Below are positions 1 to 64,000 of a DNA stretch of 64,000 bases, piece after piece. The translations under genes and the position numbers were made by a program. The number at the start of each line of letters is the position of its first letter. Positions within the stretch are counted from its first letter, which is position 1. A model generated the notes under the pieces. The model was given only the letters and a program-made list of their open reading frames with translations. It did no database searches and was not told the DNA's origin. Source of the DNA: Promethearchaeota archaeon (GTDB taxonomy: Archaea > Asgardarchaeota > Lokiarchaeia > Sigyniarchaeales > SOKP01); the NCBI GenBank assembly GCA_048940645.1, contig JBHLOI010000007.1:47077-111076 (forward strand). Direction: 5' to 3'.

Positions 1-2
1 AT

Positions 3-1880
3 ACTACTCTTATTGGAACATTGAAAGAAACAACTCCGAAAGGAGTTAATGCTTTTAATGTTTTTGAAGAACTGAATAATTTAAATAAGAGAGACACAGA
101 ATTCATTTATTCCTTAAGCGAGCAAATAAATACTCCCCTTATTAGATATCTTGGACCTGACAACCACCCAATAGAAGGATTAGATCTAAAAAGTCATAGC
201 GATGAATTATTCGAGATTGATTTTAGATTAGATGATAATACACCTGATGAGTGGGTAATCAGAGTCTATAGTTATCTTGATTATAATGTTGATGATACAT
301 CTTTAACCGATAGCGAAAAATTTGAAGATGGAAGTGATTTTAAGCAGTATCAATCTGGTACTCCTCCCATTTTGGAGGAACTTAATCCTGATGAGAGTTT
401 TATGGGTGTTAGATATAGTAAAATTTTAGAAGATCATGTAGAATGGACTACCTCAGAAAAAGATTATACAGCAATAAAACAGAACGTTGACATGATTAGC
501 GATGAATTATACTTTCACGTAAAAGTTCTATACAAATTAGATTTTGAAGGAGATGATTATTATTATTATCGAACCTTCTACATCTCAAATTATTGGACAC
601 CAAATTTTAAATTTAAACCTTTAAATATTTATGATGATGATACCTCCCCTCCAAGTTTTATTAGTATTGGAATTCAAAATCCTCCAATCTACGATAATAA
701 TGAAACTATTGATTTTGAAATAGTAGTTGAGGACGATAGTGGAATTGCAGAGTTATCTATTGATTTTCTAGGAAATCTGTATGTTGATGAAGATAAAGAT
801 AATCATATATCTATACCCAATCCTGCTATTCCAGGAGAGTATAGCTTCAATGTTATGGCTGAAGATGCAGATAATGATCGAGAAGGGGATCAACTATATT
901 CTAATTTGTATTCAAGCTTCAAAATTTTTGATGACGATGTTAATTGTCCCATTTTTTCAGATATATCTATCATAAATGCGCCAATATATGATAGTTATGA
1001 TTATATAATTTTCGAAGTTATGGCTGAAGATGAATCTGGTATTGCAGAGTTATTTATTGATTTTATAGATACCAGATATTATTATGACGATGAAAGTATC
1101 CAAATAAAAATTCCAAATCCGAGAGTTCCTGGAATATATGAATTTACTGCCATTGCTATTGATAATGATTCTGAATATGGACAAGATCAGTTAAATATCA
1201 CGGTAACTTCCTGTTTTGAGATCTTTGATGATGATATTACTCCTCCTGAAATTATAATTTCTGAAAATGAAGATTATTTCGATTTAGAAGTCATAGATAA
1301 TGATGGTATAATTGATAGCGAAGCAACCGGAACCTATATAATTATCTCCCAATATGGAGAAGAAATAGCAACAGGCACATTAGATCAAGAGCAAATTAAA
1401 TATCGACTTTGTAAAAATATCTTTTATTCAGGCGGCATAGGGGTTCATACATTAATCGTTCAAGCAACAAATAATGATCGAGAATGGGAAGGCGATGAAG
1501 AAACCTCAGCTATTGAAAACCAGATTATCATAACTCCAGACGACTATTTCAAATATATAAACAAACAAATTGAAGAAATTAAAAATTATATTTGCAATAT
1601 CGTAAATCCATGTATTTGTAGTTTTGTGATATGTTTTTTAAATACTATTCAAGAAGATTTAAAAGAAGCTTATAATTACTTTATGGTTGATAATATTATT
1701 GAATCTCTAGATTATGTAGGAGACGCAAGATCAAAACTTTTGGTTAGCATAGATTTAATAGATGGTATTTATAATATTGGATGTCTATGTATTGAAGATA
1801 GAGACTTTTTATTGGCATCATTACAGAAAATCCTTGATACTGTTGATAACTTAATAGATTGTTTAATTGACTCTATGTGA
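3..1880 (+). CDS. Acidic repeat-containing, probably cell-surface protein (5' truncated by window edge)
   Basis: Frame is open from position 3, so the TTG at 21 is probably not the start. Very D/E-rich, with Ig-like repeats starting I(Y/F)DDD-x2-(P/C)P and a Cys-rich helical C-terminus. Confidence 0.7.
   Translation, partial: TTLIGTLKETTPKGVNAFNVFEELNNLNKRDTEFIYSLSEQINTPLIRYLGPDNHPIEGLDLKSHSDELFEIDFRLDDNTPDEWVIRVYSYLDYNVDDTSLTDSEKFEDGSDFKQYQSGTPPILEELNPDESFMGVRYSKILEDHVEWTTSEKDYTAIKQNVDMISDELYFHVKVLYKLDFEGDDYYYYRTFYISNYWTPNFKFKPLNIYDDDTSPPSFISIGIQNPPIYDNNETIDFEIVVEDDSGIAELSIDFLGNLYVDEDKDNHISIPNPAIPGEYSFNVMAEDADNDREGDQLYSNLYSSFKIFDDDVNCPIFSDISIINAPIYDSYDYIIFEVMAEDESGIAELFIDFIDTRYYYDDESIQIKIPNPRVPGIYEFTAIAIDNDSEYGQDQLNITVTSCFEIFDDDITPPEIIISENEDYFDLEVIDNDGIIDSEATGTYIIISQYGEEIATGTLDQEQIKYRLCKNIFYSGGIGVHTLIVQATNNDREWEGDEETSAIENQIIITPDDYFKYINKQIEEIKNYICNIVNPCICSFVICFLNTIQEDLKEAYNYFMVDNIIESLDYVGDARSKLLVSIDLIDGIYNIGCLCIEDRDFLLASLQKILDTVDNLIDCLIDSM
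627..1250 (+). repeat. Two tandem ~99-aa (297 nt) intragenic repeats plus the start of a third
   Basis: IYDDDTSPP..PIYD..EDDSGIAEL.IDF..IPNP..PG.Y.F..D.D..GDQL recurs as IFDDDVNCP..PIYD..EDESGIAELFIDF..IPNPRVPGIYEF..GQDQL, then IFDDDITPP. Confidence 0.85.
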
Positions 1881-1957
1881 TTTTTTCGAAAGGAATTTTG
1901 AATTTCTTTTTTTTAAAATTTTAAATAATAACAAATTCCAACCTATATTTTATGTAA

Positions 1958-2083
1958 TTATGGATTAATCACCACAAGAATGGTGATAATAGTGACCAAA
2001 TCTATGAAAATGGTTTGAAGGAGGCAGTACCTATATCTTTTCTTATAGTTTATTGGATGGGTCGTGCTTTTAATATTTTTTAA
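1958..2083 (+). pseudogene. Possible 3' remnant of a lost gene
   Basis: 41 start-less open codons ending ...GLKEAVPISFLIVYWMGRAFNIF*; GC-richer than flanking intergenic DNA. Confidence 0.3.
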
Positions 2084-3697
2084 TCATTCCATGTTATTCA
2101 ATTTTTTAAGACCTATTAAAAGTAATGGAATAGCGAATAAAGTGCCAAAAATTATTAAAGGAAGGCTAAAAACCACTTTTATTAATTCTGGTGGAGGATT
2201 TAAATTCCCTAATAATTGAAATCCTAAGAAAAGGCTTCCAAAGATCGTTACCATGTTAATAATAACTAAAATCCCTATAGTAAGTTGCATATCACCCCCT
2301 TTTTCTTCAAATGCAGGGTTAATACACTGAAGTCCTATAGCTTGAGATACAGTTATTAAGCTATATATGATAAGAAACAGAAAAAAGAAAATTATAGTAA
2401 AGATATCATATTGAAAAAATAAACTAAAAAAAATTGTCAAGCCAATTCCTATAAAGAAGATTATAATAAAAATCATTTGCAGATATGAAAAGATTAACGC
2501 TTTAATATTTCTGGGGGATTTCTTGTATACCCATATTAGTTCTTTTGAACCAACAAAAATATAATTCCCTAAAAATAAACTAAATAGCATACCAGCAATC
2601 ATCACACTCATCATCATATACAAGCTGATGTCTTGATTATCTAAATTTGGATAATCTCCTCCTAAAAAGGCAAAAATAACTCCTTCAAATAGAGTTAATC
2701 CTATTGTATATACAATTTTCATTAGGTTTTCTCTTTTTCTAAAAAATTCTTTTAATTGAGTTATAATTAGACCTTTCCATTTTACTCCTGTAATTTTTTT
2801 TATAAATGTATAGAACTTATTTTCTTTTTCAATAGTAGTGGTAACTTTTTCAATGCTAGTTTCTAGAGAGAAAAAAATATGAGCCTTTTTGAAACTTATA
2901 TAGAGAATAATAAGAGGAATAAATACAGCAAGAGAAATACTTGCCCAGATATTAAGAATATACGAGCTTATTAATATTGGTTGAATAGTGTATAATATAA
3001 TATTTGAAAACCATAAAGAAGGGTAAAAACTTAAATAATTTTTAATTTGGGGATTAGATTTTATATAATTAAACAAGTATGTAAATGTATACATAATTAC
3101 TACCATTGCAATAGCTAAAAGAAATAGAATTAATTTACCTAAATCACGTGCTTTTTCACTTCTTACTATTTTATGTTCGAGCCAAGAGACTAAAATAGAT
3201 CCTAATAAAGCAGCAAAAATAACATGTCCAATAACACATGAATAAATAACAACATAATGAAGAATGTTTAAATCGATAATAGGGTTTATTAAACCAGTTA
3301 TAACTGGCGCCAATGCCAAAATAAATATTAGATATATTGGTATCTTTCCTAAAAATTCTCCAATAAAAATATCACCTGGTTTAGCTGGTGATGCTAATAC
3401 CATTTCTTTATAGCCAACTTCCGTCTTTCGATAAATATTTTGCATTGGATACATTATAATTATCAGGAATAGCATCATTAGTATAAATTCTATAAGATAT
3501 CCAACAATCGTTATAATAGTACTTGGGAAACTTGTGGCTAACGTAGGCATGAATAAGTCAAAAATTAAAGGCGCAATAAAAAACGCCCATATACAGAGTA
3601 TCGTATAAATAACCATAAATAACAAAAATCTATGGTTACGAAAACTACTTGTTTTCCTTCTTAATTCTGTTTTAGCAATCGCTTTCCAAGCTCTCAT
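2084..3697 (-). CDS. ABC-2 type exporter permease (duplicated ~12 TM)
   Basis: Two hydrophobic halves (IAKTELRR / LIITQLKEFFR; LASP..GDIF.G.FLG); 1 nt downstream of the ABC ATPase. Confidence 0.8.
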   Translation of the reverse strand: MRAWKAIAKTELRRKTSSFRNHRFLLFMVIYTILCIWAFFIAPLIFDLFMPTLATSFPSTIITIVGYLIEFILMMLFLIIIMYPMQNIYRKTEVGYKEMVLASPAKPGDIFIGEFLGKIPIYLIFILALAPVITGLINPIIDLNILHYVVIYSCVIGHVIFAALLGSILVSWLEHKIVRSEKARDLGKLILFLLAIAMVVIMYTFTYLFNYIKSNPQIKNYLSFYPSLWFSNIILYTIQPILISSYILNIWASISLAVFIPLIILYISFKKAHIFFSLETSIEKVTTTIEKENKFYTFIKKITGVKWKGLIITQLKEFFRKRENLMKIVYTIGLTLFEGVIFAFLGGDYPNLDNQDISLYMMMSVMIAGMLFSLFLGNYIFVGSKELIWVYKKSPRNIKALIFSYLQMIFIIIFFIGIGLTIFFSLFFQYDIFTIIFFFLFLIIYSLITVSQAIGLQCINPAFEEKGGDMQLTIGILVIINMVTIFGSLFLGFQLLGNLNPPPELIKVVFSLPLIIFGTLFAIPLLLIGLKKLNNME

Positions 3698-3698
3698 T

Positions 3699-4532
3699 TT
3701 ATTTCTTTTTTCTACCTTTCCTTCTTTTTTTCTCTTTAGTTTTTTCGGGTAATTCTTCTCTCCAAGCTAATAAGTCCTCAATTTTAGTAACACCCATTAT
3801 TTTTAGATAAGCATCTTCCAAATCTTTAGCATCAACAGAATCAATAATTTTTCGTGGTGTTCCCTCCACTTTCAAAGAACCCTTATCAATAATACCGATT
3901 AAGTCACACAATTCTTCAGCTGTATCTAAGAGATGAGTACAAATAAAAATAGTCTTATCTGCTTTCTTAGTTAATTCAAAAATCAGGTCTTTCACCATTC
4001 TAGTAGCAGCAGGATCTAAATTAGAAGTTGGTTCATCTAAGAAAATTATTTTAGGATCTTGTATCAATGCAGCACATAAACAAACTTTTTGTTTCATGCC
4101 TCTTGAAAAACCTTCTAGAAGATCATTTTCTCTCCCCTCTAAGTTAAAAATCTCTAGTAATTCATCTATACGAGTAATTATTACTTCTTTTGGTAAATAA
4201 TATAATTCACCTATAAACTCTAAAAATTCTCGAGGGGTTAATTTTTGATATAAACCAGGAGATTCAGGAAGAAATCCACAAATTTTTTTCACCTCTTTAC
4301 TTTGGGTAAGTATATCATAGCCACCAACTAAAGCTGTGCCAGAAGTAGGTGAAATAATAGAATTTAACATACGAACTGTCGTAGTCTTTCCAGCTCCATT
4401 AGGTCCTAAGAGAGCATAAGTTTTACCGTAAGCAATCTCTATATTTAAATTATTTACCGCGAATATTTTACCAAAATGTTTAGTCAAACCTTTTGTTCTA
4501 ATAGCAATATTATCTATCGTTAATTCACCCAT
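3699..4532 (-). CDS. ABC transporter ATP-binding protein
   Basis: GPNGAGKTT, FSRGMKQ, IFLDEPT, TH. Confidence 0.95.
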   Translation of the reverse strand: MGELTIDNIAIRTKGLTKHFGKIFAVNNLNIEIAYGKTYALLGPNGAGKTTTVRMLNSIISPTSGTALVGGYDILTQSKEVKKICGFLPESPGLYQKLTPREFLEFIGELYYLPKEVIITRIDELLEIFNLEGRENDLLEGFSRGMKQKVCLCAALIQDPKIIFLDEPTSNLDPAATRMVKDLIFELTKKADKTIFICTHLLDTAEELCDLIGIIDKGSLKVEGTPRKIIDSVDAKDLEDAYLKIMGVTKIEDLLAWREELPEKTKEKKRRKGRKKK

Positions 4533-4597
4533 TTAATCATTCAAGAATAAAAAGAAAAGATGCTTTTTAATGTTTCATAAATTCTCTTAATTATTAG

Positions 4598-5044
4598 TTA
4601 AATATCAGCATCAATAAAAAGATCATCAAATTTATATCCCAAAAATTTAGCTAATTCTTCTAAAAATTCTTTACTAAAACTTTTTGATAATTCCTTCTCA
4701 TCTATTTCTCCTATTTGAAATAATGTGTTATGATCAATACCCTGAGCATTAACAAAATCCTCTACTTCTTTGTAGGGCTTCTTATATTTAATCTCTTTTA
4801 GTTGATCTTTTATTATAGGTTCTTGATAAAAGATTTCATTTAAAGGTTTGTCTAGAACTTCGGCAATCTTAAAAGAAATTGTGAGAGATGGATTATATTT
4901 TCCTTTTTCTAAGAAGTAGATCGTTTGGCGAGAAACCCCGATACTATCTGCTAAATCTTGTTGACTTAGACATAATTTATTTCTAATTTCCTTGATCCTT
5001 GTCTTTATCTTCGTTCTAAATTTCACAGATTTCTCACCAATCAA
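4598..5044 (-). CDS. XRE-family HTH regulator with a second degenerate HTH
   Basis: LSQQDLADSIGVSRQTIYFLEKGKYNPSL; C-terminal FLEELAKFLGYKFDDLF. Confidence 0.9.
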   Translation of the reverse strand: MIGEKSVKFRTKIKTRIKEIRNKLCLSQQDLADSIGVSRQTIYFLEKGKYNPSLTISFKIAEVLDKPLNEIFYQEPIIKDQLKEIKYKKPYKEVEDFVNAQGIDHNTLFQIGEIDEKELSKSFSKEFLEELAKFLGYKFDDLFIDADI

Positions 5045-5094
5045 TCAAATAGCAAATCAACTAATTTTTTAATTTATAAAAAACAAATTTGTTT

Positions 5095-5919
5095 TCATGC
5101 TAGCTCAAATAAATCCTCTATTTTACAATTTAGAACCTCAGCAATTTTGGAAGCCAATAGTAGACTTGGATTATACTTTCCTTCTTCTAAATAGTTTATT
5201 GTTTCTATAGGAACTCCTACCTTCTCTGCTAACATCATAGCAGTTAATTTTGCTTTTTCTCTTAGTTGTTTTATTGAAGTCTTTAACCTCTCTCCCTCTC
5301 GCATTTTAGAAAGAATATAGCTAATGAAGTTATCAAATGCCAATTGTTCAGGTCTAAAAATTTTATCCTCTAAACCGCTCGGGGTTGTAGAAATTTTTGC
5401 GATTATTTCCTTAATCTTATTTTCAATTATATGGGGGTCCTTTAAACCTGGAATGTATCCTTCAGGACCTATTCCTTTACGTGTCGTGCCTGAACTAACA
5501 GCACTATGACCAGCGGTTTCAATCTTTATTGTAAAGGTCTTAAACATCCTATCAAATATTCCAGTAGTTATATTGATGTTTTGGATTCTTTTATAAGGAA
5601 TTGTAGCCCTCGTTCTTGTAAATACTCCATGGTTAATCACAATGCTGTCTTTTTGCACCTTATATGTAAAATTTCGAACATAAGCCGAAAAATATAAGGC
5701 AGACGTTAGTGTTATAATTACATATGGAGCTATTGTGGATGCAAGAATTAAAATTAGAAATAATTCAAAAGTGAAATCAGGATTAAAAAAATAAACAAAG
5801 TAATATGTAATTGATAAAATCGCAGCATAGAATAGAAGAATTAAGTTATTTTTTAATACTTCTTTCTTTACGTAATCACGTGAAATTGTGCCTATATAGA
5901 TGAATTCTTCCTCGTTCAT
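5095..5919 (-). CDS. Membrane protein: 2 TM + bacterial PH (bPH_2/YdbS-like) domain + C-terminal XRE HTH
   Basis: HGVFTRTRATIPYKRIQNI...IKIETAG; LAEKVGVPIETINYLEEGKYNPSL. Confidence 0.85.
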   Translation of the reverse strand: MNEEEFIYIGTISRDYVKKEVLKNNLILLFYAAILSITYYFVYFFNPDFTFELFLILILASTIAPYVIITLTSALYFSAYVRNFTYKVQKDSIVINHGVFTRTRATIPYKRIQNINITTGIFDRMFKTFTIKIETAGHSAVSSGTTRKGIGPEGYIPGLKDPHIIENKIKEIIAKISTTPSGLEDKIFRPEQLAFDNFISYILSKMREGERLKTSIKQLREKAKLTAMMLAEKVGVPIETINYLEEGKYNPSLLLASKIAEVLNCKIEDLFELA

Positions 5920-6219
5920 GATATTCCCTCCCTATTTTTTATATTTAATTTACTAGTCATTTTATTTAATTATTAATAGTAATATAGAAATATATATTTT
6001 TCTAAATCTTATACTCAACACTCTTATGATTTATTGAGTAATTATAGACTTTAAATAAAAAATGCTAAATAATTTTAACTTACATTTATAGAAATAGAAA
6101 AATCTTTTTTAAATTATAGAAAAATTTAAATATGATGACTAGTAAATTTAACATGGGTATAATAAAAAATCATTAGTCATACCTAAAGAAATGTAATAAT
6201 AACCCTTTAAAAGTAGGAT

Positions 6220-6462
6220 GTGATTAAAAGAATGTTGGAAAATGAATCCGAAATAATAGAACGGATTTATCGGATCAACATACTAGAGGAAGATGACATA
6301 ATCCTTTTAAAGAAAAAAAGGAAATTGAGGGAAGTTATTGAAAATATAAATATAAGTGATCATCTCTCTGCTAAAGCAAAACAATACATCATATTAGGAC
6401 TTGAATCATTTATTATCGCTGCCCATATTGCGTTTTTTGTCCTTAGAATATTTAATTTTTAA
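6220..6462 (+). CDS. Small C-terminally anchored membrane protein
   Basis: Charged N-terminus and C-terminal hydrophobic helix. Confidence 0.6.
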   Translation: MIKRMLENESEIIERIYRINILEEDDIILLKKKRKLREVIENINISDHLSAKAKQYIILGLESFIIAAHIAFFVLRIFNF

Positions 6463-6477
6463 AGTGGTGTTTAAAAG

Positions 6478-6624
6478 GTGGAAGAAGAAATAGGGGAACA
6501 ACAAGATTTAATTTTCTTAAAGAAACACAGGCGGATTAAAAAGATTTTAATAATAATTGTTAAGATCCTCTTACTTTTTTTCTTCCCGATAATCGTAGCT
6601 CTTTTAGACCATTTTATATTTTGA
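6478..6624 (+). CDS. Small 48-aa tail-anchored protein (not in ORF track)
   Basis: GTG start preceded by GTGGTG; MEEEIGEQQDLIFLKKHRRIKKILIIIVKILLLFFFPIIVALLDHFIF*. Confidence 0.55.
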   Translation: MEEEIGEQQDLIFLKKHRRIKKILIIIVKILLLFFFPIIVALLDHFIF

Positions 6625-6741
6625 AGATTAGCTATTTTTTAAAGATTATTAAACATTGGTCTAATCTAGTTTAAAATAAAATAAATAATCTGATTAATTA
6701 ACAATCTTACCAATCAAAAAAATATTAATTGTGTAAAAAAA

Positions 6742-7308
6742 ATGTCTATAGAAAGAAAAGATCGGTATTATTCAAAAGAAAAATATGAAAGCACTTACAC
6801 ATCTTTTTTCTGTGGTGGAGCCTTTTTATTTGTAGCAATTTTATCATTGGTCCTTTTATCAACCAATAATAATTTCTTAGGACTTTCTGGCTGGGGATAT
6901 TGGATGTTTATTCCCGCGTTCTTCATAATATTTTTTGGTGGATTTCAACAAATTTATACAAATATGAAGTTCAAAAACGCAGTTAAAAATGCAATCGCAG
7001 ATCACGGAGTTCAAGGATCAGTCAAGCTTGAGGACCTCGCACTTCAGGTTGGGATAAAGCCACGCGACGTATTAAGGGTTCTTGTTGATTTAAGAGCAAA
7101 AGGATTGATCGCTTATAAATTTAATCAAGAGACAGGAGAAATTATTCTAGGAGAAAAAGTGCAATATACTCCTCATGAAAGCTATGTGGCTCCACCAAAG
7201 CAACTTCAAGAACCTTTGTCCACAGTAGGTAAAAATTTTTGTGTTTACTGTGGCCAAAAATTACGTGAAGGAGCTCGATATTGTGAGAATTGTGGATCAG
7301 AATTATAG
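6742..7308 (+). CDS. 2-TM protein with PCI-like winged helix and C-terminal zinc ribbon
   Basis: VKLEDLALQVGIKPRDVLRVLVDLRAKGLIAYKFNQETGEI; CVYCG...CENCG. Confidence 0.75.
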   Translation: MSIERKDRYYSKEKYESTYTSFFCGGAFLFVAILSLVLLSTNNNFLGLSGWGYWMFIPAFFIIFFGGFQQIYTNMKFKNAVKNAIADHGVQGSVKLEDLALQVGIKPRDVLRVLVDLRAKGLIAYKFNQETGEIILGEKVQYTPHESYVAPPKQLQEPLSTVGKNFCVYCGQKLREGARYCENCGSEL

Positions 7309-7429
7309 ACTAAAAGTAGTTTATTAAACTTCAATAATCAAAATTTTTCTTTTTTCTTATTTTTAAATTTATTTATAAAAAGTTAAAATTTAACAAACTA
7401 TTAGATAATTTTAATGAAATCTATTTTTA

Positions 7430-8251
7430 TTGAAGAGAGATAAATGTATGAAAGAGATTGATAAATTAATAATTACAGTAACAACAGCGAATTCTTGGAT
7501 TTATCCTGACTTAAAAAATTGGGCACAAACAACTGATGAATTAATAGATGATGTACTGAAATGTTACGAAGCTGGAGCTGCTATTGCACATATTCATTTA
7601 CCTAGAGGAGAAGAAATTGAAACTGTGGAAAGAATAAGAGAGCAATGTGATATTATAATACAAGCAGGAATGTCAAGTTATCCAATTGAAGATAGAGCCC
7701 CAGATTTTCAAGCAAGACCAGATATGCTCTCTGTTATTTCCAATCATCATGCTGAACACTTTCCAGAAGCAAATGTAGATGTTATCCATGATATTGATGA
7801 GTTGGAGCAGTATTGCATCTCATGTAAGAAATTTAACATAAAAATAGAATGGGAAGTTTGGCATACAGGGTCATATTGGAATCTGAATTATTTAATCAAA
7901 AAAGGATTATTAGACTCTCCGTATGTGTTGACTCTCTTTTTTAATTGGCCTGGAGGGACATGGTCTCCACCGACTGCAGATGAATATTTACACAGAGTTA
8001 AATATATGCCGTCTAATAGTGTGTATACAATTAGCGTTATGGGAAAGGAACAAACAAAGATTGCTACTTTAGCAATCACATATGGAGGCCATGTTCGAGT
8101 AGGTACCGAAGATTATCCTTACATAAATAAGGGAATACCTGCTAAAGATAATGCAGAATTGGTCTCTCGTATGATTAAAATTGGCGAAGAAAGGGGACGT
8201 AAAGCTTCAGATCCATCTGAAGCAAGAAAGATTTTAGGAATAACTAATTAA
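7430..8251 (+). CDS. Beta-keto acid cleavage enzyme (BKACE/DUF849, Kce-like)
   Basis: CYEAGAAIAHIH, GGHVRVGTED, NAELV, PSEARKILG; true start may be M7 (7448). Confidence 0.9.
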   Translation: MKRDKCMKEIDKLIITVTTANSWIYPDLKNWAQTTDELIDDVLKCYEAGAAIAHIHLPRGEEIETVERIREQCDIIIQAGMSSYPIEDRAPDFQARPDMLSVISNHHAEHFPEANVDVIHDIDELEQYCISCKKFNIKIEWEVWHTGSYWNLNYLIKKGLLDSPYVLTLFFNWPGGTWSPPTADEYLHRVKYMPSNSVYTISVMGKEQTKIATLAITYGGHVRVGTEDYPYINKGIPAKDNAELVSRMIKIGEERGRKASDPSEARKILGITN

Positions 8252-8289
8252 CTGTGTAATTCGAAACAAGAAAAAGTTTTTAAAAAATG

Positions 8290-9066
8290 CTATCTTGTTG
8301 TCCAACCACCATCTAACCTTAAATCTGCTCCTGTCATATAAGAAGATTCTTTACTAGCTAAAAATAAAATTCCAGTAGCTATTTCTTCTGGTTTTGCCCA
8401 ACGTCCCATAACCCCTTCTTCTTCGAATTCATTTTTAACTTCCTCATAAGAAACGCCCCTGTCTTTAGCTTGTTTAGCAACATCACTTTGCAACATTGGT
8501 GTATCTGTTGCACCAGGACTTACACTATTAACTCTCACATTATAAGGTGCTAAATCTAAAGCTAAAGCTCTTGTATATCCTAGCACTCCTGCTTTTGTTG
8601 AACAGTAATTAGCATGGGCTACTTGCCCAATATGAGCTGCCACTGAAGCTAAAGTAATAATAGAACCCGATCTCTGCTTTTTAAAGTACGGTACAGCATA
8701 TTTACAAGTATAATGAGTTCCTTTGAGATTCACATCAATTAACAGATCATAATCTTCATCTGGAAAGTCCTCAATAGGACCTACTCGTACTACTCCAGCA
8801 TTAACGATTAATACATCTATTCGACCATGCATTTCTATTGTTTTATCAATCATTTTTTTTACATCTTCTGGTTTTCTTACATCCACCTTCATAATTGTGA
8901 TTCTTTCTTGTGCTTCACCTAAAGCTTCATTTGTTTTTTTAAGACCATCTTCATCAATATCCGATAAAACTTGAATTGCTCCTTCTTTTGCAAATAATTC
9001 AGCTGTGGCGCGTCCAATTCCAGAAGCTGCACCTGTCAACACTACTATTTTATCTTTTACTCTCAT
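8290..9066 (-). CDS. Short-chain dehydrogenase/reductase
   Basis: TGAASGIG, NAG, YCSTK, RVNSVSPG, DGG. Confidence 0.95.
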   Translation of the reverse strand: MRVKDKIVVLTGAASGIGRATAELFAKEGAIQVLSDIDEDGLKKTNEALGEAQERITIMKVDVRKPEDVKKMIDKTIEMHGRIDVLIVNAGVVRVGPIEDFPDEDYDLLIDVNLKGTHYTCKYAVPYFKKQRSGSIITLASVAAHIGQVAHANYCSTKAGVLGYTRALALDLAPYNVRVNSVSPGATDTPMLQSDVAKQAKDRGVSYEEVKNEFEEEGVMGRWAKPEEIATGILFLASKESSYMTGADLRLDGGWTTR

Positions 9067-9079
9067 AAATTTTACACCA

Positions 9080-10213
9080 TCATTTTATTACAATTTCTTT
9101 ATTAAGGCTTGAAAGCCTTTCAGTGCCGTTATCTGTAATTCGGTAACAATCTTCTATGCCCACTAATCCTTGACCTCTTACGTTAAGCCAAACTTCTAGA
9201 TCAAGCACCATATTTTTCTCAAATAAAATGTCCATAGCACCTGTAGGACCAAATAAATGTGCTTCTTCACATTCTACTCCAATACTATGTCCAGTAATTA
9301 AATAAAAACCTCTCTTTGTGAGGGATTTCAAGAAGTCCTGAGCTTCTCCTCGAAAATCTTTAGCATTAACTCCGGGATTGATATTTTCAGCACAATAGTC
9401 TTGAACTTGTATCATATATTCAATTGCTTCTTTAGCTTTTTTAGGAATCTCTCCGATAACAACTCCTCTACTTACATCTGAGATATAACCTCCCCAAACT
9501 GCACCAAAATCAAAACGTACAATATCATTTGCTGTTACTGGGATTCCTAAACCAGGAGCTTCTGGATCTGATGAGCCTATATTCATCGTAAGATGATCCC
9601 AACCCCAAGCACCTTCATTCACAATTGTCCTTCTCGCAATTTGTAATAGTTCAGTATCTAGCACATTTAATTCAGTTGCTTCAATACAAGCTTGAATTGC
9701 CTTTTCAGCAACTTCAGTAGATTTTTTAATTCGCCTAACCTCCTCTTCTGTTTTAATTAATCTCATATCAATAAATGCTTTATCACCATTTACAAATTTA
9801 GCATTGGGAAATTTCTTTTGTAGAGCCTCAGATTGATATCGAGGCATAAAAGACTCAAGTGCTATAGTTTTATTTCCTAATTCCCATTCATCAACTTTTT
9901 TTAATAGTAACTTCACTGCAGCATCCACAGATCCAATTCTTATCACCTCACTTGGATCAAGCCAAGAATATTCTTCTATACTATCATATAAAGACCAAAC
10001 TAATGCACTTTCCTCTCCATCCCTTCTAACCATTGATAGAAATGGGTATTGATTTGATAATACATATAGGATAGGATTTGGAGCAACGTGAGTTACTGGT
10101 AATCCAGTTGTATAAAATACGTTTACTGGTGTAGAAGCAATTAAAAGATCAATATCATGCTTATTTAGAACTTGTTTTGTCCTATTTTTACTATAACCTA
10201 TTGGACCAACCAT
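9080..10213 (-). CDS. M24 family (Xaa-Pro peptidase/creatinase-like) hydrolase
   Basis: RLIKTEEE, DFG...YISDVSR, GHSIG, LDLE, GIED. Confidence 0.85.
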   Translation of the reverse strand: MVGPIGYSKNRTKQVLNKHDIDLLIASTPVNVFYTTGLPVTHVAPNPILYVLSNQYPFLSMVRRDGEESALVWSLYDSIEEYSWLDPSEVIRIGSVDAAVKLLLKKVDEWELGNKTIALESFMPRYQSEALQKKFPNAKFVNGDKAFIDMRLIKTEEEVRRIKKSTEVAEKAIQACIEATELNVLDTELLQIARRTIVNEGAWGWDHLTMNIGSSDPEAPGLGIPVTANDIVRFDFGAVWGGYISDVSRGVVIGEIPKKAKEAIEYMIQVQDYCAENINPGVNAKDFRGEAQDFLKSLTKRGFYLITGHSIGVECEEAHLFGPTGAMDILFEKNMVLDLEVWLNVRGQGLVGIEDCYRITDNGTERLSSLNKEIVIK

Positions 10214-10354
10214 TGAAACTTACTGATTTTTAGTTTATAATCATTAAAATATAATTTGAGTTAAAAACTTTTAATAAAATATTCCTATGGTTATAGTGTA
10301 AAAACCAAGAGATTAAGGGCAAATCTTTAAAAATTTTAATTTAATTTCTTAATT

Positions 10355-10534
10355 ATGGATTTTGTGAAATATGGAATAATTGGCTCTGGTTCAGTTTGGC
10401 GTTTTCATAGAATTGGAAGCAAAACTAATCCAAAAATTAAATTTAGAGATGGGATTAGAGATATATTATTACTTAAAATAATGGTTTATGAATTAAAAAA
10501 AAAAAGGGGTAGCAGTAATTATGAATCAAGTTAA
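10355..10534 (+). pseudogene. Truncated Gfo/Idh/MocA paralog (N-terminal ~30 aa only)
   Basis: MDFVKYGIIGSGSVWRFHRIGSKTNPKIKF aligns with the start of the next gene, MNQVKFGLVGAGVVYIYHERAIRNNSKIKF. Confidence 0.8.
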
Positions 10535-11645
10535 ATTCGGCTTAGTTGGCGCGGGAGTTGTTTACATTTACCATGAAAGAGCTATAAGAAATAATTCTAA
10601 GATAAAATTTTCTTCTATATATGATATAAATTTGAAGGGAGCAAGGAGGACTGCTAAAAAGAAAGGTATGGACTACTATAAGAATTATGATGAGCTTCTA
10701 AACAGTGACATCGATGCTGTTTTAATAATGACGCCTCATTATTTACATATTGAGCACGTTGTTGCTGCTGCTGAGGCTCAAAAGCACATTTTATGTGAAA
10801 AACCTATGGCAACAACTCTCGAGGGCTGTGATGAGATGATAAAAGCAACTAAAAAAGCTGGTGTCAAATTTATGATTGCAGAAAATCATAGATTTTTACC
10901 TGCACATGAATATATAATGAAGACAGTACAATCTGGTCTAATTGGAAGACCCTTTCTGATTCGCTCATATGAAGGTGTCAATGAGATAGAAGGTCTTATG
11001 AAAGAAGGCTTTTGGAAAGGACATCCAATTTTAGCTGGAGGTGGAGCATTAATTGATATGGGAGCTCATAAATTTGCTACCCTCAATTGGATTTTAGATG
11101 ATGAAATAGAATCTACATATAGTTATCTCTCTAAACAATGTACAAATTTAGAAGAAAAGGCTGAAGATAATGCTATTACGATATTTAAATATAAAAATGG
11201 AACTATCGCAGAAACAGCGGTAAGTTTTACAGTTGTTTCGCCATTAACGAACAGTTTAGAGATATATGGAACTCAAGGCAGTATTATAGAGAATCATGCT
11301 TGGCAAAATCCTATTAAGATTTTTTCAAAGCATCCAGATTTGGGAAAGTATAAAGGAAAATGGTATGAACCGAAAATTGAACATGGACCGTATCCTAAAT
11401 ATTATGAGATTTCTATGAGAAATGAAGATTTGCATTTTTCTGATTGCATTATAAATGATACTGAACCTGAATTTACTCCTGAGCAAGCTAAAGAAGCTAT
11501 TTTTGATGTGTTAATGTCATATCTATCAGCAAAGAATGGAAAAATGGCAACTCGTAAAGACTTAAATGACATATACGAGACAATTGGTACACATACAATT
11601 TTAGAAGGATTAGAAAAAACTGTCCATAATAATTATTGTATTTAA
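10521..11645 (+). CDS. Gfo/Idh/MocA family oxidoreductase
   Basis: GLVGAG, TPHYLH, CEKP, GGGALIDMGAH. Confidence 0.95.
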   Translation: MNQVKFGLVGAGVVYIYHERAIRNNSKIKFSSIYDINLKGARRTAKKKGMDYYKNYDELLNSDIDAVLIMTPHYLHIEHVVAAAEAQKHILCEKPMATTLEGCDEMIKATKKAGVKFMIAENHRFLPAHEYIMKTVQSGLIGRPFLIRSYEGVNEIEGLMKEGFWKGHPILAGGGALIDMGAHKFATLNWILDDEIESTYSYLSKQCTNLEEKAEDNAITIFKYKNGTIAETAVSFTVVSPLTNSLEIYGTQGSIIENHAWQNPIKIFSKHPDLGKYKGKWYEPKIEHGPYPKYYEISMRNEDLHFSDCIINDTEPEFTPEQAKEAIFDVLMSYLSAKNGKMATRKDLNDIYETIGTHTILEGLEKTVHNNYCI

Positions 11646-11744
11646 TAATTATCACATAAGCTTATTCTACTAAACTTACCGGCTCTTCTTTTTTAAATAC
11701 CACTTTTATCATATTTTCATTAATTTGAAAATTCCCCGAGATGA

Positions 11745-12080
11745 ATATTCATTTCAAAAGGTTTTATTAATAATTCTGGAGTAGATAATCTACTAAAAAG
11801 AAATGAATCCTTTGAAAATACTTCTTTTGTTGAAAATGGAGAATTTCAAATAGAAAATTTAGATTTTTCCCCCTTATTAAATGATGAAAATTTAGTTCAG
11901 AAGTGTGATTTAGCAAAAAAAGAATATCTTACTATGGCAAATGATATCCATATACTTCTAAAAAAGTGTGATAATTTAAATAATAATCAGAAATTAGATT
12001 ATTGTAATAACGAAAGATATTACATGAAACAATATTTAAAATACACGTTATTAAAAGTTAATAAATGTGTTCCTGAATAA
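11745..12080 (+). pseudogene. Start-less 111-codon open frame (gene fragment or frameshifted gene)
   Basis: IFISKGFINNSGVDNLLKRNESF...LKVNKCVPE* stays open in AT-rich DNA; nearest upstream ATG (11741) is out of frame. Confidence 0.5.
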
Positions 12081-12157
12081 TTTAAAAATATAAAAATTAA
12101 AGTTATTAAATTCCAATCCTTAGGAAAACTAACTTTATTAGTATTAAATTTAAAATT

Positions 12158-13021
12158 ATGCAATTTTCAAAATCAATAGTTGAAATAATAAAAGAACGTA
12201 CTTCCTGGAGAACATATTTAAAAAAACTCATAGAAAATGAACCAAGGAGCCAAATTGATAAACTTTTAAAATTAGAAGAAATTGATAGTCCTTTTAAAAA
12301 TGTATCTGGGAGTTCTCGATTTCATTTAATAAGTGTGCCAGAATTCGATCCCGAAGAGAATATTAAGATCGGAACTTACGGTATGATAAAAGGTGCTCAG
12401 GAATTTATAGCTGGAGTCACTGAGAAATCTAAGTACGATCTCGAGAATTACGGTTATATATTTGAAGCTATTATATTAGCAGCCACTGATATGAATTTAA
12501 AAACCTGCTGGCTGGGGGGTACGTTTCATCGTTCACAAATTTCTAAAATGATTCAACTTGAAGATAATGAGATAATTCCTGCTATAACTCCCATTGGATA
12601 TCCTGCTACAAGAAGATTGAAAGAAAGATTCATTAGGTCTATGGCTAAAGCAAAAGTGAGAAAATCTTGGGATGAAATCTTTTTTATCGGAGATTTTAAC
12701 ACTCCAATTAATCAAAAAAATATTGGAGAATATAAAACAATTCTTGAAATGGTTAGGATTGCCCCATCAGCAGGGAATAACCAACCATGGAGGATATTAA
12801 AAGATAATAATCAAGATATTTATCACTTTTTTGTAAAGTACTCGGATTCCAAAAGAGGTTCAATTTATAATGCGTTTGTGCGACTTGATATAGGAATTGC
12901 GGTGTGTCATTTTGATCTTACTGCTAAAGAATTAGGATTAAATGGAAGATGGGAATTTTTAAGTCCAGAAATTGACAAAGCAGAAAGCCTAAAATACATA
13001 ATCTCTTGGAATTCAACTTAA
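12158..13021 (+). CDS. Nitroreductase family protein (tandem domain)
   Basis: RTSWRTY, TCWLGG, APSAGNNQPW, DIGIAVCHF. Confidence 0.9.
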   Translation: MQFSKSIVEIIKERTSWRTYLKKLIENEPRSQIDKLLKLEEIDSPFKNVSGSSRFHLISVPEFDPEENIKIGTYGMIKGAQEFIAGVTEKSKYDLENYGYIFEAIILAATDMNLKTCWLGGTFHRSQISKMIQLEDNEIIPAITPIGYPATRRLKERFIRSMAKAKVRKSWDEIFFIGDFNTPINQKNIGEYKTILEMVRIAPSAGNNQPWRILKDNNQDIYHFFVKYSDSKRGSIYNAFVRLDIGIAVCHFDLTAKELGLNGRWEFLSPEIDKAESLKYIISWNST

Positions 13022-13195
13022 TTTATTAATCATTTCGTGAAACACTCATTTCACGTAATTTTTATTAAACAAAAAATAGAGTTTGTAGAGAGCAGCACTA
13101 AGTAAAATAAAAAAAAGTTATTGATTTTTTCCAATTATTTCTTTTGCGAAACTTCGAGCTTCTTCCAGCTCTAAAGTTTTAACTATAGAGCTTAT

Positions 13196-13819
13196 TTATA
13201 AAAATTTTTTATTAAAACCAATATATAGGCTACCCAAAGCTAAACCTACTCCAACTAAGAAAGTAATACTTACTATATAAAATAGACCGAGTCTGCTGAT
13301 ATCTAAAAAGGTATATAAGTAATCACCAGTGAAAATCCCGTGCATAAAAGAAAAAACTAAATAACCTATTGGATATATCGTCCAGTATGGAAGGTAGTTC
13401 CACTTATATTTCTTAGTTTCAGTGAATATCCAATCTACTATGAATGCGATTGGAGTAAGATAGTGTAAAATAATATTACTAAAAGCTGCCCATCCAGTAG
13501 GTTGGTAAAAGATCTGTAGTAAAATAGCAAAGAAAATAAAAGTTGTTGTTATATAAAGAGTTAAAGCTCCTTTAAGAGGCCCCTTAATTTTCTCAAGAGA
13601 TTCTGGTTTATTATACCAAAAAATAGCTAGTGTAAACCATATGGTAACCATTAAGTTTGTTTGCATGGTGTAATATTTAAAACCGACTAACCAAATCAGA
13701 GGGTTTCCAGAAGCAATTGAACTAATAAACCAACCAGTTATAATAGTAAACCAACTTAGCCCAGCAAAAATTATACGGTAAATTAAAACTGTTTTAATTG
13801 AAAGATTTATGTTTTTCAT
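13196..13819 (-). CDS. Pr6Pr / FAR-17a-AIG1-like membrane protein
   Basis: 6 TM; YYTMQTN, LHYLTP..DW, YP..Y, YLY.FLD. Confidence 0.8.
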   Translation of the reverse strand: MKNINLSIKTVLIYRIIFAGLSWFTIITGWFISSIASGNPLIWLVGFKYYTMQTNLMVTIWFTLAIFWYNKPESLEKIKGPLKGALTLYITTTFIFFAILLQIFYQPTGWAAFSNIILHYLTPIAFIVDWIFTETKKYKWNYLPYWTIYPIGYLVFSFMHGIFTGDYLYTFLDISRLGLFYIVSITFLVGVGLALGSLYIGFNKKFL

Positions 13820-13950
13820 TCTTAAAATAACCTATTTAAAATATAGTTGTATTGGTAAGTTGAATTATTGAATTAAAACCATTCCTTTTTATCCTTTTAT
13901 TATATCATCAAAACCTATTTTATCAATAATACTCTCATTTAGCGTAATTT

Positions 13951-14502
13951 TTATCCAAATTTGTCATAATAAAATGTTGAAATTATCTGATCTTTAGTTT
14001 CAGATTTTAGCTCGTATTCAAGTTTTAAAAAGTTATCAAACCCATTTAAGGGATATTTATGAGATATTATAATAGCTTTATTTTTTGCTGTTAAAAATAC
14101 ATGGTATAAATATTTCTGCATTGTTGGTAATGAATATATGTAAATAAAATCAAAATCTATCAAGTCGATTTCATAGAAATCTCCATGGATAACCTTAATT
14201 TTCCTAAATAGTTTTCGGTGATATAGCTTTTCCTTCTTTAATAATTTAATATGTCTTTTTGCTTCTTTTATTAAATTGTGATTAATTTCAATCCCTATGG
14301 ATTTAATTCCGTAATTTAAAGCTGAATAAGCAATTATTTGGCCATTTCCAGAACCTAAATCAACTAATTTCTGATTTGAATTTTTAATTAATCTAAACCT
14401 AAGCCTTAAAGTTTCGAATATTTTCTGAATTAACTCTCCATTTGTTTCTAGAAATGGTAAATCTATTTGTGAACTGATTTCTAAAAAGCGAGATCTCTTC
14501 AT
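13951..14502 (-). CDS. Class I SAM methyltransferase (aKMT/Dot1/FAM173-like)
   Basis: LPFLET, VDLGSGNG, GIEIN, GDF, IYIY, IISHKYP. Confidence 0.8.
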   Translation of the reverse strand: MKRSRFLEISSQIDLPFLETNGELIQKIFETLRLRFRLIKNSNQKLVDLGSGNGQIIAYSALNYGIKSIGIEINHNLIKEAKRHIKLLKKEKLYHRKLFRKIKVIHGDFYEIDLIDFDFIYIYSLPTMQKYLYHVFLTAKNKAIIISHKYPLNGFDNFLKLEYELKSETKDQIISTFYYDKFG

Positions 14503-14669
14503 CGGAAATATCTATTTTATTATATTACACAATAATGTAAACTTTTTCTTTTCTTTCCATATTTTTAAGATTCTTAACCATTACAATTGTTAATAGTATT
14601 ATTAAACTTTTAAAAGGAAAAAAATTTCTAATATTAAAATTTTAAAACCTCTCAATTCCTTCTTACAAA

Positions 14670-15668
14670 ATGGCTAAAATATTAGTGACTGGTGGAACTG
14701 GTTTTATTGGTATTCCATTAGTAAAGAAATTAAACGAGTTGGGCCATGAGATTAAGCTTTTAGTACGAGAATCAAGTGATACTTCTCCTTTTCAAAACCT
14801 TGACAATATTGAATATGTTAATGGTGATGTTCGAGATATAGATAGCTTATATAAAGCAGTAGATAATATTGAAATGATCTATCATCTTGCAGCTTACACT
14901 GGAATATGGGCGCGAAAGAAATCAATTTATTATGACGTTAATGTGAAGGGAATAGAAAACGTTGCTAATGTTGCTCTTGAAAAGAATCTTAAATTATTTT
15001 ATGTTAGTTCTTTTACTGCCTTAGGTCCTACTCCTCCTGAACCTGTTGACGAAACCCATGAAAATCAAAATTTTTGTATGGAATATGAGAAATCAAAATT
15101 TCAGGCAAAAAAGTTGATTAAAAGTTTAATACCAAAAGGATTGAAAGTAATAATATTTTATCCAGGAATCGTATATGGTCCAAGAGATTTTAATGTTTTT
15201 GGTAGAATGCTATATGATGTCATGAGAGGAAAAATTCTTCCCTTAGGAGTATGTCCTGGAGAGGGAGGTTCTATGACTTGTCTATCTTATGTATATGATT
15301 TATCAAATGCATTTGTAAGTGTAGTCAATAGAGAAGACCTTTTTGGGGAAGATTTTATTCTAGGTGGAGAAAATGTTAAATTTAGAGAATATTTAGATTT
15401 AATTGCTGAAATTGGAAGAGATAAAAAAGCAAAAAAGCTTCCATTCTGGGTTACGATAGTTTATGCATGGTTATTGGAAGTAAAAGCTTTCTTCAATAAA
15501 AAAGTGCCTTATTTGACTCGACCTACACTTAGAGCAATTAGATATCACAGAGCATATTCTTCAAAAAAAGCCATTGAAAAACTCAATTACAAAATTACAC
15601 CCTTAAGAGAAGGATTAGAAAAAACAATTAAATGGTACAAGGAATTTAATGAAAAAGAAAAAAGTTAA
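14670..15668 (+). CDS. NAD-dependent epimerase/dehydratase (extended SDR, HpnA/DFR-like)
   Basis: TGGTGFIG, HLAA, YEKSK, VYGP. Confidence 0.9.
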   Translation: MAKILVTGGTGFIGIPLVKKLNELGHEIKLLVRESSDTSPFQNLDNIEYVNGDVRDIDSLYKAVDNIEMIYHLAAYTGIWARKKSIYYDVNVKGIENVANVALEKNLKLFYVSSFTALGPTPPEPVDETHENQNFCMEYEKSKFQAKKLIKSLIPKGLKVIIFYPGIVYGPRDFNVFGRMLYDVMRGKILPLGVCPGEGGSMTCLSYVYDLSNAFVSVVNREDLFGEDFILGGENVKFREYLDLIAEIGRDKKAKKLPFWVTIVYAWLLEVKAFFNKKVPYLTRPTLRAIRYHRAYSSKKAIEKLNYKITPLREGLEKTIKWYKEFNEKEKS

Positions 15669-15686
15669 GAAGGGGATTTTAAAACA

Positions 15687-16166
15687 ATGTTGGAAGAAGA
15701 GTTAACAAGTCAAATTATAGATCAACAGAAATATAAGACAGAATTAGCAAAGAAATATACTACATTTCTATCAAAATATCCTGAAATCTTTTCTGATTTA
15801 ATTTCTGGTTCAGATTTTGATTTTGCACTTTATGATACGATTGAAGATTATGATAATAGAGCCCCTGTAGATGTATTTAATGTATATTGCAATGGCCATG
15901 GAATAGAAATTAGACCAGGGCGAGCAGATGATTCTGATTTAGAACTAGCACTTTCAATAAAAGCTGTTAAAAAATTAATCCAAACAACAACTAAGGTGGA
16001 ATATGCACAGCTTCTGGGCTATTTCTTTAATAACCCCGACGAGGAAAAAGGCTGGATCGATTTTATCTTGCATAAAAGGACTCAGATTTTAATTAATATG
16101 GGCTATGGAAGATTTGCTCGAACCGCTGGTATTCTCGAAGAGGATGATAATGTTTATAGTATTTAA
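15687..16166 (+). CDS. Hypothetical protein, possibly SCP2-like fold
   Basis: Short alpha/beta protein with a SDLELAL motif; resembles 17667..18146. Confidence 0.55.
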   Translation: MLEEELTSQIIDQQKYKTELAKKYTTFLSKYPEIFSDLISGSDFDFALYDTIEDYDNRAPVDVFNVYCNGHGIEIRPGRADDSDLELALSIKAVKKLIQTTTKVEYAQLLGYFFNNPDEEKGWIDFILHKRTQILINMGYGRFARTAGILEEDDNVYSI

Positions 16167-16225
16167 AACTCTTTTTTAAATTAAATTTGAAATTATATTG
16201 AAATTCATAAAGGTAAATAGGATAA

Positions 16226-17719
16226 ATGTCAAAAGTTAAAGAATTAGAAATAAAAAATAAATATACAGGTGAAGTTTTAAGAACTATACCAGCAGACACT
16301 CCAGAGACGGTTCAAGAAAAAATAAAAGAAGTACATGCAAGTCAAAATCTCTTAAAAGAAATGGATTTTTTTGAGAGAGCTCAACTTCTTTCTAATTATG
16401 CAAGCAAATTGCGATTTAAAAAGAAGCAACTAAAAGATTTAATTGTAGCAGAAGGGGGTCTACCTATCAAATATTCAGAATGGGAATTGAATATTGTAAT
16501 GACGGGATTTAGATTTTGTGACTGGTATTATCAATTCATAGAAGAGAAACCATTAACAAGCATAGAAGGAGAGCAATTTGTCAAAATAAGATATATTCCT
16601 CATGGATTAGCAGCATGCATTTCTCCTCGTAATACCCCTATAAGTCTTCCTCTTTATCAATGGGGGGCAAATTATTTAGTAGGTAATGCAGCCATCGTTA
16701 AACCTTCCACAGCTTGTCCACTAACTATGATAGAAGCCCAATCCATGATGGAAGAAATGAATTTACCTGCTCTTGAAGCTCTTAATTTAGTAATTGCCCC
16801 TGGAAATTGGGCTGTTGATGAATTTCTTAAATCTCCATTGGTTAAAACTCTAATGACGATTACTTCCTCTCACACTGCTAAGGATATCTTAGTACGTTAT
16901 GCCAATATCTTAAAAAAAACCGTTGATAAATCAATGGGAGTGGCAATGTATACTAGTCCATTTAAGAATTTTTTCTTTGAATGTGCCGGTAACGATGCAG
17001 GGATTGTGATGGATGATGTAAATCTAGAACAAGTAGCAAAATGGAACGTTATGGCTAGTTATACAAACTCTGGTCAACAATGCTTTTCAATGAAGCGTCT
17101 AATTGTTCATAGTAACATTTATGATGAATATATCGAATATTTAATAAAGGAAATTGAGAAATTAAAATATGGAGACCCTACGGATCCAAGTACCGATATT
17201 GGTCCATTAGGGAGTCGTAAAATTTTAATGATGATGGAAGTGATGGTTGCAGATGCAAAAAAATATGGCTGTGAAATATATACGGGGGCTGATAAAATCG
17301 ACACAGGAGAAGATTATGGTTTATTTTATAAACCAACTCTGGTAGAAATAAAGCCTGAATTGTGTGAAGATTTAACTAAAGCTCCATTTTTATGGCGAGA
17401 AGAGGCTTTTGGACCTGTTAGATCTATCACCAGAGCTGAAAACTTAAAAGATGCGATAAAATTGGCTAATGCTAGCAACTATGGTATGCGAGCAGTAGCT
17501 TATACCTCAAATTTACACACTATAGAAACTTTTAAAAACGAATTAGAAGCTGCGAACATATACATTAATGCAAGACCCATGCTCACTGATATTACAGTTG
17601 CTCTGGGGGGAATTAAAGATTCTGCTTATCCTCCCGGATGTAAATATTATCCACAAGAATTAGTTTTTGGAAAATATATTTATGATGGAACTCCAATTAA
17701 TCTTGAAAAACTTAAGTGA
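16226..17719 (+). CDS. Aldehyde dehydrogenase family protein (divergent)
   Basis: PRNTP, VKPS, FECAGND, NSGQQC, EEAFGP, ANASNYGM, GGIKDS. Confidence 0.9.
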   Translation: MSKVKELEIKNKYTGEVLRTIPADTPETVQEKIKEVHASQNLLKEMDFFERAQLLSNYASKLRFKKKQLKDLIVAEGGLPIKYSEWELNIVMTGFRFCDWYYQFIEEKPLTSIEGEQFVKIRYIPHGLAACISPRNTPISLPLYQWGANYLVGNAAIVKPSTACPLTMIEAQSMMEEMNLPALEALNLVIAPGNWAVDEFLKSPLVKTLMTITSSHTAKDILVRYANILKKTVDKSMGVAMYTSPFKNFFFECAGNDAGIVMDDVNLEQVAKWNVMASYTNSGQQCFSMKRLIVHSNIYDEYIEYLIKEIEKLKYGDPTDPSTDIGPLGSRKILMMMEVMVADAKKYGCEIYTGADKIDTGEDYGLFYKPTLVEIKPELCEDLTKAPFLWREEAFGPVRSITRAENLKDAIKLANASNYGMRAVAYTSNLHTIETFKNELEAANIYINARPMLTDITVALGGIKDSAYPPGCKYYPQELVFGKYIYDGTPINLEKLK

Positions 17720-18146
17720 TCTAGAAAGGGATTTTATTATGAATTCAGAGGAATTATATAATGAATTAAACAAATATTTTTCCAATAATTTAGATATAAT
17801 GAGACATCTTAAAGTCAATGCATGTTGGGAGTATTTCATAACTGAAAATTCTTTGGATGATGAAAATTCCAAATTACATTATTATTTAATTAAAAAAGAC
17901 GAAGATACACTTGAATTAACGAAAAATAATCCTAAAATTAAACCTGATTTAATTCTCTATTTTACTGAAAGAGCAATTTTAAATCTCATCAAAGAAAGTC
18001 CAAATGCAGAAGAATACTATCATCGTTATCGGAAAGTTATGGACAATCCTCGACCAGAACTTCAAGTTGATAATAAGATAAACAAACCTAGATTAAAACT
18101 TTGGCAGATTGGATATAAAAAATGGCAGGAAGATTTTAAATTTTAG
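17667..18146 (+). CDS. Hypothetical protein, possibly SCP2-like fold (true start probably MNSEEL, ~17739)
   Basis: KPDLILYFTERAI..LI; LWQIGYKKW; similar to 15687..16166. Confidence 0.55.
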   Translation: MENIFMMELQLILKNLSDLERDFIMNSEELYNELNKYFSNNLDIMRHLKVNACWEYFITENSLDDENSKLHYYLIKKDEDTLELTKNNPKIKPDLILYFTERAILNLIKESPNAEEYYHRYRKVMDNPRPELQVDNKINKPRLKLWQIGYKKWQEDFKF

Positions 18147-18156
18147 AAAAAGTTCT

Positions 18157-18843
18157 TTAAAGCACTTTAATTGAATATTTCTTGTTTCTAGTACTAATAA
18201 AAATAATTGCTATAACAGCCAATAAAATGAAACCAATAAAATATATTCCCATAGGAATCATTATGAATGTTGCTTCAACCTTGATGATTAATCGTGTATT
18301 AGCATATTCATAAACTGCTTCTGATTCTAGAATTCCATCACTGTTATATATTCTTTCATGTAAATATTCTTCATCTATTTCTGATTTTAAAATTTGGGAT
18401 ATTTTAAATCCATCTACTTGATAATCTGCTGGAAATTGTTCTCCAACTGATTCAAGGAAATTATCGACTGGAGTTGGTAAAAATATGCAATGTTCATATT
18501 GAGCAGCCAATTTATATAATTCTATATTCTCAAGAACTCCTTGCTGACCCCAATCAACTTGATAATCCCAAAAATATATAGTTATTCTCCAATATGTCTC
18601 AACGTCAACAATTTCCTTAATTATTACTCTTATTTTATCACCTACATCAAAATTGGGCTCATAACCTAATATTCTGCCAAATAAACTTGAATCTAAATAA
18701 GTTACTTCCCAAATATACTCTTTATCTTCTTGTATACCTAAAGAATAGGGACCCTGTGCTTTTACATACCCATTGGCACATAAGTAAAAAACCGTAATAT
18801 TGAGGAATATTAACGTTAATATAATTTTGTTTTTACGTTTCAA
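18157..18843 (-). CDS. Secreted protein with C-terminal TM anchor
   Basis: Signal peptide; YSLGIQE..EYIWEV; IPMG + TM + basic tail. Confidence 0.75.
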   Translation of the reverse strand: MKRKNKIILTLIFLNITVFYLCANGYVKAQGPYSLGIQEDKEYIWEVTYLDSSLFGRILGYEPNFDVGDKIRVIIKEIVDVETYWRITIYFWDYQVDWGQQGVLENIELYKLAAQYEHCIFLPTPVDNFLESVGEQFPADYQVDGFKISQILKSEIDEEYLHERIYNSDGILESEAVYEYANTRLIIKVEATFIMIPMGIYFIGFILLAVIAIIFISTRNKKYSIKVL

Positions 18844-19073
18844 CTTACCATCTAATTTTTGGTATAATTCTGCTATCTTATCTTAAATTATATTCGATAA
18901 TAGTATATTTAGAAATTTATACTTTATTTAAACACAATATTATTCTCTCTCAAAATATGACAATTAATTATTAATGCTATTCTAATCCTTAATAACAATT
19001 AAATAAAACATAATAATTATATAAAAGATAATATAAAAGATCTTATAATCTAGGAAGATTAGGGTATTAAAAT

Positions 19074-20492
19074 ATGAAAAATGAAGAAATTTGTTATATG
19101 TCTGCTTGTGATATAGCAGATTCAATAAAAAATGGGGATATAACTTCTCAAGAAATTACAGAGTTAATTATTGAAAGAATTGAAAAGATCAATCCAATTA
19201 TAAATGCATATTGTACTCCAACGTTTGATTTAGCTAGAAAAATGGCTAAAGAAGCAGATAAAGTAGTTAAAACGAGAGTAGATATACCACCACTTAACGG
19301 GATTCCGACTAGCATTAAAGATTTAATTATGACTAAAGGAATTAGGACTACATTTGGTTCTAAACTATATGAAGATTTTATACCTGAAGAAGATGAAGTA
19401 GTTATTAAAAGACTTAAAAATGCAGGCTGTGTAATTTTAGGAAAAACAAATACACCAGAATTCGGACATGTTACGGTTACTTTTAATTTAATTTTTGGAG
19501 AGACTAAAAATCCTTGGAATTTAGAAAAAACATCTGGAGGTTCAAGTGGTGGTGCTGGTGCAGCAGTAGCATCAGGTATCAGCCCTTTAGCGCTAGGCTC
19601 AGATGGAGGTGGATCTATAAGGGTTCCCAGCTGTTTATGTGGGATATTTGGTTTGAAACCTACTTATGGAAGAATCCCTAAATATCCACGCATAGGACTT
19701 GAATTCTATACTATGGATCATTATGGACCAATGACTCGATATGTAAAAGATGCCGCTCTTATGTTAGATGTTATGAAAGGGCCCCATCTGGGAGACAGAC
19801 AGTCACTCCCAGAAAATAATATAAAATATGTCGAAATACTTGATGAAAAGCCTTCAAAATTAAAAATTGGTTATTCCTTTGATTTGGGTTTAGCAAAAGC
19901 ATTAGATTCTGATGTTGAAAAATCGGTACTTAATTCAATTGATAAGTTAGAAACGTTCGATTGGACAGCCGAAAAAGTAAATTTAAACATGAGAAAAGCA
20001 GAAAATGCATTTTATACCTATAGTACTGTTGGAACAGCTTATGATTTTAAAAAAAAATTTGATGAATGGAGAGATCGTATAACACCTGGTCTGGTCAAAC
20101 AAATTAAAGTTGCTTTACCAATGACTGCTATGAATCTTCAACTTGCTTTATCTCAGAGATTGGCTTGTGATGAGGTAATGCATCAGTTTTTTAAGAATTA
20201 TGATATCTTAATTACGCCAACTACAGCAGTGCCTGCTTTTGAATTGGGAAGTGTCGGACCTTCAAAAATCCAAAGTAAAGCGGTTTCGCATTCAGGATGG
20301 TATCCCTTTACTTATCCATTTAACTTAACTTCATTACCTGCTGCATCAATACCATGCGGTTGGTCTAGCGAAAAATTACCTATAGGAATGCAGATAGTTG
20401 GGAAAAGATTTGATGAAAAAGCTGTACTTCAAGTTTCAAAAGCTTTTGAGGAAATTGCTCCTTGGCAGAATAAGAAACCAGTATTTAATTAA
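19074..20492 (+). CDS. Amidase signature family enzyme
   Basis: SIKD, GKTNTPEF, GGSSGG, GSDGGGSIRVP. Confidence 0.95.
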   Translation: MKNEEICYMSACDIADSIKNGDITSQEITELIIERIEKINPIINAYCTPTFDLARKMAKEADKVVKTRVDIPPLNGIPTSIKDLIMTKGIRTTFGSKLYEDFIPEEDEVVIKRLKNAGCVILGKTNTPEFGHVTVTFNLIFGETKNPWNLEKTSGGSSGGAGAAVASGISPLALGSDGGGSIRVPSCLCGIFGLKPTYGRIPKYPRIGLEFYTMDHYGPMTRYVKDAALMLDVMKGPHLGDRQSLPENNIKYVEILDEKPSKLKIGYSFDLGLAKALDSDVEKSVLNSIDKLETFDWTAEKVNLNMRKAENAFYTYSTVGTAYDFKKKFDEWRDRITPGLVKQIKVALPMTAMNLQLALSQRLACDEVMHQFFKNYDILITPTTAVPAFELGSVGPSKIQSKAVSHSGWYPFTYPFNLTSLPAASIPCGWSSEKLPIGMQIVGKRFDEKAVLQVSKAFEEIAPWQNKKPVFN

Positions 20493-20528
20493 TTTAAAAA
20501 TTTAACAAATCCTCTTTTTTTTAAAAAT

Positions 20529-21617
20529 CTAAAAGGATTTCATATTAGACGTAGTGATATAAGTAGAATCTCCAATAGTGATATTATTCTTTATTAAATC
20601 TTCCAAAATTGAATAATCTCCAATAATACTATTAGTTGATATTATTTTTTTCATGATTACACCATCTCCAATAACAGATTCAGAAAGAATACATTTATCA
20701 ATAACTAAATCATCTCCAATCGATACATTAGGGCCTATTACTGAATCAGTTATTTTTACATCTTTTCCAATAAATACAGGAGGAATAATCTTAGAATCTA
20801 CGATATTTCCAGAACGGAATTTGGTTTCATATAAAGGATCTTTTAACCTTATTTCTGAGAGAAGATGACGGTTACCATCTAATAAACTATCAGGGCGACC
20901 AAAATCTAAGATTTCGTTCTGCATTTCATTAACTTTAAGTTTAACACCTTCCTCAACTAACTTTTGAATAATTGGAGTTAATTGGTGTTCTTTTCCATTT
21001 TTAATTTCAACTTTTTTTTGCTCTTCTAACAATTGAAATAATCTTGGGGTTATAGTTTTCCCAAACAAATATGCTCCGGACACAGCATAATCAGAAATGA
21101 ACTCACTTGGTTTTTCCACTACTTTTTCTACATATCCAGTTTCATCAAACACCGTTACTCCATAATATTGAGGATTTTCAACTTTCTTTATATTAATAAT
21201 TCCTTCACAATTTCCTTGATGATAAGTTAGAAGAATAGATGAATAATCTTCTAAAGGTAAACGATCGCTAAGAAAAATAAAACAATCATCATTATAAGCA
21301 TAATCCTTAGCTAATAGTATCGCATCACCCAAACCACTAAAAAAAGGAGAATCTGCCTCGTAACCTAAAGGAATTTGTTCAATAAATTCTAAGTTAAAAT
21401 AATCAGAATAATTTTTTTGTAAATATTCAGTAATTTGCCTTTTCTTATATCCCACTATAAAACATATGTTCGTATCTTTGGGAAAGGTTTTTTTTAATTT
21501 GATTAAAATATGATCAATTAATCTTTTTCCTGCCACTTTTAAAAAAGCCTTAGGCTTAGAATATGTAAAAGGTTGAAGGCGTGTTCCTACTCCAGCAATG
21601 GGGCAAATTAACCACAT
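20529..21617 (-). CDS. Sugar-phosphate nucleotidyltransferase (RmlA-long/GlmU-like) with left-handed beta helix
   Basis: AGVGTRLQPFTYSKPK, GLGDA, VEKP, hexapeptide repeats. Confidence 0.9.
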   Translation of the reverse strand: MWLICPIAGVGTRLQPFTYSKPKAFLKVAGKRLIDHILIKLKKTFPKDTNICFIVGYKKRQITEYLQKNYSDYFNLEFIEQIPLGYEADSPFFSGLGDAILLAKDYAYNDDCFIFLSDRLPLEDYSSILLTYHQGNCEGIINIKKVENPQYYGVTVFDETGYVEKVVEKPSEFISDYAVSGAYLFGKTITPRLFQLLEEQKKVEIKNGKEHQLTPIIQKLVEEGVKLKVNEMQNEILDFGRPDSLLDGNRHLLSEIRLKDPLYETKFRSGNIVDSKIIPPVFIGKDVKITDSVIGPNVSIGDDLVIDKCILSESVIGDGVIMKKIISTNSIIGDYSILEDLIKNNITIGDSTYITTSNMKSF

Positions 21618-21665
21618 TCTACTCGGTTTTTTTGATGATTAACAAAATAATTTTATCAATTAAGA

Positions 21666-22190
21666 TTAATTTTCTAAAATTTTTCTTAAAGTCTCATAAT
21701 ATTCCGCTTCTTTTAATCTTTCTTTTATGGTATCTTTTAATTTTCTTAGATAGTAATTATCTGATGCTGTTCTATTAACGTTCCTTAATTTCTTGTTTAA
21801 AGCAATTCTAGTTTTTTCGTCTAAAAATGCTAGTGGAATTTGCCTATACTTATCCTTTAACTCAGACATACTTTCTTTCTGAGATCGGTTTTGAACATAA
21901 TTAGATTCAAGTCTCCTATATAAATTTTTTATCCACGTTTCAATTTTTAATAAATCTCCTTTTATATAATTTCTATCGTTTAACCATTCCTTAAATTTTA
22001 TAACTTCATTCAAAAAGTTTTCTGATTTGGTTAATATTGGCTTTTCCTGCTTACTTTTTTGAATTATTTGTTGTAGTTTTTTCTTTTTTAATTCTGTCTT
22101 TTCTTCCTTAGATAACTTATTATATTCCTCTTCTCTTTTTTCCCTATCCTCCCCAATTGTATCATCAGTAAGCCATTTTTTAATTGACAT
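21666..22190 (-). CDS. Hypothetical helical basic protein
   Basis: 174-aa ORF, MSIKKWL start, K/E rich. Confidence 0.65.
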   Translation of the reverse strand: MSIKKWLTDDTIGEDREKREEEYNKLSKEEKTELKKKKLQQIIQKSKQEKPILTKSENFLNEVIKFKEWLNDRNYIKGDLLKIETWIKNLYRRLESNYVQNRSQKESMSELKDKYRQIPLAFLDEKTRIALNKKLRNVNRTASDNYYLRKLKDTIKERLKEAEYYETLRKILEN

Positions 22191-22325
22191 GGTATTTCAA
22201 ATAAAATATTAATTTTTCTTAAAAAACATGTTTATTATTAAACCTTTAACAAAACTGAATTAAATTGAATTTATAAAAAGAGAGAGATAGATTAAAATTT
22301 AAAAAGAATTTTAATAAAATAGAAT

Positions 22326-23075
22326 ATGAAAATTGAAGGTTTAATATTTGATTTTGGTTTTACTTTATTTGAATTCAAGAATGCTTCTGTAGAGAAATAT
22401 TTTGAATGTTTTAGAAAAGGGCTTAGAAAGTCAATAGAAAAATTGAAGGAAACTAATATTTTAAACAACGAGGAAATCATTAAACAATTTTCCAAATTGT
22501 TCAATAAAAAAAGATCTCAATATTTTAAACAAAGTCTCAAGACAAAAAAAGAATTCCCCACTTCGAATGTATTTGAATTAGTATTAGAAGAATTGAATAT
22601 AGAGAAAGTTAATAGAGAAATTTATCTCGAATTAGCAGATTTATATCATTCATATGAAGAGAAAGAATGGGTTCCTTTCAAAAATACGAAAGATACTTTA
22701 GAAAAGTTATCAAATTTTAAAAATCTTAAAATGGCCGTTCTATCTAACCATCCACATCATATGACAATAATTAATTTACTTAAAAAGTATGATTTAATGG
22801 AATTTTTTAATGCTGTGGTTACATCTGCTAAATTTGGAAAAAGAAAACCTGATCCCGATATTTTTTTATATACACTAAAAAAAATGGGTTTGGAAAAACC
22901 TGAAACATGCATGGTTTGTGGGGATGAACATGCAGACATTGTTGGTGGAGATAAAGCGGGATTACAAACCATTTTGTGTAATAGAATGCTTAAATTTCCA
23001 TTTGAAAGAGAAATCAATGTTCCAAATTATATAAAAGTAAATGACATTTCAGAGATATTAAACCATATTCATTAA
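22326..23075 (+). CDS. HAD superfamily hydrolase
   Basis: FDFGFTL, LSN, KPDP, GD..ADI.G. Confidence 0.9.
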   Translation: MKIEGLIFDFGFTLFEFKNASVEKYFECFRKGLRKSIEKLKETNILNNEEIIKQFSKLFNKKRSQYFKQSLKTKKEFPTSNVFELVLEELNIEKVNREIYLELADLYHSYEEKEWVPFKNTKDTLEKLSNFKNLKMAVLSNHPHHMTIINLLKKYDLMEFFNAVVTSAKFGKRKPDPDIFLYTLKKMGLEKPETCMVCGDEHADIVGGDKAGLQTILCNRMLKFPFEREINVPNYIKVNDISEILNHIH

Positions 23076-23090
23076 GTTAAAAAGCAACTT

Positions 23091-24329
23091 ATGGAAGGGA
23101 AGATAATGAGTCAAGCAAAAATTCCTCATGATCTATTAATAAAAATTGTTAAAGAGAAACATAAACTCATCCCAAAAATTATGAAAGAAAGCGAAATTGA
23201 CTGCTGGCTAATCTTTGCTCGCGAAACTTCTGTTAACCCTGATCCCATTATGAATCAAATAATTGGTGGTGATGTAGTTTGGAGTTCTGCTTTTGTCTTT
23301 GCATTTGAAGGAGTAAACTTAACTAAAACGGCTATAGTTGGTGATTTTGATGCTTTAGCCGAAGAAAGAAAAGGTATTTGGGATGTTGTCATTCCTTATA
23401 AAGAAGGAATTAGTGCTCCTATGAAAGAACTTTTTGAGAGGATTAATCCATCTAAGATTGCTCTCAATTATTCTGAGCATGATGTAATTTCAGATGGGCT
23501 CTCTCATGGAATGTTTCTTAAACTCACTTCAATTTTACCTGATAAAAAGGATATTTTTATAAGCGCTACACCACTAATTCAAGCTATTCGAGGGCGAAAG
23601 ACAAAGACAGAAATTGAACTTGTCACAAAAGCTTGTGAGCTTACTGAAGAAATTAATCAAAAAATGACTAAGTTGATAAAAATTGGAATGAATGAAACGG
23701 AAATTCAGAACCTATTTCATAAAGAGATGGATAAGTACGACGTAATTGAAGCTTGGCAGCGTGTTTCATGCCCTGCTATAGATGCTGGGCCTGATAAAGA
23801 ATTTGGACATGTTGGACCTCTCCCTAATTCCAAAACAAAAAAGGGACATATTTTACATAATGATTTAGGAGTAAAATTTAACGGGTATTGTTCGGATTTG
23901 CAGAGAATGTGGTTTTTTGGACCCGAAGATGAAATACCAGAAGAATTAAAACACGCTTTTAAAACCGTCCATGGAGCAATTACTAAGGCGGCGGAATATA
24001 TCAAACCAGGTGTTACCGGATTTTCAGTGGACAAAGTAGCTCGTGATTATGTTAAATCCCAAGGTTATGAAGAATATGCTCATGCTTTAGGACATCAACT
24101 AGGTACTAATGCTCATGATGGAGGTGTCTTACTTGGTCCACTCTGGGAACGATACGGGGATATTCCCAAAGGAATAGTTGAAGAAGGAAATATTTTTACT
24201 CTTGAACTCTATGTTAAAACGAAAAATTATGGAATGATTTCATTGGAAGAAGATATCGTTGTTACAACGGACGGTTGTCGATTTTTAGTCCCAAGATGCG
24301 ATAAATTTATTACAATAGAAGATACTTAA
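23091..24329 (+). CDS. Xaa-Pro aminopeptidase (M24B)
   Basis: GH, DLG...YCSDLQR, HALGHQLG..AHD, FTLE, LEED. Confidence 0.9.
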   Translation: MEGKIMSQAKIPHDLLIKIVKEKHKLIPKIMKESEIDCWLIFARETSVNPDPIMNQIIGGDVVWSSAFVFAFEGVNLTKTAIVGDFDALAEERKGIWDVVIPYKEGISAPMKELFERINPSKIALNYSEHDVISDGLSHGMFLKLTSILPDKKDIFISATPLIQAIRGRKTKTEIELVTKACELTEEINQKMTKLIKIGMNETEIQNLFHKEMDKYDVIEAWQRVSCPAIDAGPDKEFGHVGPLPNSKTKKGHILHNDLGVKFNGYCSDLQRMWFFGPEDEIPEELKHAFKTVHGAITKAAEYIKPGVTGFSVDKVARDYVKSQGYEEYAHALGHQLGTNAHDGGVLLGPLWERYGDIPKGIVEEGNIFTLELYVKTKNYGMISLEEDIVVTTDGCRFLVPRCDKFITIEDT

Positions 24330-24355
24330 CTAATTTAAGTTAATTTGAAATTTAA

Positions 24356-24488
24356 TGGTCTGGGGGGGATTTGAACCCTCGATTTCCAGTCTAGTATTTA
24401 ATACAAGATATCTGGCTCCGCAAGCCAGCGCCCTATTTATGCTATGTTATTGAAAACAAAATAGCAATCCAAGCTAGACTACCAGACC
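24356..24488 (-). tRNA. tRNA-Arg(GCG) with two non-canonical introns (24435-24466, D-loop; 24384-24409, variable loop)
   Basis: Removing 32 and 26 nt gives a 75-nt cloverleaf: GGTCTGG TA GTCT AGCTTGGATA GGGC G CTGGC TTGCGGA GCCAG ATATC GAGGG TTCAAAT CCCCC CCAGACC A; CCA not encoded. Confidence 0.92.
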
Positions 24489-24569
24489 TTTTGAAATGAT
24501 TTATTTGTAATTTTTAATAATTATTGAGTAACTATAATACTTTTCTAATAATTCTCAATAATTAAAGTT

Positions 24570-25238
24570 ATGTTTGATCAATACAGTGTTATATTTGATA
24601 TGGATGGTGTGCTAGCAGATACTGGTCCAATTCATTTTGACAGCTGGCTAAAAATGGCTAATGAAATTGGATACCATTTTAGTAAAAAATTATTCGAGAA
24701 GACATTCGGTCAACAAAGCCCTACAATAGTGAGGAAATTAGTAGGATCTGAGATAGAACAAGAACTCGTGGATAAATGGGCAGCTCTTAAAGAACAGTAT
24801 TATAGAAAAATGGTAAAAGATAAATTAAAACCATTACCTGGAGTGAAACGCTTAATCCAGGAACTTAAATCTTATAATTTCAAATTGGCAGTTGGTTCAA
24901 GTGGACCTCGTGAAAATGTGGAATTATTAATTAATGTTTTGCAATTAAAAGAAGATTTTGATGTCTTGATTAGTGCTGCCGAAGTTAAAAATGGAAAACC
25001 AGCACCGGATGTCTTTTTAATTTCTGCTAAAAAATTGAAAACAAAACCTAAAAATTGTCTTGTCATAGAAGATGCTCCAGTAGGAATTGAAGCTGCAAAA
25101 AGGGCGGGTATGAAATCAATTGCACTTACTACAACTCATGAAAAAAATGAGCTCCTTAATGCTGATCTAATTGTAAAAGATTTATCAGAAGTGAGTCTTC
25201 ACGATATAATGCTATTATTAAAAATAGTTCAGAAGTAG
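24570..25238 (+). CDS. HAD phosphatase (beta-PGM/CbbY-like)
   Basis: FDMDGVL, SS, KPAPD, EDAP.GI.AA..AGM. Confidence 0.92.
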   Translation: MFDQYSVIFDMDGVLADTGPIHFDSWLKMANEIGYHFSKKLFEKTFGQQSPTIVRKLVGSEIEQELVDKWAALKEQYYRKMVKDKLKPLPGVKRLIQELKSYNFKLAVGSSGPRENVELLINVLQLKEDFDVLISAAEVKNGKPAPDVFLISAKKLKTKPKNCLVIEDAPVGIEAAKRAGMKSIALTTTHEKNELLNADLIVKDLSEVSLHDIMLLLKIVQK

Positions 25239-25243
25239 TTTAT

Positions 25244-25915
25244 ATGATTTTTTTATGTTTTGGTAATTCATTGACAGCTGGTTGGCCTGGATATTATCCC
25301 CATTCAGATGGAGTTTCAAGGGGAAATGGAAATTTCCAGTCTCAATATGAATATTGGCTAAAAGAATACTGTGTTGAGTATATTGAAAAAAAAATTAATA
25401 AAGAAAAAGCATCTATCTCAAAAGAGATAATTTTTGTAAATAGAGGAATACCTGGAGATACTTCAAGTGGCTTGTTATACAGAATCGATGATTTAATAGC
25501 ATATAAACCAAAACCAAATTATTCTATCATAATAATTGGAACGAATGATTTGGGTTGGAGTAGTTCTACTCAAAAAATTCTTAAAAACATAATGGATCTT
25601 CATAGAATCTCAAAAAATAACAAAATACTCTCTTTAGGGGGATTGATCCCGCCAATAACTAAAAGAGCTTCAAGTCAAAGATATGATATAATTCAATCTG
25701 ATTTTAATGAAGAATTAAAAGAATTTTTCATGAAAAACAATATTCCGTTTACTGATTACTCCTATATGAAAGATGAGGAAAATTATTTAAAACCAGAATT
25801 TACAACGGGAGATGGTGTACATTTTTCAGTTGATGGTTATAAACATATGGGGTTAAGCATTTTTGAAAATGTAATTAAACATATTATAGACGAAGAAATT
25901 AATGAATTTAGGTAG
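25244..25915 (+). CDS. SGNH/GDSL hydrolase
   Basis: FGNSLTAG, NRGIPG, GTND, DGVH. Confidence 0.9.
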   Translation: MIFLCFGNSLTAGWPGYYPHSDGVSRGNGNFQSQYEYWLKEYCVEYIEKKINKEKASISKEIIFVNRGIPGDTSSGLLYRIDDLIAYKPKPNYSIIIIGTNDLGWSSSTQKILKNIMDLHRISKNNKILSLGGLIPPITKRASSQRYDIIQSDFNEELKEFFMKNNIPFTDYSYMKDEENYLKPEFTTGDGVHFSVDGYKHMGLSIFENVIKHIIDEEINEFR

Positions 25916-25948
25916 TCAACATCAAAAATATAGTCTATAAGAGTTAAG

Positions 25949-26284
25949 TTACCCAAAATAATCTGGTTTACTAGATACTAACGTAGTTGTTTCTTCAATC
26001 CACTGAGATAATTGATTATCTACGCGCATATAAGTCACAATTTTATCTAACTCTTGTAATTTAGTGAATGAGCATTCAACAACAAGATCCCATCCTCCAT
26101 AAACCGGTGTAACATAAGTTACCCTCCAATTTTCTTCGGATTCAGTTGATTTGAGACTTGAAAGCTTCTCAACGACTTTCCATTCTGTGCCTATGGTTTT
26201 AAGTCTTACTAGTATATATCCCCGATAAAACATTTTTTTATTTCTACTTTTTAGATGACTATTACCATTATTGTTATTTAACAA
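25949..26284 (-). CDS. Stand-alone Lrp/AsnC ligand-binding (RAM) domain protein; start probably MFYRG (~26233)
   Basis: YILV, VYGGWDLVVE, IEETTTLV. Confidence 0.75.
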   Translation of the reverse strand: MLNNNNGNSHLKSRNKKMFYRGYILVRLKTIGTEWKVVEKLSSLKSTESEENWRVTYVTPVYGGWDLVVECSFTKLQELDKIVTYMRVDNQLSQWIEETTTLVSSKPDYFG

Positions 26285-26374
26285 TTGCTAAAAAAATTAT
26301 CTTTTTGAAAACTATATATTATTAATAAAATTAAGATTTAGTAGATTATCTCTCTATCTTGTTGATTCTGATAT

Positions 26375-28135
26375 ATGAATGAGAAAGAAATCAAAAAACT
26401 ATTATGGATAATGGGCCTTAAAAACGCCATTGAATTTCAAGGAAGCCCCGATAAAAAGGCGGTAATGGGAAAGTTAATGTCACAAAGACCAGATTTAAGA
26501 CCGCATGCGAAAGAAATAATTCCGCTCTTAAATGAGATTATGCCAAAAATCTCAAAATTAAGTATCGAGAAACAAAAAGAAGAGCTATTACAACGAGATC
26601 CCCATGCCTTAGATAAAAAAGAACCGAAAGAGGAACAAAAAAGTTTACCGGATTTACAAAATATTGAAAAATTCGAAAAAATTGTAATGCGGTTAGCACC
26701 TTATCCTAGTGGTGCGTTACACATTGGAAACGCTAGAATGGTTATATTAAATGATGAATATGTAAAGAGATACAACGGAGAGTTAATTCTATTTTTTGAT
26801 GATACAATAGGGAGTCCACTATCATTGAGAGCTAGTCCTAAGGCAAAATATGTAATTCCTGAGGCTTATGGGCTAATAGAAGAAGGACTTAAATGGTTGG
26901 GAGTCAACTATTCAAAAGTTTTTTATAAAAGTGAAAGATTAGAAATTTTTTATGATTACTGTGAAAAATTAATAAATGGGAATATTGCATACATTTGCTT
27001 TTGCTCTGCTGACATATTTAGAGAAAAATACAAAAAAGACCAAAAAAATTGTCCTCACAGGGATCAGTCAATTGAAAAGAATCTAGAGGAATGGAATAAT
27101 ATGCTCAATAAAAAGTATAGCGAGGGTGAGGCAGTAGTGAGATTAAAAACCGGAATGGACCAAAAAGACCCTGCTTTAAGAGATCAAATTATTATGAGGA
27201 TTTCTGAAGCAGAACATCCTCGAACAGGAGATAAATACATTGTTTGGCCAATGCTGGAATTTTCTTGGGCAATTGATGACCATTTAATAGGGGTATCTCA
27301 CATTCTCAGAGGAGTAGATTTAGTTAAAGAAGATTTTATTGAAGATTTTATATGGGAACATTTTAATTGGAAAAGAGCGGAATTTTTGCATTATGGAAGA
27401 ATAAAATTTCCAAATATAAAATTAAGTAAAACAGAAGCAAGAAATAATATACAGAATGGAATATATGAAGGTTGGGATGATCCAAGAACCTGGAGTTTAC
27501 AGTCCTTAGCAAAGAGAGGAATAAGACCAAAAGCGTTGAGAGAAGCTTTATATGATCTTGGCATGTCACTCTCAGGTATCACATTTGATGAGGATTGGTT
27601 ATATTCAAAAAATAAAGCTATAATTGATGAAATTTCAGATAGATATTTTTATGTAGAAAATCCCATATTAATTGAAATTTCAAAAATCCCCTTCTTAGAA
27701 TATTGCGCAGAGCCTTTATTATTACCATCAAATCCTAATAAAGGAAATAGAAATATAAGAGGAAAAGCAAAAAAAGGAAAGATATACATTTTCATCTCAG
27801 AGAAAGATGCTGAAAAGCTAAAACCCAGAGACATTATTCGCTTAAAAGATTTGGTAAACATTCAAATTGATTCTTTGGATTTAAAGAATAAGAAAGTAAA
27901 AGCAAACTATTATAGTTTAAAATTAAATAGAGATTTTGCAATAATCCACTGGGTTCCTAAAGATGAATATATAAATATATCAATTCTAAAACCAGACGGT
28001 ACTATTTCGAAGGGTTATGGGGAAGTAAATCTCGTAAACATTCCCCTAAATAAACCTGTGCAGTTTGAAAGATATGGATTTGTTAATCCAATAGAAAGAG
28101 ATAATAATGAATTATTTTGCTATTTTACACATTAA
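26375..28135 (+). CDS. gltX: Glutamyl-tRNA synthetase (archaeal type)
   Basis: RLAPYPSGALHIGN, DDT, SHILRG.D, KLSK, GWDDPR, QFERYGF. Confidence 0.97.
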   Translation: MNEKEIKKLLWIMGLKNAIEFQGSPDKKAVMGKLMSQRPDLRPHAKEIIPLLNEIMPKISKLSIEKQKEELLQRDPHALDKKEPKEEQKSLPDLQNIEKFEKIVMRLAPYPSGALHIGNARMVILNDEYVKRYNGELILFFDDTIGSPLSLRASPKAKYVIPEAYGLIEEGLKWLGVNYSKVFYKSERLEIFYDYCEKLINGNIAYICFCSADIFREKYKKDQKNCPHRDQSIEKNLEEWNNMLNKKYSEGEAVVRLKTGMDQKDPALRDQIIMRISEAEHPRTGDKYIVWPMLEFSWAIDDHLIGVSHILRGVDLVKEDFIEDFIWEHFNWKRAEFLHYGRIKFPNIKLSKTEARNNIQNGIYEGWDDPRTWSLQSLAKRGIRPKALREALYDLGMSLSGITFDEDWLYSKNKAIIDEISDRYFYVENPILIEISKIPFLEYCAEPLLLPSNPNKGNRNIRGKAKKGKIYIFISEKDAEKLKPRDIIRLKDLVNIQIDSLDLKNKKVKANYYSLKLNRDFAIIHWVPKDEYINISILKPDGTISKGYGEVNLVNIPLNKPVQFERYGFVNPIERDNNELFCYFTH

Positions 28136-28223
28136 CCTGGCTTCTAATAGTATATTCATCATTTTTAGATCAATTTTTAATTTAGAACCAATAATTATTA
28201 TTAAGTGAATTCATAATATAAAA

Positions 28224-29300
28224 ATGAATATGAATGAAGAAGAACACAAGGAAAATATGTTTCTGAGTAAAAAAGAATGGACCTTCTGTCCTTCATGTGG
28301 ATTTAAACTTCCAGAAATAGATAGACAAAGATATTGTATTAAGTGTGGAGTGGACCTAGAATATATTAAAAGTAACGTTATTTCACGTCCACCATCGCCT
28401 ATTGATATAAGCACATATAGATCCGAGTGGGATCAAGAAAAAATTGCAGATAAGGATATTTTAAATCTTGGAGAAAAACCATTATGGGGTAGTTTTTATT
28501 CAATAGGCATTCCTATACTTGCTTTTATTTTAATGTTTTTTTTAGGAACTATTATAATGTCATTTCTTGTTCCTTTGGTATCTAATTTAGAAGAACTTAC
28601 GGCCTTGATGTTTAATCCATATTTTGTTGTTCTACTTTCGTTTACTGAATTAATTTTTATATTAGTTCCAGTTTATTATGTCGGTAAGTATCTTCAAAAT
28701 CCTAAATTCAATAATCGTTTAATGTTATTAGGGTTCACCCTAAAGGGTAATGATAATTTTAAACCTGTAAAAGAAGTCTTTATTGGTTTAGCATTTGCAG
28801 TTTTAGGAATACTTTTAGTGTTTTCAGTATCATTCCTTATTGAAATTATTTTAGAATTGATTTTTGGCGTAGATATTGTGTTTACTGGAGGTGGCTCATT
28901 AAATGAAATAGATATAATTCTAGCTAATTCTGACATTTTATCTCTAATATTTCTCGCAATTACTATGATATTAATCGTCGGTACTTCAGAAGAATTGTTA
29001 TTTAGAGGATTCATGCAAAAAGGTTTAGTAAGGACTGTTGGAAAGTACGGAGGACTTATTATCACAGCACTAATCTTCTCCTCAATCCATCTAATAGGAA
29101 TTTTCCAAATAGGCAATGCTAATCCAATAGATTATCTACTTTCCTTTTTACTCAACTTCTTCCCATATTTTGCATTATCCCTATTGTTGGGATTTTTATT
29201 TTATTGGAGAAAAGAAAATCTTATTGCTGTTGTTATTATGCATGGTTTTTATAATGCAATAACGATAATTATAGCTTATATCTATTTTAACTTTATTTGA
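28224..29300 (+). CDS. CPBP/Abi (Rce1-like) intramembrane protease with N-terminal zinc ribbon
   Basis: CPSCG..CIKCG; EELLFRG, FSSIH, HGFYN. Confidence 0.92.
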   Translation: MNMNEEEHKENMFLSKKEWTFCPSCGFKLPEIDRQRYCIKCGVDLEYIKSNVISRPPSPIDISTYRSEWDQEKIADKDILNLGEKPLWGSFYSIGIPILAFILMFFLGTIIMSFLVPLVSNLEELTALMFNPYFVVLLSFTELIFILVPVYYVGKYLQNPKFNNRLMLLGFTLKGNDNFKPVKEVFIGLAFAVLGILLVFSVSFLIEIILELIFGVDIVFTGGGSLNEIDIILANSDILSLIFLAITMILIVGTSEELLFRGFMQKGLVRTVGKYGGLIITALIFSSIHLIGIFQIGNANPIDYLLSFLLNFFPYFALSLLLGFLFYWRKENLIAVVIMHGFYNAITIIIAYIYFNFI

Positions 29301-29320
29301 ATTGCACATTTTAGTATTTT

Positions 29321-30178
29321 ATGAACTTCTTAAATTTTTTCAAATCAAAAGCCAAAGGAAAAATTGCTAACATTGGAATTGGTCTTGGAAGTGAGCAATC
29401 TCAAAATTTAAAGGTTTTTAAAGCAACACAATATTTTTTAAGGAAAAATTCATCGAAAATTTATTTTTTTGGTGAACCAAAAGCAATATCACAACTATTA
29501 AACGAATCAATTACCTCTAAATTTAATTTTGACTTAATCAAAAGTAGTGAGCCAGAAAAAGATATTATAAATTATTTAAAAGAAAATACCATCAATGCTG
29601 TGATAAGAGGTAACTTAAGTTCTAATAAATTTCTTATGCATTTAAAGCACATATTAAATATTTCAGAAATAAATCGTTTAGCTTTACTTGAGTCTTTTGA
29701 TGGTGAACAATTCTTTTTTGGACCCGTTGGCATTGATGAGTGCAATAATTTTCAAAAAAAAATTAACTTTATTGAAAATGCTATAGTCCTGTTTCAATCT
29801 TTAGACGTTGAGCCACGAATAGGTATTTTGAGCGGTGGTAGATTAAGTGATATTGGTCGTGATGAATATGTGGATGAATCTATTAATATAGCTAAACAAG
29901 TAGAAACTTATCTCAAGGACAAATATCCTAAATTGACTATTAAACATCATGAGATATTAATTGAAGCCAGCCTTAAAAAGAAGTCAAATTTAATCATTGC
30001 TCCAGACGGCATTTCCGGAAATTTAATCTATCGTACCTTAGTTCATCTAGGTGGTGGTAAAGCATATGGAGCTATCTATATGGGTTTAAATTCTACAATC
30101 ATAGATACATCAAGAGTAGGTAAAATATCTGAAATAGAAGGAGCTTTAATTCTCAGCTTAGCATTGATAAATGCTTAA
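29321..30178 (+). CDS. mtxX: MtxX / methanogenesis marker 4 family protein
   Basis: RG.LSS, GPVGIDE, SGGR..D.GR, APDGISGNLIYR.L..LGGG..YGA, DTSR. Confidence 0.85.
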   Translation: MNFLNFFKSKAKGKIANIGIGLGSEQSQNLKVFKATQYFLRKNSSKIYFFGEPKAISQLLNESITSKFNFDLIKSSEPEKDIINYLKENTINAVIRGNLSSNKFLMHLKHILNISEINRLALLESFDGEQFFFGPVGIDECNNFQKKINFIENAIVLFQSLDVEPRIGILSGGRLSDIGRDEYVDESINIAKQVETYLKDKYPKLTIKHHEILIEASLKKKSNLIIAPDGISGNLIYRTLVHLGGGKAYGAIYMGLNSTIIDTSRVGKISEIEGALILSLALINA

Positions 30179-30212
30179 ACAAATAAAAAAGGAAAAAATA
30201 TTGTTTAAGGTG

Positions 30213-30512
30213 CTAACTAATAGCTCCGATAAGGGTGGCTAGAAGTACAATAATGCCCCCAATCAAAACAGCACAGACAATTAGACCTACTCCCAGGATC
30301 CCTAAAAATGTTGGAGTATAATGAATTGGTCTAATTCCTAATCCTATTACTAATATTGAACCAAATATTCCTAAAATAAGTCCTAAAATTCCAAAGTTGT
30401 AAGGCATTATACTTGTTCCGGTTATTACTAAAATAGTTTCTATAAGAGAAACTATTCCCCCTATAACTGCGAAAACTCGCATAACTTTATCTGTTTCTTG
30501 AAGTTCACTCAT
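30213..30512 (-). CDS. Small Gly-rich membrane protein
   Basis: 3-4 hydrophobic helices. Confidence 0.7.
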   Translation of the reverse strand: MSELQETDKVMRVFAVIGGIVSLIETILVITGTSIMPYNFGILGLILGIFGSILVIGLGIRPIHYTPTFLGILGVGLIVCAVLIGGIIVLLATLIGAIS

Positions 30513-30637
30513 TTTAGAGTCACTCTCTTATAAAAATGGTTTTTAATTTAAAAATAACATAATGATACTTAAAAAGTTATACCAATCAATATTTTAATAA
30601 TTCTTATTTATAGGAAAAAATTTTTAGAAAAAGTTGA

Positions 30638-30741
30638 TGGGAGAGGGGGGATTTGAACCCCCGACCACTCGGCCCCCAGCCGATTAGATTTAGTTCGGTA
30701 AAACCAAGCTAAGGTATCATACCATTCTAGACCACCCTCCC
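30638..30741 (-). tRNA. tRNA-Pro(GGG) with a 30-nt non-canonical intron (30684-30713, position 27/28)
   Basis: Spliced 74-nt cloverleaf: GGGAGGG TG GTCT AGAATGGTA TGAT A CTCGG CTGGGGG CCGAG TGGTC GGGGG TTCAAAT CCCCC CTCTCCC A. Confidence 0.92.
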
Positions 30742-30927
30742 ATTTAAGGAAAGGATGTTAATTTTAGAGTTTAGAACTTGAAATAGCGTTATCTTTGTTT
30801 TGTATACTTAAAAATCTTAAATTCTATTTATTTTTAATTATCCTTATACATTGTACTAATAATTTTTAAATTCTTTAGAGGGTTTTTAAACTTATAATTT
30901 TTAAAAATAGAAAACTTTGATAATTTC

Positions 30928-31224
30928 ATGCGCTCTCGGAAACCTTTTATTATCTTCTGGCCTCAATATTTTGATTTAAAGAGGAGTAGAGCAGAGGGTA
31001 GGCGTATTCCTAGAAAATTTGCTGTAGAAAAAATCCATTCAAATGATCTTTACAACGTAGCTAAGCGTTTAGGGTATACTGTTCAACATGAAAAGAATTA
31101 TAAATATTCGAGAACTTGGTGGGATGAACCTGGAAGAATTTTAGTGGATACTAAAGGAAAGAAAAAATCTAAAGTATTAATTGAATTAGCAAAGGAATTA
31201 AAAAAGACACAATCCAAGAGATAA
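30928..31224 (+). CDS. srp19: Signal recognition particle protein SRP19
   Basis: WPQYFD..RSRAEGRRIP, YSRTWW..PGRI, K.K.L. Confidence 0.95.
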   Translation: MRSRKPFIIFWPQYFDLKRSRAEGRRIPRKFAVEKIHSNDLYNVAKRLGYTVQHEKNYKYSRTWWDEPGRILVDTKGKKKSKVLIELAKELKKTQSKR

Positions 31225-31233
31225 ATCATTATT

Positions 31234-31605
31234 ATGCATGAATTTGCCTTTGCCTATAATATTTTTAAAATAGCAGAAGCTACTGCTCTAAAATATAATG
31301 CCCAAAAAATTACTGAAGTTTATTTAGAAGTTGGGGAATTAACTTTAATTGTTCCTGAACTTCTACGCCAATCATTTAAGATGGCAACTTCTGGCTCAAT
31401 TGCAGAGGGAGCAGAATTAAAAATTGAGATCGTGCCGGGTAAAATAAAATGCAGGGAATGTGGAAAAGTATCAGCTGTAACTTTAAGTGAAGAAGCTCAA
31501 TTAACTGGACTTCAATTATTCCAATGCAAGTTTTGTAAGAGTAAAAACACAGAAATAATTGAAGGTAAGAAAGCAAATGTTAAAAATATAAAGATTCAAG
31601 AATAA
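31234..31605 (+). CDS. hypA: Hydrogenase maturation nickel chaperone HypA
   Basis: MHE, VGELT, CRECG, CKFC, IIEGK. Confidence 0.93.
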   Translation: MHEFAFAYNIFKIAEATALKYNAQKITEVYLEVGELTLIVPELLRQSFKMATSGSIAEGAELKIEIVPGKIKCRECGKVSAVTLSEEAQLTGLQLFQCKFCKSKNTEIIEGKKANVKNIKIQE

Positions 31606-31983
31606 TTAGATTAAAACACCATTTAAAATTCCATGCTGTCCGGGCCTAGATGTGATTTTTGCTTTTCCTAGCTCTGTTTCAACAATCGCACCTTTAGTTA
31701 AAATGTGTCTGCGGTTATAATCCTTAGACGCATCATTACTATCAAACCTTAAAATTCTCACTTTGGAAGTTTGATTGTTATTAGGATCTGTAACATTAAC
31801 GTATAAAGATGAAAATAATTTAAGCTTTTGATTTCCTCCCAATACTCTCTGCTTTTTCTTCTTTTCTTCTCCTACTCTGGTTTCTATGGGAGGGCGCTCT
31901 AATTCTCTTTTTCTCTTCTTTCTAAAGTGTTTATATTTTTTTCCTGTGTATTTTCTTTTTGATCTTGCTTGAGAACGAGCCAT
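31606..31983 (-). CDS. rps8e: 30S ribosomal protein S8e
   Basis: RKKRKRELER, GGN.K, RRHILTKGAIVETELG.A.ITSRPGQ.G. Confidence 0.97.
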   Translation of the reverse strand: MARSQARSKRKYTGKKYKHFRKKRKRELERPPIETRVGEEKKKKQRVLGGNQKLKLFSSLYVNVTDPNNNQTSKVRILRFDSNDASKDYNRRHILTKGAIVETELGKAKITSRPGQHGILNGVLI

Positions 31984-32147
31984 GACATACCATCATTAAA
32001 TTAGTAAGTAGTAAAGGAAATGATTTCTTTAAAATTTTTGTATTTAAATGTTTATAATCTGTAAAAGTAAAATAAATATACTAAAAATTAATTTATTCAT
32101 TATAACAATTAGTTTATCAGAAAAGTAATATAAAGTCTAACAGAAAA

Positions 32148-32789
32148 ATGATGGAAAATATTGCAAATAAATTAAATCTAGATAAAAACTCTTTAGAAAA
32201 AATCATTAAATCAAGTACCACAACGGTTGGAATAATTGTAAAGGATGGTATCGTAGTAGGAACGGAATCTCAAGCTACTGCAGGATATACTGTTGCTACA
32301 AAACAAGCTCAGAAACTTTTTAAGATAAATGATTATACATGTGCAACTATTTCTGGAGGGGTTGCAGATTGCCAGTATGTAGTTAATCAACTTAAAGCAT
32401 TATCTAAATTAAAAGAAGTTGAAGAGGAAAAAGTTCCTGAACCCAAGTACATTGCTAGCGTTACAAGAAACATTTTATTCAGTGGTAGATCATATTACCT
32501 TGCTATGATGATAATTGGTGGTTACTCAGTAAAAGAGAGTAACGGGAAACTTTACGGAGTTGACTTATTAGGTACTCTTTATGAAGAAGAAAATTTCATT
32601 GCTTTTGGTTCTGGAGGGCCATTCTCCTTAGGTGTATTAGAGGCTGATTGGAAGCCTGGCATGACTTCAAATTTGGGAGTTGAATTAGTCAAAACCGCTA
32701 TTTCTAGTTCTCGTGAAAGAGACGCCGCATCTGGATTTAAAATTCAAATATGTACTGTTACTAAAGATGGTTATAAACAAATTCAATGA
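32148..32789 (+). CDS. psmB: Proteasome beta subunit
   Basis: TTTVG, KL.KI, SGGVAD, GSG, RDAASG. Confidence 0.93.
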   Translation: MMENIANKLNLDKNSLEKIIKSSTTTVGIIVKDGIVVGTESQATAGYTVATKQAQKLFKINDYTCATISGGVADCQYVVNQLKALSKLKEVEEEKVPEPKYIASVTRNILFSGRSYYLAMMIIGGYSVKESNGKLYGVDLLGTLYEEENFIAFGSGGPFSLGVLEADWKPGMTSNLGVELVKTAISSSRERDAASGFKIQICTVTKDGYKQIQ

Positions 32790-32802
32790 TTTTTTTAAAT
32801 AA

Positions 32803-33294
32803 CTACTTCTTAAGAAAATCTATATTAATTTGTCTAAGTTCATCAAAAATATAGATAAAACCATTTAATGTTTTTTTTTGAGCATCCATTATTGTCCAGA
32901 TAATATGTTTAAATTTTGTAATCTTACCCTCATAGTAACTTCTCATATATGGTATATCAACACCACTTGGATAAGCTCCACCTGGATGAGAATGAAAGAT
33001 ACTTATTAATTGTAAATTGAAGTTTTTCAAAAATTTTTCAGTTATCTCTTTTAATTTTAGATAATCATCCATTAGAAAGGCTACAGGACTTTCAGAAGAG
33101 GATTCTATACACTCAAACTTTTTAGTATAATAATTATAAGAATAATCATTTTCGAAATTGGTTTTCTTAATTTCTTCAATTTTTCCATAAATTAGACCAC
33201 ATGCCTCGTTAGGATAAGCTTTATCAACACATTGTTCTATCTTTTTATAAATATCCTGATTGATGAAGAACGTTATATCTTTCTCAAATTTCAC
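32803..33294 (-). CDS. JAMM/MPN+ metallo-isopeptidase
   Basis: NEACG ... FHSHP...YPSGVD (E-HxH-S-D). Confidence 0.9.
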   Translation of the reverse strand: MKFEKDITFFINQDIYKKIEQCVDKAYPNEACGLIYGKIEEIKKTNFENDYSYNYYTKKFECIESSSESPVAFLMDDYLKLKEITEKFLKNFNLQLISIFHSHPGGAYPSGVDIPYMRSYYEGKITKFKHIIWTIMDAQKKTLNGFIYIFDELRQINIDFLKK

Positions 33295-33317
33295 GTTTCT
33301 AATAAACTTCTCCCTCT

Positions 33318-34013
33318 TTATAGTAATGTTAGTGCAGCATTCATAGCCGCTAACCTTGCCTTTCTTATATCAGCACCAGATCCTATAATTATAACGTCCC
33401 CTCTTTCAAAAAATACATTCACATTAACTATTTTTGTTTTGAAGTATAATTGAACTTTATCATTTATTTTTACTCCATGATTTTCTTGTCCTGAGGAATA
33501 CGAGGGAAATAATAGTTCATTTCCATTATAAATAAGGCAAGTAGCTCCTAATCCTCCTAATCTAATTGCTGCATCTCTTTGTTCAACACCACTTTTTAAA
33601 TGATCAGCAGCATCTCTAACTAAACAATAATATGATTTTGAAATTTCAGAATCGATTATAAAATTTTTCAAAATAGAAACATCTCCTTCATCTAATAAAG
33701 GGATTTTATTTTTAATTTTCATTAGAATCTGTAGGCCTTTTTCAGTCAACACATGTCCTTTTGACTTTATTTGTTGTTTGTTATTACTATTCTTAACAAG
33801 GACTTCTATAAAACCACCCTCTTCTTTTAATTTTTTAACAAGAGATTTTGCTGTACCTCCTCCTAATATTAATTCTTCTTTTAGACGATATCTTCCCAAA
33901 CCTTCAGGATTATCTCCAAATAATAATATAGCTAAAATAACATGAGCATAATCGAAAGAAGGTCTAATTGTTTTGCTCTCAAAGAGAGGATCTAATTCTT
34001 CAAAATCTTTCAT
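33318..34013 (-). CDS. Archaeal winged-helix protein (DUF4443-like)
   Basis: RPSF..AH, GRY.L..EL.LG.G, GH.LT.KG, GVEQRDAAI..G..GA. Confidence 0.8.
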   Translation of the reverse strand: MKDFEELDPLFESKTIRPSFDYAHVILAILLFGDNPEGLGRYRLKEELILGGGTAKSLVKKLKEEGGFIEVLVKNSNNKQQIKSKGHVLTEKGLQILMKIKNKIPLLDEGDVSILKNFIIDSEISKSYYCLVRDAADHLKSGVEQRDAAIRLGGLGATCLIYNGNELLFPSYSSGQENHGVKINDKVQLYFKTKIVNVNVFFERGDVIIIGSGADIRKARLAAMNAALTLL

Positions 34014-34139
34014 AACCTTTATATATATTTAGAATCCATATATAAAAAAAATATAAGGTCAAAAAAAATAAAAGGAAGAATATTCTTTTTAAATAATAAC
34101 GATAGAAATTCTTTATGTCGGATATATCCCAATAGTGCC

Positions 34140-35132
34140 ATGAATAATAATCCTGATGATAATGACCCAAAAGACATTCAAGGATTAGTTGTATTTAAAG
34201 ATGTTAAATCGCAACAAACTCAAGAACAAGAAGCAGTATCATTAGAATATATAGATCAAGAGAATAAAATAAAGTTAGTTTGTAAGCTAGAACCGTTTGG
34301 AGGCAATTACCTTTATTCACTTCTTATTATCAACCAAAGTATGGCCCCTATTACGGAAATTAAAATTCGAATAAGATATCCCGACTTTTTAATGCTCTGT
34401 AGGAGCAATCCTCCAAAGATTATTATTGACTCTGATTTAATTGAAGAAAATGAAAAGCAGATTCGTATTGAATTTGAAAACTTAGGAGAAAATTCCCAAA
34501 AACAAATAAATACTTTTTTAACACCATTGTCATTAGAAGAAAAGGGTGAAATTAGGTCATATGTTACTTACATAAATAATGCAGATTTTATACGAGCCCT
34601 TGACTCAGATCCTGTTAAAATAAAATTTGATCCAATATCTATCGAAAGAAAAATTTTACCTAGTACTGAAGTACGTAACTTTCTTCAATTAGCTGATATC
34701 AAGCGAGGAATTAAGAGTGTCGGAATAGGCATTGAAAATAATCCTGATTTTGATTATTTATTTTATCAACTCGAACAAACAATCCTAGATCAAAACTTTC
34801 AACTAATTACTAAAGATGATGATAAAAAAATTGCATGGTATTTCGGAACAGAATTAGTCTCAGGAGCTGATATACTAGTAATTGGACAGCTTAATTCAAA
34901 TAAGATCGAGTTGTTGGTAGCTTCCCAAAATCCTCATATAATTATTTCTATTTTAACAAATTTCGTGACTGAATTTTCAAATCGATTAGTAATTGAAGAT
35001 ATAATAGAAACTTTAGACCAAATTTATGATTTAGAATGCGAATATTGTGGAACAGTCTTACCTTACTTCCCAAGAAAAGGGGAATCTGTTGAATGTACTA
35101 AGTGTAAATATGAAAAAATAATATGGTCTTAG
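34140..35132 (+). CDS. Hypothetical protein: Ig-like sandwich + alpha/beta platform (adaptin-ear/BBSome-like) + zinc ribbon
   Basis: YSLLIINQS.APITEIKIRIRYP beta pattern; AWYFG..ILVIG..IELLVAS.N; CEYCG..CTKC. Confidence 0.55.
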   Translation: MNNNPDDNDPKDIQGLVVFKDVKSQQTQEQEAVSLEYIDQENKIKLVCKLEPFGGNYLYSLLIINQSMAPITEIKIRIRYPDFLMLCRSNPPKIIIDSDLIEENEKQIRIEFENLGENSQKQINTFLTPLSLEEKGEIRSYVTYINNADFIRALDSDPVKIKFDPISIERKILPSTEVRNFLQLADIKRGIKSVGIGIENNPDFDYLFYQLEQTILDQNFQLITKDDDKKIAWYFGTELVSGADILVIGQLNSNKIELLVASQNPHIIISILTNFVTEFSNRLVIEDIIETLDQIYDLECEYCGTVLPYFPRKGESVECTKCKYEKIIWS

Positions 35133-35563
35133 TTTTTTAAGAATTAGTAATTTTATTTATCCTTAGAACTTGAAAACTTTATTAAATCTTGTTTTAATCT
35201 GCATTATCTTTCCTTATATCAGTCGGATCCTTAAAAAGATGGGAGATTTTTAGTAATTTGATTAATTCGCGTCAATTTTTCAATATTAATTAAAAGTTAC
35301 TAACTTATTGAAAACACAAAAATTCCTAATCAAGCATCTCAGTATTTGATCAAATTTTTTATCTTTCTTAAAATGAACATGTTTTAGCGGAAAAGGAAGA
35401 AAGTTTACACTTTACTACATTCAATAGTTTTAAAATTTAACGAAACTCGAATTTCCATAAAAAAATTCTAACTTTTACGAGATTGATCTTTTTACTATTT
35501 CTGAATTTTGTCGTGATATTTTTTTCATTTTATTCCTCATAAAATCATGTATGCATCAAAATC

Positions 35564-35573
35564 TTTAAATATA
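35564..35573 (+). promoter_or_regulatory. Probable TATA box of the histone gene; SD GGAGG at 35653-35657
   Basis: TTTAAATATA preceded by an A-rich BRE-like tract, ~95 nt upstream of ATG. Confidence 0.5.
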
Positions 35574-35665
35574 TAGAAGATATATTACTATTTAACTAAC
35601 CATTAAATAATAACAAAAATCAATAAAAATATCAATATAAAAATAAAAAAGTGGAGGAATAGAAA

Positions 35666-35875
35666 ATGTCTGAATATATTAGTTGGAGTCCTATTAGAAG
35701 ATTAATGAAGCATAATGGCGCTATAATTGTTGCTCGTGATGCTGTGGATGAACTAGTTGATTGGATGGGCATGGCAGCAGAAAAAATAACTAAATCTGCC
35801 TTGAGTTTAACAAAGCATGCTAAAAGAAAGAAAGTAACTCGAGATGACATCCTATTAGCCATTAAATACTTTTAA
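35666..35875 (+). CDS. Archaeal histone (HMf fold)
   Basis: SPIRRLMK.NGA..V..DA...HAKRKKV..DDI.LA. Confidence 0.95.
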   Translation: MSEYISWSPIRRLMKHNGAIIVARDAVDELVDWMGMAAEKITKSALSLTKHAKRKKVTRDDILLAIKYF

Positions 35876-35998
35876 AATAAATAGGAAAGAAACCATCCTA
35901 AATTTAATTTATTATTTTTTTTAATTTTAAATTTTTTTTCTTGAGATTTAATTACTGTAAAGTGCAATCTAATTTTTTACAGTTCTGGATTTGTATTT

Positions 35999-36439
35999 TT
36001 ATTCATGTTCAAGATGAAATAACATATGCCCCTCATATTGAAAGTTATTTACACTTTTTAGGAGTGTTTCTAACTTAACATTTTCCGTTGTAAGTATGAC
36101 AACCACTTCAAATTTACTTAATTGGAAAACCAAAACGCCGCCTTTAGACCCTTTAATATGTAAATAATTGAATTCTCCATTATCCATTTCATTATTTCCT
36201 CTCTTTCCTACTGCTAATATTGTAGCAGAAAGAGCAGATAACTGACTTTTATTAATACCTCTAGGTAGAGTAGATGCAATTGGTAAACCTTCGACAGAAA
36301 GCAAAATGACTCCCTTAATTGCTGAATTTGTATTTTGCAGACTAAATAAAAATTTTTCGACGTTTTCTGGATGATATCTCAATATTAGTAGATAAGAAAA
36401 GTGAAAATAAATACATTTGTTCATACAATTTTCAAGCAA
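35999..36439 (-). CDS. Roadblock/LC7 domain protein (true start probably downstream)
   Basis: IKGVILLSVEGLPIAS.LP, LSALSATIL..G.R, HIKG..G. Confidence 0.85.
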   Translation of the reverse strand: MLENCMNKCIYFHFSYLLILRYHPENVEKFLFSLQNTNSAIKGVILLSVEGLPIASTLPRGINKSQLSALSATILAVGKRGNNEMDNGEFNYLHIKGSKGGVLVFQLSKFEVVVILTTENVKLETLLKSVNNFQYEGHMLFHLEHE

Positions 36440-36449
36440 GAGGGCGAAA

Positions 36450-36881
36450 TTAAGGACTAATTAATATTTTCTTTTTATCATATTCATCTGGATCTCCACC
36501 ACCTTCAAGGTATTCAGCGAACTTCTTTAAGTCATTTAATATAAATAGTATACCTCTTTCTAATATTTTTTCATGTTCCACGATTTTATAATCAATCCAT
36601 GCAGATACTTCAGTTAAGTCACCTTTCGCTTTTAAAACATATCCGAATGAGGTAAAATACTCGCTTTCTGCTGTATTAGTAAATATTTCATTTTCTTTGC
36701 GCTCTATATTGGTATACGTATAATTTCCCCCAGTAGATTTGATAAAACTTTCATTTGGCCCAGTTTGAGTGATTTCCTTCACGGTGGAATTCCATTTACG
36801 AATTAGGGAGATATCAGTTAAGCTATTATAAATTATACTAGGTGGAGCATTTATCTCAATTCTACTTTCAACTTTAGCCAT
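36450..36881 (-). CDS. SRPBCC/START-like protein
   Basis: IEINAPP..IY..L.D....W; L.DLKKFAE. Confidence 0.8.
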   Translation of the reverse strand: MAKVESRIEINAPPSIIYNSLTDISLIRKWNSTVKEITQTGPNESFIKSTGGNYTYTNIERKENEIFTNTAESEYFTSFGYVLKAKGDLTEVSAWIDYKIVEHEKILERGILFILNDLKKFAEYLEGGGDPDEYDKKKILISP

Positions 36882-37226
36882 ATAATCATCTCATAGAATT
36901 TACAAAAAAGTAAGTTACTTTGGCTTTTATATTTTTGTCTATTATGACAAATTTTTTAAAATCCTCCTAATTTTAGGGTAGGAATTTGATAGAAGCTCAA
37001 AAAAGTAATATTAAAAAAAATTTTTTTGTCAAAAGTACTATATTGAGTCAACAACAATTATGTAGATTCAACAAGTTTATTAAGGATCATTTCTATAATA
37101 AAAATAACTAGTTGTTTCTGTGTTTTATATTTTCTGCTTATAAAAAATTAGAGATAATTTTCACAGAGATAGTTCATATAAGGCACAAAATTTAAGAGAA
37201 ACTAGAGATAAACAAAGAGAAAAAAA

Positions 37227-38810
37227 ATGAAGATTCTATATGTAAATCCTGCTCGATTGGAAGCAGGGTTGGATGCCATCATTAAGGGTTCGCCCTTAAG
37301 CCTTATTTCAATTGCTGCCATGGTTCCTGAACATGATGCTAAATTATTTGATTTTAAAGTTGATAAATATCGTGAAAAGAGATTTCGCAGTGATTTAAAC
37401 CGATATGACGTAGTTGCTATTACAAGTATGACACCCCAGATATATCACGCATTAGAGGTGGCACATATGGCCAAAGAACAAGGATGTCGTACAATACTAG
37501 GCGGATATCACCCTACTCTGGCACCCGAATTCGTAGCACGGCAACCGGACGTAGATTTCACCATTAGAGGTGAGGGAGAACATACTTTTAAAGAAGTAAT
37601 TGATTATCTTGATGGTAATAGAAATAATATTGAATTAAATCAAATTGATGGCTTATCGTATAAGGATAAAGATGGAACAGTAAAACATAATAAAGAGCGT
37701 CAATTAGAATGCGATTTAGATAGCCTTCCTATGCCTCGAAGAGATTTATTAGACGATACAAAGTATATTTACTTAGGAGCAAGAGTAGCTCAGCTTGAAA
37801 CGTCACGCGGCTGCCCACACAATTGTAAATTCTGTTGCATCATTAAAATGTGGAGGAATTCAAATAAACCTGTAGTTTATAGAACAAAATCAACTAAAAG
37901 GATAATGCGAGAAATTTATGATGTTGATTGGAAAAATGATTTTATCTTTTTCTGTGAAGATAATTTTACTATTAAAATAAAACGGACAAAAAAAATACTA
38001 GAGACAATGATTCGTTCAGGAGTCCCAAACAAAATTTATTTTTCCTGTCAATCCCGAGTTGATACATTATATCGAAATCCTTGGTTAGTTGATTTAATGC
38101 ACAAGGCAGGCATGAGACAAGTATTTTTAGGTATTGAGAGTGTGCACCAACAAAGCCTTGACGCTATGAATAAACAAAATACTACTCCAGAAATGGTTAA
38201 AGGTGTTGTAACTATGCTCCAGGACCGAGGAATTTCAATATTCGGAGGTGTTATTATTGGATTTCCAGGTGAAACTAAAACAATGGTAAGACAAAATATT
38301 CAATTTGCTAGATCCCTTAATTTAACCTGTATTCAATTTACTCCCATTACAGCATTTCCGGGAACTGAGTTCTACAATGAAATGTCAGAAAAAAAAATGA
38401 TTACAACAAAGAATTATAGATACTATGATTTATTTCATCCAATGATGCGTACAGAACAACTAACAACTAATGAAATATATGAATTAGTAGGCGAAGCATA
38501 TTCTGCATATTATCTTAGTAAGGGTTGGCTTGGAATGCTCATAAAAAGATATACTAATCCTTTTGGTAAATTTAACTGGATGGGCCGAAATGTACCACGC
38601 TTTGCTAAAACTGTTATTAAAAGTGGAAATGATATGCTTCATTCAATGGGAATGAGTAAATCGATAATTTCTGATGAATTAAAAGAATTTATGGAAAATG
38701 GAATACCCAATACAACATTCATACCTAAAAAATCTGATAGTTTAGACAAAAAAGGCGAACATATCACATTTATTAGAAAAGTACAAAAACCAGCAAAAAT
38801 CGCCAATTAA
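37227..38810 (+). CDS. B12-binding radical SAM enzyme
   Basis: GGYHPT, GEGE, ETSRGCPHNCKFC, EDNF, GIES, IGFPGET, FPGT. Confidence 0.93.
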   Translation: MKILYVNPARLEAGLDAIIKGSPLSLISIAAMVPEHDAKLFDFKVDKYREKRFRSDLNRYDVVAITSMTPQIYHALEVAHMAKEQGCRTILGGYHPTLAPEFVARQPDVDFTIRGEGEHTFKEVIDYLDGNRNNIELNQIDGLSYKDKDGTVKHNKERQLECDLDSLPMPRRDLLDDTKYIYLGARVAQLETSRGCPHNCKFCCIIKMWRNSNKPVVYRTKSTKRIMREIYDVDWKNDFIFFCEDNFTIKIKRTKKILETMIRSGVPNKIYFSCQSRVDTLYRNPWLVDLMHKAGMRQVFLGIESVHQQSLDAMNKQNTTPEMVKGVVTMLQDRGISIFGGVIIGFPGETKTMVRQNIQFARSLNLTCIQFTPITAFPGTEFYNEMSEKKMITTKNYRYYDLFHPMMRTEQLTTNEIYELVGEAYSAYYLSKGWLGMLIKRYTNPFGKFNWMGRNVPRFAKTVIKSGNDMLHSMGMSKSIISDELKEFMENGIPNTTFIPKKSDSLDKKGEHITFIRKVQKPAKIAN

Positions 38811-38974
38811 ATTTAATTAATTATCCTATTTTTTATATTTTATAATTTATATGAATAAAATACCTAGTAGCTTTAATCTAAACATTTAAATTATTAAGTT
38901 AGCAGTTAGAAATTTGGATGCATCATATTTTTTGATTAATACGTGATAAATTAGTTATTTTTAATATTTATCAC

Positions 38975-39011
38975 ACTTTTTTTTTAAAAAAAAAAAAAAT
39001 TTTTTTAAAAA
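38975..39011. terminator. T/A homopolymer tracts between convergent genes (probable bidirectional terminator)
   Basis: ~T10-A14-T7-A5 run between the radical SAM (+) and MFS (-) genes. Confidence 0.45.
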
Positions 39012-39012
39012 C

Positions 39013-40458
39013 TCAAATTTTTCCTTCTTTTCGTAAACTTTCTAGATATGCTTTTTCTTTTTCTTGATGTATTTTATGTAGTTCAGCTTTCTGCTTTTTC
39101 CATTCAGGACCATGTAAGGGAAAGAATTTTATAGCAATAGCCGCTAAAAATATGAATATTGCTGGTACAATGCAAAATCCGATCATTATTCCTAGTTTTG
39201 CGTCAGGGCTTTGTGAAAGCCCCAATTTAGCAAGTTCATTATCATATCCAAAAGCATCAATAATTAGTAGAAATAACCATGGTGCTAGAGATACAGCAGG
39301 TTTGGTTAACAAGGCATTAACCCCAGAATAGCTTGTTTCACGGCGTTTATTAGTTAAAACCTCATCATGATCTATTACATCCGCAATAAGCATCTGTCCA
39401 GTCATATAATAACCTGAAAATCCAATTCCTAGCAAAATCATACCAATAATGGCTGTTTCAAAGAGCCAACCAATTCCAAAAAAAAGTATAAAACTTGATC
39501 CTATTAAAAAGAGAATTATCATGTACACTTTTTTCAATTCATATTTGCGTAGAATTTTGTTATAAACAATTGTAAATGCGAAAACAAATAAAAAGAAAAT
39601 CGCTAATGGTATCATACCCATAATTCCTCCAAGTTCCAACACAGAACTAATGTAATAGAAAACAGCGGTAGTCAAAGTATACTGCGCTAAAGTAGTACAA
39701 AAATTTCCAGCTTCAAAAATTAGAAAAGGCTTATTTTTAAAAGTTTCAGTTAAACCTTTCCAATAACCTAATGGTTCTTCAAGTTGAGTATACTTTCTTT
39801 CTTTTATAAAATAACTACTCACAAATAAAATTAAACCACAAATTATTCCTATGATTACCATACTAGTTAAGAAAATATTTATAGGTGGTGGTGGTACTGG
39901 AGTTAATAATAGTGTTGGAAGTAAAAATGTGATTAACGTCCCAAGAGCACTAAAAATTGATCCAAATACCATTATACTTGCACGAGCTTTCGAAGATATA
40001 GCCATTTCCGCCGGTAATGAATAAGTAATAAGACCTATCATTGTATAAATCGTATCAAAAGCATAAAGGATGATTAAATAGTTTAAAAATAAAGCTATTT
40101 CATCATTAACATTTACTAGTGGAAACCAACATAACATAAATAGGATTGTATATATAGGTGATCCAAAACGAAGGTAAGGAATTCTTCTCCCATATTTTTT
40201 AGATTTGGTACGATCTTCTATAAAACCAAAAAGTGGGTCATTTACTGCGTTCCATATTATAAATATGATCCAAGCTAATCCTGTCCAATATTCATCAAGT
40301 AAGAGAATATTATTATAATAATAAGTAATTGGTCCTAAACCTAAACCCGATAATATTCCACTTGCTAAAGTAGCTCCTCCAAAAGCAAATTTTGATTTTC
40401 CTGGAATTTTTTCCTCAATTTCTATACTTACAGAATTAGTTTCTGTCATTTTTCTCAT
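39013..40458 (-). CDS. MFS transporter, GPH (MelB-like) family
   Basis: WNAVNDP..G...DR..S..GRR.PY; ADVID.DE...RRE..Y. Confidence 0.93.
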   Translation of the reverse strand: MRKMTETNSVSIEIEEKIPGKSKFAFGGATLASGILSGLGLGPITYYYNNILLLDEYWTGLAWIIFIIWNAVNDPLFGFIEDRTKSKKYGRRIPYLRFGSPIYTILFMLCWFPLVNVNDEIALFLNYLIILYAFDTIYTMIGLITYSLPAEMAISSKARASIMVFGSIFSALGTLITFLLPTLLLTPVPPPPINIFLTSMVIIGIICGLILFVSSYFIKERKYTQLEEPLGYWKGLTETFKNKPFLIFEAGNFCTTLAQYTLTTAVFYYISSVLELGGIMGMIPLAIFFLFVFAFTIVYNKILRKYELKKVYMIILFLIGSSFILFFGIGWLFETAIIGMILLGIGFSGYYMTGQMLIADVIDHDEVLTNKRRETSYSGVNALLTKPAVSLAPWLFLLIIDAFGYDNELAKLGLSQSPDAKLGIMIGFCIVPAIFIFLAAIAIKFFPLHGPEWKKQKAELHKIHQEKEKAYLESLRKEGKI

Positions 40459-40556
40459 AAATTATGTTAATTCTTTAAAATAATATTTTACGTTATTTTA
40501 TAAAAATCTTTCAGAGTTGTATTCTTTAAATAGAATCATGTAAAGTCTTCCTTAAC

Positions 40557-42710
40557 ATGCAAACTCAAAAACTGGAGTATTTTAACGGCCCTTTCTTAAA
40601 AATGAATAAGGTATTTTATCGACACTATCAAGAAAACATTGTTAAGAGATGTAATAATAAAAATACTCTGGTTGTTTTGCCAACTGGTTTAGGAAAGACA
40701 ATTATTGGCATTTTACTTATCGCAAAATCATTAGAAAGGTATCCAAAATCAAAAATCATAATTTTAGCACCAACTAGACCATTAGTTTCACAACATAAAT
40801 CATCATGCCAAAAATTCCTTGATATTGAGATTGAAAACATTACTGCATTTACAGGAAAAATTCAGCCGGAAAAAAGAATACTTCTCTTTAATAATTCAAA
40901 AGTGATAATTTCTACTCCTCAAGTGATTAAAAATGATATTGAAAGAGGTAGATATAATTTAAACCATATTTCTTTATTAATTTTTGATGAAGGACATCGA
41001 ACTAAAGGCAATTATGCTTATAATTTCATTTCAAATGAATATATAAATACGTGTTCAGATCCACTAATATTAGCATTAACAGCATCTCCAGGTAAAGATT
41101 ATTCATACATTCAACAATTATGCGATAACCTATTCATTGAGAATGTTGTCTTCAAATCCTATGATGATGGGGATGTACAAAAATACATCTATGATATTGA
41201 TACTTTTTTAGAGTTTGTAAATGTTCCAATTAAGGTTTTGGAAATCAGTGCTATCTGGTATAACTTATTTGAGAGACATTTAAGACTATTTATTGATTGG
41301 AAATTAATTCCCCCCAATAAAAAGTATTATTCAAAAGTAGAGTTTCTAGGAATAGCTCGGGATTTAACTTTATCATTAAGATATGAAAATGGTTATGAGC
41401 CAGATTTATCAGAGGATGATTATATCAATTTATTATATCATCAAGCCCCAAAAGTTATTGATATAATTAGAGAAGAAGAACTTAATATTCAAACCATTTA
41501 TTCTTATTGTTCTAGTTGTATTAGTCTTCTTCATGGTAAAGATTTGCTAGAAACCCAAAATTACTCATTATTTAAATCTTTCTTAGAAAGAATAAAATCA
41601 AAATCAGAAAAGGGTATATTATCAGCTAAAAGAATTATTCACTCAGAACACTATAAATTCATAGAAAGTTTGCTAGGAAATATAAAAGATGAACAGTTAT
41701 CCCATCCTAAAATAGAAAAAGTGCTCTCAATAATTCAAGAGGAATCTCAAGAATACAACAATCATAAAATCTTGATTTTCACCCAATTTCGCGAAATGGC
41801 AGAACATCTAAAAAATAAAATTACAAATCAATTTAAAGCAAATTTAAAAGTAGAGAAATTTATTGGTCAAGCATCTAAATTTAATGATTTTGGATTTTCT
41901 CAAAACAGGCAATTAGATATTCTTGACAAATTTAGATCGGGAGAAGTCAATATATTAATCGCAACTAGTGTGGCAGAAGAAGGTCTTGATATTCCAAATG
42001 TAGATGCAATAATTTTCTATGAACCCGTTCCGTCTGAAATTCGTTTAATTCAAAGAAGAGGGAGAACTGGAAGAAATTCTTCAGGTAGATGTTACATTCT
42101 CCTTACTGAAGGAACAGTTGATGTGCCTTTTCATAAAGTTGCCACTCGAAAGGAAAAGACTATGAATTATATTCTTTCAAAACCCACAACTTTAGAATTA
42201 TCCAAAAATCTTGAAAGGCATAAAATTGATTTTCAAAAAAGTAAAATTTATGGTCATAGCTTAGACTTTATTAAACAACTTAAAGAACGTAAAGAAAAAG
42301 AAAAAGAAGTTCTTGCTGATCATTCGCTTGAAGATATAATTACAGAAATTGATAATTTTGCTAACAGTAGTGAATATCAAGAATTAAAAGAATATGGAAT
42401 AATAAATTTCAATGATATAATTAAGTTAGATAAAGGTAAATTAAAAAAGTCTCTACTAAAAATAAAATTGAACAAAAGTAATCAATCTAAGAAAAGGATT
42501 CCTCATATAAATAAGAAAATAAGAACTCTCATAAATATAATAAAAATTTATGGGCAAAATGGAATACTTAACTTTTCAACATTTCAGGATCTTGCCCGTG
42601 AAGAAGATATCTATGACGATAAATTTTATATCCATTTTAATCAAGCATGCTATTTAGGTTATATTAGTAAACAAGCTGAAAAGGTCCAATTAATTTCGGA
42701 TTGTGAATAA
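40557..42710 (+). CDS. hef: Hef/FANCM-type SF2 helicase (no ERCC4 nuclease domain seen)
   Basis: LPTGLGKT, APTRPLV.QH, DEGHR, TASPG, TSVAEEGLDIP, QRRGRTGR. Confidence 0.9.
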   Translation: MQTQKLEYFNGPFLKMNKVFYRHYQENIVKRCNNKNTLVVLPTGLGKTIIGILLIAKSLERYPKSKIIILAPTRPLVSQHKSSCQKFLDIEIENITAFTGKIQPEKRILLFNNSKVIISTPQVIKNDIERGRYNLNHISLLIFDEGHRTKGNYAYNFISNEYINTCSDPLILALTASPGKDYSYIQQLCDNLFIENVVFKSYDDGDVQKYIYDIDTFLEFVNVPIKVLEISAIWYNLFERHLRLFIDWKLIPPNKKYYSKVEFLGIARDLTLSLRYENGYEPDLSEDDYINLLYHQAPKVIDIIREEELNIQTIYSYCSSCISLLHGKDLLETQNYSLFKSFLERIKSKSEKGILSAKRIIHSEHYKFIESLLGNIKDEQLSHPKIEKVLSIIQEESQEYNNHKILIFTQFREMAEHLKNKITNQFKANLKVEKFIGQASKFNDFGFSQNRQLDILDKFRSGEVNILIATSVAEEGLDIPNVDAIIFYEPVPSEIRLIQRRGRTGRNSSGRCYILLTEGTVDVPFHKVATRKEKTMNYILSKPTTLELSKNLERHKIDFQKSKIYGHSLDFIKQLKERKEKEKEVLADHSLEDIITEIDNFANSSEYQELKEYGIINFNDIIKLDKGKLKKSLLKIKLNKSNQSKKRIPHINKKIRTLINIIKIYGQNGILNFSTFQDLAREEDIYDDKFYIHFNQACYLGYISKQAEKVQLISDCE

Positions 42711-42725
42711 GATATAATTTGAAAA

Positions 42726-45700
42726 TCAGATTTTGTCTTGCTTCTTTCGCTTAATTAATAGATATAAAGCAAGTATTATTATTAAAACGAATAATAGTAT
42801 AAATATAGCTGGTCCAGTAAAATTGAATAATGAGAGCGTAATAGATAATATTGCTGCTAGGAATGCAAATATACTATAATTTTGGCTTGCAAAACTCCTT
42901 AGGCGCCTCCAGAACATATAAAATCTAAAATTCATCTTCTTCATAACCTCTAGTTCAGATTCATCTACTTTATTTAATAAATCTGGATTTTCATAATACA
43001 ATCCAATACGAGGATCGTATTTTCCTTTTAATTTCCCTGAACTAATTAAAGAAATTAAATGTTCTTGAATTTTTTGTTTCTTTATATTTAATTCGTTCTG
43101 TAAAAAGCTTATTGTCAAATATTGGTCTGCCACAGCTTTAATCGCCATTGAAACATATGATTTGATTATCATCTCATCAAGAGATTTAACTTTCTCATAC
43201 ATTAAATCACGAAAACCTTTAATAAATAACTCAAAATCATCTAGTAAATACTTATTCTTGGTTTCGAAATTATTTGACTTTCTTTCATATTCTCTAACTA
43301 AGTTTTTTATGTTTTTTGAAACCTCTCTAATTTCTGCCTGGATTTTCTTTTCTCTTTTTTGTACTTTTGCATGAGCTCTTTTAAACTCTTTATATTCTAT
43401 GTAGTCTTCAACTCTTGTCTGAAATGTTCCTAATAATTGACTTAAACGTATTTTTATTTTATTTATTTTGTCTAACAATTCATTTCGGTAGGTATCATCC
43501 TTTAATATACTAATATCTTCAGTAATTTTATCCAATTTAGCCTTGTAAAAAGCTCCAAATTCATTCTTTCTTGAGACATAAAATTCCCTTATTTCAGTTT
43601 CTAGCCGCTTGAAACTAGAATTTTTAGTTAGTGACCCTTTTAGTTTTTCATTAATCTTTTCCTCAATCCTTTTTACCTTAACATCAAATTTTGTTTTCTT
43701 AGATTCAAAATGTTCAATAGCTTTTACATAAGAACCAAAATTTTCAATATTTTCAAAAACTTTGATAAGATTATTTACAAAATCTAATGTTAATACATTA
43801 TATTCTTCTGAAATAAAAATCTGAAACTCATTAAAGAAATTTAAATTGGCTTTTATTTTTTGAATTGCCATCTTTCCATTTGTTAATATATTTTCTAATT
43901 CTTTTTTAGTGTTAAGATTTTCTTCTCTCTCTTCAGTAATTTTAAGTTGGTTAACTTTATCTTCATATTGAATTCTAATTTTTTTCTCTAAATCTGAATA
44001 TTCTGTGATTCTATTCTGTAGTTCTAGTATATTGACTGCTAATTTTTTATTCCTAACTCCGGAATCATATAGTGCTAAAATCTTTCCAATTTTTTCTTGA
44101 TGAAATTTTAAAAGTTTAGTATCAATATAGGTGTTTAATTCCTTGTTTTTGTAATAAGCATCATTATGAACAACCATTAATTTCTTTTCTTCATTTAAAT
44201 CACCCTCGATTTTAGAAAATTCTATCATTTCTTTAATGAGAGGTATTACTGCTTTACATTTTAAATTTAATTTATTTGCAAGCTCTCTTATATCTACTTT
44301 ATTTGTTTTTTTTTCTTTGGTCCATATCTCTATTTCACTAATGATAATTTGATTAACATAATTATCTTTTGAATTATTAATCTCAGTTGTAAGATAGTCA
44401 TGAAATTTTTCCCATTGGATGATTGAAATAGAATTTTTATCAAAACTTTGTATTAATGTTTTTAAATCATTTAATTTTTTTAAAAAGATTTTATTCTTAT
44501 CATCTAATTCTATGATTATTCTGTCAAAACCATCGATTACATCCTTGATTTTTATGCTTTTTGCTTCACCTAGTTTAGTTTTGTAAAATTTTAATCTAAT
44601 CTTGAATCTTTGAATTTGTTCGGATATAAAATTATCAAAATCTTCAATTTTAGCTCTATTTCTCTCTTCCAATACATCATCCTTCAGCGATTGAACTTGT
44701 TCTGCTACCAAGTTTATAATTGATTCTTCTATTACATCCAAATTTTCTTTTAAATATTGAAATAGAAGGAACAGTTTTTGATTAGTTTTTGTTTGATCTG
44801 AGACGATTATTCTAAGCTCCTTTATTTCCTTTATTTTTTGACTTAATAAACTTTCAGAATCCTTTTTAATAATCTCAAAAGCTTCTTTGAATTGATTTTG
44901 AGAAATTTTTTCATCCGCTTTTTGCTTTATATAAGATATTTCTTTTTTAATTTCATCATCAATCCCATCAATTTTTTCGCTTGTTTGTTCGAAAAATTTA
45001 AATCCTTCAGCATAATAACTAAAAATTGACCCGAATTCTTCTTTTAAGTTAACCCAATTATCAATAATCTCCTTATGTTTTTTAAAAACTTTCTCTTCTT
45101 TTATCGTAATTTGTTGTGATATTTTATAAATCGTATGATCATACTTATCCACATAATTTGAGATTTTATTAAATTCCCCAATTATTAAATTGTAATTCTC
45201 GTTATTAAATCCAGATTCAAGCTTCTCTCTAAAATATTTTCTAAATGAATCTAATTCTTTTTTAATAAATTCCCCAACTTCAAAAATTCTATTTTCTAAT
45301 TCATCTAAAATAGTATTAAATTTTTTTAATTCTTCTTTTTCGGAAATTTTTTCTTTTAAATATTTCTCAACTTCATTTAGCTTCTTCTGCATTATAGAGT
45401 ATGCTATTTTCCATTGATTAATTTCAGTTGCTAATACTGCTTGAATATTGATATATATCATATCTTGACTAAATGAATTTTCAATATTTTCATTTAGAAA
45501 ATCAGCTTCCAATAATGCATTTTTCAAGATAAATCTCAATCGTTCTTTTGCATAGTCTATTTCGTCTAGAAGTAAATAGGATTCAATTTCTTCTTTAATT
45601 TGCGTTGATGTATTTTTTAAAATTAAAGTCATATTATAGATATCGTTCTTAATATCGCCCAATTTTTCTTTTTCTTCAAATAATTTCTCTGTATTTATTT

Positions 45701-47132
45701 TCTTGTCCGAAGTTATAACATTATCCAGAAGAAAATCCAAATAAAAGTAATATTTTGATTTTCCTAGAAATTTTGATTTAGTTCGAATATTTCCCTTGAA
45801 AAAATTCCTTTCCATCATATCATAAATTAGAGGAAAAACATCCTCTCTCATTTTCAACGATTCAAAATGATAAGACGACTTATAATTCTTTAGAATGTCA
45901 GAAAGACATATTATGCTATTTTCATTTAACTGATTACTTATTTCATTCGCAATAACTTTTAATCCATTATTGAGGGTTCTCAGAAATTTACTAAATTCTA
46001 ATGTATTATTTATGATTTTTAGCTTGAAATTATAACTTAAATTGATATACAGGATGATCTCTTCAATCCCATGTGTTAGTCCAAAGGCAGTTTTTATGTG
46101 TTTAATATCCACGAATCCATTTTTTTCTATTTGTTTAAAAATCAGCCTTTCTATCTCTCCAATAAACTTTTTCCATATAAAAGATAAAAGTATTGTGATC
46201 TTGGATAAATTAAAGAATATGAGTGAACCTTGATCATTACCATTTTTGAAAAGTTTTTGAATATTTTCGTTGATAAAAGAATAGATTCTAGCAGGATTGT
46301 AATCCATTAGCCATGGAAAATGATTAAAAGTATAAATTATCCAAAAAGTATCATCTATATTTCCTTCTCCGTTAGAGAAGTTAAATCCTCCATCATATTT
46401 TTGAAATTGATGGAAATATTGAAGTTCTTTATCTTTTACTTCTAAATCCAAATTTAAATATTTAAGAGATAAATATTTGAAAAGCATAGAAGGAATTTTT
46501 TTTCTACTATTTAAATATGCACGGAATTGCTCTTTAAATAATCTAACATCTGAGCCTATAAGTGTGAGAATTTCGAGAACGTAATAAAACGTTTTTGAGG
46601 AAAATGGTTTTTTATGAATTTCACATTGTTTATCAAGACAATGGAGAAAAATTTCGCCTTTTTTATGTTCATATATAAAATTTTTGACTTTTCTTACAAG
46701 ATCATTACTTCCTTTTGAGAGGAGATATTCTTCTAGCAATCCTAATATATATAAGCTAGATAGGGCATAATATAAAGACCAAATATCAGGTACAGCTTTA
46801 GATTGAGGATTTAATTTAAAACCTATTTGATCCTTCTCTAAAATATCCACTTCACAGGATTTAATGAAATCATAAAAAACATGCTTTTGAGGTGTGAGAT
46901 CCTCCTTTAGATACTTCCCTAATAAGAGGAACCAATATAAATACTCTAGGTCTAAACTAGGCTCTTTAACTAGGGTTTTAACTTTTGATTGATAAAGATT
47001 TATGATTTTATCATAATAACTCAGATGGAAACTCCCAATTTTTTTCCTATCTACTAGTACAAAAGACTCAAAAGGTTCTCTTTTAAATTCTGTAATGTAT
47101 GGATACGCAGTTTTCTTTTCTACTTTTGACAA
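42726..47132 (-). CDS. Giant membrane-anchored protein: prenyltransferase-like alpha/alpha barrel + long coiled coil + PCI-like winged helices + 2 C-terminal TM
   Basis: PDIWSLYYALSSL, QKYDGGF..NIDDTFW; heptad-rich middle; VDIRELANKLNL..EMIEFSKIEG and ISFLQNELNI..LISLISSGKLKGKYD; hydrophobic hairpin at the end. Confidence 0.75.
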   Translation of the reverse strand: MSKVEKKTAYPYITEFKREPFESFVLVDRKKIGSFHLSYYDKIINLYQSKVKTLVKEPSLDLEYLYWFLLLGKYLKEDLTPQKHVFYDFIKSCEVDILEKDQIGFKLNPQSKAVPDIWSLYYALSSLYILGLLEEYLLSKGSNDLVRKVKNFIYEHKKGEIFLHCLDKQCEIHKKPFSSKTFYYVLEILTLIGSDVRLFKEQFRAYLNSRKKIPSMLFKYLSLKYLNLDLEVKDKELQYFHQFQKYDGGFNFSNGEGNIDDTFWIIYTFNHFPWLMDYNPARIYSFINENIQKLFKNGNDQGSLIFFNLSKITILLSFIWKKFIGEIERLIFKQIEKNGFVDIKHIKTAFGLTHGIEEIILYINLSYNFKLKIINNTLEFSKFLRTLNNGLKVIANEISNQLNENSIICLSDILKNYKSSYHFESLKMREDVFPLIYDMMERNFFKGNIRTKSKFLGKSKYYFYLDFLLDNVITSDKKINTEKLFEEKEKLGDIKNDIYNMTLILKNTSTQIKEEIESYLLLDEIDYAKERLRFILKNALLEADFLNENIENSFSQDMIYINIQAVLATEINQWKIAYSIMQKKLNEVEKYLKEKISEKEELKKFNTILDELENRIFEVGEFIKKELDSFRKYFREKLESGFNNENYNLIIGEFNKISNYVDKYDHTIYKISQQITIKEEKVFKKHKEIIDNWVNLKEEFGSIFSYYAEGFKFFEQTSEKIDGIDDEIKKEISYIKQKADEKISQNQFKEAFEIIKKDSESLLSQKIKEIKELRIIVSDQTKTNQKLFLLFQYLKENLDVIEESIINLVAEQVQSLKDDVLEERNRAKIEDFDNFISEQIQRFKIRLKFYKTKLGEAKSIKIKDVIDGFDRIIIELDDKNKIFLKKLNDLKTLIQSFDKNSISIIQWEKFHDYLTTEINNSKDNYVNQIIISEIEIWTKEKKTNKVDIRELANKLNLKCKAVIPLIKEMIEFSKIEGDLNEEKKLMVVHNDAYYKNKELNTYIDTKLLKFHQEKIGKILALYDSGVRNKKLAVNILELQNRITEYSDLEKKIRIQYEDKVNQLKITEEREENLNTKKELENILTNGKMAIQKIKANLNFFNEFQIFISEEYNVLTLDFVNNLIKVFENIENFGSYVKAIEHFESKKTKFDVKVKRIEEKINEKLKGSLTKNSSFKRLETEIREFYVSRKNEFGAFYKAKLDKITEDISILKDDTYRNELLDKINKIKIRLSQLLGTFQTRVEDYIEYKEFKRAHAKVQKREKKIQAEIREVSKNIKNLVREYERKSNNFETKNKYLLDDFELFIKGFRDLMYEKVKSLDEMIIKSYVSMAIKAVADQYLTISFLQNELNIKKQKIQEHLISLISSGKLKGKYDPRIGLYYENPDLLNKVDESELEVMKKMNFRFYMFWRRLRSFASQNYSIFAFLAAILSITLSLFNFTGPAIFILLFVLIIILALYLLIKRKKQDKI

Positions 47133-47274
47133 ATAAAAATCCCCATAAATCTTTTTAATTATAATGATAATTTTTACATTTATTTTTTGTCATTGATAGG
47201 ACTGCGTTTTAGCAAAAAATGATTAATAAATAGAGTAAAAGATTAAAAAAAATGAAAATTAAATTTAAATGTCT

Positions 47275-48786
47275 CTATAATGGAGGATCGCTATCAAAGC
47301 TTAATGTTTTATTAATACCCATATTATCCTTCCATAATGGATTCTGGATCAAAAATAATGGCATTCCACGAGCTGCTGGAGGCCAATGAAAAGCATGATT
47401 GAAAGCAGCTTCAATAGTTGCAGAGTCATTTAGAGCATCCCAAAACATATGAAAGAACCAAGAGCCTGCAAATCCATCAGGGTTCATATTATTTATATAA
47501 TACCAAGCAAGTAAATTCGAAGAAGCGCTAACCATGATGCAATTTTCTATATCATACCAGCTCTGACCAATATTAGCATCTGCATTTAAAAAATTACCAC
47601 TAAAGCAACAATCTACGTTTATCATCATTCTTTGACATTCTATCACTTTCACTAAATCATAAAATTCAAATTCAGTTATCCAACTATTATCTGCTTCGAA
47701 GTGAAATGTAGCATTTCCATCAGGGAGTACTTTATTAGAACCATGATCAACCATGTAAACTATCAAATAATCTTCTGGACGTATTCCTGAAGCAAAAGAA
47801 CCTGTGTAGGAAACATTTAATTCTTGCTTAAATCTACTTGCTGTAACACTATCATTCGCTACATCTATTAACACGGGGATTCCATCATGAATTAAATCAT
47901 TAGTATATTTATCAAATATATTGATATCAATAATTCCATCTGCATCGTTTTTATAATATAACATCAAAAAGATATTATCATCAGTATAGCCATGATTTTT
48001 CAATATCCAATATACTTGTAACGCTTGAGCAGGAAATCCATCCGAATTTATACCTGGAGGCGGAGGTGGAGTACCAGGATCAGTAGGATTATCCAAATCT
48101 ACTAAAACCCATTTATATATTTCAATGTTATCAAAATAGACAATACCCTCTAATGGGTTAATGTTAAAATAAGAACCGTTAACTGTCAAAAATAGTCTTA
48201 AATCAGTTATTTCATTATTAGTTTCATTATTACATACACCTGAAACACTTAAAGTAAACCACTGATTTAAAGTAGAATTGAAGTAATTAGACCAATCTGT
48301 TCTTACAACTTGATCCCCAGAATCTAACCACTGTAATCCAATTCTAATACCACTACCATTTATTGGCTCTGGATTAGCAATAAAAATTTCAGCAGTCATA
48401 TTGTAATAAGCATAATCGCGTAAAAAATAGTTACTCCCTTTCCAATCTAATGAAAAGTTCGCATTAATAGCCTCTGGACTTGGTGGCGTAATAAATAATG
48501 ATCCCAGCGGATTTCCAAAAACTCCAGACCACTCTCCGATGCTCCCAAAGGGACCAGAATATGTCCAATTCCCTTTACCTGTCGCAAAATTAGAATCATT
48601 TCCATCATTAAATGGTTCCTCAGGTTCTGAACCAAAAAAGTCATTAGCACTACAACAGATTAAAGCTTTCCTCTGACCTATATATACTCCTGGTCCGGGA
48701 AGTAAAAATAGCAGCAATAACGTAGTAGTTACTCCCGCAATAATAATTAAAGCTGCAATAATCGCAATTACTTTTTTCTTTTTCAT
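47275..48786 (-). CDS. Membrane-anchored C13/caspase-fold cysteine peptidase with inserted carbohydrate-binding-like domain
   Basis: N-terminal TM; RKALI; Y.ILKNHGY.DDNI; YMVDHG and VDCCFSG dyad; many N-x-S/T. Confidence 0.8.
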   Translation of the reverse strand: MKKKKVIAIIAALIIIAGVTTTLLLLFLLPGPGVYIGQRKALICCSANDFFGSEPEEPFNDGNDSNFATGKGNWTYSGPFGSIGEWSGVFGNPLGSLFITPPSPEAINANFSLDWKGSNYFLRDYAYYNMTAEIFIANPEPINGSGIRIGLQWLDSGDQVVRTDWSNYFNSTLNQWFTLSVSGVCNNETNNEITDLRLFLTVNGSYFNINPLEGIVYFDNIEIYKWVLVDLDNPTDPGTPPPPPGINSDGFPAQALQVYWILKNHGYTDDNIFLMLYYKNDADGIIDINIFDKYTNDLIHDGIPVLIDVANDSVTASRFKQELNVSYTGSFASGIRPEDYLIVYMVDHGSNKVLPDGNATFHFEADNSWITEFEFYDLVKVIECQRMMINVDCCFSGNFLNADANIGQSWYDIENCIMVSASSNLLAWYYINNMNPDGFAGSWFFHMFWDALNDSATIEAAFNHAFHWPPAARGMPLFLIQNPLWKDNMGINKTLSFDSDPPL

Positions 48787-48969
48787 AAATCTTCACAAAA
48801 TTGAATTCCTATTTTAATACTATTTTACAATTATTATTTAAATTATACCTTAACAGAAATCTAGAAAATCTATCAATTTAAATATTGGCTAAATTTCTCA
48901 ATATTGTAATTGAAAAATTTGATTTTTCCTTAGAAATTTAATATTTGAATAGAATGAAAAATTCAAAAA

Positions 48970-49776
48970 ATGGATATTGAAAAAGCTATAAAATTTGTAC
49001 GATCTAGAGGTAATTTAATTGAAAAAGCACGTTTAAATGCTATTCTTTGGGATAAACCAGCCCAAAAAGAAGTCCTTAGAAAATTATCGACCTTTCAGAA
49101 ATCTGATGGCGGTTTTTGCTGTTGGATTAAAGAAATTAGTAATCTTTATGATACTATTCATGTTTTATTTTGGTTTGATGATTTAAAGTTATATCGCGGA
49201 CCAATTGTAGAACCTGCATGCAGATTTTTATTAGATAGGCAACAAAAAGATGGTGGTTGGGATGAGGTTGACGAAGTCCAAAAATTCAATCCACCTGAAT
49301 GGATGATACCTGGACGAATCGAAACTCGAGTCTGGTTAACAGCTTATTGTGCTCATGTACTAATTCGTTTTGGTTATGCAGAAGCTGAGGGGACTTTTTG
49401 TCCTACAAACTATTTAATAGCTAATTGTAATGAAAGAGGAAGATTAACTGGATATTTGAGAGCCACATGGATTTCTCTCCCGATGTTAGCTTTTTATCCT
49501 GGACCTGAACCAGAGTCATTCCAAAAAGCTATTTCTGTTATCGAATCCAATTATTCTCCTGATTGGGAAGGCTCATACTTAGCATGGCTGTTACGATGTC
49601 TAAAAGATGCCGGTTTATCACGTGATCATGCTTTAGTTGAACATTGCCTAGCTGATTTAAGACAGAAACAGAGAAAAGATGGAAGTTGGCTGCCTGAGAG
49701 GAGTAGAGGAAAGGAACATTCTGTTAATGCTACAATTGGAGCTTTACGTGCGTTTAAAAGATATAACCTTATTTAA
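48970..49776 (+). CDS. Prenyltransferase/squalene-cyclase repeat (QW motif) protein
   Basis: QKSDGGF, QQKDGGW, QRKDGSW. Confidence 0.85.
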   Translation: MDIEKAIKFVRSRGNLIEKARLNAILWDKPAQKEVLRKLSTFQKSDGGFCCWIKEISNLYDTIHVLFWFDDLKLYRGPIVEPACRFLLDRQQKDGGWDEVDEVQKFNPPEWMIPGRIETRVWLTAYCAHVLIRFGYAEAEGTFCPTNYLIANCNERGRLTGYLRATWISLPMLAFYPGPEPESFQKAISVIESNYSPDWEGSYLAWLLRCLKDAGLSRDHALVEHCLADLRQKQRKDGSWLPERSRGKEHSVNATIGALRAFKRYNLI

Positions 49777-49821
49777 AGTGTTATAATTAACACGGAGGTT
49801 CCAATAAATAATAAATGGTAT

Positions 49822-51255
49822 TTATAATAAAAAATCTCGAATTTGTTCAGCAATTATTTTTCCTTGTGCTACTGCGTCAACAACACTTTTTGATCCAGTA
49901 ACACAATCACCCCCTGCAAGTACTTTAGGAACAGAAGTGAAGAATTTGTCATCTACTTCAAAAGTATTCCATTTAGTAATTTTAAATTCGGTTTTATCAA
50001 ATCCGATTAAGTCAGGTTCTTGACCAATTGCTTCAATGATGTAATCCCCTTCTACTCTAAATTCGGACTCTTTAATTGGGATTGGTTTAGGCCTTCCACT
50101 TGAATCCAATTCCCCTAGCTTTACTTTTTGACAAACAGTAATTTGAAAATCATTTTCAGAGCATACAAATTCAACAGGATTTGTTAAATACTTAATCGAG
50201 ATGCCTTCACTTTCCGTATCATTAATTTCAACTCTCCCTGCAGGCATCTGATCCTTCTCTCTTCGATACAAAATAGAAACATTTGCTCCCAGTCGTTTTG
50301 CAACTCTTGCAGCGTCTGTTGCAGTACTTCCACCTCCTATTACAACAACTTCTTTCTTTTTTAGATTGGGAATTTTTTTCTTCAAATTAAATTTTTTTAA
50401 GAAATCGATGGCTTGTAAAATAATCTTTGATTCTTCTCCTGGAAGATTTGTCCACTTTCCCTTATGAGTTCCAATTCCTACGATAACCGCATCAAATTCA
50501 GATTCAAACAATTTTTTAATAGTAAAATTTTCATTTATACCTCTATTAGTTATGAATTCAATCCCTAACTTTTTTATATTCTCAATTTCATTATTTAAGA
50601 TTTCCTTTGGTAGCCGGAACTCAGGAATTTCTGTTGCCATCATTCCTCCTAAAACATTTAGCTTTTCAAAAATTGTAACATTAAATCCATCCTTCTGTAA
50701 AAAATATGCTGCAGTTAAACCAAGAGGTCCAGAACCTATTATTGCTACACTTTTTCCTGTATTAGTTTCACATTTAAAATATTCTTCAAGTGGTCTATAA
50801 TGATCAACTAAGAAACGTTTTATAATTGGAATTTGAATCGGATCTCCTTTCTTTCCAGCAGTACAATAAAGTTGACAATAGCCTGGGCAAACTCTTTCAA
50901 CAGATCTAGGAAATGGATAATGTGTGTAAATAATCCTCAACGCTTCCTCAATATTACCCACTAAAACATTTTTAATTATATCTCTAGAATTACAGTGAGT
51001 TGGACAATACTTCATACAAGGTGGGGGTTTCACCTTTGGGTCATTATTCTTGAAACATTGATAACATCGTTCACATTCTTTAAGTACCTCTTCGAATTCA
51101 ATATAACCGAGATTAACTTCACTAGAAGAACTGAGTCTTTCTTCAATAGGTAAATAATGACATTTAATAGCTTTCTTGCTTCGAATTTTTCCTTTTTCTT
51201 CGTTCAAGTTATTTCCCATTCCTATTAAGATAATTCGAACCATCGATTGAACCAA
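49822..51255 (-). CDS. GltD/SudA/NfnB-like Fe-S flavoprotein oxidoreductase
   Basis: RCYQC..PPC...CP, RVCP..CQ..C, IGSGP.G, IP.FRLP, GGGSTA.D.AR, GGD..G. Confidence 0.92.
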   Translation of the reverse strand: MVQSMVRIILIGMGNNLNEEKGKIRSKKAIKCHYLPIEERLSSSSEVNLGYIEFEEVLKECERCYQCFKNNDPKVKPPPCMKYCPTHCNSRDIIKNVLVGNIEEALRIIYTHYPFPRSVERVCPGYCQLYCTAGKKGDPIQIPIIKRFLVDHYRPLEEYFKCETNTGKSVAIIGSGPLGLTAAYFLQKDGFNVTIFEKLNVLGGMMATEIPEFRLPKEILNNEIENIKKLGIEFITNRGINENFTIKKLFESEFDAVIVGIGTHKGKWTNLPGEESKIILQAIDFLKKFNLKKKIPNLKKKEVVVIGGGSTATDAARVAKRLGANVSILYRREKDQMPAGRVEINDTESEGISIKYLTNPVEFVCSENDFQITVCQKVKLGELDSSGRPKPIPIKESEFRVEGDYIIEAIGQEPDLIGFDKTEFKITKWNTFEVDDKFFTSVPKVLAGGDCVTGSKSVVDAVAQGKIIAEQIRDFLL

Positions 51256-51344
51256 TAAAATTTAGGCTCTATATATGATTCATAAATCTAAATTTAAATA
51301 AATTAGTCTTAAGTTTTAAAAGAGAAATAATAAAAATTCTTCCA

Positions 51345-52193
51345 TTAATATATTTGAAGATCGTTTCCAGAAACAACTTTTCCATCATATTTTTTCTTAA
51401 CTTCGGTTAAAATATCCTCTTCACTAGCACCCCAAAAAAGTTGGTGATAGAGAATTAATAAACCAGGCTTTACATTAGTAGCTATCTCAGCAAGTTCATA
51501 GGAGGATGTATGTACACTAGAATGATATGTCTTCCATTCAAGAGGTAATCTTTCAAACATTTTCGAGGAATAAACTTCATGAACCAAAATATCACATCCC
51601 CTATAATAGTCAACACACTCATCAAAAGGAGCTGTATCGCCTGAAATGATAATTGTTTTGTCTGATGTAATGAATTTAAAACCAAGTGAAGCTAAACTGC
51701 CATGATTAACTGGAAATGCTTCTACATTTATGTAATTATCTTCATAGATGATTCCTGATTTTATTTCTTTAACTTTAACTTGATAACCATTATTATTTGC
51801 AGGTTCTAATCCATCTAGTCTTTCTGTAATATCATGATTATATGCCTTAAGAAGGTAATCTGTCATTTCTTGTGTTCCTTGAGGACCAAAAATCTCAAGT
51901 GGATTAGATCGCCCCATTACCCATGGCGTTAGTATAAGATCTGGATATCCTAATGTGTGATCTGAATGTAAATGCGTTAAAAACCCTTTCTCTAATCCAG
52001 ATGTTTTAAGAGCTTTGATACCTAAGTTAGAAAAAGCTGCATAGGTACGACGAGTGATTCCCACTCCAAAATCTATTAAATACGCTGCGTCTTTCACTAT
52101 TATAACTACTGATGGACCAAACCGCATTGGATCAGGATTGGGATTTCCTGTTCCTAAAAGTACAATTTTTGACTCATTAAAACTAAGATTCAT
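51345..52193 (-). CDS. MBL-fold hydrolase (RNase Z/AtsA-like)
   Basis: LLGTG.P, THLHSDH, H, SGDT, LVHE, HTS, YH. Confidence 0.9.
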   Translation of the reverse strand: MNLSFNESKIVLLGTGNPNPDPMRFGPSVVIIVKDAAYLIDFGVGITRRTYAAFSNLGIKALKTSGLEKGFLTHLHSDHTLGYPDLILTPWVMGRSNPLEIFGPQGTQEMTDYLLKAYNHDITERLDGLEPANNNGYQVKVKEIKSGIIYEDNYINVEAFPVNHGSLASLGFKFITSDKTIIISGDTAPFDECVDYYRGCDILVHEVYSSKMFERLPLEWKTYHSSVHTSSYELAEIATNVKPGLLILYHQLFWGASEEDILTEVKKKYDGKVVSGNDLQIY

Positions 52194-52312
52194 CTAATCA
52201 ACTCAAAAAATTCTAAAATATATGATATTAATTACTATGAGCTTACTTATTATTATTTTTTTACAAAAGAATAGGTTTAGCAAATATCTAAAAAAAATAA
52301 AAGCTAATTAAA

Positions 52313-53710
52313 TTAGCTCTTCATATCTAAAATTTCTTCAAATGTTGGTTTTTCTTGAATATCTAAAAGTTTAAAGGAATCAATCAATTGAATTAAACCG
52401 TACACTTCTACATTATGATTGTATAGTTCATTTGCATCATACAAGTTTCTATAACAGAAGGGGCACTCAGTTGTAACTATATCTGCACCAACAGCATTTG
52501 CCTCATCTAATCGTAAACTAGATGTTTTTAATGAGAAATCAGGATATCCTGCTCGCACTCCGCCACCTGCACCACAGCAAAAGCTATCAAGCTTTATTCT
52601 ATACATCTCTTTAAATACAATGCCAACATCTTGTTCTAATTGTTTTAGTATGATTCGGGGGATTTCATACCATTCTGCAATCATTTGTCTAATCTTTCGG
52701 CTATCCATCATAAGGTTTTTAGATTCCTCGATTATGCTTTGTTCTATTTCTAAAGCCATGTGTCTTCCAAGATGGCATGGATCGTGGTATGTAACAACTT
52801 TACCCTTTAATTGCTTGTTTGGTTTAAATTTTATTTTTTCTGATGTAATTAACCGAGAAACTAACTCGAATGCATGCATTGTTTTAAAAGGCAAACTTTC
52901 TTCAGCCATCCATTTAGGGTAATCGTTTGAAAAAGTCTTGAAGCATCCTGCGCAGCTAAAAAAGATTAAATCGAAATCTTTAAAAGCCTTTAGGTTCTTA
53001 TTCATTAATTCTTGAGCAATATCAACCGCACCTACTCTAAAAAAAGGACTTCCACAACAAACTTCATCACTTATTAAGGTAAAATTGATTCCTAATTGCT
53101 CAAAGATTTTACAAGTAGCAACTGCAATCTCCATTTGCCTATAACTTGCTGTACAACCTACGTAGTATCCTACTTTTGCTTCTTTATTATCAATGTATTT
53201 TTCTAAGCCAGCATCCTTGGCCCATTTTAAACGTTCGTCAGCAGCACCACCATAAGGGTTATTTCTTTCCATAGTTAGCTTTTTGACTAATTCATGTTTC
53301 TCTATCATTGGAACTCCAGCTTCTACACAAGCAGCTCTTAAAGATTCTATAATATCAACAGTTCTAACTTTATTTTCACATTGAGCACTACACTGTCCAC
53401 AAGTAATACAAGGCATAATAACATCTCTAACTTCTTCAGAAAATTCCAAATCTTCATTTAAAATTGATCTTGCTATCCAAATTTTCCCCGCATTCCAAAA
53501 TGCTTCCCAACCGTATTCTATCCCAGCTGGGCAAGCATCAACCATACCTTCATAAAGTACTGTTCCTTGCTTACCAACATGTTCTCCAATTCCTTTCCTA
53601 TCTGGTTCACCTGAATAGGCAAATCTACACGCTTTACAGTGTATGCATTTGAATATATCTTTTCTTAATTCTTCCAACCTTTCCATTCCTGTTTTTGCCA
53701 TTTTTTCCAC
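52313..53710 (-). CDS. HdrD/GlpC-like Fe-S oxidoreductase (2 ferredoxin motifs + 2 CCG domains)
   Basis: CIHCKAC..CP, CITCGQC..C, GC, CCG, C..C, YHDPCHLGR, CCGAGGG, CPFC. Confidence 0.92.
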   Translation of the reverse strand: MEKMAKTGMERLEELRKDIFKCIHCKACRFAYSGEPDRKGIGEHVGKQGTVLYEGMVDACPAGIEYGWEAFWNAGKIWIARSILNEDLEFSEEVRDVIMPCITCGQCSAQCENKVRTVDIIESLRAACVEAGVPMIEKHELVKKLTMERNNPYGGAADERLKWAKDAGLEKYIDNKEAKVGYYVGCTASYRQMEIAVATCKIFEQLGINFTLISDEVCCGSPFFRVGAVDIAQELMNKNLKAFKDFDLIFFSCAGCFKTFSNDYPKWMAEESLPFKTMHAFELVSRLITSEKIKFKPNKQLKGKVVTYHDPCHLGRHMALEIEQSIIEESKNLMMDSRKIRQMIAEWYEIPRIILKQLEQDVGIVFKEMYRIKLDSFCCGAGGGVRAGYPDFSLKTSSLRLDEANAVGADIVTTECPFCYRNLYDANELYNHNVEVYGLIQLIDSFKLLDIQEKPTFEEILDMKS

Positions 53711-53719
53711 CTCTTTTGT

Positions 53720-55225
53720 TTACGGAAGAGCAAGTCTTCCTGGATGCATTATCATATTAGGATCAACAAGCTTTTTGAAGGCTCTCAAATATTTCCAATA
53801 CATGCCTGACATATAATATGCCTGGACGTGAATGTATGGATCTGGGCGATAATTTAACCATCCTTGTTTTAATCCGTATTCAGTTGTTTTTTGATTTAAT
53901 TCTTGTACTTTTTGAAAATCCTCGTCTTTTGTACTATCAAAACACACGATTGGCATACAAATTGCTTGCCTTCCGCGCTCGATCGATGCTATCCACATCA
54001 CAGGAGGAAAACCATACTTTTCCATCGCATTGCAATACATCTCTGCGAAATGGGCGCATTCATTCCAGGGAGTGTACCATGTAATAAATAGAAAGCCAGC
54101 TTCCCAGAATGAATAAGGAATTGCAATCTTATTCGGTTTCTTTAACCTGCTTGCGATTTGTTTTGGATGTAACTCCTGAGGAGCCATTGCTGCTCCATCT
54201 TTAGCTCTACTTTCCTTAAAATCTTTAGCTTGTCTATTGATAACTTCGATGACATGGTTTAACTCACTTTCTTCTTGAGCCCAAATTTCCCAATTCATCC
54301 ACCACTGCGAAATTCCCATTTCCTTATAAAATTCGTAATCATGTGGTACCTTATCTTTTGGCCATCGTGCCATAACAAGAGGATAATTCCCACCTTGTAC
54401 CATAACTGTATGATGGGAAACTCCAAATTCTTTTTTTGCAACCTCCAAGGTCAGGTTTTGCATATCATAAGGGTTTGACATGCCCCAAACTATTACAGTT
54501 TTGTATTCTGGATGTGGGTAAATCTTTACGGCTGCTTTTGTCACAACTCCTAAAGCACCTTGGGAACCCATTAAGAAGCTCCACATATCTGGACCTAGAC
54601 CATATTTATAGAATGGTTTCGCAGTAGGTAGAGCCCAAGAGCCTGTTCGGACGACATCCCCATTAGGAAAAACAACTTCTCCACACATAAAGTTATCGCC
54701 TTGTGGTCCTACTGAAGAAGTATAAAGTGAAAAACCTCTATCAATAGCATCACCCATAACGGTTGCTGCTGGAGGAGCACCATCTGGAATTGGTGGAGCC
54801 CAATCTGGATGATTCTTAGCCATATAAGCCCATAACTGGCCACAAGTAACTCCTGGTTCCACAATACAATAACGATTTTCTTCGTCAACTTCAATAATTC
54901 TATCCATTCTTCCTAAATCTAGAAGCACTCCACCTGGTCTAACTGTAGGGCATGCAAATCCGCCAGATAACCCTGCTGAAACTGGACTCACAGGAATCTT
55001 TTCTGCTGAACAATAAATCAAAACTTTTCTAATTTCTTCAACGTATTTCGGTCTTACAACGATATCTGGAATCTGGGATTCTAATCCCATTACAGATTTG
55101 GCAAGATATGAGGCTGTGATTGCCTTATTGTTGGTAGCATAATTTTTACCGACAATACCGATCATAGCTTCTAAATCTTTTTCAACTGGTAATTTATAGC
55201 TCATAATCCTTAACCTTTTAACCAA
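53720..55225 (-). CDS. FAD-linked oxidoreductase (VAO/PCMH/GlcD superfamily)
   Basis: PD.VVRP, LDL.RMDRI, VEPGVT, GSQG.LGVVTK, DPNMIMHPG. Confidence 0.9.
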   Translation of the reverse strand: MVKRLRIMSYKLPVEKDLEAMIGIVGKNYATNNKAITASYLAKSVMGLESQIPDIVVRPKYVEEIRKVLIYCSAEKIPVSPVSAGLSGGFACPTVRPGGVLLDLGRMDRIIEVDEENRYCIVEPGVTCGQLWAYMAKNHPDWAPPIPDGAPPAATVMGDAIDRGFSLYTSSVGPQGDNFMCGEVVFPNGDVVRTGSWALPTAKPFYKYGLGPDMWSFLMGSQGALGVVTKAAVKIYPHPEYKTVIVWGMSNPYDMQNLTLEVAKKEFGVSHHTVMVQGGNYPLVMARWPKDKVPHDYEFYKEMGISQWWMNWEIWAQEESELNHVIEVINRQAKDFKESRAKDGAAMAPQELHPKQIASRLKKPNKIAIPYSFWEAGFLFITWYTPWNECAHFAEMYCNAMEKYGFPPVMWIASIERGRQAICMPIVCFDSTKDEDFQKVQELNQKTTEYGLKQGWLNYRPDPYIHVQAYYMSGMYWKYLRAFKKLVDPNMIMHPGRLALP

Positions 55226-55400
55226 TCTTCATATTTTTTGATTTTTTTAACTTTAATGAATTATTTTAGAAAATTAAGTACTGAATTTTAAATTTGTTAT
55301 GGAGGTATTCAAAATAAAGAAGATTTTTTCTTATAACTAAAATGTTGATTTATTATAAAGATAAAAAAATTTTTAAAAAAATTTTCAAAATAGAACAATT

Positions 55401-55784
55401 CTAGTTAATATTCACAACTTTAGAGTTTTGAATAACTTTCTTAATTTCTTTATTTAATTGATCAATACTAAAGGGTTTTTCAATAAAACTCTTTGCTCCA
55501 ATTGATAGCGCCTGTTTTTTTACGGAATTATCCGCACTTATAAAGATAATATTTGTATGAGAATTTAATCTAGTAAGCTCGAGAGTAGTATCAATTCCAT
55601 TTTTAATAGGCATTCTGTGATCCATCAAAACAATGTCAGGTTTGTTTATTAGAGACTTAAAAATATTAATTGCTTCAGAGCCATTCCCTGCTTTGCCAAT
55701 TATCTTAAATCCTTGCGTTTTTAGCATCATTTCATATAATTTCTGCAAGTATATGTCATCCTCTACAATTAAAATTGAAGTCAA
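55401..55784 (-). CDS. Single-domain response regulator
   Basis: VEDD, MDHRMP..NG, SA, KPF. Confidence 0.95.
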   Translation of the reverse strand: MTSILIVEDDIYLQKLYEMMLKTQGFKIIGKAGNGSEAINIFKSLINKPDIVLMDHRMPIKNGIDTTLELTRLNSHTNIIFISADNSVKKQALSIGAKSFIEKPFSIDQLNKEIKKVIQNSKVVNIN

Positions 55785-55785
55785 A

Positions 55786-58035
55786 TTACTCCACCTCTGG
55801 TATCAATATTATAAATTTACTTCCTTGAGAATAATCACCGTTAACTTTATCTTCAACCCAGATTTGTCCATTGTAAATTCCAATTACTTTCTTTACGAGT
55901 GTTAATCCCAGTCCCAAACCCTTAATAATGCCCTTGTGATTATAACCTCTCTGAAAAACTTTTTCTTTCATTTCATTTGGAATACCGATACCATTGTCGA
56001 TAAATTCCATTCGAATAAAGTTTCTTCCATCAAAAATCTCTTTTGAGACCTTTATTATTAATTCTATTGAAGAATTTCGATTGTACCTTATAGCATTGAT
56101 TAAAATATTTTCAAAAACGTCTGGTAATAACTCATTTGCTTTAATGAATATTTGCCCTTCATCATAGAGAATTTCAAGATTAATATTTTTATTTTGAAAG
56201 GACTTGATGATGTAATTTTTAACTTCATTGAGAACTCCAACTAATTCAACCTTTTTCAAATGTGATTCAATTTCTTCAATTTCTGAAAGTTTCCTTACAT
56301 TTGAGATTAAGTTCGAGCCTCTAATAATTTGATCTTTAATAATATCAAGGAAATTATTTCCTTTTCTTATATTCATTTCTTCTAATAATAAAGAAAGTAA
56401 TTCAGCGGATGATTGAATATTTTGAAAAATATTATTTATATCATGAGCGAAAAGATCTTTGTAAAAATTAGAACGATTAAAAGCTTCCCGATATCTTTTT
56501 TCTGATTCTTTTAACTCATTTGCTGCTTCTTTTTTATCCGAAATATCCTCTAATATGAATTGTATTAATGATTCGTCTCCTACCTTTGTCAATGATATAC
56601 TACTATTTACCCAAATTATACCTCCAATTGATCTATTTATAGGGAATTCCAAATTTTTAATCTTTTCACCATTGATTACTTTTCCAATTACATCTTCGAA
56701 AAATGGTATTAAATTTTTGTTTTTTTCACGAAGGAACCAAATTTCTTTATAATTTCTACCAATTAAGTCATCTATAGTATGTTTTGATAAAAACCTATTT
56801 GTAGATGTGTTACAATCGATTATATTGCCTTTAAGATCTAATAATACTATGCCATAAGGAGAAGTATCAAAAAGGTGACGAAATTTTTTTTCTGAAGCTT
56901 TTAGTTTTTGTTCAGAGATTTTTCTTTCACCAAAATCACGGACTATTGTTATTATTTGATTTACTTTTCCCTTACTAATTATTGGAATTTTTCGAGACTC
57001 AGTGAAATAAGTTGTTCCCTTAATAAAAGTCTCCTCGTCTGTGATAAGTGTTTTTCCAGAATCTAATACTTCTTTGTATTCATCAATAACTTTTTCAGGT
57101 AAAAAAGGAAAGGCTTCATTTAGTCTTTTACCTAACACATCGGTTCGTAAACCTATAACCTCAAGCCATCTTTTAATTGCTGGATTAATAAGAATAAGTC
57201 TTAAATCTTTATCAATAACGTGTATGGCATCACCCATTGAATCAATTGTATTACGATATTGTAGTTCTGTATCTTTTAATTTTTCTTCAGCTTGTTTAAT
57301 CTTTGTAATTTCATTAGTGATTTCAACGGTGGCTATAACATTTCCTTCTTCATCTAAAACGGGAAATCCTTTAACTAACCATACTCTTCCATCTGGAGTA
57401 GTCATTTCTGCCTTAGTTGGGGTACAAGTTTCAACTGCAGAAGTAACTGGGCAACTGGGGCATTTATCATCCCGATTATTCCAAATCTTATGACATTTTT
57501 TTCCTATTAATTGATCAGTAGTTAAGTTAACTGAATCTGCCGCGGCTTTATTTGTCCAGATAATTCTATTATTTAAATCTTGATAAACGATATGCTCTGA
57601 AATGCTTTCTAATATTATAGATTTTTCGCTTTCAGCCTTCTTCAATAAATTTTCTGCTTCTTTTTGTTTACTAATATCTTCGGTATAAACAATAACGAGA
57701 TTCGGTGCTATATAGTTATAAGTTGTATAAAGAACCTTCTGTTTACCAGAAGTCTTATATTTATAAAGTATTTCTTTTGAAAAATTAAATTTTTCATAAA
57801 AACATGTTTTTAGATCCTTAGATACTTCAGAATCTTCATCGTATATATCTGTTAAGCTTAAACCTAAATAATCTGAAACTTTTCCTTCAGTAATAATTTC
57901 TGCTGCCTTATTATAGTCAATTAATTTGAAATCATCATTATCTATTTTCCAGATATAAGTAGGAGTAGGGATACTCTTAAAAATAGACTTATAATTTCCG
58001 ACATTAAAGTTCGACTCAAGATTTTTATTGCTCAA
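55786..58035 (-). CDS. Cytoplasmic multi-PAS histidine kinase
   Basis: ~4 PAS domains; AHDINN, ENILINA, DNGIG, F, GLGLGL; no TM. Confidence 0.95.
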   Translation of the reverse strand: MSNKNLESNFNVGNYKSIFKSIPTPTYIWKIDNDDFKLIDYNKAAEIITEGKVSDYLGLSLTDIYDEDSEVSKDLKTCFYEKFNFSKEILYKYKTSGKQKVLYTTYNYIAPNLVIVYTEDISKQKEAENLLKKAESEKSIILESISEHIVYQDLNNRIIWTNKAAADSVNLTTDQLIGKKCHKIWNNRDDKCPSCPVTSAVETCTPTKAEMTTPDGRVWLVKGFPVLDEEGNVIATVEITNEITKIKQAEEKLKDTELQYRNTIDSMGDAIHVIDKDLRLILINPAIKRWLEVIGLRTDVLGKRLNEAFPFLPEKVIDEYKEVLDSGKTLITDEETFIKGTTYFTESRKIPIISKGKVNQIITIVRDFGERKISEQKLKASEKKFRHLFDTSPYGIVLLDLKGNIIDCNTSTNRFLSKHTIDDLIGRNYKEIWFLREKNKNLIPFFEDVIGKVINGEKIKNLEFPINRSIGGIIWVNSSISLTKVGDESLIQFILEDISDKKEAANELKESEKRYREAFNRSNFYKDLFAHDINNIFQNIQSSAELLSLLLEEMNIRKGNNFLDIIKDQIIRGSNLISNVRKLSEIEEIESHLKKVELVGVLNEVKNYIIKSFQNKNINLEILYDEGQIFIKANELLPDVFENILINAIRYNRNSSIELIIKVSKEIFDGRNFIRMEFIDNGIGIPNEMKEKVFQRGYNHKGIIKGLGLGLTLVKKVIGIYNGQIWVEDKVNGDYSQGSKFIILIPEVE

Positions 58036-58181
58036 AATATTATCAACAGTCTTTATCTCTATCAGAAGATAAGTTTGACCTTATTGTTAACCCTTTTTTT
58101 GCTAAATAGATAGATAGAAGTTGGCTTATTTAATGATTCGTATTATGAAATTTTTTATACATAAATGAGTAGAAAATTTAA

Positions 58182-58985
58182 TTATTTTTTTAATAATTTT
58201 TTTGAAGAATAGCGAATACCAATGAAAAGGAAGAACAATGAAAAAATCAACGCTAAGGGGAGATATCCTACAATTATATATGTAAAGCCAGGTTCTATAG
58301 AAAAGAAATATAAAGTTATTGTAACCGCCAAATATATAAAAGAATTTACTGTAGCGATTTTCCAATTAGGAGAAAGATACCCAAGGATTAAGTTTGGAAG
58401 CAAAAATAGTATGATTATATTTACAGTTGATAATAAAATTAAAGATGGCATAAATCGAGTTAAAAGTTGGGAAGGATTTAAATATCGATTCAGCTGAAAA
58501 ACAGTATAAAGAAAATTCGTAGCAAAAATACTTAAAAAAATAAGTAGATATGATAATGGTGCCACAATTAACCAAGCAATTAAAAATCTAATTTTTGGTG
58601 ATTGCATTATTTTTCCTTTCATATTATTTTGGATTATTTTTTCCATGTCTTCCTCAAAAATTTTTTCAGGATTGAAATCTGGAGCGTAGGTATCTATAAA
58701 ATCTTGTAAAATATCTTTTAAAATAGTTAAAATTAACTGGTTATTATCGTTTGAGCTAACAATTACAGCTCCAAGCATATTTTCTTCTGATATGGGAAGC
58801 AAAATGAGTTTATTATTTTGCCCTAAATCAACGTTTTTAATTACACTTCCTAATGCTTCCCTGCTAAAATTAGCGATTGATGCGAAAAATCCTACTAAAA
58901 TATTATCGTCATACTTCTCTCTCATAAAATTTTTAGAATATAAGACAATTCCATTTTCATCCATAATATAAAGACTCTTAAACAT
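58182..58985 (-). CDS. Longin-like domain fused to 4 TM helices
   Basis: SLYIMDENGIVLYSKNF..DDNILVGFFASIANFSREALG..I..V; IL..F...Y; hydrophobic C-terminal half; SD GGAGG upstream. Confidence 0.75.
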   Translation of the reverse strand: MFKSLYIMDENGIVLYSKNFMREKYDDNILVGFFASIANFSREALGSVIKNVDLGQNNKLILLPISEENMLGAVIVSSNDNNQLILTILKDILQDFIDTYAPDFNPEKIFEEDMEKIIQNNMKGKIMQSPKIRFLIAWLIVAPLSYLLIFLSIFATNFLYTVFQLNRYLNPSQLLTRFMPSLILLSTVNIIILFLLPNLILGYLSPNWKIATVNSFIYLAVTITLYFFSIEPGFTYIIVGYLPLALIFSLFFLFIGIRYSSKKLLKK

Positions 58986-59008
58986 ACAATTACCTCCTAA
59001 TTTTTTGG

Positions 59009-60718
59009 TTAATTTCTTTCTAAATATTCTAAATAATCACCTATTGAAGCTTTTGAAATTTTGAAGCTAAAAAGGTTTGCTCCAAACAATTCAGTTAATT
59101 TTATTATTAATTTATCTGGATTTTCTTTTATGTATATTTTATATTTTTCATTTTTCCTTTCTTCAATTATTCTATTAACTCCTTCGAACTCCTTTATTTT
59201 TTTAATTAAATTCTCATCTGCATTATTGAATTCAACTGTAATGTATTCACCCGCATAGGGTAGTGCATTGATATATTCCTCATGTGTCCCTATTTCAGAT
59301 ACATTTTGAGAAACTGTCAGAATTTGATCACATTTTGAAGAAATTCCTTCGGGGCCATGAAAAATAAGTATTATATGGAATATTTCTTTAATGCGATTCA
59401 TATATTTGTTGAATTTCTCAAAATCTATTCTATTAAGCAATCCAAAAGGTATTGAAAACATTACAATTGTAGGTGATTGAAGCAAAGCTCTTCCAATTGA
59501 AAATAGCAAAAATTCTAAAGGTGTTAATTGAGAAAATCTTTTTTTCTTTTTATTCCATAAGCCCGTGGCTGTTAAAGCATTTTTAATGAATTCTTTCTTG
59601 CGAGTAAATTTTAAAAGAGGAGCTTCGATAAGAAAATCACTTACGAGATCCCCCATTTTAGAAGTTAATCCTGCATTTTTTAAAACTTTATCCAGAGCAA
59701 CTTTTTTTTCTTTAAAAATACCCTTAATATCTATACTATATTGAATTGCTTTTTTAAGCTTCATTTTAGTTATTTTTGACTCATAAGCTTGAGGTAAGAT
59801 AAAAATTCTCTCCATATCATATGAGGGTAATAATTGAATATATCTACCAAAGATCTCAATTCTGCCTAAAAAATTAGGATGCTCACCTGATATAGTCTCA
59901 AAGAGTTTTAATAATGTCAATCTATGCTCAGCATTCTCAAACAAATCTTTATCATAAACAATTCCTATTGATTTGCCTCTATGGATCCTAAATGAGATGT
60001 CTTTTATATTACCTCCTATTGAAAAATTATCAACCACAAGGTGTTGAGAATTATATTTTATAGGTTCTACTTTTAAACGATCCGATACAATTTGAGTTAA
60101 TTTTTCAACTAACTCATATATATGAGGTGGATTTAATTCATGCCATTCTTTGATAATATCAGATTCGTTAAATTCCCTTTCACTTACAATTCTTGAAAGA
60201 GTTTTTGAAAAAGAAAATGAAGGAATAGTTGGAAATTTTTCAAAATTTATATTAAGCTTTACTACAAAATCAGGGAAATAAATTCTTACTTCTCTATGGT
60301 AAGGAATATTATCTATGGGGAAATTTTCATATATTTCATCAAGAAGTTCTACTTCTTTATCCAAGAGTGCTAAATGTTTCTGAAATTCTCTTCTTATAAG
60401 CTTTCTCATTCGACCGATAATTTTCACCGGACTAACAAGTCCATCATCATCAAAATCAGGTTCTACTATGATTTCATCGAAATCTATTTGCTCTTCAATA
60501 GGAGTATAAATTTTTAATAAAGGGACTCCCTTCTCAAGAACATCTTTATTTGTAAAGAATAAAACTTCAAAAAAAGACTTTTTATAAACTAAATTTATAA
60601 TAGAGGCAATTCCAAAAGTATTTTGCCTATAGGTCATCCAAAATCGTTTAGAAAAGCGTATAGCATCTAAGATTTTTAGTCTAAGGCGCTCTAATTCGCC
60701 CATTTTAAAGTTCTTCAA
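59009..60718 (-). CDS. UBC/RWD-like domain(s) fused to a catalytically dead ABC ATPase
   Basis: LNINFEKFPTIPSFSF..IKEWHELNPPHIYELV; ISF.IHRGKSIGI with no Walker A; LTPLE for LSGGQ; RALLQSP.IVMFSIP lacking DE. Confidence 0.7.
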   Translation of the reverse strand: MKNFKMGELERLRLKILDAIRFSKRFWMTYRQNTFGIASIINLVYKKSFFEVLFFTNKDVLEKGVPLLKIYTPIEEQIDFDEIIVEPDFDDDGLVSPVKIIGRMRKLIRREFQKHLALLDKEVELLDEIYENFPIDNIPYHREVRIYFPDFVVKLNINFEKFPTIPSFSFSKTLSRIVSEREFNESDIIKEWHELNPPHIYELVEKLTQIVSDRLKVEPIKYNSQHLVVDNFSIGGNIKDISFRIHRGKSIGIVYDKDLFENAEHRLTLLKLFETISGEHPNFLGRIEIFGRYIQLLPSYDMERIFILPQAYESKITKMKLKKAIQYSIDIKGIFKEKKVALDKVLKNAGLTSKMGDLVSDFLIEAPLLKFTRKKEFIKNALTATGLWNKKKKRFSQLTPLEFLLFSIGRALLQSPTIVMFSIPFGLLNRIDFEKFNKYMNRIKEIFHIILIFHGPEGISSKCDQILTVSQNVSEIGTHEEYINALPYAGEYITVEFNNADENLIKKIKEFEGVNRIIEERKNEKYKIYIKENPDKLIIKLTELFGANLFSFKISKASIGDYLEYLERN

Positions 60719-63700
60719 TTTTGGGCACCTCCATAGCTTTATATCTGAAGAATTGCTCCATCTTTGAATCTATTTGTTTTAGCAATTGAATAGAATTGTT
60801 ACCGATTACGTTTTCTATTTTATAAAATAAATCATTTACATTTAAGTTGGTAAAGATTGAAAAATTTGTTCCAACTTTATTTTCTAAAACTTTTTCGATG
60901 CCTTCAATAGATTCAAGTGATTCTATGGCATTTTCAATGTGTTTGTAAAATTGTATCTCCACTGAGCGTCCCTTCCCGGGTAATTGATCTAACAGTTCTT
61001 TTGGCTTTCCAAAATCAATCATTCCCCGTTTCCTCCCAAAAATTGCTACATCATTACAAAAACGCGATTCTTCTGGATAGTGTGTGATAACTATTAGTGT
61101 GGTTTTAAATTGCTCATTAATTTTTGTAAGTGTTAACCATAAGCTCTCTCTTATTATTGGATCTAATCCAGAAGTTGGTTCATCTAAAATAAGAAAAATT
61201 GGTGAATGAATCAAACCAACAGCAATACTTACTCGTCTTTTTTCTCCCCCAGATAAATTTTTTACTAATTCATACATCTTATTTTCAATATCTAAGCTTC
61301 TCAATATCCTTTTAGATTTGCTTATTATCTCTTTTTCAGTTAATCCATACTGATTCCCAAAGTATAATAAATTTTCTATAGTGGTGAAATCATGATAAAG
61401 TTTTCCCAAATCTTGAGGTACATAACCATAAATAGGTCTTATTCTTTTTGCTGTTCTCTTACTCATGTTCATTCCATAAATTTGACAAAATCCTGTTATT
61501 TTTCTCATACCTAGTAAGCCCTTTATAAATGTTGACTTTCCAGCCCCACTTTCTCCTAGAATGCCTAGAATTTTACCATGCGATATACTCATTGATACTG
61601 AATCAACTATCAATGTCCCACCAGCATACACACTAAAATTTTCACAGTTTATCGCAGGAAATTGTTGCAGGTATGATGGAGTTAACTTCTCTCCTATTCC
61701 AAATAATAACTTTATCCTCTGTGGAATAGAAAGTCTCTGATATAATTTCAATAAAATAAATAATCCTAAACCTATAAGCTCTACAATAAGAATATAAGAT
61801 AACATCTCATTCCATGGTTTAGAATCAAAAGCCTGATCATATTTTAATTCATCGACTATGACTATTCCATAAGCAGCATTTCTTAAATCTCCGCCAAAAC
61901 CTGGATTATCTCCAAAACCTCCAGTTGTTTCACTAATACATTCTCTATACCAATTTAATGCTCCTTTTATATCTTCTGGCTGATATTGATAATCATAGAG
62001 AGCCTTAGATGCTAAATATGTAACTAAAAATGTTGATGGTAATTCTATATATTGACCTATAGCGGGTAATAATGAAAAACTTCCATCACGCATTTGCGCA
62101 AGCTTTAAGAATTCTATTACAGCAATCTTAGACATTGGTTCAGAAGAAAAAAATTGGTTAAATATTTCAAGACCAAAATATGTAGAGATTATATCACTAT
62201 GGAAACCTATAAAAATTGAAAACCCTCCATCTGGATTTTGACATGATTTTATCCAATGTGAAAGATTGTTCCGATCAATTAAATGACTGCTCTGAAGTAT
62301 ATCAAGCGAAATTAATGCCCAATATGTACTTTCAACTGTAGAAACATTTGTATTGATTAAATTTAGGAAAAAGTTATAATATGGACCAAATAGGGAAAGT
62401 AAAAAATCAATATCATTTCCGACTCTAAAACCTCCATCAGGATTTTGGAGACCTACTAAATAAGTTGTGGTTTTTGAAATATTTTGCTCGTAAAATTGAT
62501 TTAACTCATACGGATCAATAAAATTGATTATATTCAGGGCACAATACGTTGAAAAAAGAGTAGAATTTAAATCCGGTCTTGAACCAAAACCACCATCCTC
62601 TATATTATAACAATTATAAACATAAGTTAATATATTATCGGCCTGTGTGTCATTATCAAATAAATTTTCAGGATTATAATTCCTTAATGCTAAAACTCCA
62701 AAATAATTAGATTCCAGGGTTATATGACCAAATAACGAATTTAACGCTTGGTGATCATGCAACCAGTTATAATAATTAAGTTTTATTTGATTTATCCTAT
62801 TTTCAATAGTGGGGGTAAAGTTATATGATTTTTCTAAAATTGATAAGGCTTTCATTGCAGCCCAACCATAATTAAAATCTGAAGCTGTTGCAAAAACTGG
62901 ATGCTGGCCAAAACCTCCGTCTGGATTACTACAATTTAAAATGAAATCGAGAGTACTATTTTCATTGAACCAGAGCTTTGTTAAATTCCATAAATTCAAT
63001 AAATCCAATGATGCCAAGCAGTAAAATGTAGATTCAATATCTGATATAACCCCTAGGTTACTTCTAAAACCACTATCTATATTATATAATGAGCTGATAT
63101 ATGTTGATAATGCTATTTCTTTTATAGTATCATAAGTCATGTTCATGCCGATATAAGCTTTGATTCCGTGATAAGTGGTTTCGGGAGTGGGTATTAAGGA
63201 GAAATCAGTTAAAGAATACCCCCCTGTTATTACCCATGTAGAATTTATATATTTACTTATATTTTCATTATTTAAAATCGAAATTCCCGAAAGTATTTGG
63301 GCTAATTCAATCGCATAAGACGTTGAGATGATATCCGAATAATTCAAAACGGGAACAACTCTAAATCCCCATCCATTTCCATTCAATGAGTCATTTAGAT
63401 AATTAATAATTTCTGTTGTTTTATTTTCCATTATTTTACGATTAAGATAAGTTTTATTTGCCACCTCAATTGTTTTTATTGCTTCATAGGTAGAAATCAT
63501 GTTACCCAAGCCACCTATATCGGAATAGGCTCCATTAATGTTTTGCTTTTCAAATATGTAGTCGAAAAAGAAATTTGGGGCCAGTTTTTTAATTAAATCA
63601 TTTCTTAAATTGTTGGGATCTATTAAACGGGAATCTGTATTACTCACATGCGTGAAATTAATAGAATCAATAGCTCTAAAATTTGTATCTAGGTTTGGTT

Positions 63701-63905
63701 CTAAGAATAAGCCATCATCATTTTGATGGGATTTGGTAAAATAGGCAGCATTTCTTTTGACATATTGCACACTATTTTCATCAATATAAGAAATAAAGCG
63801 AGTATTTACAAGAATTAAGGTTAAGATTGGAGTTCCAATAAGAAGAAATAAGATAATAAAATTTTTTAATCTCCTTTTACCCGTTCGGCTCAGCTTTATA
63901 ATCAA
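60705..63905 (-). CDS. 2-TM protein: extracellular double prenyltransferase-type alpha/alpha barrel fused to a cytoplasmic ABC ATPase
   Basis: ~12 QNxDGGF-type repeats between two TM helices; GESGAGKS, VPQ, LSGGE, LILDEPTSGLDP, ITH; SD GGAGGTG upstream. Confidence 0.85.
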   Translation of the reverse strand: MIIKLSRTGKRRLKNFIILFLLIGTPILTLILVNTRFISYIDENSVQYVKRNAAYFTKSHQNDDGLFLEPNLDTNFRAIDSINFTHVSNTDSRLIDPNNLRNDLIKKLAPNFFFDYIFEKQNINGAYSDIGGLGNMISTYEAIKTIEVANKTYLNRKIMENKTTEIINYLNDSLNGNGWGFRVVPVLNYSDIISTSYAIELAQILSGISILNNENISKYINSTWVITGGYSLTDFSLIPTPETTYHGIKAYIGMNMTYDTIKEIALSTYISSLYNIDSGFRSNLGVISDIESTFYCLASLDLLNLWNLTKLWFNENSTLDFILNCSNPDGGFGQHPVFATASDFNYGWAAMKALSILEKSYNFTPTIENRINQIKLNYYNWLHDHQALNSLFGHITLESNYFGVLALRNYNPENLFDNDTQADNILTYVYNCYNIEDGGFGSRPDLNSTLFSTYCALNIINFIDPYELNQFYEQNISKTTTYLVGLQNPDGGFRVGNDIDFLLSLFGPYYNFFLNLINTNVSTVESTYWALISLDILQSSHLIDRNNLSHWIKSCQNPDGGFSIFIGFHSDIISTYFGLEIFNQFFSSEPMSKIAVIEFLKLAQMRDGSFSLLPAIGQYIELPSTFLVTYLASKALYDYQYQPEDIKGALNWYRECISETTGGFGDNPGFGGDLRNAAYGIVIVDELKYDQAFDSKPWNEMLSYILIVELIGLGLFILLKLYQRLSIPQRIKLLFGIGEKLTPSYLQQFPAINCENFSVYAGGTLIVDSVSMSISHGKILGILGESGAGKSTFIKGLLGMRKITGFCQIYGMNMSKRTAKRIRPIYGYVPQDLGKLYHDFTTIENLLYFGNQYGLTEKEIISKSKRILRSLDIENKMYELVKNLSGGEKRRVSIAVGLIHSPIFLILDEPTSGLDPIIRESLWLTLTKINEQFKTTLIVITHYPEESRFCNDVAIFGRKRGMIDFGKPKELLDQLPGKGRSVEIQFYKHIENAIESLESIEGIEKVLENKVGTNFSIFTNLNVNDLFYKIENVIGNNSIQLLKQIDSKMEQFFRYKAMEVPKIEEL

Positions 63906-63921
63906 TCAACACCTCCTATTT

Positions 63922-64000
63922 TCAATTTAAAGTTTTTTCTTTCTCCTCTTCTTCTTGAATCCTAATTTGAAAGAATCTCCTAAAACTGGCTATATCCCTG
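63922..64000 (-). CDS. 3' end of an upstream operon gene (possibly another ABC-ATPase-type C-terminus)
   Basis: ...RDIASFRRFFQIRIQEEEEKEKTLN*, stop 16 nt before the next start. Confidence 0.55.
   Translation of the reverse strand, partial: RDIASFRRFFQIRIQEEEEKEKTLN

Follow-up and report, generated by a model that had tools for sequence, protein, structure and literature searches.

The described systems closest to the operon analyzed here are the ABCA and ABCH exporters (human ABCA1, ABCA3 and ABCA4, and Tribolium ABCH, structures 8yzp, 8z01 and 9ju6), which are the best PDB sequence matches of its core, and, among prokaryotes, the DrrAB, NodIJ, GldAFG and YbhFSR-type systems, which are relatives in kind. 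With these type V exporters, the operon shares permeases that consist of TM1, a large outside loop and five more TM helices (ABC2_membrane_3), and an ATPase with a regulatory-type C-terminal domain. In contrast, none of the type V exporters is known to include a toroid-tethered second ATPase, an RWD pseudo-ATPase or a longin membrane protein, and the operon further differs from them in encoding three ATPase-fold subunits per two permeases.

Tethered accessory subunits are also part of other ABC systems, namely MlaFEDB, where MlaD is an outside domain with a single TM helix and MlaB sits on the NBD, LptB2FGC, and FtsEX and MacB with their mechanotransmission. The likeness to these systems lies in a one- or two-pass protein whose large outside domain handles the substrate, a small cytoplasmic accessory on the ATPase, and the passing of ATP-driven movement to the outside domain. 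We know of no sequence or fold relation between any of them and the operon described here, in which, unlike in those systems, the tethered accessory bears a full ATPase of its own and the cytoplasmic one is a dead ATPase with eukaryote-type domains.

Longin and UBC/RWD folds belong to the ‘eukaryotic signature' domains of Asgard archaea and, as modules, are generally regarded as precursors of vesicle traffic and ubiquitin signalling in eukaryotes. To our knowledge, almost no such Asgard domain has a known archaeal partner or job.

An operon interrupted by the end of a contig

The window, that is, the entire stretch of 64 000 nucleotides that was analyzed, contains at its end three tightly packed genes on the minus strand, which encode proteins of 1066 amino acids (60705-63905), 569 amino acids (59009-60718) and 267 amino acids (58182-58985). 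They are preceded, on the same strand, by the last 26 codons of an ATPase gene (63922-64000) that was identified as an ORF end by alignment to relatives and is the third gene of the operon. The spacings between the fragment and the three complete genes are, successively, 16, -14 and 23 nt, the negative value reflecting the start of the 569-aa gene, which overlaps the preceding 1066-aa gene by 14 nt, and each of the complete genes has GGAGG 6-7 nt 5' of its start. All the coordinates, spacings and Shine-Dalgarno sites that were given in the initial annotation were reproduced from the ORFs. The families of the three genes comprise more than 150 proteins each, and with such conservation, these are not chance ORFs.

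The absence of a permease or solute-binding protein gene from the visible part, likewise pointed out in the initial annotation, holds because the contig terminates at window base 64000, within the fourth of the genes seen. The fragment aligns with the 3' ends of ATPase genes from two related genomes, G022 and G019, and its product is an ordinary 332-aa DrrA/ABCA-type ABC ATPase, with the remaining part of the gene, and both genes for the ABC-2 permeases, lying past the contig end. A search of this assembly for the missing upstream genes yielded no permease orthologue, and the ATPase matches were paralogues only.

Downstream of the operon, at a distance of 146 nt, lies the gene of a soluble PAS histidine kinase (55786-58035, minus strand), followed by that of a stand-alone receiver-domain response regulator (55401-55784, minus strand). 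Neither belongs to the conserved core: about half of the related loci have the kinase next to the operon, and the regulator is found 3' of it in approximately half of the loci with flank, in the closer relatives only. No conserved seventh gene was detected downstream, where the neighbors (the regulator, the kinase and a GlcD/GlcF-like pair) are genus-level only.

The complete operon in related genomes

Related loci were collected in a search based on the alignment of the longin protein; the G033 locus, which contains broken frames, was excluded from the comparison. All loci with a sufficiently long, unrearranged upstream flank carry the DrrA/ABCA-type ATPase gene and, before it, genes for two ABC-2 permeases. 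The operon thus consists of six genes in the order permease, permease, ATPase, barrel-TM-ATPase, RWD-pseudoATPase, longin-4TM, the genes are closely spaced in the relatives as well, and this order is kept, where flank allows, from 93% down to about 20-40% identity, so that the survey of Asgard relatives called for by the initial annotation shows very strong conservation of gene order. The permeases of G022 match the Pfam family ABC2_membrane_3 (E-values of 1.4e-27 and 3.1e-25) and the ATPase matches ABC_tran (1.1e-25); among solved structures, insect ABCH (8yzp, 9ju6) comes closest to the permease, and the NBDs of ABCA3, ABCA1 and ABCA4 come closest to the ATPase. In the relatives, this is an ABC-2 (type V) exporter operon. 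The three genes visible in the window (hereafter, the trio) are the distal half of the conserved six-gene operon and an add-on to the exporter, not a permease-less machine as originally proposed. Among the outcomes named in advance as counting against that proposal were ordinary ABC-2 permeases upstream, which were found, and failure of the N-terminal domains to adopt longin and UBC folds, which did not occur.

The match to the DrrA/GldA-type ATPase extends over its full length, C-terminal domain included, in all three ATPase-fold proteins of the operon. In the window and in distant loci alike, the gene of the barrel protein overlaps or directly adjoins that of the pseudo-ATPase, which suggests coupled translation. 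In the loci that have flank, the trio is never found without the ATPase gene, and in four of the five same-genus genomes that lack the trio, permease orthologues are missing too. The permease pair, in contrast, is set apart from the other four genes in three genomes, and in G019, it is located on another contig.

In nine related genomes, the ATPase gene of the operon appears to contain a canonical tRNA-type (BHB) mini-intron of 31-34 nt. In each of the nine loci, the outer helix has 3/3 bp and the bulges are of 3 nt, the central helix has 4/4 bp at seven loci and 3/4 at two, and the predicted splicing restores the frame, with DEPTTGVDA in 9/9.

Full-length orthologues are nearly confined to one Lokiarchaeial family, where they are present in 36 of the 68 genomes. 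Given that the system is optional, with a presence in about half of the genomes of a single family, and narrow in its range, it is a specialization of this lineage and not a trait of Asgard archaea in general.

Domain architectures of the three putative accessory subunits

The 1066-aa protein starts with an N-in TM helix (TM1, amino acids 15-33; 63807-63863, minus strand), which is followed by a double prenyltransferase-type alpha/alpha toroid (34-700; 61806-63806), a second helix (TM2, 701-719; 61749-61805) and an intact ABC ATPase with a DrrA/GldA-type C-terminal domain (approximately 750-1066; 60708-61658). Both TM helices have basic cytoplasmic flanks, the NBD must be cytoplasmic, and this topology places the barrel outside the cell. 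The ectodomain matches Pfam Prenyltrans (PF00432) with an E-value of 1.6e-37 in three stretches; two separate regions of it resemble the beta subunits of prenyltransferases in phmmer searches (RabGGTase and FTase beta; E 4.7e-17 for RabGGTase beta), a weak match to squalene cyclase was also detected, and the second half contains six xGGF repeats. Thus, it resembles the toroids of RabGGTase and FTase beta and of squalene-hopene cyclase, with alpha/alpha repeats of the xDGGF type, but differs from all of these in being extracellular, membrane-tethered and doubled, and in having no conserved zinc-site His, no DxDD and no alpha subunit. The look-alikes of the protein in the Atlas are limited to generic toroid families and its own cluster. 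In the ATPase, the Walker A, Q-loop, signature, Walker B with its Glu, D-loop and H-loop motifs are all intact (GESGAGKS, YVPQ, LSGGE, FLILDE, SGLD and LIVITH) and invariant in 14 relatives, so that, by motif criteria, the NBD is predicted to be catalytically competent. Its best paralogue, in two genomes, is the operon's own ATPase (E 2.5e-44 versus 2.3e-34 for the next match). The fusion of Prenyltrans and ABC_tran is kept in all the homologues with a source name (120 listed of 172) except for one partial protein, and all of these 120 come from Promethearchaeota-type MAGs. The combination of a prenyltransferase barrel, TM helices and an active ABC ATPase that had been read from the translation is therefore borne out by the Pfam match and the six motifs.

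The 569-aa protein, for which the Pfam search gave no match, consists of tandem Cys-less UBC/RWD-like domains (amino acids 1-216; 60071-60718, minus strand) and a pseudo-ATPase with a DrrA/GldA-type C-terminal domain (approximately 225-569; 59012-60046). In the predicted model (pLDDT 89), the first 232 residues form two tandem UBC/RWD-like units. In the VIA structure comparison, the 50 rows consist entirely of E2, UEV and RWD proteins (best Z-score of 9.4, rmsd of 2.6 Å over 97 residues); the second unit aligns with E2/UEV/RWD structures with Z-scores of 8-9.4 and rmsd of 2.6-3.4 Å over approximately 100 residues. The top Foldseek matches are tandem-RWD proteins, with E-values of 1.5e-3 and weaker, and in the Atlas, an Asgard RWD/UQ_con family is the top-ranking cluster. 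Two consecutive units of a helix and a beta-meander are shared with the tandem RWD/UEV modules of the FANCL central DRWD, the Knl1 C-terminus, CENP-O/P and BRE (BRCC45), single-domain likeness of the N-terminus extends to Ubc8, Tsg101 and the GCN2 RWD, and a conserved [YF]PxxP follows the meander as in the E2/UEV/RWD folds. Unlike the RWD/UEV proteins, this one has no catalytic Cys, is fused to a dead ABC ATPase and is missed by Pfam. Its only Cys, residue 463, is in the pseudo-ATPase part and none occurs within the first 232 residues; with the E2 catalytic Cys missing from the sequence, the UBC/RWD domain is non-catalytic. Residues 313-559 show a weak similarity to ABC ATPases, which reaches an E-value of 1e-9 against the NBD of the neighboring protein, and none of the six ABC ATPase motifs was found, all being degenerate in the 21 aligned family members. 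With the motifs lost and the relation to the ABC fold weak yet present, the protein is a pseudo-ATPase, as the initial annotation had it; the pseudo-NBD retains the helical subdomain and a remnant of the signature, L-[ST]-x-x-[ED]. The family is small, with only 30 cluster representatives among 1.84 billion proteins.

The 267-aa protein combines a cytoplasmic longin domain (amino acids 1-126; 58608-58985, minus strand) with a four-helix membrane bundle (approximately 130-263; 58197-58598), in agreement with the original reading. Searches against Pfam and NCBIfam, including the longin-type families, gave no match at an E-value of 0.01, and the first ~125 residues weakly match other Asgard proteins of varied length (E 1e-7 to 1e-11). 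The AF2 model (pLDDT 80.5) retrieves 21 longin chains at E 1.7e-4 or better in Foldseek, with VIA Z-scores of 13.4, 13.3 and 13.2 against AP-3 mu, Sec22 and VAMP7, respectively. The topology beta-beta-alpha-beta-beta-beta-alpha-alpha is shared (Z 13.0-13.4, rmsd of 2.4-3.1 Å over 110-121 residues) with R-SNAREs (Sec22, VAMP7, Ykt6), the small and medium subunits of AP/COPI, TRAPP, Mon1-Ccz1 and SRX, and the scores are clearly above those for Roadblock/MglB (Z 8-10). Unlike the known longins, this domain is directly fused to a four-helix bundle and encoded in an ABC operon, and it has no SNARE motif.

A probable type V exporter with accessory subunits and the alternatives

We consider it probable, at roughly 60%, that the operon encodes an ABCA/ABCH lipid-pump-like type V (ABC-2) exporter with three lineage-specific accessory subunits. 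The pump would take a hydrophobic substrate, probably one resembling isoprenoid lipids, out of the membrane, the nature of the substrate being a guess from the resemblance of fold and family only, and the tethered surface toroid would receive or handle the exported substrate. The barrel protein's own ATPase could drive the position of the toroid via TM2 and may pair with the pseudo-ATPase to form a single catalytic site; such a heterodimer of an active and a dead NBD is plausible. The soluble pseudo-ATPase, in turn, might be held at the membrane and regulated via its own RWD domains together with the longin domain that precedes the four TM helices of the 267-aa protein; a complex prediction for the 569-aa and 267-aa proteins scored 0.00, which is evidence neither way. 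Taken jointly, these details (substrate, role of the toroid, NBD pairing and RWD/longin anchoring) are tentative, with the odds somewhat against the full set.

The two permeases and the 332-aa ATPase would already form a complete pump, the operon encodes three ATPase-fold subunits versus two permeases, and the trio could act separately. It is conceivable, albeit unlikely, that the trio works on its own as a transmembrane sensor, an ‘ABC receptor', in which a ligand of the surface barrel alters the dimerization of the active and dead NBDs and the RWD and longin domains relay the state to partners in the cytoplasm, for instance small GTPases, a system of the ubiquitin-like kind or the neighboring kinase and regulator, the pump being a regulated target or merely co-expressed. 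Such a role would fit the apparent completeness of the core pump without the trio, the separable permease pair, and a barrel protein that has two TM helices only and no recognizable permease domain; furthermore, solved complexes show longin and RWD folds in the role of protein-docking modules, and about half of the loci encode a receiver protein, with or without the PAS kinase, 3' of the operon. However, the kinase and the regulator are missing from deeper branches that keep all six genes, the trio is tied to the ATPase gene wherever flank exists, and in most of the genomes tested, the trio and the permeases are either both present or both absent. Neither is any GTPase or ubiquitin-system gene conserved beside the operon in the related loci, so the link to ubiquitin or small-GTPase partners drawn in the initial annotation finds no support in the neighborhood.

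The similarity of the ectodomain to prenyltransferase beta subunits, which is strong, and to squalene cyclase, which is weak, together with a few invariant polar residues (C432, D559, D666, D673, R675, N676), would be compatible with an extracellular enzyme of the prenyl-transfer, terpene-cyclase, lanthionine-cyclase or glycosidase toroid type that modifies the exported substrate, with the ATPase as only an anchor or a timer. This appears quite improbable, given that no His of the ectodomain is invariant or nearly so in the 14 relatives. The barrel thus does not retain the Asp/Cys/His zinc site that protein prenyltransferases have, and is no canonical zinc prenyltransferase; also, the DxDD motif is absent, the operon has no gene for an alpha-subunit partner, prenyl diphosphate donors are cytoplasmic, and the conserved positions are mostly the structural Gly, Phe and Trp of the repeats. 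There is, finally, a very slim chance that the barrel and longin-4TM proteins are a split third half-transporter, with the pseudo-ATPase serving the 4-TM part. The TM helices do add up to six (2 + 4), and TM1, a large outside domain and TM2 are how the ABCA/ABC-2 permease plan begins, but when the families of the 267-aa protein and of the permease were compared profile to profile (hhalign), the probability was 0.1%, and the 4-TM bundle has cytoplasmic loops of just a few residues, which leave no room for a coupling helix. The exporter with three accessory subunits is accordingly the reading that we prefer.

Implications for Asgard archaea

A search of the literature on Asgard longin, RWD and prenyltransferase-barrel proteins and ABC transporters found no account of this system, in accord with the initial annotation, which knew of no described architecture of this kind. 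If an ABC ATPase is indeed linked through a single helix to a large outside domain and pairs with a pseudo-ATPase, this would amount to a new way of assembling an ABC system. The operon places longin and UBC/RWD domains in a fixed setting, beside a lipid-pump-like exporter and a barrel of an isoprenoid-binding-type fold. A further, improbable proposition is that the longin and RWD/UBC modules constitute the cytoplasmic adaptor layer of the ABCA-like lipid exporter. Were this the case, these folds would first have coupled lipid or isoprenoid export and membrane remodelling in Asgard archaea to an ATP-driven switch, made of one active and one dead ATPase and perhaps read by small GTPases or ubiquitin-like proteins.

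Organization and conservation of the operon

Three ORFs are tightly packed on the minus strand at the very end of the window, encoding a 1066-aa barrel-TM-ATPase protein (60705-63905), a 569-aa RWD-pseudoATPase (59009-60718) and a 267-aa longin-4TM protein (58182-58985), and are preceded upstream by the 3'-terminal 26 codons of a fourth minus-strand ORF (63922-64000). The spacings between the four ORFs are, in order, 16, -14 and 23 nt, and each of the three complete genes has GGAGG 6-7 nt ahead of its start codon. The fragment at 63922-64000 can be aligned nucleotide by nucleotide to the 3' end of a gene found in two ~90%-identical genomes, the product of which is an ordinary ABC ATPase of 332 aa with all motifs present. 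In one related genome (G022), this gene is itself preceded by two ABC-2 permease genes (ABC2_membrane_3, E 1.4e-27 and 3.1e-25). The initial annotation noted that the visible part holds no conventional permease; there is indeed none in the window, but this absence reflects the assembly because the window is the final 64 kb of its contig, which stops exactly at base 64000, inside the ATPase gene. Neither the remainder of the ATPase gene nor orthologues of the permeases were found elsewhere in the source MAG (3.8 Mb, 89.6% complete).

An additional 56 loci taken from GTDB genomes and metagenomes bear out the conservation of gene order in relatives: wherever the flanking sequence suffices, the same six genes occur, local exceptions aside, in identical order (permease, permease, ATPase, barrel protein, RWD protein and longin protein). 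This order spans the range from 93% identity to relatives whose RWD proteins share only 20-25% identity, with the barrel and pseudo-ATPase genes still overlapping or abutting in the distant loci. The permease pair is non-adjacent in three genomes; in one of the related genomes, G019 (contigs C249 and C263), it lies on a separate contig, and the ATPase is preceded by a 2814-aa ORF. In three other genomes, an insertion of 1-2 kb with unrelated small genes separates the second permease from the ATPase (loci L068:860-3045, L079:1470-3030 and L043:2026-3109), and two of these three (L068 and L079) also have a second copy of a 5' fragment of the ATPase gene. This permease-ATPase junction is a hot spot of rearrangement.

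Downstream of the operon, about half of the loci, all from closer relatives, encode a receiver-domain protein (in the window, 55401-55784, minus strand), with or without a PAS histidine kinase (in the window, 55786-58035, minus). Next in the window come a GlcD-like FAD protein (501 aa) and a CCG/Fe-S protein (465 aa) on the minus strand (52313-55225), and a giant protein at 42726-47132. In same-genus relatives, an ORF pair (~495 and 450-475 aa) followed by a ~1470-aa ORF is located downstream of the operon, so that synteny, judged here from the sizes of the neighbouring ORFs only, may extend past the operon. Near the operon, the compared loci share no conserved gene for a GTPase or a ubiquitin-system component.

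A probable intron in the ATPase gene of relatives

In nine related loci, all outside the window (L038:3580-3610, L040, L043, L050, L054, L068, L078, L079 and L082), the ATPase gene is interrupted by an insert of 31, 32 or 34 nt that is full of stop codons and sits exactly between the Walker B motif (LDEPTT) and the D-loop (GVDA). All nine pairs of junctions fold as the canonical archaeal helix-bulge-helix-bulge-helix, with an outer helix of 3 bp, a central helix of 4 bp (three of the four in two loci) and two 3-nt bulges. The inner hairpin sequence is unrelated across the three length classes, and in the central helix, the intron half changes to match the exon half. The predicted cut after the second bulge nucleotide would restore DEPTTGVDA in all nine loci. 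Judging from these sequences, the insert probably represents an mRNA intron of the tRNA type. All the rearranged loci (L068, L079, L043 and that of G019) carry the intron form of the gene.

Domain architecture of the three additional subunits

The three fold assignments initially made from the sequence alone, namely prenyltransferase barrel, UBC/RWD and longin, were confirmed by Pfam and sequence matches, AF2 models, Foldseek and VIA. The 1066-aa protein contains two hydrophobic helices (TM1, aa 15-33; TM2, aa 701-719), with basic stretches before TM1 and after TM2; given these flanks, and given that the C-terminal ATPase has to lie in the cytoplasm, the intervening 670 residues are assigned to the extracellular side. 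This ectodomain matches Pfam Prenyltrans in three stretches (E 1.6e-37) and comprises two separate regions similar to prenyltransferase beta subunits (RabGGTase beta, 4.7e-17; FTase beta, 3.4e-8), and the presence of xGGF-type repeats in both halves suggests a double toroid. Conservation in the ectodomain across 14 relatives falls mainly on the repeat Gly, Phe and Trp, and the most conserved extracellular stretch is the 35 residues directly ahead of TM2. There is no conserved His among these relatives and no DxDD motif in the ectodomain, so that the canonical site of zinc prenyltransferases or class II cyclases is not kept. The ATPase retains all six ABC motifs, invariant in the 14 relatives, and matches DrrA/GldA-type ATPases over the full length, including the C-terminal domain.

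The 569-aa protein has no Pfam match, but aa 313-559 weakly match ABC ATPases and aa 375-550 match the NBD of the neighbouring 1066-aa protein (E 1.2e-9). None of the six ABC motifs is found, and all 21 aligned relatives carry degenerate versions of them; this ATPase has been dead from the family's origin onward. The helical subdomain and a remnant of the signature, L-[ST]-x-x-[ED], are kept. The N-terminal module (aa 1-232) contains no Cys and is modelled as two consecutive helix plus beta-meander units (pLDDT 89), with an invariant [YF]PxxP following the meander (P163, P166). Its best Foldseek matches in the PDB, weak in E-value (from 1.5e-3), are tandem-RWD proteins (FANCL central domain, Knl1, CENP-O/P and BRE) and E2 enzymes; all 50 rows of the independent VIA search are E2, UEV or RWD chains (best for the second unit, Z 9.4, rmsd 2.6 Å over 97 residues; for the first, RWD, Z 6.8), and the nearest ESM Atlas cluster is an Asgard RWD/UQ_con family, followed by BRE. 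Among 1.84 billion proteins, the module yields 30 cluster representatives, all on the same protein type. A diverged member, P0260 (L034:3514-5760, 748 aa), carries an additional N-terminal region of ~200 residues ahead of the RWD domains that matches Pfam Extensin_1 and hence is probably proline-rich.

The 267-aa protein, also without a Pfam match, is predicted (pLDDT 80.5) to consist of a domain with the order bb-a-bbb-a-a (aa 1-126) and, C-terminal to it, four long TM helices joined on the cytoplasmic side by very short loops. Foldseek retrieved 21 longin chains at E <=1e-3, including AP sigma/mu, COPI zeta/delta and TRAPP, and the VIA scores are high for the longin domains of AP-3 mu (Z 13.4), Sec22 (13.3) and VAMP7 (13.2), in contrast to just 8-10 for Roadblock/MglB. 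Comparison of the 4-TM bundle with ABC-2 permeases, of which it could have been a piece, was negative.

Distribution

All named matches come from Promethearchaeota-type MAGs. Some bear conflicting titles (L059, L042, L053, L066, L041 and L039: Nanopelagicaceae bacterium, Odinarchaeota, Thorarchaeota, Hodarchaeota, Hermodarchaeota) despite genes 60-94% identical to those of Promethearchaeota MAGs, which suggests mislabelling or contamination of the bins. When 300 genomes sampled evenly across the phylum were searched with the longin-4TM protein, full-length orthologues turned up in 36 of the 68 that belong to the window's own family; beyond it, the only full-length match is a weak one (E 4e-19, with a single internal stop), from a different family within the class, and the remaining matches cover the first ~125 residues only. 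Separate searches revealed diverged copies in two further families within the order. Four of the five same-genus genomes that lack the trio also lack the permease orthologues, so that gain and loss affect the cassette largely as a whole.

Proposed function

The operon core resembles the ABCH/ABCA lipid pumps: the only significant PDB matches of the permease are insect ABCH transporters (E 2e-7), and the 332-aa ATPase best matches the NBDs of ABCA3, ABCA1 and ABCA4 (E 1.7e-40 and weaker). We read the system as an ABCA/ABCH-like exporter, the substrate of which would be hydrophobic, possibly an isoprenoid. In two genomes, the closest paralogue of the barrel-protein NBD is the operon's own 332-aa ATPase, and all three ATPase-fold proteins share a C-terminal domain; hence the extra subunits probably arose by duplication within the operon. 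The tethered surface toroid would receive or handle the exported substrate, its own ATPase probably pairing with the pseudo-ATPase to form one working site and moving the toroid through TM2, and it would be the RWD and longin modules that keep the soluble pseudo-ATPase at the membrane and regulate it there. A full-text literature search found no description of this architecture, and public annotations of the operon proteins include ‘ATP-binding cassette domain-containing protein’ and ‘hypothetical’. What is new in this system is the three added subunits; the pump itself is ordinary.
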